DNA of 64,000 nucleotides from a virus (IMGVR_UViG_3300031555_003397); one strand, 5' to 3'. Positions 1 through 64,000 are shown, counted from the first letter of the stretch. The notes: a model not told the origin generated them from the letters alone. Program-made: numbers and translations.

Positions 1-183
1 ATAGGTACCATTGTCAACTGCGCGAGTATATGACTCATCATTATATCCGAGCTTGGACTGATATTGGTCTTCCATATTATTTGGCCGCAATCCTGATTCA
101 GCAAGCAAATTGCCCATTAAACCAGCAACACCAAAATCGTTAAATCCTTCGGCTTTTAGGAAATCCCAAATTCTTTTTTCCAT
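1..183 (-). CDS. Endolysin / phage tail-lysozyme (Phage_lysozyme2-like) domain protein, N-terminal part (runs off the window)
   Basis: Manual translation MEKRIWDFLKAEGFNDFGVAGLMGNLLAESGLRPNN matches the IW..L...G......AG.MGN..AES signature of phi29 gp13-like lysozymes; SD AGAGGTGA upstream. Confidence 0.75.
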   Translation of the reverse strand, partial: MEKRIWDFLKAEGFNDFGVAGLMGNLLAESGLRPNNMEDQYQSKLGYNDESYTRAVDNGTY

Positions 184-233
184 TCAATCACCTCTGCATG
201 AAAGTAGCGATTCGTATAAAATAATTAAAAAAT

Positions 234-262
234 TTGATTTTTATTCTTTTTTATAATATAAT
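234..262 (+). promoter_or_regulatory. sigmaA-type promoter (TTGATT-N17-TATAAT)
   Basis: Hexamers at 234-239 and 257-262 with 17-nt spacing; member of a repeated promoter family. Confidence 0.7.
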
Positions 263-296
263 ATTTATATAATAAAATAGGAGACGTATAATTTAA

Positions 297-1247
297 ATGT
301 AGATTTTATTAGCAATTATTCTTTTAATTTATGTACTTACTATATTATATTATTGGAAACATAGTAAAAAGATATGGGAATAGTATTTAGAAAAGAAGAA
401 AGATGAAGTTGAAAAAGAAATTTCCGAGCGTATCGCTTATCGAGATGGTCTTGAATATGTAATTGAATCTCAAGAAAAAAATGTTAAAATATTGGAAGAC
501 TGCCTAAGACAAGGTGAGCATCAAAAAGAACTACTCTTTAAACAGCTAGAAGATTATGAAAAACAACAAATGGAATATATAAACCATCATGTTGAAGTCA
601 TAAAAGAAATCAAAACCAATGAGGCTCTAAATCAATTGGAAGAAGAGCGTGAACAAGCTGAAGCAGAATTTGAATGTATAAGAAAAGCTAAATAGAATGA
701 GATTGATGCACTCTCTGCTCAGATTGAATCTTTCCGATTAAAACAGGATGCTATAAGTCAAGAAATACTTAGACGGCGCGAATTAGAAGAAAAAGCAGAC
801 TTCTATCGAGTTTGTTTATCTGATGAAGCCATCACTGATATAACTGAATTACAGATAGTAAGACAAAAGTTGAAAAAACCAGAAATTCTTGATAAAATAA
901 TTTATGATACTTATGTAGCTAAACCAGTTCTTGAGATGATAAAAAGAGTTTTATAGAACTCCACTTGTTCAGGTATCTATAAAATTACTTGTCAAGAAAC
1001 AAAAGAGATTTATATTGGTAAATCAACTGATATAAAAAATAGATGGCAACAGCACTGCAAAACCGCATTTAATTGCGGTACTATTGCTTCTTCTTTACTA
1101 CATAGAAAAATGCAACAATATGGTATCGAAAATTTTACTTTTGAATTATTAGAAGTTGTTCCAAAAGACAAATTAAGTGAACGAGAAAAATTTTATATAG
1201 ACTTTTATAAAACTAAGGAGACTGGATTAAATGAACGAAATGGTTGA
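297..1247 (+). CDS. N-terminal TM helix + coiled coil + C-terminal GIY-YIG nuclease (4 in-frame TAG=Gln)
   Basis: Frame open from ATG 297 to TGA 1245-1247 when TAG at 300, 381, 693 and 954 is read through; hydrophobic N-terminus ILLAIILLIYVLTILYYW; GIYKITCQETKEIYIGKS...RW..H motif. Confidence 0.8.
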
Positions 1248-2310
1248 ATTAACTGAACAGCAACGCGCAATCGTTGAAGCAACCGAACCTAGAATTGTTG
1301 TTGTTGCTACGGCTGCTGCAGGTAAAACAAGATGTATTACAGAACGAGTAAGATGGCTTCTGAAACAGGGCATCCCTGGAGAAGAGATTGCTACTATCAC
1401 TTTTACAAATGCAGCGGCTGAAGAGATTTCTGAAAGATTAGGTAATCCCAAGGGCGTGTTTATTGGTACTATTCATTCTCTTGCAAACACTTATCTGAGA
1501 ATTGGAGGCGTTGATACCTCTAAGGTCTTGAATGACGAAAAATTTGATGACTTATTTAAGCTCATCAAAAAGAATCCTGAATGTGTTCAGCATGTAACTC
1601 ATTTGATTGTGGATGAGGCACAAGATTCTAATCCTCGTCAGTTTGAGTTTCTATTAGACATGATTGCTCCTGATAATTATATGCTGATGGGTGATCATCG
1701 TCAGTCTATTTATAGATTTAATGGCGCGACCCCAGAATATATTCTAAATCTAATGGAAAGCCCTGAAGTTACTACTTATGAACTAACCGAGAATTATCGT
1801 AATGCTCCAGAAATTTTGCAGTATGCTAAAAATGGTATTCGCACGCTAGGTAAGGATTATGAAGATTATTCCACTCCCATGAGCAAATTCCATGGTAGAG
1901 TTGTTGATGTTCCTTATTCTGGTGAAGGTATTGTAACTACAATTGAACGCTATGTTAATCGTGGTGATTGTGATTACAAGGATTGGTTTATTTTAACTCG
2001 AACTAATGCTGAGTTAGATGCAATCATGCAAGTATTAAATCGTCATAAAATTCCTGCCGATACCTTCAAGCGTGCACAGCTTGATAATAAGGGATTAAAA
2101 GAAAAAATGCGTGAAAATACTGTTAAAGTTTTAACTATTCACACAGCAAAAGGACTTGAAGCAGATAATGTTGTTGTTATTGGCGCCCGCTACAGAGACA
2201 TTGAAGAAAAATGTGTTAATTACGTTGCGGCAACCCGTGCAAGAAAACTATTGGTTTGGGCGTATAAAACCAATAGCCGTAAACCTAAGACTGAATATTG
2301 GGGTGGTTAA
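1231..2310 (+). CDS. Compact UvrD/Rep-type SF1A helicase
   Basis: Motifs AAAGKT, TFTNAAA, TIHS, VDEAQD, GDHRQSIY, ENYR, TIHTAKGLE, YVAATRA. Confidence 0.9.
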   Translation: MNEMVELTEQQRAIVEATEPRIVVVATAAAGKTRCITERVRWLLKQGIPGEEIATITFTNAAAEEISERLGNPKGVFIGTIHSLANTYLRIGGVDTSKVLNDEKFDDLFKLIKKNPECVQHVTHLIVDEAQDSNPRQFEFLLDMIAPDNYMLMGDHRQSIYRFNGATPEYILNLMESPEVTTYELTENYRNAPEILQYAKNGIRTLGKDYEDYSTPMSKFHGRVVDVPYSGEGIVTTIERYVNRGDCDYKDWFILTRTNAELDAIMQVLNRHKIPADTFKRAQLDNKGLKEKMRENTVKVLTIHTAKGLEADNVVVIGARYRDIEEKCVNYVAATRARKLLVWAYKTNSRKPKTEYWGG

Positions 2311-2550
2311 ATGACTGCTAATTTTCGCAAGCGCTACGACCAGATGATGAATGGTGGAGTAGCAGATTTTACCGAACATGAAGTTTTTGACTTCTTAATG
2401 CACATGGATTATTTTCATATTAATACTTTAAAGGTTCAATCCTGCAATGAAAAGTCAGATGAAGTAACAAAATGGTTTACTTGTAAAGTTGACCTTGAGA
2501 CTGTTAGATTATATAGAAAAGAAAAAAGAAGCGAAATGAGGATTGTCTAA
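2311..2550 (+). CDS. Hypothetical protein
   Basis: 79-aa ORF abutting the helicase stop. Confidence 0.6.
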   Translation: MTANFRKRYDQMMNGGVADFTEHEVFDFLMHMDYFHINTLKVQSCNEKSDEVTKWFTCKVDLETVRLYRKEKRSEMRIV

Positions 2551-2551
2551 T

Positions 2552-2580
2552 TTGACAATCCTCAAATTTTGTGTTATAAT
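2552..2580 (+). promoter_or_regulatory. sigmaA-type promoter (TTGACA-N17-TATAAT, extended -10 TG)
   Basis: Perfect consensus hexamers, 17-nt spacer. Confidence 0.85.
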
Positions 2581-2605
2581 AAAAGAAAATGAAAGGAGTT
2601 TCCGT

Positions 2606-2935
2606 ATGTATTTATTGCCAACTGGTAAAGAGCTTACTGAATTATACAGCCGCATAAGTCCAAGACAAATGTTTCTGCGGGCTGCGCGAGCGGCAATAAA
2701 TGAAGCTACGAGATTCGATGAAGCTATGCCTTATTTTGATGATATTGAAGATGACATCATAAATATGCGGCGCGACATCAATGGAAATCGCGCACCTTGG
2801 TATCTGTCTGATTATTCCAGAGGAACTGATTCTGTTAGATATAGAGGTAAAAGTTTTGAAATTGTTCCTGTTGAGCAGCCAAACTTCCCGGATGGACCCG
2901 GGGTTGAGCACGCATCAAGTTGGGATGAGATATAA
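2606..2935 (+). CDS. Hypothetical protein
   Basis: Start moved to ATG 2606 behind the promoter and SD AAGGAG. Confidence 0.65.
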   Translation: MYLLPTGKELTELYSRISPRQMFLRAARAAINEATRFDEAMPYFDDIEDDIINMRRDINGNRAPWYLSDYSRGTDSVRYRGKSFEIVPVEQPNFPDGPGVEHASSWDEI

Positions 2936-2947
2936 AGGAGAAAAGAA

Positions 2948-4807
2948 ATGGTAGAATATAATGCTCAATCAATTGAAACGCTTTCTTTTAGAGATGCCAT
3001 TCGTACCAGAGTGGCTATGTATATGGGTAGCGCCGATAACATGGGCGTTCTCCAATGCCTAAGAGAAATTATTACCAACTCCATTGATGAAGCAACAATG
3101 GGTTTTGGTAAGAAAATCACCGTAGAGTTATTTAAAAACAACTGTGTGCGTATTATGGATGAAGGTCGTGGTTGCCCCTTCGGTAAGCGTGAAGATGGCA
3201 CCGAAGCTCTCGAAGCTATTTACACTATGGCGCACTCTGGTGCAAAATTTAACGATAAAGTATTTCAGAATGTCGCTGGTATGAATGGTATTGGCGCGAA
3301 AGGCGTAGCTTTATCTTCTGATTATTTTAAGGTTGTTAGTTATCGTGATGGCAAGTTTGCCAAAATGGAATTGCGCAAAGGTATTATAGAAGATTATGAA
3401 GAAGGTAAACAGTTGAGTGGTAACATTACTGGCACTGTTGTTGAGTTTATTCCCTCTCCCGAAGTTTATAATCTTGAACCTATTAAGATTAACTTTGAGG
3501 ATGTAAAGAAAATGTGCCGTGATTGGTCTTACTTATCCAAGGGTATTAGTTTTATCTTAAAAGACCATACTACTGGCGAAAGTGTAACTTACCTATCTAA
3601 AAATGGTATGTTAGACTTTATGAAAGAAAATGCCGATAAAGCTCTTCATAAAACCCCTTTACATATTATATTATCTGAGAATGGCATTGAAGCCGAAATC
3701 GTTATGGAATGGACCAACAGTCGTTCTGAAACTTGGCACGTTTTTACCAATGGTCTAGAAAATTCTGAGGGCGGCACCAGCTTAACAGGTATCAAAACCG
3801 CACTAACCAACTTCTTTAAAAAGAAGCTAAAAGGTGATGGAAGTCCCGATGTTTTACGTAAAGGTTTATTCTATGCTGTAAGCTGTAAAGTCCCCAATCC
3901 TTCTTTCGCAAACCAGACCAAGACTAAGGTTAATAATCCCGAACTAAGAGGACTTTGCCAGCGCGCTACCACTCAGATGCTGGAAGAATTTGAATATCGT
4001 CATGGTGATGAATTCCAGAAGATTCTTGAGCTATTGACCAAAGAGCTGAAAGCCGAGGCAGCAGCAGAACGCGCCCGTAAGCAGGTACTTGAAGCTGTTA
4101 AGGATGTTGAAAAAAACCAAAAGAAAAAGGTATTTGCGTCTGATAAACTGAAGGATGCAGAATTCCTTGGCGAGAATTCTATTCTTCTTATTGCTGAGGG
4201 TGATTCTGCTATGGGTGGTCTAGCACAGGGTCGTGATTATACTCGCTATGGTATCATGGCAATTCGTGGTAAAATCATTAATGCTCTATCCAACCCCGAT
4301 GAAAAAGTTTATGAGAATGAAGAGATTAAACTACTTCTAAGCGCCATGAACATTATTCCTGGTAAATATGATGCGAAGAAATTGCGTTATGGCAAGTTAG
4401 CTATCTGCACTGACGCTGACTCTGATGGTTATCATATTGGTTTATTGATTATGGCTGCATTGGCGCACATCGCTCCTCAGTTTATTCGTGAAGGTAGGCT
4501 ATGTTGGCTACGTTCTCCTCTCCACATTGTTCATGACGGAAAGAAAGAATATTACTTCTTTACCGATGAAGAACTCGAACAAAATCGCCATAAAATTAAA
4601 GGCGAAGTGCAGAGAAACAAAGGTCTTGGCTCTCTTGAACCCGAACAGGCACGTGAGTCTATGTTTAATCCTGAACACCAGCGTATGGATGTAATGGAAT
4701 ATACCGAAGAAGCTATGAGTCTATTGTACTCTCTGATGGGTGAAGATGTGGCGCCTCGTAGAGATTTTATTATGAAGAATGTTGATTTTACGGAGATTCG
4801 TGAATGA
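2948..4807 (+). CDS. gyrB: Type IIA topoisomerase / DNA gyrase subunit B
   Basis: GHKL motifs EIITNSIDE, DEGRG, GMNGIG; TOPRIM EGDSA, DADSDG; KGLG. Confidence 0.95.
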   Translation: MVEYNAQSIETLSFRDAIRTRVAMYMGSADNMGVLQCLREIITNSIDEATMGFGKKITVELFKNNCVRIMDEGRGCPFGKREDGTEALEAIYTMAHSGAKFNDKVFQNVAGMNGIGAKGVALSSDYFKVVSYRDGKFAKMELRKGIIEDYEEGKQLSGNITGTVVEFIPSPEVYNLEPIKINFEDVKKMCRDWSYLSKGISFILKDHTTGESVTYLSKNGMLDFMKENADKALHKTPLHIILSENGIEAEIVMEWTNSRSETWHVFTNGLENSEGGTSLTGIKTALTNFFKKKLKGDGSPDVLRKGLFYAVSCKVPNPSFANQTKTKVNNPELRGLCQRATTQMLEEFEYRHGDEFQKILELLTKELKAEAAAERARKQVLEAVKDVEKNQKKKVFASDKLKDAEFLGENSILLIAEGDSAMGGLAQGRDYTRYGIMAIRGKIINALSNPDEKVYENEEIKLLLSAMNIIPGKYDAKKLRYGKLAICTDADSDGYHIGLLIMAALAHIAPQFIREGRLCWLRSPLHIVHDGKKEYYFFTDEELEQNRHKIKGEVQRNKGLGSLEPEQARESMFNPEHQRMDVMEYTEEAMSLLYSLMGEDVAPRRDFIMKNVDFTEIRE

Positions 4808-5016
4808 TTATCAACAATAAAGTTCTAAGTGGTAGTATTTATATAGATGGAGAATTATGGGCAACATTTTCTAATCATGACCCAAAGTGTCCTTTATTCA
4901 GTTTTTGTAATTGTAAAACTGCCGCTTGTCGGGTAATGTTGCCAGATGAAAGTTGTTACTGGTATCGTTATTTTAAAAAACTAATTGAGGAAAAACAAAA
5001 TGAGCAAAATTCTTGA
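4804..5016 (+). CDS. Small Cys-rich hypothetical protein
   Basis: 70 aa, 5 Cys clustered, ATGA overlap with gyrB stop. Confidence 0.6.
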   Translation: MIINNKVLSGSIYIDGELWATFSNHDPKCPLFSFCNCKTAACRVMLPDESCYWYRYFKKLIEEKQNEQNS

Positions 5017-5188
5017 TATGGCTGTGGCCATAGATGAAGAGTTCGATAAATTACGCTATGAAATCGAAACAATACATTGTCACGCTAATCAACTCGAAGA
5101 ACAATTGGCTTGTCAAAAAGTGAAGAACCGTGCCATGGCTAGTATGCTTCGAGAGTTAGCTGATAGATTGGAACGAGAGGAAATTTGA
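5000..5188 (+). CDS. Small coiled-coil hypothetical protein
   Basis: ORF with SD GAGG; heptad-like helix. Confidence 0.55.
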   Translation: MSKILDMAVAIDEEFDKLRYEIETIHCHANQLEEQLACQKVKNRAMASMLRELADRLEREEI

Positions 5189-5213
5189 TTTTCCTCTCAA
5201 TTTCTAATATAAT
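5185..5213 (+). promoter_or_regulatory. sigmaA-type promoter (TTGATT-N17-TATAAT) upstream of the gyrA unit
   Basis: Hexamers at 5185-5190 and 5208-5213. Confidence 0.7.
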
Positions 5214-5232
5214 AAAGAAAGTGAGCGAGAAA

Positions 5233-5430
5233 ATGAAAAATTTTTTACCAAATACTCATGATGTTCATATTGTAAAAGCTAAATACAAGAAACCAAAAGA
5301 AAAAATATGTAAAAAGTGTTTATCTTTTACAATTATTAAAAAGAGCTATTCGCATGAAAAGTTAAACTGGTGTCAATATTATGGTAAAGTAGTTGACCCA
5401 AAATGTGAAGGATGTAAGAAATTTCGTTAA
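5233..5430 (+). CDS. Small basic Cys-rich (CxxC...C...CxxC) hypothetical protein
   Basis: ICKKC...WC...KCEGC; start moved downstream of the promoter. Confidence 0.55.
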   Translation: MKNFLPNTHDVHIVKAKYKKPKEKICKKCLSFTIIKKSYSHEKLNWCQYYGKVVDPKCEGCKKFR

Positions 5431-5442
5431 AGGAGAGAGGAA

Positions 5443-7794
5443 ATGGCTGAATTAAAACCAATTATTGAACAGTCAATGACGCAGTATGCAGGTGCTGTTC
5501 TACAGTCTCGTGCGCTGGTCGATGTGCGCGATTGCCTAAAGCCTTCCGCACGACAGATTTTCTTCTGTATGGACAAATATAAATATACCGCAGATAAGCC
5601 CTTCCAGCCTACTGCCGCTGCAATGGGTGATGCTATGAAGCATTTTTATATTCATGGTGATAGTTCCTGTGTTGGTATTATTATGCGTGCCGGTTAGAGT
5701 TTTGCTATGCGCTATCCTCTTGTTGAAGTAAGAGGTAATGCTGGTACCCTACTTTCCTCTGGAAACTGGGCAGCAGAAAGATATACCAAGGCTCGTCTGT
5801 CTAAGTTGGCAAAATTTTTATTTGCTGATATTGATAAAAATACTATTGATGATTGGCGTGATAACTATGCTGACAATGAGCAATATCCTGGAGTGCTTCC
5901 TACAAAGGGATTTTACAATCTTGTAAATGGTACCAGTGGTATTGGTATTGGTATGGCTTGTTCTGTCCCTCAGTACAATATTAAAGAGCTAAACAACGCT
6001 CTTATTCATCTTATTGATAATCCAGATTGTGATTTTGATGAAATCTATTGCGCTCCGGACTTTGCTACCGGCGCCATCTTATATAATGAATCTGATGTAA
6101 AGGAATCTATGAAAAAAGGCACTGGCTTTGCTTGTAAGTTAAGAAGTGTTGTTGAATTTGATTCCAAGGAAAGATGCTTTGTAGTAACTGAAATTCCCTA
6201 TGGCGTTTATACTAACACTATTTGCGGCCAGCTTGAGGAAATAGTAAATGGTGAGGATAATCCTGGTATTGAAAGATTTAATGACCTTACCGGTTCCACT
6301 CCGCTGATTAAAATTTACTTAGCAAAGAAAGCCAATCCCGATAAGGTATTGAAGTATTTGTATAAGAATACTTTCTTGCAGTATCATTATGGTATTAACT
6401 TTACTATGCTAGATAATGGTCGCTTTCCTCGTGTCTTCGGCTGGAAAGAAATGCTTCAGGCGCATATTGACCATGAGAGAGTAGTATATCGCAGAGCCTT
6501 TGAATTTGATTTAAACAAGATTAAAAGTCGTATTCATATCATTGACGGCTTACTGATTTGTATGGCACGAATCGAAGAAGTTGTTCAAACTATTCGTAAT
6601 TCTGCTTCTACTGCGGCCGCATCAACCGCATTGCAGGCTAACTTCTTGCTTGATGAAGTACAAGCCAAAGCAGTTCTTGATATGAAGTTAAGTCGTTTGG
6701 CTCATCTTGAAGTTAAGAAGCTGGAAAATGAAAGAACTGAATTAGTAGCTAAAGCAGAAGCCATTGAAAAGATTCTTAATAATGAGGAACTTTTCAAAGA
6801 AGAAATCAAAAAGGGATGGCGTGAAGTAGCTGATAAATTTGGTGATGCTCGTAGAACGAAGATTATTAACATTGCAAAAGAAGATGAAGAGCCAACTGAA
6901 ATTCGTTCGCTCCAAATTTCTATGACGAATCGAAATAATCTTTACTTATCAGAGGTTTCCACTCTTTATAAGCAAAAGCGCGGTGGAGTTGGAAGTAAAG
7001 CAAAGCTGGAAGCCGGCGAATATGTTATCCACTCAGAACAAATTGAATCTAATGAAGAAATTGCTTTCTTCACTCACAGTGGAGACTTCTACCACTACCC
7101 AGCGGCCGCTCTACCTGTGGGAGAAAGAGTTGCTATTGAATCTCTATTCGGCCTATCTGGAGGGGAAAGAATCGTTGCTATTTCTTCCTTTAACAAGAGA
7201 AAAGCAGAAAAGAATATTGTATTCTTCACCAAAAATGGATTTGTAAAGAAATCTGAATTGTCTGAATACAACTTAAAACGCTCTGGTAGTCTAAAGGCAA
7301 TTAACCTAGATAGCAACGATGAAATTGCTTCTATTTTGTTCATTGATAACGAAGATGTTGGTATCATGACAGAATTCGGTAATTTCATTCGTATTACTAC
7401 AAAAGACATTCGTCCTATTGGACGTATTGCTAAGGGTATTCGTGGAATTAAGTTAAATGATGGAGATGCTGTATGTTGTGCTTATCCTATTAAACCTGAT
7501 GCTCAGTATATCATTTCCGTTACTTCCTCTGGTCTGTTTAAGAAAACTCCTATTAGTGAATTCACTGTACAAGGTAAAAATACTAAGGGAGCAAAGATTC
7601 ACAAATTAACCGGTAAGGATTTTATGGCAGATTTTGTATCTCTTGGTGCAGAAACAGAAATTCTAGTTGCATCTAGTAAATCCTGTATTAAATTGTCTAT
7701 CAATGATGTTCCCACTTTAAGCCGTGTAACACAGGGCGCGAAAGCAATCAAAATTTCCGAAACAGATAAAATTATTGGAATTTCGCTTTATTAA
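5443..7794 (+). CDS. gyrA: DNA gyrase subunit A (783 aa; TAG 5695-5697 = Gln)
   Basis: Track ORFs 5443-5697 and 5707-7794 join in frame; RAG*SFAMRYPL aligns to the canonical RMAQ(D/P)FSMRYPL; catalytic AAERYTKARL; GyrA-box QKRGGVG; beta-pinwheel repeats. Confidence 0.95.
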
Positions 7795-7797
7795 AAT

Positions 7798-7826
7798 TTG
7801 AAAATCTATAAATTTTCTGATATAAT
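7798..7826 (+). promoter_or_regulatory. sigmaA-type promoter (TTGAAA-N17-TATAAT, TGn extended -10)
   Basis: Hexamers at 7798-7803 and 7821-7826. Confidence 0.75.
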
Positions 7827-7832
7827 ATATAT

Positions 7833-7915
7833 ACAATGATTGAGAGAAAGAAAGTTGAACCTCCTCTATGATTGAACGGCCTAGTAAATTTTCTTTCTCA
7901 AAATTATTGGCTCAG
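7833..7915 (+). ncRNA. Candidate small hairpin RNA with an anti-Shine-Dalgarno loop
   Basis: Lies between two promoters with no long ORF; stem GAGAAAGAAA (7844-7853) / TTTCTTTCTC (7890-7899); loop contains ACCTCCTCT. Confidence 0.35.
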
Positions 7916-7920
7916 AAAAT

Positions 7921-7949
7921 TTGAAAATAAAAAGATTTTCTGGTATAAT
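7921..7949 (+). promoter_or_regulatory. sigmaA-type promoter (TTGAAA-N17-TATAAT, TGn)
   Basis: Hexamers at 7921-7926 and 7944-7949. Confidence 0.75.
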
Positions 7950-8030
7950 ATTTATAGAAAGTGAGAGATAACTCGCTTCTAAATAAATTAAAACAAAACA
8001 AAAAGTCGAATTGACAAGGAGAAAATCACA

Positions 8031-8285
8031 ATGAAGCTAACTGAAAAGTCTATGGAAGTCTACAATTACATCAAGGAGAACGGTGGTCGTGTTTCCATCG
8101 AGGAACTGGCTGCTGGTCTGAACCGTACCCCTCGTTCTGTTAACGCTAACGTTACCGACCTGTGCTCTGAGAAGAAGGGCCTGGCTATGCGTGAGAAGGT
8201 TAAGGGTGAAGGCGAGGATGCAAAGGACATCACCTATGTTGTTCTGACCGAAGCCGGCAAGACCTTTGTTCCCTCTGAGGACTGA
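8031..8285 (+). CDS. Small winged-helix DNA-binding protein
   Basis: VYNYIKENGGRVSIEELAAGLNRTPRSVNANVTDL helix-turn-helix followed by a beta wing; strong SD, biased codons. Confidence 0.7.
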   Translation: MKLTEKSMEVYNYIKENGGRVSIEELAAGLNRTPRSVNANVTDLCSEKKGLAMREKVKGEGEDAKDITYVVLTEAGKTFVPSED

Positions 8286-8293
8286 TTTTAATA

Positions 8294-8320
8294 GTGGGGC
8301 TTTAAGCCCCACATTTTTAT
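8294..8320 (+). terminator. Rho-independent terminator
   Basis: GTGGGGCT-tta-AGCCCCAC followed by ATTTTT. Confidence 0.75.
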
Positions 8321-8324
8321 CAGC

Positions 8325-8348
8325 AAATGAAACTTTAAATGAAACTTT
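8325..8348 (+). repeat. 12-bp tandem direct repeat (AAATGAAACTTT)x2 upstream of ssb
   Basis: Read directly. Confidence 0.8.
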
Positions 8349-8372
8349 AAACAAAACAAGGAGATAAACTTA

Positions 8373-9284
8373 ATGCTAGAGTCTAAGGAAAATTCTGTAA
8401 AGATTGAGGGTATTCTGTCCGAGATTGACCTGGAGACAGGTAGTTATATGAAAGATGGTAAGTCTGTCGAAAAGATTGGCGGTTCCATCAAGGTTCGTGT
8501 TACTCAGATGCTGAATGGCGAGGAATCCGAACTGGATATCCCTGTATATATGTTTGCCAATAAGCTGACTAATAAGGGTACTGCTAATCCTGCTTACGCT
8601 TCTATTGAGCGCGTAATGAACGAGTATAAGAGTATCGCTGCAGTTGGTATCGATGCCGCAGACCGTGTTCGTATTACTGGCGCGCAGATTCGTATGAATG
8701 AATATTACGGCCAGACTGGTAATCTGAACTCTTACCCCCGTATCAATGCTTCTTTCGTAACCAAGATTACCGATTTGAGTAAGTTCACCCCTGAAGCTAC
8801 TTTCTCTGTTATTTTTGCAGTTGGTAGCATGGGTTATGAAACCGATAAGGATGGCGTGGAAATTCCCAATCGCTATAAGATTCGTGGTATCATGCCTCAG
8901 TACGGCGGTATCGTTGATGTAATTGATTTCTTCGCTACCAGTCCTAACGTTATTGATGCTGTTTCTTCTTACTGGGAGCAGGGCGATACCGTTAAGATTA
9001 ATGGTAAGCTGAACTTTACCTCTAAGACTGAGGAGAAGATGGTTGAGGTCGACTTCGGTGAGCCTCGTATTGAGAGAAAGACTATTTCTGTCAGCGAGCT
9101 GATTATCACTGGTGGTTCTCAGACTCCTTTGGAGGGTGACTTTGCCTTTGATATGGATGAAATCCATAGCGCTTTGGAAGATCGTCAGGCTCGTTTGGCT
9201 GAACTGAAGGCAAAGCAGAAGGCTAAGGAAAGCAAGACTGCTCCTAAGGCCGCAAAGAAGTCTATGGCTGACCTGGGCTTCTAA
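8373..9284 (+). CDS. ssb: Phage single-stranded DNA-binding protein (two OB-like folds)
   Basis: KIEGILSEIDL...; YWEQGDTVKINGKLNF; C-terminus ending DLGF; located before the annealing ATPase; highly expressed codon bias. Confidence 0.7.
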   Translation: MLESKENSVKIEGILSEIDLETGSYMKDGKSVEKIGGSIKVRVTQMLNGEESELDIPVYMFANKLTNKGTANPAYASIERVMNEYKSIAAVGIDAADRVRITGAQIRMNEYYGQTGNLNSYPRINASFVTKITDLSKFTPEATFSVIFAVGSMGYETDKDGVEIPNRYKIRGIMPQYGGIVDVIDFFATSPNVIDAVSSYWEQGDTVKINGKLNFTSKTEEKMVEVDFGEPRIERKTISVSELIITGGSQTPLEGDFAFDMDEIHSALEDRQARLAELKAKQKAKESKTAPKAAKKSMADLGF

Positions 9285-9298
9285 TGGAGGTAACGTAA

Positions 9299-10261
9299 AT
9301 GGCTATTGATATTTTAGCCATTCAGCCGTAGGTTATTTCGAGAGATTTACGCTCGAAATACCTGCTCCTGGCTGGCGCACCTAAGATTGGTAAAACTGAA
9401 TTTTGTACTATGGCGCCTGATGCTTTAGTGTTGGCATTTGAGATTGGTACCAATGCAAGACCTGGCGCCATGATTCAGAAGATTGATACTTGGAGTACAT
9501 TCAAGTTAGTTCTTCGTCAGTTGGAAAAACCAGAAGCAAAAGCCAAGTTCTCAACCATCTGTGTTGATACAGTTGCAATTGCTTACGACCTGTGTGAACA
9601 ATTTATTTGCGCCCAGAATGGTGTGCAAAAGATTGGTGACATCCCTTATGGTGGCGGTTATGCTGCTCTATCCAAGGAATTTGATAGCGCGCTCCGCAAG
9701 ATTACTATGATGGGTTATGGCCTAATTATGACTTGCCACTTAAAGGAAAGTTCTGACGAGAATGGTGAAATCACTGGATATAAGCCTGACTTAAACAATC
9801 GTTGCTTAAAGATTGTTAATGGCCTGGTTGATATTATCGGTGTCATCACTCAGACTTGGGATGAGCATGGTGAAAGTCATCGTTGGATTCAGACTCGTTC
9901 TACTCCCACCATTGTTGCAGGTTCCAGATATAAATATCTTGCTCCTCGAATTCCATTTGGCTATAATGAGTTCTTAGAGGCTCTGGGCCAAGCAATCGAT
10001 AAAGAGCAAGAAAATGGCGCAGTTGTTACTGATACAGCACCTCTTGATACATTTGAGAAATTGGATTATAAAGCAATTCGCGCGGAAGCCTCTGAATTGT
10101 GGACTGTCCTTGTGGAGAAAGACCCCGAAAATGCTCCTGTTATCTTGAAAAAGGTTGAGATTATTTTTGGTCGTCCCATGAAGCTGTCTGAAATCACAGA
10201 AGACCAGGTTGATTTGTTTAACCTTGTTGTTCTTGATATGAGAGATATGTTAAAGGACTAA
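9299..10261 (+). CDS. Sak4/AAA_24-like ssDNA-annealing ATPase (TAG at codon 11 = Gln)
   Basis: True start ATG 9299 with SD GGAGG; Walker A GAPKIGKT lies upstream of the track ORF; Walker B ICVDTV. Confidence 0.85.
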
Positions 10262-10274
10262 TCCTTTTAATTAC

Positions 10275-10303
10275 GCCACCCTTGGTTTCAAGGGTGGCTT
10301 TTT
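10275..10303 (+). terminator. Rho-independent terminator
   Basis: GCCACCCTTG-gttt-CAAGGGTGGC + TTTTT. Confidence 0.9.
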
Positions 10304-10308
10304 CTAAT

Positions 10309-10337
10309 TTGACTTTTTACAAAAAATATGATATAAT
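10309..10337 (+). promoter_or_regulatory. sigmaA-type promoter (TTGACT-N17-TATAAT, TGn)
   Basis: Hexamers at 10309-10314 and 10332-10337. Confidence 0.8.
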
Positions 10338-10376
10338 ATATGTAGGAAAATAAGGCTAGAAAAGGTGGTGCGATTA

Positions 10377-10964
10377 ATGGCAAAAGCTATGGTTGAGTGT
10401 CGAGTTTGTAAACAAAAATTTAACAGATTGGACCCAGATTTAGTAGAAGGAGTTTATTGGGTACAACCAGTTAAAAGATTCTATTACCATAAAAAATGCT
10501 ATGAAGATTTTGCTAAGAAAAAAGGACAAATTGGAAAAGAGGGAATAGAACTTGAGGCAGATGAAGTTGTATGGAAAACTGCTGTACAAGATTATCTTAA
10601 AAGAGATTTAAAAATTAGTCTTGATTATAAAAGATTTAATTCTCAGTGGAAGAAATTTGTAGAAAGGGATGGACGTACACCCAAAGGTATCTATTTTACT
10701 GTTAGATATTTTTATGAAATATGTGGTGGCTTAGTCGACAAGAGCGAAGGCGGCATTGGAATTGTTCCACATATATATGAAGATGCAACAGCTTATTGGG
10801 GAGAAAGAAACCAAAGAGATAAGAATATCGTTGCCGCAATTGAAGAACAGATTCGTCAATTTCAGAACCAAAATATTATTGAAGTAAAGATGAAGAGAAA
10901 AAAGCGGCAAGTAAAAACTGCGGCAGAGATGTTAGCAGAAGTAGATATGGAGGACGATGAATGA
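10377..10964 (+). CDS. Zn-finger protein preceding DnaB (possible helicase loader / initiator)
   Basis: CRVC...HKKC; position directly before the helicase; function is inference. Confidence 0.55.
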   Translation: MAKAMVECRVCKQKFNRLDPDLVEGVYWVQPVKRFYYHKKCYEDFAKKKGQIGKEGIELEADEVVWKTAVQDYLKRDLKISLDYKRFNSQWKKFVERDGRTPKGIYFTVRYFYEICGGLVDKSEGGIGIVPHIYEDATAYWGERNQRDKNIVAAIEEQIRQFQNQNIIEVKMKRKKRQVKTAAEMLAEVDMEDDE

Positions 10965-12520
10965 CAAACAAGGGAACCATTCAGCAGGTTCTTGGTTCTC
11001 TGATGAAACACCCTCAGTTTTTAAGTGAGGTTGATAAGTATAGCTTGTCTATCTCAGACTTTTCAACTAAGTTCGAGAAATATATTTTCAATGCTATAAA
11101 TGGTTTATGGCGTAGTGGCGCGCAAAAGATTACGGCTTTAGATATTGAAAGTTATCTTGAAGCTAATGATGCGGCAAAGAAATTATATGAACAGCAGAAT
11201 GGTCTTGAGTATTTGCAAGATATTGAAGAGTTCTCTAATATAGAGAACTTTCCTTATTATTATACCAAACTAAAGAAACTGAATTTGCTCAGGGATTTAA
11301 AGAAACAGAACTTTCCCGTAAGTGAATTTTATCAAGAAGATTTAACTGCGGCGAATGCAATGGAAATTAATCAGCGGTTTGAAGAACTAACCATCAGCGA
11401 TATTATTACTGCGGTTAAGAAGAGATTGTTGGTTTTGGAATCTGATTATGCGGGCACTGAAGAAGTTCAAGAATGGAATATCGGTGATGATATTGACGAG
11501 CTTGTCGAATCTTTCGGCGCAGAAGGAAGTGTTGGACTTCCAATTCAAGGTTTTATTTTCAGTAGAATTATTGATGGAGCACAGCGTTCTTGTCTGACCA
11601 TTCGCTCTGGTGCGAGTGGTACTGGTAAAACAAGAAATGCTGTAGCAGACGCTTGTATTCTTGCTTTTCCTATAAGATACAATAGCAAAACTGCTTCTTG
11701 GGAACAAAAAGGCAACAATCAGCGAATTTTGTTTATTATCACAGAGCAGACTGATATTCAGATTAAAAAAATGATTTTGGCATACTTAACTGATATAAAT
11801 GAATCTAAGTTTAAGTACGGACGTTTTACTGAAGAAGAAAAGAAACGAATCGCGCAAGGTAAACAGATTATGAAGGATTATGCAGATAATTTTATTCTGA
11901 TTCGTATTCCTAATCCAACTATTGATTTAGTAAAAACCAAAGTACGCGAAAAAGTTTTGTTGCATGATATTGGTTATGTATTTTATGACTACATCTTTAT
12001 TGGACCTGCGCTTCTTAACGAGTTCCGTGGTTTTGGTGTCCGTAATGATGAAGTTCTATTGATGATGGCAACCGCCTTAAAGGATTTGGCTGTTGAATTG
12101 GATGTCTGTGTTTTTACTTCTACACAGGTTAATGCAAATGTGGATAATAACATAAATATTAGGAATGAATCTTCTCTGGCCGGTGGTCGTTCAACAATTA
12201 ACAAAGCAGATAATGGTGCGATTATGGCTCGTCCTACTAAGGAAGAGTTAGAAACTCTCGAACCAATTATTGCTGTTCATGGTAAGCCAAATCTGGTAAC
12301 TGATATTTTTAAAGTTCGAAGTGGTGAGTGGACACAAGTACGTATTTGGTCTATTGTTGATTTGGGTACAATGAAGCGAGATGATTTGTTTTTAACTGAT
12401 TCTCGTTTGGTTGTTATCAATGATTTTAGTACTGGTGATGAATATAATATCAGTGATTTTGAAAGCGATGAACTGATTGAAATTAAAAGAAAGGTTGATT
12501 GGCTAAATGGATTATGCTGA
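10961..12520 (+). CDS. dnaB: DnaB-like replicative helicase
   Basis: Walker A SGASGTGKT; FYDYI; STQVN; KAD; R-S-G arginine-finger region. Confidence 0.9.
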   Translation: MTNKGTIQQVLGSLMKHPQFLSEVDKYSLSISDFSTKFEKYIFNAINGLWRSGAQKITALDIESYLEANDAAKKLYEQQNGLEYLQDIEEFSNIENFPYYYTKLKKLNLLRDLKKQNFPVSEFYQEDLTAANAMEINQRFEELTISDIITAVKKRLLVLESDYAGTEEVQEWNIGDDIDELVESFGAEGSVGLPIQGFIFSRIIDGAQRSCLTIRSGASGTGKTRNAVADACILAFPIRYNSKTASWEQKGNNQRILFIITEQTDIQIKKMILAYLTDINESKFKYGRFTEEEKKRIAQGKQIMKDYADNFILIRIPNPTIDLVKTKVREKVLLHDIGYVFYDYIFIGPALLNEFRGFGVRNDEVLLMMATALKDLAVELDVCVFTSTQVNANVDNNINIRNESSLAGGRSTINKADNGAIMARPTKEELETLEPIIAVHGKPNLVTDIFKVRSGEWTQVRIWSIVDLGTMKRDDLFLTDSRLVVINDFSTGDEYNISDFESDELIEIKRKVDWLNGLC

Positions 12521-13559
12521 GATAATCTCTAATTTAAATACCGATTCTATAATTCATTTGATGACAGAACTTGGCGCCGACAGGTACGATGATAGGGAAG
12601 ATTTTGTAATCTTTCCCACCATCTGTCATAATTTGGAATCTAGTGAAGCGTCAATGAAATTATATTTTTACAAAAAGAACAAGATGTTCGTTTGTTATAC
12701 AGAATGTGGAAGTATGTCTATTTTTAAATTTCTTCGTACTTATTACGAAGAAAGGCAGATAGAATACGACTGGTATCAAGATATCTATGAAGTGGTTTGT
12801 AATTGTTCTTCTTTTAAGCAAAAAGAAGGATTTATTAAACCAGTTTATAAGAGTTTAAAAGAGCGCTATTCTGTCGTACGAAAAGAAGTTCAACTTCCAG
12901 AATATTCGCCAAATGTGTTAGATTGTTTTGTTAAATATTATCCTCCAGAATGGTTGAACGATGGTATAACAAAAGAAGCTATGGATGATTTTGATATTTC
13001 CTATTCTATTTCTCAGAATAAAATTATTATTCCTCATTATGATATTGATGGCCGTCTTGTTGGAATTAGAGGTCGCGCATTGAATGAGTGGGAAGTAGAA
13101 AATGTTGGTAAGTATGCACCAATACGCATTGAAAATACTTGGTACAAACATCCACTTTCTATGAACCTTTATGGCTTACATATGACAGAATTTGATATTA
13201 AAGAAAGCGGAATTTGTTTTTTATTTGAAAGTGAAAAGTCTGTTTTACAGATGGAAGGCTTCTCAATACCAAATTGTTCTGCGGCAGTATGTGGAAGTAA
13301 TTTTAATAAATATCAATTAAACATTCTTATGAGGCATTGCCATCCAGCGCATATTGTTTTGTGCTTTGATAAAGAAGAGCTTCCTGGAGAGGATAAGTAT
13401 TTCAACAAATTATGGAATATCTGTCAAAAATATAAAAATTATTGCAACTTCTCTTTTATCTATGATAGGGAAGGTTTGCTTGATTTAAAGGATTCTCCTA
13501 CAGATAAAGGAGAAGAAATTTTCTTGAAACTATTAGATAAGAGGGTAATTGTTAAATGA
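12507..13559 (+). CDS. DNA primase
   Basis: N-terminal Zn site (TICHN...CYTEC); IIIPHYDIDGRLVGIRGR; TOPRIM FESEKS and FDKE. Confidence 0.9.
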   Translation: MDYAEIISNLNTDSIIHLMTELGADRYDDREDFVIFPTICHNLESSEASMKLYFYKKNKMFVCYTECGSMSIFKFLRTYYEERQIEYDWYQDIYEVVCNCSSFKQKEGFIKPVYKSLKERYSVVRKEVQLPEYSPNVLDCFVKYYPPEWLNDGITKEAMDDFDISYSISQNKIIIPHYDIDGRLVGIRGRALNEWEVENVGKYAPIRIENTWYKHPLSMNLYGLHMTEFDIKESGICFLFESEKSVLQMEGFSIPNCSAAVCGSNFNKYQLNILMRHCHPAHIVLCFDKEELPGEDKYFNKLWNICQKYKNYCNFSFIYDREGLLDLKDSPTDKGEEIFLKLLDKRVIVK

Positions 13560-15313
13560 AGACCAAACTGATTAACACAAACTTTAAGAAAGATTATGTA
13601 GATTCACTTTTGAAGGCTCGTGGTATTGAAAATCCAGAAGATTATTACAATCCTGGCAGAGAGTTCCTACAACCTCCCACTGATTTAGAAAATGTAGAGC
13701 GAGGCGCCAACCTGCTCATAGGAGTACTTGCGCAGGATGAGAAAATTCTGATTGTTGTTGACTCTGATAATGATGGTTTTACTTCTGCTACTATCATGTA
13801 TAATTATCTGAGAGATTTAATGCCCGATTGCAAGATTGATTATATTTTACATGAAGGTAAATAGCATGGCCTGCAAGATCATATTAAGAATTTAACAGAG
13901 GGCGGAGAACATTACGGGTTAATCATTCTACCCGACTCTTCTAGTAATGATTATGTTTATCATGAACAATTGAGTGACTTGGGTACTTCTGTTTTAGTTC
14001 TTGACCATCACATTACAGATACAGAACTAAGTGAAAATGCCGTAGTTATTAACAACCAGCTTTCTCCTCGATATAAGAACAAGGAATTGACCGGCGCAGG
14101 AGTTGTATATCAGTTCTGCCGTTATCTTGATTTAAAGTTGGGCAAGTCTTTTGCTGACAAGTATATGGACTTAGCAGCCTGGGGTATCATTGGCGATATG
14201 GGTTCTATGCTTGAGTTGGAAAATCGTTATATCGTAAAGGAAGGATTAAAGAATATTAATAACAAGTTGCTATGGGCGCTCATGGAGAAGCAGGCTTATT
14301 CTATTACTGGTGCGATGAGTCCTAGCAAACAACAGCTGATTGACGCTATGAATCCCATTAGCGTAGCTTTTTACATTGTCCCTCTGGTCAATGCGATGAT
14401 TCGTGTTGGCACCATGGATGAAAAGTGTCGACTGTTTGAAGCTTTCTTAGATGGCGATAAAATGATTCCTAGTGGCAAGCGTGGAGCGAAGGGAACTATG
14501 GAAAGAGCTGGTGTTGAAGCCGCACGTGAATGTAGCAACGCGCGCAATCGTCAAAATAAATCTTTGGAAACCGCTATGGATAGAACTGAAATCAAAATTC
14601 ATAAGTATGATTTGTTGGAAAACAGAATTTTGTTTGTTCGTCTGGACGAAGAAGATACATTCCCCTCGGAATTAAATGGTCTACTAGCTATGAAGTTAAG
14701 CGCCAAATTCAAGCGTCCCACTATTGTTGCACGACTGAATGAGCAAGGCTTTAATCGTGGGTCTATGCGCGGATTGAATCAAAGTGAATTGGTTTCTTTT
14801 AAAGATTTCTTAACTGAAAGCGGAATGTTTGAATATGTCCAAGGTCATGACAATGCGGCTGGTTGTTCTATCCCTAATTCTCATTTAACTGATTTCCACA
14901 AGTGGGCAAATGAGGCTCTTATTGGAATTGATTTTGGTGAAAACTGCTATGATGTAAATTTTGATAGAATTGCCGCTGATGATGATTTAGCAGATATTAT
15001 TCATGATATTGGGGCACATGGTGGCATTTGGGGGCAGCAAAATCCAGAACCTTTGATCCATGTAACAGATATTAACATTTCTGCAAGTGATGTTCAAATT
15101 ATGGGTAAAAATAAGGATACTGTAAAATTTGAGAAATTTGGTATCGCTTATATGAAGTTCCATGCAAAAGATTTGATTGAAGAATTAAATAAGCATCCCG
15201 ACATGAAGATAGAAGTTGTTGGTCGTGCCAATTTGAATGAATGGGGCGGAAGAGTAACTCCTCAGATTTTTATTGAAGATATTGAGGTGAAGGATAATGC
15301 GCTTGGATTCTAA
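13556..15313 (+). CDS. recJ: RecJ-like DHH ssDNA exonuclease (TAG 13862-13864 = Gln)
   Basis: DSDNDG, HEGK*HGL (=EGKQHGL), LDHH, GSMRG, GHDNAAG; two track ORFs join in frame. Confidence 0.93.
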
Positions 15314-15449
15314 TTACATATATGATATACCTAAAGTAATAGCAGAAAGCCCCTTTCCTATTATCCCTCTTATTGCAGATAAAGATGGAATGTGGTATCT
15401 CTATACGATTTGGCATATAGAACGAGCCGTTAAAATAATGGGAGTCTGA
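15297..15449 (+). CDS. 50-aa hypothetical protein (below track cutoff)
   Basis: MRLDSNYIYDIPKVIAESPFPIIPLIADKDGMWYLYTIWHIERAVKIMGV; SD GAGGTGA; fills the gap exactly. Confidence 0.55.
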   Translation: MRLDSNYIYDIPKVIAESPFPIIPLIADKDGMWYLYTIWHIERAVKIMGV

Positions 15450-15737
15450 ATGATTAAGATATTGATTATAACAGATAGAATTACTAGATGGTATCACACA
15501 ATTATCAATATGATGGAAGTTGATACTACTATCCAGACAAAAGAATATACTGAAATACGTAATAAGCTATTCATATTCCATATTCGAAGTGGATTTCCCG
15601 AGTCTAGACGTGGAGCAGCTTATGCACACGTAATCTTGGATAAACAACTTGATGAAAAAACTTTCTATGAAGTTCTCATGCCAACTATTAAGCAAAGAAT
15701 AATTAACCATGGTTTAGACGAACTGCTCAATAATTGA
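15450..15737 (+). CDS. Hypothetical protein
   Basis: 95-aa ORF abutting the previous gene. Confidence 0.6.
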   Translation: MIKILIITDRITRWYHTIINMMEVDTTIQTKEYTEIRNKLFIFHIRSGFPESRRGAAYAHVILDKQLDEKTFYEVLMPTIKQRIINHGLDELLNN

Positions 15738-15762
15738 CAAAAATATAAATTTATGATATAAT
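15734..15762 (+). promoter_or_regulatory. sigmaA-type promoter (TTGACA-N17-TATAAT, TGn)
   Basis: Perfect consensus upstream of the polymerase gene. Confidence 0.85.
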
Positions 15763-15791
15763 ATTTATATAAACTGAGAGGAGGTAGATGC

Positions 15792-18700
15792 GTGGTGACA
15801 AATTTTCCTGGTTCACTACATAATCACACCCAATATTCTAACTTACGTTTGCGTGACTGTATCATCAAAGAAAAAGATTTGATTGAATATGCCGTAGAAC
15901 TTGGTCATGAAGTTGTGGCAGTAACAGACCATGAAGCTGTATGCAACGCAGTTAAGGTCGAAAAGATTTACAAAAAAATAAAAAAAGAACATCCAGACTT
16001 TAAGGTAATTCTTGGTAATGAGATTTATCTTTGTCGTAATGGACTAAATGCAAACAATTTCAATCGTGAGTATGATAGATATTATCACTTTGTTCTTTTA
16101 GCAAAGGATGCAATTGGTCATAAACAAATTCGTGAGATTTCTACTAGAGCTTGGCATCGCAGTTATATGGCACGAGGTATGCGTAGAGTTCCCACTTACT
16201 ATCAAGATTTAATCGATGTCATTGGTGAAAATCGAGGTCATGTTATTGGAACTACTGCTTGTCTTGGTGGCGCCCTCCCTACTCAGCTTCTGAGACATAG
16301 AGATTCTGGTAGTCAAGAACTATATGAAAGAATCATCGCTTGGTGCGAGCAGATGGAATGGATTTTTGGACCTGGTAATTTTTATCTAGAACTTCAACCT
16401 GCAGCAAACCGTGACCAGCGTTATGTTAATAGAGCGCTGATTGATATTGCGAATACTTACCATTTCCCCTATATCATTACAACTGATAGTCATTATTTGA
16501 AGAAAGAAGATAAACCCATTCATAAGGCATATCTGAACTCTCAGAATGGTGATCGAGAAGTTGATGATTTCTATGCAACTACTTATATGATGAATACTGA
16601 AGAGCTTGAATCTTTTATGGGTTTGACCAGAGAAGAATTAACTGAAGCATATAATAATATTCATCATATTAAAGAAATGTGTGAAGATTATAGCTTGATG
16701 AAGCCTCTAAAAATTCCTCAGCTTCCTTGGAGTGAACCTTTTGGCGCACCTGCACCTTATAAATGGTTTGATAAGATTCCTTATATGAAAACCTTTATGG
16801 GGTCTGATTATGTAGGTGACCATCATTTATGTGATGCTATTTCTTTAGCTCTGTCCAAAGACAAGAAATTACAAACTCAAGAAATCTATGACGCAATCAA
16901 TGAATGTCTTGAAATGACTTGGATTTCTTCCGAAGTCAACAAAACTCATTGGTCTGCATATTATCTAAATCTACAAAAGATTATTGAGGAGTGTTGGAAT
17001 GCAGGAACTCTTGTAGGCTGTGGCCGTGGTTCTGGTGTTGGTTTCATACTGCTATACCTTTTGGGAATTACCCAAATTAATCCTCAATGGGAAACGACCA
17101 AAACTTTTGCCTGGCGTTTTCTTAATCCTGCTCGTGTATCTGTTCTTGACGTTGACGTTGATATTGAAGGCGGGCGCCGTAAGCAGGTTTTGGACCATCT
17201 AAGAAAAGTCTATGGGGAAGATAGAGTTGCTAACGTTGCAACCTTTGGTACTGAAAAATCTAAGTCTGCGGTTTTGACTGCTTGCCGTGGTTTGGGTATT
17301 GATGTTGATATTGCACAGTATCTAGCTTCTATGATTGCTTCTGACCGTGGTATGTTAAGAACTCTCGACCAAACATTCTATGGCGATGAAGAAAGTGACT
17401 TCGCGCCAAATAAGCAGTTTGTATATGAAATGACAGAAAACTATCCCGAAGTTTGGCAGGTTGCAAAAAAGATTGAAGGTCTGGTTTGTCGTTTAGGTGA
17501 ACACGCAGGTGGCGTTATCTTTGTTGATGAGGACTTTGAAAATTCCACCGCTTTAATGCGCGCACCTAATGGTGATATTATGACTCAGTTTGACCTGCAT
17601 GATTGTGAAGATTGTTCTCTGATTAAGTACGACTTACTTTCTGTCGAGGCAATGGATAAAATTCATATTTGTCTTGATTTGCTTTGTGAACAGAATTACA
17701 TTGAAAAGAAAGAAACTTTGAGAGACACTTATGAAAGTGTTATCGGTATTTATAATTTGGTGCGTGAAGCACCTCAGATGTGGCAGATGGTTTGGAACCA
17801 TGAGATTCATTCTTTGTTCCAGATGGAAAAGCAATCTGGTATTCAGGGTATTGCTTTAACCCATCCTCAAAGTGTTGATGACCTTGCGGTTCTTAACTCT
17901 GTTATTCGATTGATGGCGCAGGAGAAAGGCGCTGAGCAGCCGCTGAATAAGTTCGCTCGTTTTAAGAATGATATTCAGTTATGGTATGATGAAATGGATA
18001 AGTATGGGCTAACCAAAGAAGAGCAGAAATTGCTTGAGCCAGTTGTTAAGCTATCTTATGGTATTTCTGAGTCCCAGGAAAAGTTTATGCAGTTGGTGCA
18101 GATGCCTGAATGTGGTGGCTTTGACCTGACTTGGGCAGATAAACTGCGTAAGTCAATCGCTAAAAAGAATCCTGCGGCTTATGAAGAGTTGCAGAAGGAA
18201 TATTTTGAAACTGTAGAAAAGAAAGGCTTGAGTAAAAATCTATGCAATTATGTATGGAATGTTCTAGTTGCAACTTCTCGTGGTTATGGTTTTAATGCTT
18301 CTCACACTCTTGCTTATTCTTTGATTGCACTACAAGAAATGAACTTAGGATATAATTATCCCATCATGTTCTGGAATTGTGCGTGTTTGATTTCTGATAG
18401 TGGTGGCGCTGAAAACGACGACGAAGAAGAAGTAGAAGAAGTAGATAATGTATATGAAGAAGTCGAATATTCTTCTTTTGAAGATTTCGGCGCGGAAGAG
18501 GATGAAGATGAAAACGAAGACGAAGATGAAGAGACAGTATCAGCAGCTACTAAAAAGAAAAAGAAAACAAAATCCGCCAATTATGGTAAAATCGCAACGG
18601 CTATTGGTAAAATCAAGTCAAGCGGAGTTGATGTGGCCCCACCTGATATCAACAAGTCCAGTTTTACCTTCTATCCCGATGTAGAGAGTAATACAATTAG

Positions 18701-19781
18701 ATATGGACTTAGCGGAATTACAAAAGTTGGTGAAGACCTCGTCAAGGCAATTATGGATGGACGTCCTTACACTTCTGTGGCCGACCTTACCTCTAGAGTT
18801 AAAATCAACAAGGCTCAAGTCATTAATCTTATCAAGTCCGGAGCTTTTGATAGCTTTGGAGACCGCGTGCAAATCATGCGACAGTACATCAATAGTGTCT
18901 CTGATACAAAGCAGCGAATTACTCTTCAGAATATGAAGATGTTAATTGATTTTGGTTTGATTCCAGATAAGTATGATATGCAGCGTAGAGTTTATAACTT
19001 TAACAAGTATGTAAAGAAGTTAAAGTGGGAAACTTATTATGCTCTTGATAATATCGCTTTTAATTTCTATGAGAAGCATTTTGATATGGATAATTTAATT
19101 CCTAGTGAAATGTCTGAAAGCGGTTTCTTAATCAAGCAAACAGTTTGGGATAAGATTTATCAGAGCCATATGGATAAGATTCGTCCTTGGGTAAAAGAAA
19201 ATTCTGCAACTTTGCTTGAGGAAGTAAATAATCGCTTGACAAGCGATATGTGGAATAAGTATTGCCAAGGTAGTTTGAGTAAGTGGGAAATGGATGCAGT
19301 ATCTTTCTATTCTCACGAGCATGAATTGGCCCATGTAAATACAAGAGCTTATGACATTACTGATTTTGACAAGATTCCGGAAACTCCTGTAGTTGAAAGA
19401 ATCATTCCAATTAAAGGGCGCCAAATCCCTATTTTCAAATTGTATCGAATTGCAGGTACAATTTTGGATAAAGATAAGAACAAGAAAACTGTTACACTTC
19501 TAACTACAAGCGGAGTTGTAACTGTTAAGATTTTTGGCCAAGTATTTTCTCATTATGACAAGCAAATTTCCGAAAAAGGTGCAGATGGAAAGAAGCACGT
19601 TATTGAAAAGTCTTGGCTGGCTCGTGGTAATAAGATTATTGTAACTGGTATTAAGCAGTCTGATGGTTTCTTAGCAAAGAAATATAATAAGACTCCTTAT
19701 CATCTGGTTGAGCTTATTACCGAAGTTACCGAAGATGGTTGGTTATACACCAAGGGCGAAAGAATGGAGGCAGCAGAATGA
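15792..19781 (+). CDS. dnaE: DNA polymerase III alpha subunit (family C)
   Basis: PHP HNHTQYS, TDH, DSH; GRGSG; catalytic DVDVD and KYDLL; GYGFNASH; PPDINKS; C-terminal OB fold. Confidence 0.95.
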   Translation: MVTNFPGSLHNHTQYSNLRLRDCIIKEKDLIEYAVELGHEVVAVTDHEAVCNAVKVEKIYKKIKKEHPDFKVILGNEIYLCRNGLNANNFNREYDRYYHFVLLAKDAIGHKQIREISTRAWHRSYMARGMRRVPTYYQDLIDVIGENRGHVIGTTACLGGALPTQLLRHRDSGSQELYERIIAWCEQMEWIFGPGNFYLELQPAANRDQRYVNRALIDIANTYHFPYIITTDSHYLKKEDKPIHKAYLNSQNGDREVDDFYATTYMMNTEELESFMGLTREELTEAYNNIHHIKEMCEDYSLMKPLKIPQLPWSEPFGAPAPYKWFDKIPYMKTFMGSDYVGDHHLCDAISLALSKDKKLQTQEIYDAINECLEMTWISSEVNKTHWSAYYLNLQKIIEECWNAGTLVGCGRGSGVGFILLYLLGITQINPQWETTKTFAWRFLNPARVSVLDVDVDIEGGRRKQVLDHLRKVYGEDRVANVATFGTEKSKSAVLTACRGLGIDVDIAQYLASMIASDRGMLRTLDQTFYGDEESDFAPNKQFVYEMTENYPEVWQVAKKIEGLVCRLGEHAGGVIFVDEDFENSTALMRAPNGDIMTQFDLHDCEDCSLIKYDLLSVEAMDKIHICLDLLCEQNYIEKKETLRDTYESVIGIYNLVREAPQMWQMVWNHEIHSLFQMEKQSGIQGIALTHPQSVDDLAVLNSVIRLMAQEKGAEQPLNKFARFKNDIQLWYDEMDKYGLTKEEQKLLEPVVKLSYGISESQEKFMQLVQMPECGGFDLTWADKLRKSIAKKNPAAYEELQKEYFETVEKKGLSKNLCNYVWNVLVATSRGYGFNASHTLAYSLIALQEMNLGYNYPIMFWNCACLISDSGGAENDDEEEVEEVDNVYEEVEYSSFEDFGAEEDEDENEDEDEETVSAATKKKKKTKSANYGKIATAIGKIKSSGVDVAPPDINKSSFTFYPDVESNTIRYGLSGITKVGEDLVKAIMDGRPYTSVADLTSRVKINKAQVINLIKSGAFDSFGDRVQIMRQYINSVSDTKQRITLQNMKMLIDFGLIPDKYDMQRRVYNFNKYVKKLKWETYYALDNIAFNFYEKHFDMDNLIPSEMSESGFLIKQTVWDKIYQSHMDKIRPWVKENSATLLEEVNNRLTSDMWNKYCQGSLSKWEMDAVSFYSHEHELAHVNTRAYDITDFDKIPETPVVERIIPIKGRQIPIFKLYRIAGTILDKDKNKKTVTLLTTSGVVTVKIFGQVFSHYDKQISEKGADGKKHVIEKSWLARGNKIIVTGIKQSDGFLAKKYNKTPYHLVELITEVTEDGWLYTKGERMEAAE

Positions 19782-20908
19782 GTATTGGTTTATATGATTA
19801 GGACATGGCAACTTATACTTTAGTTCCATTCAATCTAGAACTGATGAAACTCTCTGCTTACTACAAGAAAAAGAGGGAGGTAGTTGTACTATCTCCCTAC
19901 TTCACGCCAGAGCGACATCAGAAATTCTTTTTAAGAAAAGACTATGATGATGGAAACTTTATAATGGGACTTGAAAATATTCCCAATCTTGAGTACGGTG
20001 GTTATGCATTTACAGATGGAATATATGCACCACTACCAAGAGAAATAGAAATTATGCATCCAGACACTTCTATATATGAAAATATGGAAAAGACTATTAT
20101 GGCTTCTAAAGGGCGCGATCAGAAGAAAATTTTTCAAAACATGATGGAAGCTGAGCATTGCCGATTGTCATTAGATGGGAAGACAATTTGGGAAGATTAC
20201 CCAAGACAATTTAAGTTTCTAAAAACTGCTCGTAACTTGATGTTACATGACTTTGATTTAGGAAAAATCGAAGGCAGTTTTGAAGAAGTTAAAAAGTTGT
20301 TGGCTCGCGCCAGAACTGATGGCTGGGCAACAAGAGTGGGAATGAAATTTCCTCCTACTGTTACTCAAGGACAAGACTTATTGAATTGGATTTCATTGCG
20401 CCCAAATAGTACATTTTATTCTCTTAGATATGACGGAGTTATTGATGACGATGCTTTCGATGATTTCGTCGGCTATATAAGAGAAAAGGCCGTTTACAAA
20501 CAGTTAGATTATTATGTCACTGCTTCTTCTGCTAATCAGCAGGAGTTTCTTGATAAATATATTGTTCGGATTTTTCATCAGGTTGTAAAAGCACGTAGCT
20601 ATAGGGTTTTCTTTTCACTTAAATATGAGGAAAATTTCTTTATCGACAGTAGATGGGAAAAAGTCTTAGATTTGTTCAATTTTTATCATAATAGTATGCG
20701 GTGTCTTCCACAATCAACTTATTTTAAGCGTATTGGAGAGGACACTTTATTTGACTTCGCGCGAGCTACTTATGATGACTTGCCAACCTATTATGCTAAA
20801 GCCATGACCAGACAAGAAATACGAGAACTGTTTGCTTTTGTCAGAGAAGAGAAACCTGAACTCTTTGAAGATTTTTATGAATTTTATATCAACAAGATGG
20901 AGGGTTGA
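19778..20908 (+). CDS. Degenerate radical-SAM-like protein lacking CxxxCxxC (TAG at codon 8 = Gln)
   Basis: MSIGLYD*D...PFNLELMKLSAYYK...GG....LPREIE...PD.SIY resembles the phage 'IGLIDVD..NLALMKLSA' radical SAM family; no CxxxCxxC triad in the translation. Confidence 0.5.
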
Positions 20909-20910
20909 AA

Positions 20911-21108
20911 ATGTCAAAAGAGATTAAAGCAAAAATTGATGAATTGCGCTGGTAGCTTGAAGAAGCTACTGTGCCAGGTATGTTTACATTAAATCCAGAA
21001 GTAGTCAGAATTAATAATGAAATTGAATCTTTGCAGAAGAAATGTAATCATCATTATGTAGAGGGACAATGTGAATTCTGCTATCATTTGGAGGATGTTA
21101 ATGACTAA
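20911..21108 (+). CDS. Small coiled-coil protein with a C-terminal C/H Zn knuckle (TAG at codon 15 = Gln)
   Basis: MSKEIKAKIDELRW*LEEA...KCNHHYVEGQCEFC; overlaps the nrdD start. Confidence 0.65.
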
Positions 21109-23353
21109 CGTAATTGTAGTAAAAAGAGATGGAACTCAAGTTCCTTATGACAGAAATAAAATTATTTGTGCAATCAATAAGGCGTTACTTGAAGTAGATG
21201 GTAATATTTACTCTAAGTATATTTCTGAAAATGTTGCTACAAGTATTGAAAACTATTTTGAATATCATACTGTAGAATGTATTACAGTTGAAGAGATTCA
21301 AGATTTAGTAGAATGGAATCTAATCAATGGTCCCAAACCAGATTTGGCGAAAGCTTATATTCGTTATCGCTATAAGCGTGAAATGGCTCGCCATAATTAC
21401 AAGGAATTGATGGACACCATTGGTGAAAAATTAAGTGCAGCAAATGTTCAGAATCAAAATGCAAATGTCGATGAACATTCATTTGGTGGCCGTATGGGTG
21501 AAATGAATAGCGCAGTTGCACGTAAATATGCGCTTGATTATATTGTAAGTCCTATGGCTAAAGAAAATCACTTGAATAACATGATTTATATTCATGATTT
21601 AGACCATTATGCCGTTGGTTCTCATAATTGCTTATCTATTCCCTTTGATGATTTATTGGCTAAAGGTTTCAATACAAGACAGACTGATGTACGTCCAGCT
21701 CAATCCATAAGTACAGCTTTCCAGTTAGTTGCTGTTATCTTCCAGTTGCAATCCTTACAGCAGTTTGGCGGAGTTAGTGCAACTCACTTAGATTGGACTA
21801 TGGTTCCTTATGTTAGAAAGAGCTTTACCAAACATTTAAAAGATGGCATGAGATATTGTGAAGGAAAATCTGAATATAAACTAGAACGTTTTGACAGATG
21901 GTTAAAAAATACCAAAGAAGGTTGTGAAAATGGTGTCATTTGCTTCAATAATACCGAATTTAAAGACCTTCATCCACAAGCTTGGACCTATGCTCTTGAA
22001 ATGACTGAACGTGAAGTATATCAAGCAGTTGAAGCTATGTACCACAATCTTAACACCTTACAATCACGTAGTGGTAATCAGCTTCCATTTACATCTATAA
22101 ACTATGGAACCTGTACTTTGCCAGAAGGTAGAATGATTACCAAGGCTTTACTTGATGTTTCTATTAAAGGTATTGGTAAATTACACAAAACATCTATTTT
22201 CCCATGTGGAATCTTCCAGTGTATGAAAGGAGTAAACCGTGAACCCGAAGACCCAAATTACGATTTATTTAAACTCGCATTACGCTCAACCGCCCAAAGA
22301 TTGTATCCCAACTACGCAAATGTTGACTGGACTGGCAATGATGGATACGACATCAATGACCCCTGTACCTATTTCAGTACGATGGGATGTAGAACTGCCA
22401 ATGGATACGATATTAACGGCCTCGGTCAGCGAAAGGATGGACGAGGAAATATCTGTCCAGTAACCATTATTTTGCCTACTTTGGCCATGATGGCTAAGGA
22501 AGAGTGGTTAGCTGAGGGGCAGGGCGAAAGTGTTGAAGATATTTTCTTAGCCATTCTAAATGAAAAAATCCACGAAGCCAAAGATATGTTAATTGAACGT
22601 TTTAATTGGATTTGCTCTCAGAATCCTGCCTCCGCTCGTTTTATGTATGAGAATGGTCTAATGGCTGGCTATGTACCAGAAGAAGGTATTCGTTCTGCCT
22701 TAAAGCATGGTACTCTTGCAATGGGTCAGCTAGGATTGGCTGAAGCTTTACAGATTCTTATTGGATGCGACCATACTGAAGAAAAGGGTATGGAATTAGC
22801 AAAAAGAATCGAAGCTTTGTTCAAGAAACGTTGTGCTGAATTTAAAGAAGAATATAAACTAAATTTTGGTGTTTATTACACTCCTGCAGAAAATCTTTGC
22901 CATACTGCTCTAAAAAAGTTCAAGGCGCGTTATGGTGTTATCAAGAATGTTAGTGACAAGGAATTCTTTACTAACTCCATGCACGTTCCTGTATGGAAGG
23001 AAATGAATCCCTTTGAAAAGATTGATATTGAATCACAGTTAACTGGTTATTCTTCTGCTGGTTGTATTACCTATGTTGAGTTAGATAGTGGTATTAAAAA
23101 TAATCTAGAAGCTCTTGAAACTTTAGTTAACTATGCAATGGACAAAGATATTCCCTATTTCGCAGTAAATGTTCCTAATGATACTTGTTTAGAGTGCGGA
23201 TATTGCGATGAGTTTAATGATCATTGTCCCGAGTGTGGCAGTGAACATATCCAACAATTACGTAGAGTTACTGGATATTTAACTGGTAATTATACCACCG
23301 CTTTCAATCGTGGCAAGCAAGATGAAGTAAAATATAGGGTGAAACATAAATGA
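21101..23353 (+). CDS. nrdD: Anaerobic (class III) ribonucleoside-triphosphate reductase with ATP cone
   Basis: VVKRDG ATP cone; YIHDLD; MGCRT; TPAENL; C-terminal CxxC..CxxC and RRVTGYL glycyl-radical loop. Confidence 0.95.
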   Translation: MTNVIVVKRDGTQVPYDRNKIICAINKALLEVDGNIYSKYISENVATSIENYFEYHTVECITVEEIQDLVEWNLINGPKPDLAKAYIRYRYKREMARHNYKELMDTIGEKLSAANVQNQNANVDEHSFGGRMGEMNSAVARKYALDYIVSPMAKENHLNNMIYIHDLDHYAVGSHNCLSIPFDDLLAKGFNTRQTDVRPAQSISTAFQLVAVIFQLQSLQQFGGVSATHLDWTMVPYVRKSFTKHLKDGMRYCEGKSEYKLERFDRWLKNTKEGCENGVICFNNTEFKDLHPQAWTYALEMTEREVYQAVEAMYHNLNTLQSRSGNQLPFTSINYGTCTLPEGRMITKALLDVSIKGIGKLHKTSIFPCGIFQCMKGVNREPEDPNYDLFKLALRSTAQRLYPNYANVDWTGNDGYDINDPCTYFSTMGCRTANGYDINGLGQRKDGRGNICPVTIILPTLAMMAKEEWLAEGQGESVEDIFLAILNEKIHEAKDMLIERFNWICSQNPASARFMYENGLMAGYVPEEGIRSALKHGTLAMGQLGLAEALQILIGCDHTEEKGMELAKRIEALFKKRCAEFKEEYKLNFGVYYTPAENLCHTALKKFKARYGVIKNVSDKEFFTNSMHVPVWKEMNPFEKIDIESQLTGYSSAGCITYVELDSGIKNNLEALETLVNYAMDKDIPYFAVNVPNDTCLECGYCDEFNDHCPECGSEHIQQLRRVTGYLTGNYTTAFNRGKQDEVKYRVKHK

Positions 23354-23829
23354 GATATGCAGGAATAAATTATAATGATATGTGTGCGGCGCCCGGTGTG
23401 TCTGTAACCTTATTCACACAGGGGTGCCCGCACCACTGCGAAGGATGTCATAATCCAGAAACATGGGATTTTGATGGTGGTAAGGAATTTACTCCAGAAG
23501 TGCTAAGAAAAATAGTAGCTGGTCTTACTAAGAATGGTATTAAACGAAGTTTTTGTATTATGGGTGGAGAGCCGCTATGCGAACAAAATACTTTATTAAC
23601 TTTAATGACTATTCAATATGTGAAACAGCATTTACCAGAAGTAAAAATTTATCTTTGGACTGGTTACTATCATGAAGAATTATTAAAATCACCGGATCCT
23701 AAAATACCTTTGATTTTAAAAGAAGTTGATGTTTTAATTGATGGTCCTTTTGTTAAACCTTTAAGAGATATAACTCTTAAAATGCGCGGAAGCTCTAATC
23801 AAAATATTATCAATCTAAAGGAGAACTAA
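23350..23829 (+). CDS. nrdG: NrdD activase (radical SAM)
   Basis: GCPHHCEGCHN; GGEP; DGPF; RGSSNQ. Confidence 0.95.
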   Translation: MRYAGINYNDMCAAPGVSVTLFTQGCPHHCEGCHNPETWDFDGGKEFTPEVLRKIVAGLTKNGIKRSFCIMGGEPLCEQNTLLTLMTIQYVKQHLPEVKIYLWTGYYHEELLKSPDPKIPLILKEVDVLIDGPFVKPLRDITLKMRGSSNQNIINLKEN

Positions 23830-24083
23830 TGGAACAGAAAATCGCTATTGAGCCAATTAAACTTTCAGATGTTGAAAGAATGGTTGCTTCTGTAAAGAAA
23901 AATGTAGGCGACACTGACGTAGATTTAAGTTTTGAATTTATTCTGACCGCCTTTTTTCCAACCTGTTGGAATAATGTGCAAGATGCTTTAAAGCATCAGT
24001 ATACTTTAGGATATATTGCCGGCATGAGGGAGGCTTACAATACAAATAACGCTGAAGATGATGCCGAATGTTTCTGTGATTAA
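23829..24083 (+). CDS. Hypothetical protein
   Basis: 84-aa ORF coupled to nrdG. Confidence 0.6.
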   Translation: MEQKIAIEPIKLSDVERMVASVKKNVGDTDVDLSFEFILTAFFPTCWNNVQDALKHQYTLGYIAGMREAYNTNNAEDDAECFCD

Positions 24084-24086
24084 AAT

Positions 24087-24115
24087 TTGAAAAAGTGGTA
24101 AATTTATGATATAAT
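24087..24115 (+). promoter_or_regulatory. sigmaA-type promoter (TTGAAA-N17-TATAAT, TGn)
   Basis: Hexamers at 24087-24092 and 24110-24115. Confidence 0.8.
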
Positions 24116-24147
24116 ATATATAGAAAATGAGAGAAAAGGAGAATTTA

Positions 24148-24825
24148 ATGGAACTAAAATTACCTTCTAACAATATTGTTTCCAACATAAGAATTTATGA
24201 TTTGGATGAGTGCTTCCACGCTGCTGGCTATCCCATGAGAACTTCTACTGAATGGGAAGAAACTCGTGAGTCAGAATTAAAGCGTGGTACCAATCTTTCC
24301 CATGCCGCTGATTGGCAGGGCGCACATGACCAGTTCCTAACTGGTATTCGAGTTTCTTTTGACCTAACCTTTACTAATAAGGCTTGGGTAGAAGCAGAGC
24401 GTTACAGATTCTTGGAATTTGTTTCTAGTCAGTCTACCATGCATCGTATTACCAAGTTTGACTTGCGTAATCAGTATAATGAGTATGTTGACCCTCGAAT
24501 CATTGAGATTATGGAGGAAAAGGTAGTTCAGCATAATAAGCTACTTGCTGAATTAGCGCAAACTCCTATTGATGATGAATACAATAGAGAGCGTCTAAAG
24601 AAGCTAATTACTCAGAAATATCTTGAGATTCTATATTCTAATCCTGCGGGCTTTATGCTAACTGCCCGTCTGACAACTAATTATCGTTGTCTAAAGAATA
24701 TCTGGCGCCAGAGACGTAATCATCGTCTTCCTGAATGGAGAGCTTTCTGTAAGTGGATTGAAACTCTTCCCTATGCAAAAGAACTGATTTGTTATGAAGA
24801 AAAAGCTGACGAAGCAAAGGAGTAA
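24148..24825 (+). CDS. ThyX-fold (flavin-dependent thymidylate synthase-like) protein with divergent active site
   Basis: ERYRFLEFVSSQSTMHR and TNYRCLKNIWRQRRNHRLPEW echo the ThyX RHRx7S and N.RSL..F..LR motifs; located near dUTPase and RNR. Confidence 0.6.
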   Translation: MELKLPSNNIVSNIRIYDLDECFHAAGYPMRTSTEWEETRESELKRGTNLSHAADWQGAHDQFLTGIRVSFDLTFTNKAWVEAERYRFLEFVSSQSTMHRITKFDLRNQYNEYVDPRIIEIMEEKVVQHNKLLAELAQTPIDDEYNRERLKKLITQKYLEILYSNPAGFMLTARLTTNYRCLKNIWRQRRNHRLPEWRAFCKWIETLPYAKELICYEEKADEAKE

Positions 24826-24830
24826 TTAAA

Positions 24831-25448
24831 ATGAGTGTAAAAGTATTTAAAACTAACAGAGCAGGTAAGATTGAGTTCACTCGTTGTGAACTGGAAAAGC
24901 TGTTGAACGAAACTTATCGTGAAGGTTATACTGATGGTGAAAACCATGCCAAGAGCAATTATTGGACTTGGACCTCTCCTAGTATTACTGTTACCAATAC
25001 CCCCTATTATGGTACCGTGACCTGCGATAACGGTAGTCTTCTGCGCTCCAATACCGTGGATGGTATTGCCAGCACTGCAACCCTTTGTGATAGTACTTCT
25101 ATCACTGGTGTCTGCGATAACAGTATTGCTACATCAGCCAAAGCCGCGATTGCTCCCTCCAATGTAATCAAGGTTGATGTTTGTTCTAGTGCAGACAAGG
25201 CCTCTGAAACTGAAACTGAAACTGAAAAAGTAGCATCTAAGGAAGCTCCCGCTAAAACTTGCGAAAGCAATGGAATGGTCTTTAACCTGGACGAACTGGC
25301 AAAAACTGTTGACGCTATTCTAAATGGTAAGTTTGACCCTGTTTCTATGTTTACCAATCCCATTAGTAGCACCAATGTAAATGGCGCAAAGAAGGCTGTT
25401 GAAGATACTCCTTTCACTAATCTAGCAAAGGAGTTGCGCGGTATATGA
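24831..25448 (+). CDS. Hypothetical Ser/Thr-rich protein
   Basis: 205-aa ORF, SD AAGGAG, strong codon bias. Confidence 0.7.
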   Translation: MSVKVFKTNRAGKIEFTRCELEKLLNETYREGYTDGENHAKSNYWTWTSPSITVTNTPYYGTVTCDNGSLLRSNTVDGIASTATLCDSTSITGVCDNSIATSAKAAIAPSNVIKVDVCSSADKASETETETEKVASKEAPAKTCESNGMVFNLDELAKTVDAILNGKFDPVSMFTNPISSTNVNGAKKAVEDTPFTNLAKELRGI

Positions 25449-25669
25449 GATTATTAAAAGTCACCGCAGAATACCGTGCGGAATCTGAGGAAGAAGCAAA
25501 GCAAATGAATGAAGACTTCAAGGAAGAAGCAAGAAAACAAGGCTACATTCTTAATTCTTTCGCTTATACTAAAAAGGAAAAGAAGTCTAAAGGAGACATA
25601 ATTGACGACGGCTATCTTGTGAAAGTCGTCAAAGTTTATGGAGGTTTCTGGGATGGCCTAGATAATTAA
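25445..25669 (+). CDS. Hypothetical protein
   Basis: 74-aa ORF, ATGA coupling. Confidence 0.65.
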   Translation: MRLLKVTAEYRAESEEEAKQMNEDFKEEARKQGYILNSFAYTKKEKKSKGDIIDDGYLVKVVKVYGGFWDGLDN

Positions 25670-25670
25670 T

Positions 25671-26612
25671 ATGAATACCCCTGCCGCAGCACAAAAAGCT
25701 GCGGCAGAAATGACAAATAAAATGCAAGAAGCATCTCAAGAAAGAAAAAGTACCTTTGAAGCACTAATGAATGAGATTGAAAAAATCAATCCTTCTCTCG
25801 GTGGCTTCGAGGAACTTGGCGCTTTGTTAGCAATGCCCGATGAGCACTTTGCTCTTATCGCGCCAATCTTCTTAGATGAGATGCAAAAGTCAATGAATAA
25901 TATTGACGACAAGTTGCTATTGGTTCAAGCAATGAATTTAAATGGTACAAAGTTGGAAGAATTGCAAGAAGCATATATGAAGTTGATTGAAAATATTGAC
26001 AAACAGTTTGCCGAAGTTCTTTCTGCTCCTAAGCGCGATTTCTTAAAACAGATGCTTGGTATTACTTATAATTGTATTGCCGATGCAGAAGGAATTGCAA
26101 AAAGAGTAATTAACGTTCCTATCGAATTAACAAGCGAAAATGCAAAGATGCCTAAATACGCTCATTTGGGAGATGGCGCAGTTGACCTATATTCTCCTGC
26201 AGATTATACTATCAATCCTGGTGAGACCGTTATTATTCCTTGTGATATAAAAGTAGCTTTACCTTATGGTTATGCCTTTCTTATCCATCCTCGCAGCGGA
26301 ACCAGCGCTAAGACAAAGCTCAGAGTTGCAAACTCCATTGGACTTGTAGACTCTCAGTACAAAGGTGTCATTGGTGTCATTGTTGAAAATATTGAGCCTC
26401 CTATCAAAGACATTTCTTATGAATTTGATGATAGAGGCCGCCCCGTTATTACATCTATTGAGCATGGTAAGCCATACTATATAGGAAAAGGTGAACGTTT
26501 TGCGCAGATGCGTTTGGTCGAAGTTCCAACTGTAAATTTCTATCAAGTCCAATCTGTTGATGGAATTGGTGAAGACAGAGGTGGCGGCTTTGGAAGTTCA
26601 GGAAAGAATTAA
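25671..26612 (+). CDS. dut: Trimeric dUTPase with a ~125-aa helical N-terminal extension
   Basis: GDGAVDL, PRSG, GLVDSQYKG, GERFAQ, RGGGFGSSG motifs. Confidence 0.93.
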   Translation: MNTPAAAQKAAAEMTNKMQEASQERKSTFEALMNEIEKINPSLGGFEELGALLAMPDEHFALIAPIFLDEMQKSMNNIDDKLLLVQAMNLNGTKLEELQEAYMKLIENIDKQFAEVLSAPKRDFLKQMLGITYNCIADAEGIAKRVINVPIELTSENAKMPKYAHLGDGAVDLYSPADYTINPGETVIIPCDIKVALPYGYAFLIHPRSGTSAKTKLRVANSIGLVDSQYKGVIGVIVENIEPPIKDISYEFDDRGRPVITSIEHGKPYYIGKGERFAQMRLVEVPTVNFYQVQSVDGIGEDRGGGFGSSGKN

Positions 26613-26616
26613 GAAA

Positions 26617-26934
26617 GTGGATGCAGCTTTTACATGGCCGCATCCTACTGATAAAGGTTACTTTACTACCGCAGTTTTTGTTCGTACTGATGAAGATAAG
26701 CCCTATCTGATTTATTGCCCAAGAGCTACGACTGCAATTAGTATTGATGAAGAAAGCTATAATCCTTATCTGCTTTGGTGCGACAAACCCTATACTGTAA
26801 GAGAAGTTAAACTTAACCAATCTCTTACTAAGGAAGGAGATGTCTTGTTCTATATTATAGCTTTAGGTAAATCAGAACCAAAAGTTAAAAAAGCAGATAT
26901 AGAAAAAATGTTTGGCGTCAAGGTGGTGGATTAA
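26617..26934 (+). CDS. Hypothetical protein (start uncertain)
   Basis: Open frame between dut and ruvC; GTG start just after the dut stop. Confidence 0.55.
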   Translation: MDAAFTWPHPTDKGYFTTAVFVRTDEDKPYLIYCPRATTAISIDEESYNPYLLWCDKPYTVREVKLNQSLTKEGDVLFYIIALGKSEPKVKKADIEKMFGVKVVD

Positions 26935-27662
26935 TGGCTCGCATAACCATTGAATCTATCAATGAAGAATTAAAAGAAACCGGTTGGAAATGTGTCTCCG
27001 AAACTTATCAAAATCTCGATACACCACTTGAATTTGAATGTGATGAAGGTCATACTATTCAAGCAACATGGAAAAAGATACGCTCAAAGCGCGAATGCCC
27101 AAGATGTAAAGACAACAAGCTAAAAGAAAAAGTATTAACTGTAGAATCAAAACCTAAAGGAAAGAAACGAATCTTAGCTATTGACTAGGCAACACATACC
27201 TGTGGCTGGTCTATATATGATGGAAATAAACTGATACGATATGGAACTTTTACTACTAATCTAAAAGATGAAATCGCACGCGATAGCACAATAAAAAATT
27301 GGATGTTATCAATGATTGAAAGCTGGTAGCCAGACGCTATTGGACTGGAAGGAATCCAATATCAAGACGAGGTATCTGGACAAAAAGCCTCAGTCACTGT
27401 ATTCCAAGCATTGGCTCGTTTACAGGGAATCTTAATGGAAACCTGTTACGAAAAGAAAATAGAATACACAGTTTGCCCAACCAATACCTGGCGCCACCAC
27501 TGTGGCGTTACAGGAAGAACTCGCATCGATAAGAAACGCTCAATGCAAAATAAAGCCAAAGAATGGCATGATATCACAGTAAGTGATGACGAAGCGGACG
27601 CAATTGGTATAGGCAAATATGTTGCCGATTTATACAATATAGAAGTTGTAAATTGGGAATAA
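26934..27662 (+). CDS. RuvC-like Holliday junction resolvase with N-terminal Zn ribbon (TAG at 27186 and 27327 = Gln)
   Basis: ILAID*ATHTCGWS (=LAIDQAT), IGLEGIQ, PTNTWR, DDEADAIGIG; track ORFs join in frame. Confidence 0.88.
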
Positions 27663-27668
27663 AAATTG

Positions 27669-27695
27669 AGGGAGTCATAAGACTCCCTCTTTTAC
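27669..27695. terminator. Bidirectional terminator at the convergence of the two gene blocks
   Basis: GAGGGAGTC-ataa-GACTCCCTC flanked by AAAAA upstream and TTTT downstream. Confidence 0.9.
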
Positions 27696-28055
27696 TTTAT
27701 AAACACCCCAAATGAACCTATTAGAAGGGTCGAAGGTATCATATATCACTCCGTCAATAACGCAAGTTATATGACCGTTCATCGTTATCAAGAAGGTTCC
27801 AAGTGGGTTGTGTTCCACAAACTCTCTTATCGTTAGACGACATTTCTTGCATAAATATATTTTTTCAAAGTGTGTATCTAGATATTCATCTATATAGGTT
27901 ACATCATCAGGCATTATACATAGTAACTAAGCATAATGACTTAGCTCTCGGTAGTTTTCATCCCAGCTTCTGTTTGTTGCTTTGGATATCGCACGGACAG
28001 TGCAATCATTTACATGACGTCCACGAGGATTCGCATTATAAAAACAGAACATCAT
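27675..28055 (-). CDS. Putative papain-like Cys-His-Asp hydrolase (module gene f; TAG at codon 43 = Gln)
   Basis: Extended upstream: MMFCFYNANPRGRHVNDCTVRAISKA...GHITCVIDGVIYDTFD; ATGA overlap with gene e. Confidence 0.65.
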
Positions 28056-28540
28056 AGTTGACTAATTTTATGAAGATGTTTTCTAATAATCTCTTTTTCC
28101 TGTGGAGTCTCAGCAAAGTCCATGGCTGATTCAACAAACATACACATAGCATACATTAGCTTTTCGAGACCTTCCATGACACGGCCATCATCACCACCGT
28201 GCATATAACGCTCTTTACCATATTCATACTGGTCCATACCATCTACCATGCGGTCCATATAGTCTCTCATACGACTGTAACGGCGGCCATAGCCATCATT
28301 ATAACCTCCGTCACGATAATTGCCTCGAGCGTTGTAGCCTCCATCGCGATAGTTTTCGCGATATCTGCCATATTCCATCATTCCTTGACCTCCCTTATCC
28401 ATATTTTCGATTTCGCTTAAATCCTTGTAGATATCAGCGAGTTTGCCGATTAGCTCTAAATTGCTAGCATTGACTCCTTTCTGTTCAATCTCTACAAGCT
28501 CTTTTTTGATTTGTTCCATCAGTTTATGCATCGACGTCAC
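28052..28540 (-). CDS. Helical protein with central R/D/G/Y repeats (module gene e)
   Basis: YRENYRDGGYNARGNYRDGGYNDGYGRRYSR low-complexity core between helical ends. Confidence 0.8.
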   Translation of the reverse strand: MTSMHKLMEQIKKELVEIEQKGVNASNLELIGKLADIYKDLSEIENMDKGGQGMMEYGRYRENYRDGGYNARGNYRDGGYNDGYGRRYSRMRDYMDRMVDGMDQYEYGKERYMHGGDDGRVMEGLEKLMYAMCMFVESAMDFAETPQEKEIIRKHLHKISQL

Positions 28541-28546
28541 CTCACA

Positions 28547-28939
28547 TTAAGGAGTTGGCGCTTCTGCTACTGGTAGAGAAGCTAAGTTTTCAGTGCAGCG
28601 AGAGCAAGGTAGCTTTCCTAAAAGTTTGAATACGCCGGTTGTAGTATTGGTGCTAACAATAGTGCTGTATCTTGTTCTAGTATTAATAGAGCAAGCGGTT
28701 ATTGGACTGCAATCACATCCTACTAGGTCGTATTCAGTTGTTCCATCACCAATAGTAATTACTACTGGAGCTGTAATAGTTGTTTCTGCTGGAATAGCCT
28801 GTGCCACCACCAGACAATACTTACATCCATTTCCGTAATTTCCAGCAGGAATGTTAATAGTTAAAGTGCCATCTGCAAAAGTAACTGCGGTAGAAATTAC
28901 CAGATTTTTGCATAGACGTCTTACATTAGGACAACTCAA
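28547..28939 (-). CDS. Cys-containing beta-rich protein (module gene d)
   Basis: TTG start with SD GAGAGGTGA; 9 Cys; alternating beta-strand pattern. Confidence 0.8.
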   Translation of the reverse strand: MSCPNVRRLCKNLVISTAVTFADGTLTINIPAGNYGNGCKYCLVVAQAIPAETTITAPVVITIGDGTTEYDLVGCDCSPITACSINTRTRYSTIVSTNTTTGVFKLLGKLPCSRCTENLASLPVAEAPTP

Positions 28940-28960
28940 TTCTTTTCACCTCTCAATGGA

Positions 28961-28976
28961 GGGCGCCGAAGCGCCC
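28961..28976 (-). other. GC-rich C(UUCG)G tetraloop hairpin between module genes c and d
   Basis: Minus strand GGGCGC-TTCG-GCGCCC, no U tract. Confidence 0.75.
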
Positions 28977-29006
28977 GCCAGAATCACGCATTAGCGGAGT
29001 AGTTGA

Positions 29007-29789
29007 TTAGCAGCAACCGCAACCATTGTTAAAACCGAAACCGAAATTCTGATTCAAACCAAATGCAGAAGCATAAGGAGAGCAAGTCAGATAGGCAGGC
29101 TTTGCCACAGGCATTAGACGATTGATGATATTATCAGTCTGAGATAGCTGAGATAGCTGGAACTGAGCGGACTGTAGTTCAGTACGCAGTTTATCCATTT
29201 CAGTCTGATTTAGATAATTGATAATACGGTCAGTATTCTTATCGCCAGCAACTAGCAAGTTGTTAGCTACGTTAGCGATTTCATACTTTATAGCATCCTG
29301 GCCGCGCTCGATGTCGCAGCAGCAAGAAGCTAGTTGATTAGTTACGCCATTGAAGCCAGCTTGTATATTATAACCTAGGTTGCAAATACCCTGGTTAACA
29401 CCATTAAAGCCAGTCATCATAGCCATCTTTGTGTCGCAGCAGCAATTCTGCAAAGCTGCTAGAACAGAGTTTACTTGCTGAGCGTTGTTGTAGAAGCCAT
29501 CACATAGACCTCTCTCTAAGCCTCTTAGGCTGTTGTCTAACTGGTTGAAATTGAAAGCGTCGGCTAAGCCCTGAGCAGTTGCAGGAGTGCAACAAGCACC
29601 GCCTCCACCGTTGCCATTGCCGCCGAAACCGCCACGATTCCAGCCACCTGCGCCGAACAGTAGAATTAGAATAATAATCCACCATGCGCCATCGCCGCCC
29701 CAACCACCAAAGCCGGAGCCGCCATTATAGCCACCATTACCACGAAGCGCCAAAGCATCAGCTACAGAGATTCCTTCATTACCCATCAT
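29007..29789 (-). CDS. Gly-rich, single-TM, CCC-motif coiled-coil protein (module gene c)
   Basis: GGWGGDGAWWIIILILLFGAGGW; ACCT, NCCCD, SCCCD, GCGCC; capsid-like codon bias. Confidence 0.85.
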   Translation of the reverse strand: MMGNEGISVADALALRGNGGYNGGSGFGGWGGDGAWWIIILILLFGAGGWNRGGFGGNGNGGGGACCTPATAQGLADAFNFNQLDNSLRGLERGLCDGFYNNAQQVNSVLAALQNCCCDTKMAMMTGFNGVNQGICNLGYNIQAGFNGVTNQLASCCCDIERGQDAIKYEIANVANNLLVAGDKNTDRIINYLNQTEMDKLRTELQSAQFQLSQLSQTDNIINRLMPVAKPAYLTCSPYASAFGLNQNFGFGFNNGCGCC

Positions 29790-29830
29790 TTTTGTACCTC
29801 CCTTAAAGGTTTTTTATTTATATAAATTGC

Positions 29831-30073
29831 TTAGAAGTTTCTTATGCTTTGCAGTAGGTTACTCATTTCGGCCGAAAAATTTTTACCTTGCATACCAAAA
29901 GTCTCTTCAGCAATTCTTTGCAATCCTTGAACGTCTCCTCTTTCCGCCATTTGAACCAATTGACTCATGCGCGGGTCATTGGGATAGTTATTTTGGATGA
30001 TTTGCATAGCAACTTGCCGAGGGTTGCCTTGCTTTAACATCATCATTAAATTCATTGGATTCATAGCTACCAT
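29831..30073 (-). CDS. Met/Gln/Asn-rich small protein (module gene b)
   Basis: MNPMNLMMMLKQGNPRQVAMQ. Confidence 0.75.
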   Translation of the reverse strand: MVAMNPMNLMMMLKQGNPRQVAMQIIQNNYPNDPRMSQLVQMAERGDVQGLQRIAEETFGMQGKNFSAEMSNLLQSIRNF

Positions 30074-30495
30074 TTTTCACTTCCTCCCTTTGATTTTTCT
30101 GGAGTTTCTAGCTTTTTCAATCTAGCATCAAATTCTTCCAGAACGTTTAAAATTCTTTGTTCAATTGATGTCTCCGGTGCCGATACCGGAGCATCAGTTG
30201 GGTTAGGATTTTGAATTATTTTTTCTTGGATTAGTGTATTGTTTTCTAAAGGACTTAGCTTATAACTTAGTAGCATTGGACTACCATTTTGAATTGTCTT
30301 TAAATATATTAGTCCTTCGCGCAAACAAATAGCAGCAGATAATCCAACACCCACTGGAACATTAGCCACCTCACTTGAATTACCTATCATGTAAATACTG
30401 CCCTATGGTTGTGGGAAGTATTGTGTCATTTGATATGGCTGAAAGTTAGCAGGTTGATTGAAATTCATATAATTGTTATTATTTACTGGATTCAT
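30067..30495 (-). CDS. N/Q/P/Y-rich N-terminus + beta domain + coiled coil (module gene a; TAG at codon 31 = Gln)
   Basis: Extended to ATG 30495 with SD AGAGGAGG: MNPVNNNNYMNFNQPANFQPYQMTQYFPQP*GSIYMIG. Confidence 0.8.
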
Positions 30496-30579
30496 TTTCT
30501 TACCTCCTCTTACCCTTCTGACTATAAGTTAGGCTAGAAGGCTATGGATAATTGTTTTTCACTGATGGACAAAAAGAAT

Positions 30580-30608
30580 CTCCCTAATGCACAAAAAGCA
30601 TTAGGGAG
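30580..30608 (-). terminator. Rho-independent terminator ending the tail block
   Basis: CTCCCTAATGC-7nt-GCATTAGGGAG, followed on the minus strand by ATTCTTTTTG. Confidence 0.85.
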
Positions 30609-30625
30609 TTTTTGTTTATTTTGTT

Positions 30626-31000
30626 TTAGTCGGTGATTAGAGGTAAAATTCCGTACATATCACTTACAGACAGCTCGAGCTTTTCAAATTCTTCAATAGA
30701 AAATTTGAACTCACTTAAATCAATTTCAAGATTTTTAAGTTCGGCGATCTTTGCACTGCACTCATCTTCCTTGCCTTCAATAATTTTAATGGAAGTCATG
30801 TCTTCAGAATAAACAAGCTGACCATTTTCTTTGAGAGCATATTCATCTACAATTTTTGCAAACTCAGTCTGATAGAATTGAGTTTCCTCTTCAACCCGGC
30901 GCATTAAACGAGTTAACTTGTAGGTGGTTTTAATGGGAAGCTTCGCATTTATGATTAAGTTGTAAAAGTTTTGAATTGATAAGACTTCATAAAGTTTCAT
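30626..31000 (-). CDS. Hypothetical acidic helical protein
   Basis: 124-aa ORF, SD GGAGG, own promoter. Confidence 0.75.
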   Translation of the reverse strand: MKLYEVLSIQNFYNLIINAKLPIKTTYKLTRLMRRVEEETQFYQTEFAKIVDEYALKENGQLVYSEDMTSIKIIEGKEDECSAKIAELKNLEIDLSEFKFSIEEFEKLELSVSDMYGILPLITD

Positions 31001-31028
31001 TTAATTTCCTCCATTTTTCTTTATAATT

Positions 31029-31057
31029 ATTATAACATAAAAATATAAGAAAATCAA
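31029..31057 (-). promoter_or_regulatory. sigmaA-type promoter on the minus strand (TTGATT-N17-TATAAT, TGn)
   Basis: Reverse complement aaaatTTGATTttcttatatttttatgtTATAAT. Confidence 0.8.
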
Positions 31058-31060
31058 ATT

Positions 31061-34000
31061 TTACCATTTACCGCCATCTATCATAAAACCATCTAACGCA
31101 CCAGTAGAAGTATTTATCTATTTAACTCCAGTAGAAGAAACTAAATAAATTATATTTTTTGAGCTATGTTCACCAACAACAATAACAGCATTTTCATAAT
31201 TATTTAAATTAGAAGCATTGATTCCCAATAAATTCTTACGATAAGAAACAGTTGGTAAAACATTATATACAGCCTGCTCATTGGTGTATACTGTTTTAGT
31301 GGTAGTATATTTTTCAGTTCCGTTAGTTACTGTTTGCGTTGTGGTTAAAACTAAACGGCACACAAATGCATCTGCACCCTCGGAGAAAACAAAAATAACA
31401 CTACGTCTTGTTCCAGAATAAGATAAGAAAGAGGCAAGAGAATTAATACCAATGTCAACTGAACTTGCACCATTCCAATCGATATTTGCAATATTTCTAT
31501 ATTCTAATTTTGCAGTCAATGTTAAAGAATAATTACTATTATCGGTTATGGTTAATGCGCCAGGATGATTGTTGGTATAACGATAATTTAAATAAGAGGT
31601 AGCTCTAGTGACCTCAGTAGAGCTATAATCAGCTTCATTTAAAGTTACCGCACCCTAAGAGGTATGACCGCACACTTTTACATTTCCAGCATATAATTTA
31701 GAACCAGTATAATGATATTTGCTATCTGCATCAGTTATAACCTTAATTCTAAAATTAACCTAATAATCCAATTCAATTAGTTCACCAACAGTGATAATCT
31801 TCTAGTTAGAAAAAGTATAGGTGGTGGGAGTTCCTTGAGAAGGTGTTGTATTAGAAATAGAAGAAGATTTAGATGCTAAATCTATAGGATTACCAAAATT
31901 AACATACCCAGATTCTACTCCATTTTTAATACGATTAATCTAAATCTGAATTTTTGGATTAGTATTATAAGATTTTACAGTTCCATTAACGGTTAATGGC
32001 ATACCTTCTTTTAGATACTCCCAAGTATTTATTTCTTTACTATTATTTATTTTAATAGAACAAGAAGTAACCTAAGGAATTACACCATAATTAACCACAT
32101 AATTTATAGAAGTGCTTGTGTCAGTTCCAAAAACATCTGTAAAACCAACGGTTAAGGTTCCTTGATAAGTTTTATTTTTATTAGATACGGTAGGTAGCAT
32201 GGCATATAATTGAGCAGCAGTTAAGCTAAAATATAAGGTATCATTTGTTGTTGAATTGCCATTAACTGTTTTCTAAACTATTGTTAAAGACTATGATTTG
32301 CCTGTTGCAGAATCGACAGTTAATTTTGCATAAAAACTACTTGAGATATCTGAAATACCATATTCCTTATATTTACTCGGCGTTAGTTCTGAATAAGAGA
32401 CATTAAAGGTATTATATATACTAAAATCATAAGTTACTCCAGAAGTATAAACCTAAAAATCAGAAGAAGCTGTTAAATTTTTAGCTTCTAAATTTTCAAT
32501 TTTATAAGAGGAGCCTAAGTTTAATTTTGATGTATAAAAGTTATTTGCGGCATGGCCTAATTCACCAGTAAAAGTATAAGAACCCTTGGTAAGATTAATA
32601 CCTAACCACTATCCTCTTAAACCATCTGACGCGGCAGTTAGGGAAATTGTACCAACCTGAGTTGTCCCATTAAAAATTTTTAAACTATTATATCCAGTAT
32701 CTCTCTAGAATTTAAAAGAAAGGGCTTTGGAAAAATATCCCTAAAATTCTGATAAATTAATATTCTAATAATTTTGAGTATTATACATACCTAATAAACT
32801 AGGACGTTTTGACGCATAATATTTTGTACTAGAAGTATTAACAGCATTAGAAGTATCCATTCCATCATTTCTAGTAGCTGAAAAATAATAGTAATAGCTT
32901 GTTGTAGCCAAATTAGTAAAATAGCCTAAGGCACGAACATCATCAATTGTTTTTGTTAAAGATGAATCGTTTTCCCAAAGTGTTTTTTTAGTCCAAGAGC
33001 TATTATCGGTACTATAATGTATATAATAATTATACGTATTATTATCCTACTAACCATTATTACCTTTGGTTAAAGTAATTGTAGGATTTAGAATATAAGT
33101 CGCACCACTCAAGGTATTAACTGTTTCCAACTAAGTTCCTGTCACTTTTATTGTAACAGTTGGTTTCGTATTGCTTGAGACAGATACCGTGTAGTAGTCA
33201 GCACTGTCTTCTAAACCATCATTCGACCAAAAATAATAAGTTCCTGCGCCAACCCCTGATAAAGAAAAAGAAGAAGCGCAAGCAGTTTTTGTGCCAGTTG
33301 CAGAAGTTGCATATTTTAAGCCAACTGTTTGCCCATCAGAATCTGTACCAGGAGTTATATTAAAAGTAACGGTGCCACCAGAAGCTGGCACTAAAGTGGG
33401 CGAAACCGTTCCTCCCAAAGGTCTGGTAGGTAAGTTATTAATTTTTACGCTGCCGCCAGTTGTTATTCCAGAATAGTAAGAAGAACCAGCCGAACCCTTA
33501 GTTACCACTCCAAAAACAACCGTATGTCCACGAGTGGCATTACCTATATTTATTTTTGCGCTACCAGAACTACTTGTAGAAGATATACTAGTTTTGGTTG
33601 TATAAGTGCTAGTTGAAGGTGCAGAACCTTCGGAAGTAATTCTCCAATAAATATCATATCCGTTTATTGAATTACTTGTGCCACCACTTGCGCCAGACCA
33701 AGACACTGTAACTTCCCCATTAGGTGCGACCAAACCGGAAGCTGTTACCGAAGTTGGTGCATAACAATTAGAATAGGCTAAGTTTGTATTCAAAGTGCAA
33801 GTTTCATATGCTGAAGCGTTATGTTCCCAGTTATAACCACTATCAATATATGCAGAAATACTTACTATAAAACTACCAGAACCGTCTGAAGAGTGAACTA
33901 CTGTAAAACTACCGTCATCTTCAAAATCGTTGGCAAAGCTACAGCCATTATCACTAGAACCTGGTACCCTTCTACCAGTGCTCAATATATCATGCCAAGA

Positions 34001-34189
34001 CCCGTTGTAATATACCGATATATCACAATCAGTAGCTAACCACGTGGGAGAGCTACTACGTCCTCTTTTGTAAATATCATAACTAACTTTTGTTTGTCCT
34101 TTAGTTGAGGTAGCCTTAGCCGTCCACTCAAAAGACCAATAAGCTCCATTATTAGGATGATAAGCTTTTACAGAGCCGCTACTAGCCAT
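31061..34189 (-). CDS. Tail fibre / receptor-binding protein (DUF859-like N-terminus, FN3/Ig-like repeats; 1042 aa, many TAG=Gln)
   Basis: Track ORFs 33131-34189 and 31118-31519 share a frame; ends TAA 31061; S/T/G-rich beta repeats (VTVSWSGASGG). Confidence 0.75.
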
Positions 34190-34204
34190 TTACTTTCCTC
34201 CTTT

Positions 34205-36985
34205 TTACTCATTTATAAATAAATCATAACCTTCTTCTGCCTTCTTATACTACATATAAGAAGTGCCAGAACCAAAATAAACATCTTTTTCCAACCATGT
34301 TGCCAAAGATTTTATCTAACTTTTGTCTTTATTAATAATTATACTATCTTCCCTACCAGATCCCTAATTAAAACCAAAACTTATTTTATCATTGGTAAAA
34401 TTCTAGTAGCTTCTTTCACTTGATAAGCCATCAGAAATAATTTTCATAGATAGGTCTACACCATTTATAGTATTAGAAACAATTTCTAAATAATTTTCTT
34501 CTTTTGTATCAATTACAAAACTATCTCCATAAAAACCGATCTTATCATTTTTAATTTCGATAAAATAATCATTATTCTATTGTAATCCATCTGCCCGAAT
34601 GGCAAATACTTCTTTTTCTGTAGTTTGATAACCCTCTTTAAATATAATACCCATAGAGGTATCATAAATAGTTAATGAATTGGACTAACTAGTAGTACCA
34701 CCATGAATTCGAGCAGCATAAATATCAGCGCCCTAAATTATACTATCAGAAATAATGGAATCTCTAAAGATGCCTTTTCTTGCATATATTGAACCCATTT
34801 CAGTAACCTAAAAAGGAGACTCTTGAATATCTATATTAGTACTAGAAGCAGAGCCAGCCCAGAAAATAATTCTAGAGTTATCTTTATTACCAAAGACAGT
34901 GGCGGTTGCTTCACCAATGGTGTTTATACCTGCATAACTATCATCGTCTACTTTAGTCGTTAAAGAACCATTTAAGAAAACGTTATCTGCATATAGGCCA
35001 AGACCGGTAATATTTTTATCCACTGCGCCATCCAGCTAACCTAAAACCAATCTCTTAGTATAGGTTAACGCGCCATTTTCCTCTACAAAATCACTGATTG
35101 TTAAGGCATTACCAGAGGCAAAGGCTCTGTTATCATTTATAATAGCCTATTCACCAAGTATAGATAAAATAAAACCAGGTACTTGAGAATCAGAAGTTTT
35201 ACCAAATTTAGTGATAATTAAACCATCATCTAAAATATAGGATTTATTTAGCGTAATAGTTGTGGTAGTGTCATTTTGAGTTAAACTAACTACTTTGTAA
35301 ATATTCTTGCCAGAATAAATCCAATCATTTGCGCTTAAATTAGTCAAACCACTTACTACAATAATATTATTATTAGCACTTGTTATACTCCAGCTATCCT
35401 TAAATACCATTAAACTACCCATAGCTTGCACAGTGCCAATTTCAAGAATTGTATCTTGTAAATGAACATTATCAGCATAAATATCATTAAAAATAGCTAC
35501 GCCATCTTCACGAATTAGCCAATTGCCGTTTTCAGATTTCATATATGCTTGAGTGGTATCATCTCCACCATGCATCTCAATAGAACCTAAATTTAAAATA
35601 CCTGTTTGGTTCAGATTGATATTACCGGCTTCAATAAACTTATCTCTGTGATTAGTTGGATTATAAATAAAGGCATTACCTATTTTAATATAATCTTCAA
35701 TTACTGCGCCCGCGCCTAATATGATATCGTGTGCAATAATCTAACCAGTTGTACCATCTAAAGTGATATTTGGTAAATAGGTCTCCTGTCCGTCAACGAC
35801 TTTAATATAAATTTTTTCGGAGGTTAACTTATCCTCTAGAATATTAAAGCCTCCAATCTTACCACTTTTTGCGGTAATTGAACCTTCAAAATAACCTGAC
35901 TTACTTCTTAATTCACCAGCAAAATAACCATTGTTTGCATTAATAGTACCAGTAATAGTAAGATTGCCAGTGTCTGCAGAAGACCATAATACCTATTCAC
36001 CATTTCTATTAAGAATCTAAAAGCCACCATTCTAAATGGTCAAACCTGTTGCCGAAAAAGTTAAGTAAGAATCCTATATTGACTGTACAATTTTCCCTGC
36101 TTCGACAGATAAGGCAGCCATATCTTTTTTTATACCATATCGGACATTTAAATAGTCAATTAAATTAAAATTACCTTCTTCATTTTCTAAAAGATAGGTA
36201 TATCTAACTAAACATTCTTCATCCAATAAAATTCTGAAAGCAAGAGCATCTCTACTTAAGTTGTATAAGTCAATATTAAAAGTATCCTAAGTTTCATCAA
36301 AATTTATAAAATCTGGTGATATGTCTATATATTGATTAGAATTTATATCATAAACAGAAATAGAGAATTTTTCTTTTGATAATCCCCTAACTTGTTCATA
36401 ATACAAACCACTACCTGGCGCCGCCTAGTCTTTATAAACTGCAAATTGTAAGTTTTCTGGGCTAAAGGTAACTGTATTTCCGTCTAAGCTAACAAACTTT
36501 AAAATTTCAGTTTGATTGGCACTAATTCTATAGCTAGAAGAAGAAGTACCAGGAGGACCTTGCTTACCTTCTTCACCATTCTCGCCCCATCTATAAACTC
36601 CATAAACAACTGTTTCATTATTATTTGTGTAATAATAAATTGTTTTAGTCCATAAATATTGACCAGGTCCTACAGTTGGGACAGTGGAAAGCCATCCTTC
36701 TGTGCCAGTAATATTATTCCCACCATCGACTTTTAATTCAACTTTAGCATCGTTATAATAAGCATATAAGATACCATTTTCAACGTGGAAACTGGTCCCT
36801 AAGTCACTAAAACTTAGGGCACCATCCACTCCATTAATTTTTAAACTGGCCCCTTCTAAGTCCGGTGGAAGGTCACCAGTACTACTTAAAGCATATAAAA
36901 CTTTGGTGTGAGAAATACCAACTCCTGCAGTAGCAGTAATATCACTCATATCAACCAAACTAATGCTACCAGTATATTTAGCCAT
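34205..36985 (-). CDS. Tail fibre / minor tail protein (926 aa, TAG=Gln)
   Basis: Fragments 36425-36997, 35147-35575 and 34808-35023 share a frame; WLSTVPTVGPGQYLWTKT motif and short collagen-like GENGEEGKQGPPG. Confidence 0.75.
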
Positions 36986-36993
36986 TATCCACC

Positions 36994-39900
36994 TCACTCA
37001 TCTGAACCATACTCAATTTCGCAGATATATTCTGCATTTCCATCAAAATCTGAAGCGACTACATCTATTGATTGAGTTGTCGCCGATAGCAACTAACCGT
37101 CTAAATACCATTTATAGCCAGTTATTTCTGAAGAAGAAATTTCTTCTCTATTTTTATATAATCGTGCAGTTAAAGTTTTTACTTCAGTTTCATCTTTAAA
37201 TACGGTTCCTTTAGTAACCTCAATTAGAACCTCGTATTCTGCACCAAGAATAGTTTGAATACTAACTCCACCAATGGTGCCAGAATCAGCATGAATTTCG
37301 CCTTTAAAATATCCACCAGTGGCTTCCAAACGACCATCCTCATAAACAATAAATTCTTGTTTTGTTCCAGAGTCTCCAGCGCGAATTACCTAGCTAACAC
37401 CGCCAATAATATTACCTTCTTCATCCTTTATGGCAGTTTCATCATTGCGATATTTCTTTAAATAACCCAGACTTACAGTAGATGTGTCGGCAGTACCAAT
37501 TTTTAGTTCATCTCGAATCCACACCTTACCTTGAGATGACTATTCTAGTACAACTTGATTTAAATGGTCTTTTAGACGCAAACCATAGATGGCTTCATCA
37601 CCCTTTTTATCCAACAAACCAATTTTAACTTGGTCTATTTCAATAGTTTTACCATTCAAGACTACTTTGTTTATTAACTAAATGTCATCTTCCTCAGTAA
37701 TCCTTATATAGCCATCTAAACCAAACTTTTTAGAACGAATTTGGAAACCACGCCAAGTTAAGGCAAAATTAGCTCTATCCCAAATTCTATCTTCACCTAT
37801 CTTACCAGTTTCAGGATCTTTAACAGTAGAATTAAAGTCGGTATATCCATTTATACCGTACAATCCATATTGATCTAAACGAACAAATTTACTGAAGTTA
37901 AAATTCTACGCCGCACCAGTCTATTCATTTATAGTAAACTCATAAGCACTGATACCCGTCTTATCCCATCTAAAAGAAGGAAATGAGCCATTTAGAATAT
38001 TGACTTCTTCAACATTCATTTGACCGCTAGTAATATAACTTGCGTTAATACCTCTACCAGTAATACCAGTATTCCAAGTAACACCACCATCAACAGACAA
38101 GAATACACCGCCACTAACAATTCTCAAAATTTCTGCAGGATTCTTCATGCTGGTTGTAGTAATACCAGTTTCGTCCCAAACTACAGATTGGTCTTTAGCG
38201 TTTTGCAGAGTTAAAGCATTATTAGCAATAGAGTTCTATAAAGTGGTAATATTAATAGTACCGTCTTGCTGAACAATACCAGCAACTTTCATATACTTGC
38301 CAGTGCTGTATTCAACAGATTGAGTAGTCGCCGCCATACGCTGGAACAAATCTTCAAATTGAGTTTTATAGTTCTAAACTTTAATTTGATTTTGTTCTGG
38401 CTAATCTAACATAATAGTTAGCTCAGTAACAACGATTTCCTCTCGATAGGGAGTCTAAACTCCATCAATCCAAACCCAACCAAAGAACTCGGTATCTTCA
38501 ATTGTTGTTTTGTCGCCCAGCGCAAAGGTATAATTTTCATAACCTTCTAATTGGCTTAATTCCAAAACAGAAATATTGTAAGTAATCTTAGGTTTAGAAG
38601 AAGTTGCTAAAGTGCTTTGCGCGTCTAAGAAGTAAAGATTGTCATCAATATAATCTTCTGAAATCCAAGAGCCTTCTTGTAAGAAACGAGAATATTTTTT
38701 ATAGAAGGCGCGATGCAATACTTCTTTTTGAATCAACAAGCTAATTTCGGCATCTTCTTCTTTTCTGCTTGCTAAAATACGATTTATTTCATCATATCTC
38801 GCTTGAGCATTATCTAAATTAGTTTTTGCTTTAAATGCCAAATCACTATGATTTTTATATACCGTATCTAAACGAGCAATAGATGCTAAGGTGGCCAAAA
38901 CTTGGTCGTTCTCTAGCCATTCTTTTCTTTTTTCTCTTTCATTAGAATCAATAGTTGTATCACTATCTGCACTAATTAACTAAGTAAAGGTATAGCCAGT
39001 TAAAGATTCGAGATAATTTAACTTATCGCCCTACTGCTTGGCCGCTTCCTAAGAAGATAAATGATAAGTCTGGTAAGAAGCCTAATATTCAGTTATATCA
39101 ACAAGCAAACCGCTCTGCTCTTTGATATATTTATCACGCAAATCATTGATGCGTTTTAATTCTTTGTAATAACCAAGCCATCCACTGCTAATGTTAGGTC
39201 CTAAATATAAATCATTAGTAACTTCACTCATACCCAACATACCATGTTGAATATAATAACTAAAGTCTAAAATAAAGTTTTCACCATTAGGACTTTCATC
39301 AGCTCGTGCGATTGAACAGAAACCATCTTCTGCAAATTCGTTAGAATTATTCTTTACAATCAATTTAGAAACTATTGCTTCAGAATCAATTGTACGCTAA
39401 ATGTTCTTTAAATTAACACCATATTTAAAGCCAGAGTAATTTTCGTTTCCAATATATTCATGAAAACTAACCCACTTTCTTTGACGATATTCTTCGTCCA
39501 TTAGAATCATGCCTGTCTGTGGGTCATGGTCTATCTCAAATTTTACCCAGCATTCAAAAATTTCACAAAGCTCTTGCAGTAAATTAAATCTATTTGATTC
39601 AGAAGCTGTAATACTACGAATTTTTTCATAGCTATTTTCATTATAGGCTTCCTCATATGCGGGAGAAGGAGTTTCTCCCTTATAAATAGGCTTAACATCA
39701 TCAATACTCTTGTATTCATCACTGGGAACATAATAATAATAAAGAGTACGAACTTTACCTTGCTAAATTTCGTCAGGTAATAAAACCTCACCATTATTGT
39801 CAACATAAGGGAAGAATTGGACATCCTAAATGTAAATAGTACCAGGAGTCTTCAGCTGAATAAACATACCTAATGAATGACTCATCTCTATCATTTCTTT

Positions 39901-41421
39901 ATATGATAAAGCCTAAGTGCAAGCAATAGGATTAGAAACAAGATAGTCGGGCACTGAGCTGGTGTTAGAAGTACCTAACTCACATTCAAAATAAGGAGTA
40001 CCAGTTAAAGTATATTTACCATTTTCAAGTGTATATTCACTAACTTTTAATATTAAACTTATATCACTACCAAGTAATGTTTTCGCGCCATGTTCTCCTG
40101 CTACTCCGGCCCGTCCGTATTTAACTCTAAATATATATTTTTCATCTTTAACAAAACCGTCAATATGATGTCGCATATCAACAACACCAGAGTTAAACAA
40201 CAATTGCTCGGTATCAATAACCTCAAATTTCAAGCAAGATTCAAAAGAGGCTGTGCCATCTAAAACAGTATCAGGATTTACATCTCTAATATCTGGCACA
40301 GAAACAAGGTTTAGCTCAGGGAAGTTTCCTTCGCTGGAGCAACCAGTCTCCCATCCAGTGTAACTATCATAGTTATTTGGATTGGTTACATAAGACTAAA
40401 TAATACCAGGTGAAGTATAATCACTCTCGGTATAACCATAGATTTCTCTATATTGGCCATTGCCAATTGACTCTTTATATACATTAATATATTTGTTAAT
40501 AGTAGCGTCAAATTTAGTTCTGACTTTTCGTACAAGGCGCCGGCCGCGGTAAATATCAGAAATAGCCATAGAAGCAGCGAAATCTGGTTTGCCATCACTA
40601 CTATAAGTTACGCCATCTAAGAACCAATTCGGGCTGTTAGTAATAATATGGTCGTCATCCACTTCATATTCTTCAGCATATAGGAACTGAACATATGGTT
40701 GTTCATTCACTATGTTATTATAGAACGCATAAACAAACTTGTTGGCAGCTAGTGTGAGCGTATCGCTTGAATCTTCCATGTTTGTTAAGGTTACGTCTTT
40801 TGATAACTGAATTTGATATAAGGGTTCTTCAATAGTCTATTTTAAAATTTCGCCAGAATCGCGTAGCTTCCAGTCACTTTCATCAAGAACACGTTCAGCC
40901 AAAGTATTTATATTGCCCATGTTATTTTCTAACTCTGCGGCAAACTCTAGGTTGAAACCAGACTTAGAAAGCTCATTTACGAATAAATCCTTAGCAGTAT
41001 AAGAATAAGTTTTGGTATCAGAATTCTCTTGAATATTCTTGATTACAAAATCATACCATTTTGTACTTTCGGCGCCAAGTGCTCCATAACGTAATTTTAT
41101 CTTTCTTTCATTGACTATTAAACCAATGAAAGGATTGACGAAATACTCATTAGCGTCTGTATCGTAATAATGAGAATACATATTAAATGTTAATATGTTT
41201 TCACCATTAACTTTTGAAACTAACTTCGGCGATGTCGCACGAATGGGTGTATCCATAATATCTGAGCCAATAATACAAATTTTTCTTTCCTTGTAGTATT
41301 GGTGAACCACAGGACCGTGTCCGTTTTCAATCACACCTTCTGTTTCAGTGCCATCTTCATACTTAAAAGTAAGTATATCTTCCCAAAGAGATATTTCATA
41401 TGGTTTTTTAATAATTCCCAT
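36994..41421 (-). CDS. Large baseplate hub / tail-tip (Tal-like) protein (1475 aa, TAG=Gln)
   Basis: Eight track fragments all in one frame from MGIIKKPYEISLWED to TGA 36994; position after the Dit-like gene. Confidence 0.8.
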
Positions 41422-41432
41422 TAAATACCTCC

Positions 41433-42356
41433 TTAAAAGTAAATGTAATCATAATCAATACCAGCAAAACAACTGGGCAAAGTACTTGTGTTGTCAATGG
41501 TTAATATAGCTGTTTTTGTTACAGGAATCTTAAAGAAGAAACCGCTCTTAATATAGCGATTATAAATTTTTCCGCTCTTCTTTCCGTTTTTATAACCTTC
41601 AATCAAATTCAATTTAGTATTGATTCTGATTTGGTCGTCACCATCTTGACTTTCCATACGATTAAAATGAAGCTGATGGTCAGCATCAAGAATAATGCCA
41701 CCATTAGGAATCACACCATTTGCAAAATTAAAAGTAATAATAAAATCAGTTTCTTTCACACCAGGGTTGTATAATCTGATTTCTCTATTATTAGTGATTT
41801 TATCATAATTGCCCTAAGTAGGCAACAAATCAGCGGCCAATTTCCATTCTTCTTTATTAGAATTGACATACTAATCCAAATACTTATGAACACTGCGCGC
41901 ATAGGGGTCATAAGCAGTAAACTGAATATTACCTTCTCCCTTGTAAATTCGATTATGTTCTCCCTCCCCAAATGGGATATGTTTAATCGAAGCAGCACCA
42001 GTTACTTTAGCCTGATATACCTTATAAGGCGCTTCATCAAAAATCAATTCATGTATCTTTTTATCGCCAAAGAGTTCCTTGATTTTAGCAAGGTCATCTT
42101 CTTCCAAAGCGTCAAACGCATAAGAAATATTAAACTATCTTTGCGTATAATAACTTCCAAACAAATACATTCCATCTCCACCAGGCACTTGAACTGTCTT
42201 GTCCTAAATAGTGGGAAGTAGGTTCTCATTGAACCTACTTCCTTCACTTGTACGTTTAATGCCTAGGGTGTCAGAATGAACTCCATTAAAGGTGAATCCA
42301 ATGTAGTCAGAGCTATATTGAGAATCTCCAACTCCATAAATATTCAAATCGCTCAT
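41433..42356 (-). CDS. Distal tail (Dit-like) protein (307 aa, TAG=Gln)
   Basis: YIGFTFNGVHSDTLGI start; LIFDEAPYKVYQAKVTG; position after the tape measure. Confidence 0.8.
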
Positions 42357-42369
42357 TCTAATCCTCCTT

Positions 42370-45300
42370 TTATCTCTTTAAACTTACAGTGTTATTATTA
42401 CGGTAATGAGCATCTTCGTTAATCAAGGATTTGACCTTATTAGCTACTTGCTCCACATCGTAATCACTGTTAATACTTTCTACATTAATGTCAATATCAT
42501 AGATGATATCTCCATTATTTTCAGTAGAGGTGTTGTTGATAGAACCGTTCATTAAGGAAGCTAGAATGTCTTTCAACTGGATAAAGTTTTGAGTGTCGCG
42601 GGCATTTAGAACTAGCTCAGGACGAGCTTTGGTGCCGTCAAGCCATGCAGGACCTGTGAAATCGGCTAAGCCACCTTGTTTGTATTTATAAACTCTATTT
42701 TTAACCTTACCCCACTAACCTTCCCAATATGCAACCGTACTAGTGGGTTCTGGATAATTATAAGTAACTACTTTGCCGTTACCATAAGTAACAACTACCT
42801 ACTTAGGCTTCTTTTCAGTCTGAGTGTCTCCGTTATTCCCAGTATTGGAACTACCTGTTCCATTAGAATTTCCATTGTTAGAAGGTGGTGTGGGAGTTCC
42901 TCCATTGTAATCAGATTCTCCCCATTGACTCTCCCAATAAGCGATAATACTATCAAGATTGGGCGCATTTTTATCATAGGTAACTTTATTACCATTACCA
43001 TAAGTAACAGTAATCGTTCCGCTTCCGCCTGAGCCACCAGAACCTCCGCCTCCACCTGAGCTTCCAGAACCACCAGAACCACCAGAACCGCCACTACTAG
43101 GAGGACCCATAGTACCACCAGAAGCAGGACCCTCAACTGTAGGAGCATCTATCTTTCCGATGATTTCATCCAGCTTCTCGCCAATATCCAAATATGCCAA
43201 AGCTTCAGCAATTAACTGATTAGTATCATTAATCCATTCGACCTTTGCTAAGTCAGACAATCCTTTGAAATTGGCGGCATTTTTCAAAATAGTTTCCAGA
43301 CGAGTGCCACGAATTAAGCCGTTGTCCTTGTCAAGTCCTTCATCCATCAGAGCCTGAACTTCTTGCCAGATTCTACCAGTTTCAATATAATGGTCTAGCT
43401 GAGCCTGTGCCAGAGTGATTTGCTTGTCGCGTTGTTCTGCGGCCGCATCATTTTGGTCTTGTAGTTCAGAAATCTTTTGGTCAATCAAAGTATCAGTGTA
43501 GTCTTCTTGACCTTGTGCAATTTCATCTTGCAATCTCAAAATTTCCATTGCATTCGCGCCGGATGTGTCTTGTTGTAGATACATCAAACGACGTTGCTTT
43601 TCAGCAAGCTCATCTTCAGTGCGCTCATTCTCACGGTCTTGGCGCTGCTTGTCAACAGATTTTTGAATTGCATCTAACAGAGAGGCATTTGTGTCATTAA
43701 TGGAGTTGTTGATTTCAGTCAATGTATCAATCTACTCTTGATAACTCTATGTTAAAGCATCCTTTATCATGTCTTCCAACTCGAAGTACTAGTCTTTGCC
43801 GCGCTCTTTGATTTCATCTACGGCATCTTCAATGTCCCACAGAGCGTCCTCGGCTTCTTGCAAATCATCAAACCATTCCTCAAGCTGACTTACATAGTCT
43901 TCGATACGCTGACCTTGATCTGGGTCTGTTATACCATTAATCAGGTCCCAGTTGATACGCAGGACGTCTTCGCCACGTTCATTTTGAACGACGTTGGCGT
44001 AGCCTGTCAGGTCTGGGTTTTCATTTTGGAATTGCTGGATTTGATATCTACGACCAGAGATAAGTTGCTCTTGCAGCATACGCTCGCGCTCTAGCTGGAC
44101 CAGTTCTTCTGCCGTAACTGCTACGATTTTGTTGGCGCTTACACCAATGTCTTCGAGAAGCTTTTCGTAGCGGCGTTCGATGCGCTCGCGCTGACGAAGC
44201 TCTTCGTCGATTTTGCGGACTAGATTATAGAGTTTGTCGAACGGATTTTCCCACTTGTCTTCTTCCTTCTCAGATGCGTTACCACCTGAGCCGCCTGAAA
44301 TTGGGTTTTTACCCGCACCAACTGGTACTGAAGTTGCATTGCTTTGGAAGGTTCCAGAAGCATGACTAGCATAAGTTGGATTAATTCCATTTTTGAGAAT
44401 CTTTTTTGTGTCTTTGGCGTTGAAAACTTGATCGCCAGGATTCAGACGCTAGAATTCGGGCCCATTCTGACCGGTAATATAAGAATAGCCTTTTTCTTTG
44501 TTCCAAACAATTTCTACTCCTTCTTCACTCAGCAGAGAAATTCCGCCTTTCGCACTTTTAGTACCAGATGCCACAGAAATATATCCTCTATCTGATAAAT
44601 ATTTCTAAGCGGTAGAACTATATCCACTATTTCCTGCTGGGACAGTAACTGTAGTGGTTGTTGTACTTGTTCTATCAACACGACTTCCCCATACTTCATT
44701 AACAACAACTTTCGCATAGCGAGTTGTAGTTAATTTATCAATTGAAGATTGAACTGAATTATAAGCAGTTTCGTCTAATGTTGGCGCGACTTCCAATTCA
44801 CCATAAACCTAAGCCTGAATTTCTGCCTATTCTCTCCATAACTATCTTTGTAGCTCGTTCTGTAATTCAGCATTGATATCTGCTACAGACATATCTGGAG
44901 TAATATCTACTGTAATAGGATGTCCCTAAATTGTTTGAGTAACCTAATCAGCGCCTTCTGCTAACTATTCAATGATTCCATCCCAAGCACCTTCTGGCAC
45001 TTTATATTCTCTCAAATAGTTAAACAAACTATCTAAATTGAGAAGCTAAATATTTTCTCCAATTTGAGTTATTCCGTCAACCTTTTTATAAGCGGCACCT
45101 ACTACTCTTTCCAAGCCACCGTAGCGGCCATCCTCGGCCATGGCTTCGGCGACAGAACTCATAATATCTTCAGTCTTTTTTAACTTTCCACTTTCTTCAT
45201 AAAAATCGGTAACTCTAATCTATGCCTCAGCCAGTTCTGCATTTAATGCTTCTACCTATTCAGTTGTTAAATTCCAAATACTAGCATAAGCATCAATTTC

Positions 45301-48300
45301 ACTTTGGTCAACTACACCGCCTAAAGCTTCAATAAATTCTGTTCTTGCTATTTGCTCGTCAGCTTTAGCAAAATATTCTCTCATATCAGTAGAATAATTG
45401 CTCCACCATGCAAGAGCAGCTTTTGCACCTGCTTCACTCATTCCAGCGGTATTGGCTAAAAAGTCAACGAATTCAACAGAAGAAGAGAAGTTTTGATAAC
45501 CATCTAAAGTTAACATACCTTCAGTTTCCTGCATAGAGAAAGATTTACCATTTTCATCTGTGTAAGTATATCCTTCTTGCAAACTGCCAGTAGCACCCTT
45601 AATAGTATTACCTAAAACGTCTTTGCCTCTTGCTAATCGTTCAAAAACAGCAGACATACTGCCAGTTCCTAATTCCTAAAGAACGGCATTATATTTTTCA
45701 ATAGCACCACGTAAATCATCTGCTGCAGCGTCAACAAAGTCGGTACCAAATAGCTCAGCTAAATAGTCAAAAGTTAACTCATTACCCCAAGCGCCCATCT
45801 CAACGCTTTCTTTAACCTATTCTGCCGCACTATTTACGAAATCTTGAATTTCGCCTTGCCGATCAGTGGTGTCAAAATCTTCAAACTTTGAATGAACACT
45901 AGAAATTATAGATTCAAGACCATCAAAAGCCTTAAAACTAGCCAAAACTGCGTCTGTTAATTGATTAACCTCTAAAGTGCCATCTTCTAACATAGTTAGA
46001 GCTTTGGCCATGCCTTCAGCAGTTATACCAGTTTGTTCCATAATATCATTTAAATAATCACATTCTTCAGCCAACTCGGTAATACCCTTGGCATCGACAC
46101 GGCCGGTTTCTTTAACCATATCAGCAATGTCATCTTTGATTTCACCAAATTCAGCAGTAGTTAGTAAATATTTAAATTGTGCGCTAAGACCTAAGGTACT
46201 TTGATTAATAGCTAGAATGTTATTAACGAAAGTTTTCATGGTATCAGAACCATTTTCAAATGCTCTCGTTAGCTATCCAACTGCTTGAATAGGATTGTTA
46301 AAATTGATGCTATTTATTACTTCAGAAATTTCTTTTTGATTAGCAAAGAAATGTTCGCTTAATCCCTCTTGCAACATAGTATTAAGTGCGGTTAATCCAC
46401 CTTCACCTAAACCTTGCTACAAAGCTGAAGCAACTTCGTTTAAGTAAGTAGCATTTTCAAAGGTAAGCTTATTCGCATATTGCAAAGCAGCGTCTCTCTA
46501 CAATCCGCCTTCAGCAAGTTTGCCAGCCACATCTTGAACTAGCTAAACTCTCATTTTAGCAAATTTATTTAAGGATACAGTAAGCTAAGTTTTTATATTT
46601 TCAGCATCCGTATCTAAAATCTCAGCTAAAGCATCTATATCAAATTCACCCAAGATTTTTTCTACAGAAAGCTTTCCAGAATCTCCGCCCATCTGTAGAA
46701 TTTTATCAATGATATTTCCATCATTGGTTTCGCCAGCTAGCAAAGCTTTAAAAGTATCAGAATTGTCTGGATTAGCTTTGAAATACTATTCTATTCCAGC
46801 TTCTAAGTCTTTAGCCTGATTAGCGTAAGTAGACCGCGCACGCTCTGTCGCTATAGCATTTATTACTTTTTCTCTATCAACTTCTCCATCGGTCATATAA
46901 GAATCAGCAACTAAGCTAAAATCAATACCAAAGACTTCTTTATACATTTCTTGTAATTGTTCTAAGTTTTTATCTTTAATAAGGTCGACTTCGGACTAAA
47001 CTTCATCGCCAACAGCAATTTTATCTGCTATTATTTTTGCAATAACACTTTCAGTTCCTTCGTCTGAAATAATGCTGTTATCAACGATATCTCGAGCCAT
47101 CTAATTATTCAAAGAATCTACATTGTATCGTGATTCTTCCAATCTGCTAAAATAGCTCTATCCTTCTGCAGATTGAGTCCATTTTTCAGTAATAAAGCTG
47201 CTAAACTATTGTAAAGTTTCTTCTGGAATGTTAAATTGATTTGCATAGGCGGCCAGACCTCCCTCTAAGTTGCCAGCTTCCTAAAGACGAAGCGCCAAAA
47301 TAGAAGAGCCATAATCCAAACCTATAGCTCCATAGCTAAAAAACTCAAATATCTTATCTAAATCTTCGACTGAATGGTTGCTTTCATTACTAATCCAATT
47401 AGTAAAATCAATGCTAATTTCTTGCTATTTCTCTTTATATCTTAATTGAGCCTCACTGGCTCTAGCTGCAATTGTAGCTGTTTGTGTTTTTACAGTTCCA
47501 GACTCCAAGTCAGCCAGGTATTGTTGGTAGCCCCTCTCATCGAAAGAAAGCACACCATTAGTCATTCTCAAATATTTCTACAAGCCGGGATATGCTTCTA
47601 TCATAGCTAAAACTTGATTATTGGCGTCTATTAAAGCTCTTGTATATTCTTCAGTACCCTCAGTTAATTCAGCCAATCTCTCCTGAGTATCTGTATAGCT
47701 ATTGCCCATATTGAATAAATTCATATAGGCTTCTCGCGCATCATTAGCCGCAGATTCAGCAGCTCTAGTTTGTTCTTCTGCTGCTTCAATCTAACCTTCA
47801 ATAGATTTTGCATGGCTAATATCACTAGTTATTTTATAAATGGCATAACCAAGAGCTAGTATTGCCGTCGCGATAGCAAAATATGGATTAGACAAGCCTA
47901 CCATATTTAGGAATTGAATTGCAACTGCTGCTGTAGATGCGGCAGTAGCAACAGTTTCTAGGCTATTAGTCCATTGCTTATTCCATCCAGCTTGTTTACC
48001 AACTTCCGCCGTTAATTTTGCAACAAGACCAATCATGGCGCTAATACCAGAAGTCCAATTACCTATCTTATTAGCCTTCATCTTTTCCCAAGTTTCTGTT
48101 GCTGCTTTTCCTAAATTCGTATACTCCATACCCAAAGCTTGTAGAGTAGAAGTATCATTTTTAGGATTTAAACCAATGGTCAAGGCACCTAGGAAGGATT
48201 TACCTAGCTTCATTGCGCCGAAAGCAGCGCCTAATTTTAATATCGCACTAATGCCATTGCCCAAAGCGCCAGTTAGGTCATTAACAATATTTAATAAGCC

Positions 48301-50892
48301 AGTTAGCATATCAACCGCAATTTTAATAGCTTGGTTATTAGCCAAACCCATAGTAAATGTATCCCAAGCATTTTGTAATTTCTGTAACTTGGCGTCTAAA
48401 CTTTCTAGTGTTTTACCAAATTGCTCAGAACTTGCTCCAGCGCTATTATTAGCAGCCTCAACAAGTTCCATGGTACGGTCATAATTACTCATCATAGCAA
48501 TAAAACGGGACTGTTGACGAGAACCAGCCGCAGTAGTAGCAATATAACGCTAAGTTGCTAGGTCAAGACTATTCCATTTAGAAGCTAGTTCTAAGAAAAT
48601 ATCATCAATACCTTTAGTGCCATTTAAGAAGTCTTTTAGAGAAATACCAACAGTCTTTAAAGCAGCATCAATCTTATTGATATTAATCTCTTCGCCTTCA
48701 CCGTCTTCACCAGTTAGCATACCTTCACTAAATAATTGCTTAACCTCAGTAAAACGAGCAATAATAGTCTTCATTGCAGTACCAGCAGTTTCTGGTGCTT
48801 CCTGAGTGGTTTCAATAATTTGTGCTAGTAAAGCCGCAGTAGTCTCAAATTCCATGTTAGCAGATGCTGCAATGGAAGCAGTCTTGGACATAGCAGTTGC
48901 AATTTGCTCTGTGTCAGAAGCAGTAATAGCTGCCAGCTCAGAATAAACATCGTTAATACGAGTTGCACTAGTTTCATTGATTTCCATGTTGAAACCACGC
49001 AATGCTGCAGTCATAGCCTCAGTTGCTGCCGCAGCATCCATATTGGCAATTCGCGCCATCTTCATGGTTTCAATACCAACGCCCATAGCTGCTTCGGTTT
49101 TCAAGCCCTGCTGATAGTAAAGTGTGGTTGCTTCATATAAACTCTTAATAGAAGTACCCAACTAAGTAGCCTATTCAGAATACTCTGGTAGTTTATCCCA
49201 CATATCTCCAACAGAGAAATCGGTAACTACCGCAGTTTCAGTCATAGCTGCATCAAGTTCTTTAACAGTTTCAAAAGCATCACGAATGGCATTTTTGAAA
49301 ATCTGAATGGCATTACTTAAAGAGAAGAAATCAAGAACCTAGTTCTTCAATCTCTCCATGTCCTATTCTGCGCGATTAAGCTCTTTAAATTCTTCAGAAA
49401 GCCCATTTATCGCTTGCTTAGTACCCTAAGCAGGAGCAATAACTTTTTGCAGTTCCGCCGCAAGTCTCTTCATAGTTTCAGGAGATTTCTAAATCTCTCC
49501 CATCTTATATTGCTCAAGTATGGAAGTTACTTTAGACATATCTCCTTGGAATCCAGATAGGTCAACGCCAGTAAATTCCTTTACTACTCGGACTATCTCT
49601 TCCCATTCTGTTTTGGAGCCATCTAATTCTAATTGTTCTAATTCGGCGTCAAAACGCTGCACTTCTGTGGTAGCAGTACTAAGCGCTGTTCGATAAGTTT
49701 CAACCTTAGTTTTCTAATCTTCTAGCGCACTTTCAGTTCTATCCAAACTTGCCTTGTATCTCTCATGCTCTTGGGTGCTAGTCTATAAAGCATCTCTTTG
49801 CTTTTCTAAGGCTTCTTTCTATTTGGTAATAGCGTCTACCTAAGATTTGCTATTTTCGGCTTCCTAAGACTTTTTCTATAAATCAGCTTTTGTTTGTTGA
49901 GCAGTCTATAGGTCCTTTTCTGCCTGCTCTACCTAAGTAATAGCTTCAAGGGTCTTTTTGTGAGCTTCAGCATAACGATTTTCAGCTTCTACTTTTGCAG
50001 CACCGGCCTCTTTTACTTCCTTACTGTTTTCGCCATGCTTATTCTTTGCTTTAGTGACTTTTCCGCGTGCTACAGACTAAGCCTTTTTAGCTGCTTCTTC
50101 TTCAGCTTCAGCCGCCTTTTTAGCTTCATCTGCGACTCTTTTTGCTTCCTTAAGTCTAGCAATTTCAGCGTCTACTTTTGGAAATGCTTTAGAATGTCTA
50201 TCAGTTATTTCGCCCTTTTGGGTCACAACTCCTTGCTGAGCAAGTTGCTTTTGAACTTCTTTTTGCTATTCAAGCGCAGCAGTCTACTAATTTATTTTGG
50301 TAGTTAATTCAGCAATCTCACTTTGCTATGCAGCATATTCCGTTGCACGGTTTTTATCCCAGGCCGCCTTCTTTGAATCATATTCTACCTACAAATCTCT
50401 TAGTCTTTTTTCTTCTCTGGCTAAATTAGCTTGAGCCTAATTACGCTTGGTTACTGCTTCGCTTTGACCTGCCTACTTATCTTTGAACTCTTGAGTTTCT
50501 CTAATAGCAGCCACTTTTTGCTGATATGCAGTCATAGCTTTATTGGCTTTTTCAATATTAGTGGTTACAGACTTGGGGAAAATTTTATCGCCTGCCAGTC
50601 CTAAATCCTTAATCTAAACACCAATGGTATCTAAAATAGTAGTAACTCTTTTCCAAGAAGTTTCTAATTTGCGAGTATCATTTAAAGAACTAACTCCGCC
50701 AGCCAATAAAGCTTCAAATTCTTGCACTTCTCTGTTTAAATTATTTAAACTATGCTCAAATCCCTTAGTCGCGCCAGCAGGAATCTAAAGTTTTCCTAAT
50801 TCATTTTTTAGATTAGCTATAATTGTTTTTACATTGCCAACATCAGTTGAAACCTTAGCCTAAAACTCCAAGTTTATCTTTTTGTCAGCCAT
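42370..50892 (-). CDS. Tape measure protein (2840 aa, many TAG=Gln)
   Basis: All long fragments (42370-49161) are in one frame with ATG 50892; TP901-type core ELDAAMTETAVVT...YQQG; coiled coils. Confidence 0.9.
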
Positions 50893-50919
50893 TCACTACA
50901 CCTCACATAAACAAAAAAT

Positions 50920-50947
50920 CAGTATTAGCCCACAAGAGCTAATACTG
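50920..50947 (-). terminator. Rho-independent terminator directly upstream of the tape measure gene
   Basis: CAGTATTAGC-8nt-GCTAATACTG, followed on the minus strand by ATTTTTTG. Confidence 0.8.
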
Positions 50948-50953
50948 ACTTAC

Positions 50954-51748
50954 TTACATATCTGCATCTATATCATCGTTTAGAAAAAGCAATTCCATAA
51001 TCTTTTTGCTTCCTTTTCCACCCACAGGTAAACCAATGGCATTGAAATTCGCCAATACCGGAGTAGCCTCACGTCCTAGACGCATTGTTAAATCAGATAC
51101 TAACTTTAATCGTGGGATTCGTAAAATCGCAGTGCGAGTTTTACCAGTTATATCATCTTTTACTCTTGATTTACCTTCAAGTTGAAGATAACCCTCAATC
51201 AGTTTGCGGCCAAGATAACAAGAAGTTCCTCCATTTTGATAACAATAATCAAAATCAACTTCTATATCTGTGAAAGGTCGCTCAACCATAATTTTGCCTT
51301 TTTCCAAATCAATTGCTGTTGGAATAATTCTCTCAAAAGTTTTTGCATCATATACAAAAACATTTGAAATGTTAGTCTTACCCACTTCAATTAAACCATG
51401 TTCATTAGTTTCACCTTTAAAATGAACTGGTACTAATATACATTCTTCTGGATGCTAATATACAAGGCGCGAATTGCACAATAGTGCAAACTAACGAGCA
51501 GAAAAAATTCCTTGGGTAAAATTTAATTGAATTTCTTTTGGGTCCTCCCAAATCACATGAGCGCGATTATCATAACCACCATTGGCGCTAACTCTTGAAG
51601 TAATTTCTTTGAAGTTAGCAATTTGAATTTTATCAAATCGCGCCACAACCTCACCTGGCTCGAATTTTCGACCAGCCATTTCTATAGGATAAGTAGCTTT
51701 TAAGGTGATGTCAGTCAACTCTTTTAAGCCAAACTCATTATTATCCAT
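50954..51748 (-). CDS. Second (minor) tail-tube paralog (264 aa, 2 TAG=Gln)
   Basis: Track ORFs 51491-51748 and 50954-51385 join; aligns by eye to the major tail protein at both ends. Confidence 0.7.
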
Positions 51749-52425
51749 TACAAACTCTCTCCTTCAAAACGATAAGTAATACCTTTATATGGGCGTCTCC
51801 GTTCTCGGCAGCATCTTCCGATAGAATTTTTACCTTTGCCTTCATCGCGTTCTGCCTCAGAAGCTGATTCCCACCTCTTTAAAATATTACCATTTTTATC
51901 TATTTTTACTACTGGTTGATTATATTTTTTTTCTTTTAAAATGCCCATATCCTATATATGACGCTTAATTGTTCCTTTTGATATACCAGTATATTCAGAA
52001 ATATTCTTTAAAGTTAAACCAGATTCATATAATTGACGTATTTTTTCTTCGTCTAAATCAGAACGCCAATTAAAATGCTAAGAACCCGTAGCGCATACCT
52101 TAGATTCTTTAGAAAAACAAGAATCTGATTCTCCACCCGAGCGAATGTTATAACCTAATGGCGCCAAGGTTCTATATTGAATTATATATTTTTGCTCTAA
52201 TATATTTAATTTTTCTTTTAGTTCTTGTTTAGTTTGTGCCTCTATCTACTCTAAAATTTCACAAGTAAAATTTTCAAAACCATATTTTAAAATTGCTTGA
52301 TAAAAAACTGGGCATTTTTTATATCCTTCTCCAGTATATTTAGCTCTTTGTTCAACCGTTTTTATTGTTTGTCCTATATATGATTTCCCACTAGGACTTG
52401 TGTATTTATAAATAAAACCAATCAT
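51748..52425 (-). mobile_element. Free-standing GIY-YIG homing endonuclease with C-terminal HTH/NUMOD1 domain (3 TAG=Gln)
   Basis: MIGFIYKYTSPSGKSYIGQT...LAPLGYN; C-terminus RWESASEAER...SIGRCC; track shows only the last 66 aa. Confidence 0.85.
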
Positions 52426-52504
52426 TCTCTCACCTCTATATTTAAGTAAAAAGAATAAATTATAAATATAAAACTTTCATACCAAATTTCTCCTTAAAAA
52501 GAAA

Positions 52505-52530
52505 AGGAGGATGACACCTGCCATCCTCCT
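52505..52530 (-). terminator. Terminator after the major tail gene
   Basis: AGGAGGATG-8nt-CATCCTCCT, followed on the minus strand by TTTCTTTT. Confidence 0.8.
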
Positions 52531-52547
52531 AAATTCTTATTTACTTA

Positions 52548-53408
52548 TTAGCCAGCAGCTACTTCAGTCAAAACGTGGTTGTGAACCAACTTAGCAGCTG
52601 CATCAGTAGCAACATCATCGCCACCACTTAGCTCATACTTAATCAGCTTCATCATAATACCGTCAGCAGGACGCAAAACCTTCAAACTCATATTAAAGAC
52701 AGAAGGATCGCCTTCAGCCTCTAGAGTGATAGTATTCTCAGAAGTAACCTTAGCCTTAGGAATGATGAACTGGAACATTTCGTCGTTACCAGAAGCTTCG
52801 GAACGAGCGAAAGTATCACCAACAACATAATAGGTGCCAGGGAAACTGTTACCAGAAACTTCGATAACTGCACCAGTAGCCTTCAAGTCAAAAGTGCATA
52901 GATATCTCTGACCAACTTCCATTGCAGTTGCTGCAATAGCAGTGCCCTTTGCATCATAATACTTTGCATTTAGCATTTCATACTTCTTGCCGTCAGGACC
53001 AATCCACCAAGACTTACCATCTGCATCAGCGTTAGGGTCCTTACCCTTCTCAGTAGGAACAATCTGAATAGTTTTCATAATGAAGTCAGCATTAGCGTCG
53101 GTTTCAGTATTTTTGCTAGAATCAAAATCCTTAACAGTACCATTACCGAACATAATAGCCATGGACTTAGCAGAGAACAGAGCGTCTTCCAGAGTGACGT
53201 TGATTTCCTTACCGTAGTCCCAAGCGATTAGAGCAGCGTTACCCTTACCACCGCGAGCTTCGGCTTCTTCAGCAGTCTGCTCAATGGTAGAAACTTTCAA
53301 GGTATCCAGGTATAGAACTGGATGAGTAGGCATACCAGTGTTGCTTAGCTCGTAGAAGGTTACGTCAGCAACTTCCTTAATGCCATATCTATCAAGAATA
53401 TTAGCCAT
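52548..53408 (-). CDS. Major tail tube protein
   Basis: 286 aa, strong codon bias, followed by a terminator, upstream of the tape measure. Confidence 0.8.
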   Translation of the reverse strand: MANILDRYGIKEVADVTFYELSNTGMPTHPVLYLDTLKVSTIEQTAEEAEARGGKGNAALIAWDYGKEINVTLEDALFSAKSMAIMFGNGTVKDFDSSKNTETDANADFIMKTIQIVPTEKGKDPNADADGKSWWIGPDGKKYEMLNAKYYDAKGTAIAATAMEVGQRYLCTFDLKATGAVIEVSGNSFPGTYYVVGDTFARSEASGNDEMFQFIIPKAKVTSENTITLEAEGDPSVFNMSLKVLRPADGIMMKLIKYELSGGDDVATDAAAKLVHNHVLTEVAAG

Positions 53409-53424
53409 TTAAAAGCCTCCTATT

Positions 53425-54174
53425 TTATTCTTCCAAATTTCTAATCCAATATTTGGGTTTAATCTTTTTTGAGTCTGCGCCAGCAAGTAAACTATCAATA
53501 TCAATCTCATACTTTTCTTTAGTCTGATATTGATTCAAAATAGCCTACATGGACACATAACTTATCTCTCCGATATTAAGTGGAGTCAATCCAATGCCCA
53601 TACAGCAAATTGAAGCCATTGTACTAAAAAGTGTAATTCCAGTTTTAGCTGCTTGTTTAGCTTTAATCTTATCTCTGTAACGAGCTTTAGCTTTCATTGC
53701 TTTAATTCTAGGATGTTCATTCGGATTAGGCGGCTCAACTGGTTTCTAATCAGTAGCTAAACGAATTAGATTCTAAAAATCAAAGAACTCAGCTTCGGAT
53801 ATTACAACTAAGTCATTTAAGGATCGAATGTTTTTAAGAACATCTTCTATCTTACCAATTAAAATAAGTTTTTTATCATACAAAAAGTCAACATCTGTTT
53901 TTAAGAAAAACTTAAAAGCTTCTTTGCAAATTCTTTCATAATCTGCATTATGGTAACAATTATTCAATAAAAACTCAATTGGAGTTGGAAAGCTAGACAA
54001 ATCCTTTTTCTCTTTAACAAAAATATCTTCTATTTCTTCTTGAGAGTAAGTCAATACTCTTAAATAATTTCCATATCCCTAGTTTGTTATAACTTCTTTC
54101 AATGTTGGCGGATATATCTAAACACCAGTTTTGAATTGGACCGGCGCGCCAATAAAAAATAATTCTTTACTCAT
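53425..54174 (-). CDS. Tail assembly chaperone-like protein (249 aa, TAG=Gln)
   Basis: Frame extended across TAGs from MSKELFFIGAP to KYWIRNLEE; function inferred from context. Confidence 0.6.

Positions 54175-64000: not shown

Follow-up and report, generated by a model that had tools for sequence, protein, structure and literature searches.

A dispensable, terminator-bounded gene cassette of gut phages that may encode a membrane-anchored stalk and an exchangeable knob

Results

Organization and boundaries of the cassette

The window, by which we mean the whole 64,000-nucleotide stretch of viral DNA analysed (IMGVR_UViG_3300031555_003397), represents a siphophage recoded to read TAG as Gln, and carries at the junction of its late arm and replication arm six minus-strand genes, designated a to f (27675-30495), that are enclosed by two terminator hairpins. 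A first-pass annotation, made from the sequence without database searches, had singled out these genes as a self-contained unit bounded by terminators; all six ORFs were recovered on the minus strand, together with both hairpins, at the following positions:

30580-30608, no strand assigned: upstream boundary hairpin, bidirectional and terminator-like, separating the backbone gene 30626-31000 from gene a
30061-30495, minus strand: gene a, 144 aa, with TAG at codons 31 and 143 read as Gln
29831-30073, minus strand: gene b, 80 aa, Met/Gln-rich and helical, overlapping the end of a by 13 nt
29007-29789, minus strand: gene c, 260 aa, core protein of the cassette
29640-29687, minus strand: putative hydrophobic anchor of c (about residues 35-50), W/I/L/F-rich with Gly/Trp/Asn flanks
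28958-28979, minus strand: hairpin between c and d, with a GC-rich stem, a UUCG loop and no U tract, abutting the Shine-Dalgarno sequence of d
28547-28939, minus strand: gene d, 130 aa, TTG start, 9 Cys, predicted stand-alone 8-strand beta-sandwich
28052-28540, minus strand: gene e, 162 aa, or 159 aa from a better ATG start at 28531 with a GAGGTGA Shine-Dalgarno sequence
27675-28055, minus strand: gene f, 126 aa, with TAG at codon 43 read as Gln, its start overlapping the stop of e
27668-27689, no strand assigned: downstream boundary hairpin, bidirectional and terminator-like, shared with the convergent RuvC-like gene (26934-27662)

In each boundary hairpin 6 of the base pairs are GC; the stem measures 11 bp in the upstream one, where both strands carry T runs, and 9 bp in the downstream one, and the region contains seven terminator-like sites, versus 2.8 +/- 1.8 in shuffled sequences. 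The 124-aa gene at 30626-31000 lies outside the unit, and the RuvC-like identity of the gene at the other border rests on matches to phrog_159/827. Within the cassette the genes are closely packed: beyond the overlap of a and b, gaps of 41, 67 and 6 nt separate b from c, c from d and d from e, and e and f overlap by 4 nt (ATGA). The G+C content is 0.43 at 28001-30000, compared with 0.33-0.38 in the flanks. No promoter of the cassette was demonstrated. A stabilising hairpin had been proposed behind c; it is present, but in its 76-nt context (-24.2 kcal/mol) it is only modestly unusual (z = -2.0). In keeping with the earlier view of the genes as undescribed, none of the six proteins could be placed in a Pfam, NCBIfam, PADLOC or PDB family, and PADLOC models likewise returned nothing for the upstream 124-aa protein.

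Codon signature and selection

TAG occurs only in the first and last genes of the cassette, as previously noted; when it is read as Gln, both products align end to end with uninterrupted homologs. None of the 32 Gln codons in b, c and e is TAG (none of 33 if the single Gln codon of d is added), whereas across the late genes taken together 31% of Gln positions are encoded by TAG (b-e, P about 4e-6). Values of GC3 in b, c and e range from 0.40 to 0.43 (0.42 in b), compared with 0.46 in the capsid gene and 0.17-0.30 in tail genes. In codon usage these three genes resemble the late genes that are expressed most strongly: the capsid-grade bias earlier ascribed to c is real, and extends to b and e, whereas d, a and f lack it. 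Judged from this signature, the cassette appears to be expressed at capsid level, although it is dispensable (see below). The cassette genes are under purifying selection; compared with the complete syntenic relative G001, dN/dS is about 0.1-0.2, like that of the capsid gene, with dS saturated, and identities are 60-66% for c, d and f and 53% for the capsid protein.

Distribution and mobility

The order a-b-c(-d-e-f), on a single strand, recurs in about 160 loci of very different phages in which c is 25-70% identical. Among 169 loci holding c, homologs of a occur in 142, b in 119, d in 82, e in 78 and f in 61, on the same strand and in the same order, with the placement of f varying to either side of the core; a lies directly upstream of b-c in all 142 of its loci and b is invariably found between a and c. 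This neighbourhood analysis bears out the earlier statement that similar gene sets exist in phages of Clostridia: many carriers are binned with Clostridia, and the Clostridium perfringens phage XP41-N3 carries a-b-c-d. The range is wider, however, and includes siphophages, a phage of roughly 31 kb with a different head module, phages of 125-180 kb and prophages. The core a-b-c is also present on a 545-kb Phascolarctobacterium contig, and c alone in crAss-like phages and on a 201-kb Bacteroidales contig. Elsewhere the cassette is flanked by an integrase (26 loci) or by minor capsid protein 2 and scaffold genes (13-14 loci), and in Bajarodcaudo virus 2 by a portal and a capsid gene.

Relatives of the window phage (n = 75) were gathered through the flanking RuvC-like gene. 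In the 33 that have c, the two flanking genes are separated by 1.5-4.9 kb; in those of the other 42 in which both flanking genes were found, they mostly lie -43 to +100 bp apart. Four relatives without c have larger gaps, up to 1.7 kb, and one of these four keeps only a 66-aa stump of a. Because the flanking genes abut in relatives without it, the unit is dispensable and insertion-like. As in morons, the same exact point between conserved backbone genes is either occupied by the unit or empty, and the unit has its own terminator boundaries and a deviating base composition. The cassette is a real, self-contained accessory unit that thousands of gut phages gain or lose whole, and the order of its core (a-b-c plus a knob gene) is conserved across unrelated phages.

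Predicted properties of the encoded proteins

The compositions originally described for b, c, d and e (Met/Gln; Gly with Cys clusters; nine Cys; RDGGY repeats) were all confirmed. The c protein contains 16% Gly, 14 Cys (in CC, CCC, CCC and a GCGCC end) and a single hydrophobic segment. From the N-terminus it comprises a short helix, a Gly-rich stretch, the hydrophobic anchor and a second Gly-rich stretch, after which come long helices at 81-129 and 135-225, a near-invariant CCC, the motif P-x-P-AY-x-TC-x-PY and a GCGC tail. The anchor is short, about 12-15 residues (helix 36-46 in the predicted model), with few charges on either side, and a comparable hydrophobic segment occurs in 145 of 171 homologs. 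Both in the window and across the family, hydrophobicity along the roughly 150-residue helix repeats every 3.64 residues, and power at 3.5 is low. Although residues 160-225 are modelled with pLDDT 83-95, the monomer model is poor overall (pLDDT 62, pTM 0.28). The family comprises 4791 database matches in 1207 clusters at 50% identity, and matches phrog_16490, an entry with no annotated function. The best PDB profile matches are weak and fall on trimeric coils of class I fusion proteins (E 0.0055 with the family profile, 0.02 with c alone); a Baculo_PEP_C match is also weak (E 0.013). From sequence and model, c looks like a membrane-anchored, Cys-rich structural protein, abundantly made, much as first proposed.

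The AF2 model of d (pLDDT 82) has a lone standout match in the PDB, bead III of the trimeric Pa193 tail fibre gp47, with Z 5.5 (below the level at which the tool is trustworthy) and rmsd 4.9 A over 98 aligned residues. In BFVD, fold matches at E 1e-4 to 1e-3 are to predicted collagen-like, tail-fibre, receptor-binding, T7-fibre, autotransporter-stalk and DUF7841 proteins, so that the earlier statement that the genes do not resemble those of virions was too strong. No BclA or C1q entry appeared in the Foldseek or VIA PDB lists for the d model, which may miss a C1q/TNF fold, and no profile match to PF18573, the BclA C-terminal domain, was found in Pfam. No similarity to the phage's own fibre tips was detectable. 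The position held by d, which we call the knob slot, is occupied by proteins of the d type in 68 loci and by BclA_C-like proteins in about 109, although the match of one such occupant (L167) to PF18573 (E 2.2e-4, 21.5 bits) falls below the 38-bit cut-off; DUF7841 proteins, with a fold similar to that of d, occur in the same downstream region in 46 loci. We found no fused c-d protein, and no visible difference in the c tail between knob types.

Protein a has an N/Q/P/Y-rich N-terminus, a small conserved beta-type middle in which Gly71 is invariant and Tyr64 and Lys66 nearly so across the family alignment, and a C-terminal amphipathic helix; beyond coiled-coil noise it matched no Pfam or PDB family. 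Protein b contains 14% Met and 12% Gln, with invariant NP, P and G positions. Protein e, with helical ends, an R/D/G/Y-rich disordered middle and two YRDGGYN repeats, matches phrog_28802, which has no annotated function, and no Pfam or PDB family. Signal peptides were found in none of a, b, d and e, and a lipoprotein signal in no cassette protein, d included. Protein f had no Pfam, NCBIfam or PDB sequence match, and matches only phrog_3754 and phrog_15863, again without annotated function. In 28 sequences its N7, D17, C18, R21, H95 and D106 are invariant, and N7/C18/H95/D106 form a putative catalytic set in papain order, by which f is predicted to be a small papain-type Cys enzyme. The suggestion that the unit brings its own maturation protease is weakened by the presence of f in only 61 of the 169 loci, on either side of the core.

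Discussion

Among the interpretations considered we prefer one, at a probability of roughly 0.4, in which the cassette is a dispensable, horizontally mobile 'moron', expressed late, that makes a membrane-anchored stalk and an exchangeable knob. Its insertion site separates the end of the tail-fibre operon from the replication arm, which converges on it. The cassette would supply c, fixed in the cytoplasmic membrane through the short hydrophobic segment between Gly-rich stretches and extending as a roughly 20-nm, non-heptad coiled-coil stalk to its Pro/Cys-rich tail; the stalk would probably be trimeric, as its periodicity and weak similarities suggest. The knob, a beta-sandwich protein in its own right (d in the window; in other cassettes a BclA_C-like or DUF7841 protein), would cap or accompany the stalk, while a and b, which always precede c, and the low-complexity protein e may help to assemble or cluster it, and f, where present, might serve as an accessory Cys hydrolase. 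Since a, b, d and e lack signal peptides, the assembly would be made on the cytoplasmic side, and could reach the outside only upon cell lysis. Its role is most likely that of an abundant accessory at the envelope, binding a variable ligand through its exchangeable knob and acting at or after lysis, for example in adhesion, clustering or the masking of receptors on debris; this is the weakest step of the scheme. On the most likely reading, the role is neither a spore nor a capsid nor a core lysis function.

An accessory part in lysis seems unlikely, despite several suggestive circumstances. Here c would be a glycine-zipper membrane protein (holin-, XhlA- or i-spanin-like) that helps to permeabilise the membrane or to time its breakdown; a, b, d and e would have regulatory parts, and f would be a small enzyme that hydrolyses the wall or peptides. 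The cassette does follow the tail-fibre genes, the usual place of lysis genes in siphophages of Gram-positive hosts; no lysin or holin was recognisable by Pfam among the other 39 proteins of the window; the c homolog of crAss-like phage cr53_1 lies two genes past an annotated holin and a LysB-like gene; and the outline of c, a hydrophobic segment amid Gly-rich stretches followed by a long, Cys-bearing coiled coil, recalls i-spanins. The clean empty site in 42 of 75 relatives nevertheless implies that the cassette is not needed for release. Lysin domains, moreover, are located away from it elsewhere: Amidase_3, PG_binding_1 and Hydrolase_2 all lie outside the cassette in G001, Amidase_2 lies tens of kb away in G002 and G003, and XP41-N3 encodes an amidase and a holin of its own 4 kb upstream. 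Occurrences in head modules and beside integrases also speak against this role, as do the lack of any holin or spanin family match (c, at 260 aa, included), the lack of a lipoprotein signal in d, and a capsid-level codon bias unusual for holins. Somewhat less probable still is an accessory virion fibre, in which c as stalk and d as tip would form a non-essential head or tail fibre aiding adsorption or adherence to mucus or cell surfaces, with a and b as assembly chaperones. In its favour, the fold of d recurs in the Pa193 fibre shaft and in predicted phage proteins of tail-fibre, receptor-binding and collagen-like types, the knob slot swaps fold types in the manner of receptor-binding tips, the cassette directly follows the tail-fibre genes in the window and is embedded in the head module of other phages, signal peptides are absent, as in virion proteins, and the unit is dispensable, like Hoc-type decorations. 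Carriers are so diverse, however, from siphophages and the roughly 31-kb phage to the 125-180 kb phages and prophages, with c in crAss-like podophages, that the fibre would need a docking site on each; the conserved, fully hydrophobic membrane-type segment, the organization of the cassette as its own terminator-bounded unit and the lack of detectable similarity between d and the phage's own fibre tips also argue against it.

We consider it doubtful that the assembly acts within the cell, tethered to the membrane, either organising or tethering progeny particles or neutralising a membrane-acting host defence. Consistent with such a role, the partner proteins all lack signal peptides, low-complexity regions of a kind that drives clustering are present in a and e, the presence/absence pattern is typical of counter-defence genes, and the flanks of the anchor are more acidic on the N side (1.85 vs 0.90 per flank), which weakly favours an N-out, C-in orientation. 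Yet no PADLOC or other defence-related family was matched, no enzyme or nucleic-acid-binding domain is present apart from f, and capsid-level expression with fibre-tip-like knob swapping better fits a stoichiometric binder of variable surface ligands than an inhibitor. The first-pass annotation had favoured a disulfide-cross-linkable structure, like a spore coat or exosporium, which as a shell would encase virions or remodel host spores. In line with it are compositions rich in Gly, Tyr and Cys, the sub-threshold BclA_C-like proteins in the knob slot of other cassettes, the Baculo_PEP_C match and the many Clostridia-binned carriers, but the host distribution largely refutes it, and we regard it as very improbable. 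Hosts among Phascolarctobacterium and Bacteroidales are not known to form spores, and a-b-c or c occurs on contigs of both and in crAss-like phages of Bacteroidales, so that carriage does not appear to be restricted to spore formers. Nor did any of the six proteins, searched at E up to 1 against Pfam and NCBIfam together with 48 members of the c family, match a CotY, CotZ, ExsY or YjcZ family, and d gave no BclA/C1q match, either in Pfam or in the Foldseek and VIA lists.

A bolder version of the stalk-and-knob interpretation, to which we assign only a slim chance, is that of a phage-made 'spike' akin to a viral envelope protein on a bacterial membrane, which would combine a membrane-active segment rich in glycine with a trimeric coiled-coil stalk and a receptor-binding knob that can be exchanged, and would end up on the membrane fragments or vesicles that lysis releases. 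If this were so, such fragments or vesicles could attach to, or even fuse with, neighbouring bacteria, and thereby mask or transfer receptors or spread phage material. Because the c family runs to some 4800 matches, the cassette is among the commonest of all gut-phage gene cassettes; assigning it a function would fill a visible gap in gut-phage genome annotation, and could reveal a new phage action on the cell envelope or on the surroundings of lysed cells. Culturable carriers exist, so that the function is directly testable.

Comparison with known systems

The BclA and F-BclA fibres of the Bacillus exosporium and the F-ENA appendages present a trimeric stalk with a small beta-sandwich knob (PMC12357932). 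Like the predicted cassette assembly, they have no signal peptides, are made in the cytoplasm and become surface-mounted, with a knob that mediates contacts or clustering (PMC12357932), and the knob-slot protein of about 109 related cassettes shows a weak BclA_C similarity. The putative cassette stalk, however, would be an alpha-helical coiled coil whose polypeptide is separate from the knob and bears a membrane-type anchor, whereas that of BclA is a collagen triple helix fused to its knob; the window d gave no BclA/C1q match, and it is phages that carry the cassette, many of them in hosts not known to form spores. Phage fibres offer the best structural match of d, bead III of Pa193 gp47 (PDB 9b45; PMC11456595), and a similar swapping of modules at the knob slot. 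They differ in that d is a stand-alone 130-aa, 9-Cys protein of modest similarity for which no fused form was found, and in that the cassette is portable between unrelated virion types.

With i-spanins such as Rz, and with XhlA, c shares a layout of one hydrophobic segment near the N-terminus followed by a long coiled coil, as well as conserved Cys, and the cassette shares late expression and, sometimes, proximity to lysis genes; unlike them it has no family match or lipoprotein partner, is dispensable, is accompanied by a, b and a knob protein, and is found in phages of C. perfringens, a single-membrane host. The HR1 region of class I fusion proteins (influenza HA2/HEF2, coronavirus S2) resembles c in having a Gly-rich hydrophobic segment followed by an N/Q/S-rich, non-canonical coil of trimeric type, but c lacks a second heptad repeat, a C-terminal membrane anchor and a precursor cleavage site, and its tail is Pro/Cys-rich; with scores no better than noise, the resemblance is best taken as one of composition. 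The label 'spike protein/glycoprotein' in crAss-like records probably stems from matches of this HR1 type. Morons provide a parallel at the level of the locus: a terminator-bounded insertion between backbone genes, with deviating G+C content, that is present or absent among close relatives and adjoins receptor-binding genes. The morons llp of T5 and cor of phi80 each consist of one small gene for a lipoprotein known to block receptors, whereas the cassette described here is a unit of three to six genes with capsid-level codon bias.

A self-contained six-gene unit

All six minus-strand genes of the cassette were found at the places assigned to them by the first-pass annotation, whose account of their spacing, composition and Cys counts agrees with ours, and a terminator scan recovered the bounding hairpins on both sides. 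The cassette and its immediate neighbours are arranged as follows:

30626-31000, minus strand, gene for a 124-aa protein (up124), upstream of a
30061-30495, minus strand, gene a
29831-30073, minus strand, gene b
29007-29789, minus strand, gene c
28547-28939, minus strand, gene d
28052-28540, minus strand, gene e
27675-28055, minus strand, gene f
26934-27662, plus strand, RuvC-like gene, convergent with f

The TAG-containing frames of a and f, with TAG read as Gln, align over their full length with homologs that have no interruption. Strong GGAGG-type ribosome-binding sites lie upstream of a, b and c. The GTG start given for e by the ORF finder (28531-28540, minus strand) has no ribosome-binding site; an ATG at 28531, three codons downstream and 5 nt after GAGGTGA, is more likely the real start.

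The firmest result of our analysis is that these genes form a self-contained unit, as had been proposed from the sequence of the window. The c family comprises 4791 hits and 1207 clusters at 50% identity; we took 160 loci with c homologs at 25-70% identity from viral and genome collections and searched their flanks with iterated profiles. Of 169 loci in the resulting gene-neighbourhood analysis, 142 contained a, 119 contained b, 82 d, 78 e and 61 f, with the cassette genes on one strand and in one order, and close relatives retain the complete series up124-a-b-c-d-e-f. Genes a-b-c-d occur in the cultured C. perfringens phage XP41-N3, and a-b-c-d-e lie between portal and capsid genes in Bajarodcaudo virus 2; in other loci the cassette adjoins an integrase, or minor capsid protein 2 and a scaffold gene. 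A DNA-level search of a phage collection with window positions 27000-34500 returned no match.

Several small features accompany the cassette. In 19 cassettes among loci L010-L169 (e.g. L115:4867-5118), a is directly preceded by a gene, roughly 1 kb upstream of c, whose 84-aa product has a sigma-70 region 4 / HTH domain, and in 23 loci the cassette is followed by a gene for a zinc-ribbon protein; both may be cassette-specific regulators. Between the upstream terminator and a, the window (30496-30625, minus strand) and loci L004, L094 and L097 share a TTTTGT ... AGAA(A/T) ... TTTCGTC-like stretch that may be a promoter or belong to the terminator, as judged from a rough alignment in which some chosen coordinates entered coding sequence.

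Presence and absence at one site

To assess dispensability we fetched 80 loci by way of the flanking RuvC-like gene, 75 of them with enough downstream sequence. Gene c is present in 33 of the 75, where the flanking genes stand 1.5-4.9 kb apart, and absent from the other 42. In the c-less loci with both flanks found, the distance from up124 to the RuvC-like gene is mostly -43 to +100 bp, with four wider gaps, the widest being 1.7 kb. One empty site (L255:8777-8977, minus strand) retains a 66-aa stump similar to the Q/P/Y-rich N-terminus of a, which looks like the remnant of a lost cassette. Since up124 (phrog_1401) is kept by most relatives, with or without the cassette, and adjoins the RuvC-like gene at empty sites, it belongs to the backbone and lies outside the module. 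Presence and absence at a single site thus identify the cassette as an insertion-type accessory unit.

As a complete syntenic comparison genome we used G001 (IMGVR_UViG_3300045988_126510, loci L172-L178; 125,686 bp with terminal repeats). Cassette genes compared with their G001 counterparts gave dN/dS of about 0.1-0.2, dS being saturated, and the capsid gene behaved alike; the cassette genes are functional, and in this pair the cassette has been inherited along with the backbone. Beyond the stretch that it has in common with the window, G001 encodes RtcB, RNA and DNA ligases, NADAR, Macro and RNase H proteins, an SPFH/Band 7 protein, a Peptidase_C39_2 protein, Amidase_3 and several GIY-YIG/HNH homing-type nucleases.

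Codon usage and expression

Reading TAG as Gln opens the late genes of the window into long frames, including a tape-measure-like protein of 2840 aa (58 TAG codons) and a fibre protein of 1042 aa (16 TAG codons). By PHROG the minus strand carries the large terminase, portal, a capsid-type protein, the distal tail protein Dit and fibre proteins, and the plus strand from 1 to 27662 carries replication genes (gyrase, DnaB, UvrD, RecJ, radical SAM and the RuvC-like resolvase); the cassette sits at the exact meeting point of the two arms. In tail genes, 25-62% of Gln codons are TAG, a codon wholly missing from three late genes that also have the highest GC3:

56595-57647, minus strand, capsid-type gene
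57666-58244, minus strand, its 192-aa neighbour
52548-53408, minus strand, 286-aa virion protein

The most expressed late genes seem to avoid the recoded codon. The capsid-grade codon bias ascribed to c in the first-pass annotation holds for b, c and e in both TAG use and GC3: none of their 32 Gln codons is TAG (0/33 with d), against 31% in pooled late genes (P about 4e-6 for b-e), and their GC3 of 0.40-0.43 compares with 0.46-0.49 in the capsid gene and its neighbour and 0.17-0.30 in tail genes. The hairpin described behind c does exist; it is no more than mildly unusual and has no U tract. We take the codon usage as evidence on expression level.

Predicted properties of the proteins

Searches of the six proteins against Pfam, NCBIfam, PADLOC and PDB sequences returned no more than coiled-coil or designed-protein noise, and family profiles of a, b, c, e and f stayed at the same noise level. 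Nothing matched a, b or e; f has no family match by Pfam, NCBIfam or PDB sequence and contains invariant Asn7, Cys18, His95 and Asp106 in papain order. Literature on BclA-like phage proteins and on C. perfringens phage proteomics yielded nothing on the cassette genes.

Protein c begins with a short helix and a fully hydrophobic W/I/L/F segment between Gly-rich stretches; further on come long helices, a near-invariant CCC, an invariant P..PAY.TC.PY motif and a GCGC tail. Charges around the anchor are too few for positive-inside analysis to give a firm topology. The rod's hydrophobic moment, for the window protein as for the family as a whole, is maximal at 3.64 residues, not 3.5, which speaks for a coiled coil of the hendecad type. 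In PDB sequence searches the top matches, all of them weak, are to HR1 coils of coronavirus S2 and to influenza HA2/HEF2, a likeness that probably accounts for the label "spike protein/glycoprotein" in crAss-like records and that we read as compositional. Among possible fusions involving c, the search turned up a single c-portal chimera (P0277, 597 aa, from a Logan contig), in which c is joined to an SPP1 Gp6-type portal domain; it probably reflects a gene-calling error in a phage with a recoded stop codon and with the cassette after its portal gene.

The structural model of d is a confident eight-strand beta-sandwich (pLDDT 82). In the PDB a single match stands out, to bead III of the trimeric tail fibre of Pa193 (Z 5.5; 98 residues aligned at an rmsd of 4.9 A; PMC11456595). 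In predicted viral structures outside its own family, d matched domains of proteins named collagen-like, tail fibre, T7 tail fibre, autotransporter stalk, receptor-binding protein and DUF7841. When the genes following c were clustered, 68 loci had a d-type protein in this slot and about 109 had a BclA_C-like protein from one of three groups. One of these BclA_C-like proteins matches Pfam BclA_C at E 2e-4, short of the cut-off, and DUF7841 proteins were seen in 46 loci. Because occupants of this slot vary, we describe the cassette as a conserved core (a-b-c) with an exchangeable knob. The BclA/C1q fold was not confirmed for d, and its model suggests a fibre-like type of knob distinct from the BclA/C1q type. 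The sequence of the c tail has no visible correlation with knob type, and the search found no fused forms of d. Cassette profiles detected no significant paralog in the rest of the window or in G001 (d against a fibre tip, E 0.48). Complex prediction with three c tails (residues 150-260) and three copies of d, from an alignment of table-11 rows only, gave a score of 0.02 (mark 0.32).

Possible roles

A spore-related function, proposed earlier from composition, is not borne out and we reject it: a-b-c is present on a Phascolarctobacterium contig of 545 kb, c turns up in crAss-like phages as well as on a Bacteroidales contig of 201 kb, and no spore coat family in Pfam or NCBIfam was matched. Nor did the cassette match any known defence system in PADLOC. 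As regards lysis, the window's other 39 proteins include no lysin or holin domain. Relatives live without the cassette, G001 carries Amidase_3, PG_binding_1 and Hydrolase_2 outside it, the Amidase_2 of two further relatives (G002 and G003) is distant from it, and XP41-N3 has an amidase and holin of its own; a core lysis cassette is unlikely, and the cassette may play an accessory role in lysis.

A product that is abundant, late and dispensable, with an anchored rod, a swappable knob and partners lacking signal peptides, suggests that the cassette builds a stalk-and-knob assembly. In such an assembly, c would supply a membrane-type anchor carrying a long, probably trimeric rod, and the exchangeable knob, with folds known from fibre tips and BclA, would bind a variable ligand. 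As the partner proteins lack signal peptides, assembly would take place at the cytoplasmic face of the membrane, and lysis of the cell would expose the product. It might serve in adhesion, in masking receptors on debris, in the timing of lysis or in a task inside the cell. The nearest working analogy to the cassette, in architecture alone, is the stalk-and-knob of BclA/F-BclA, which mediates spore clustering (PMC12357932).
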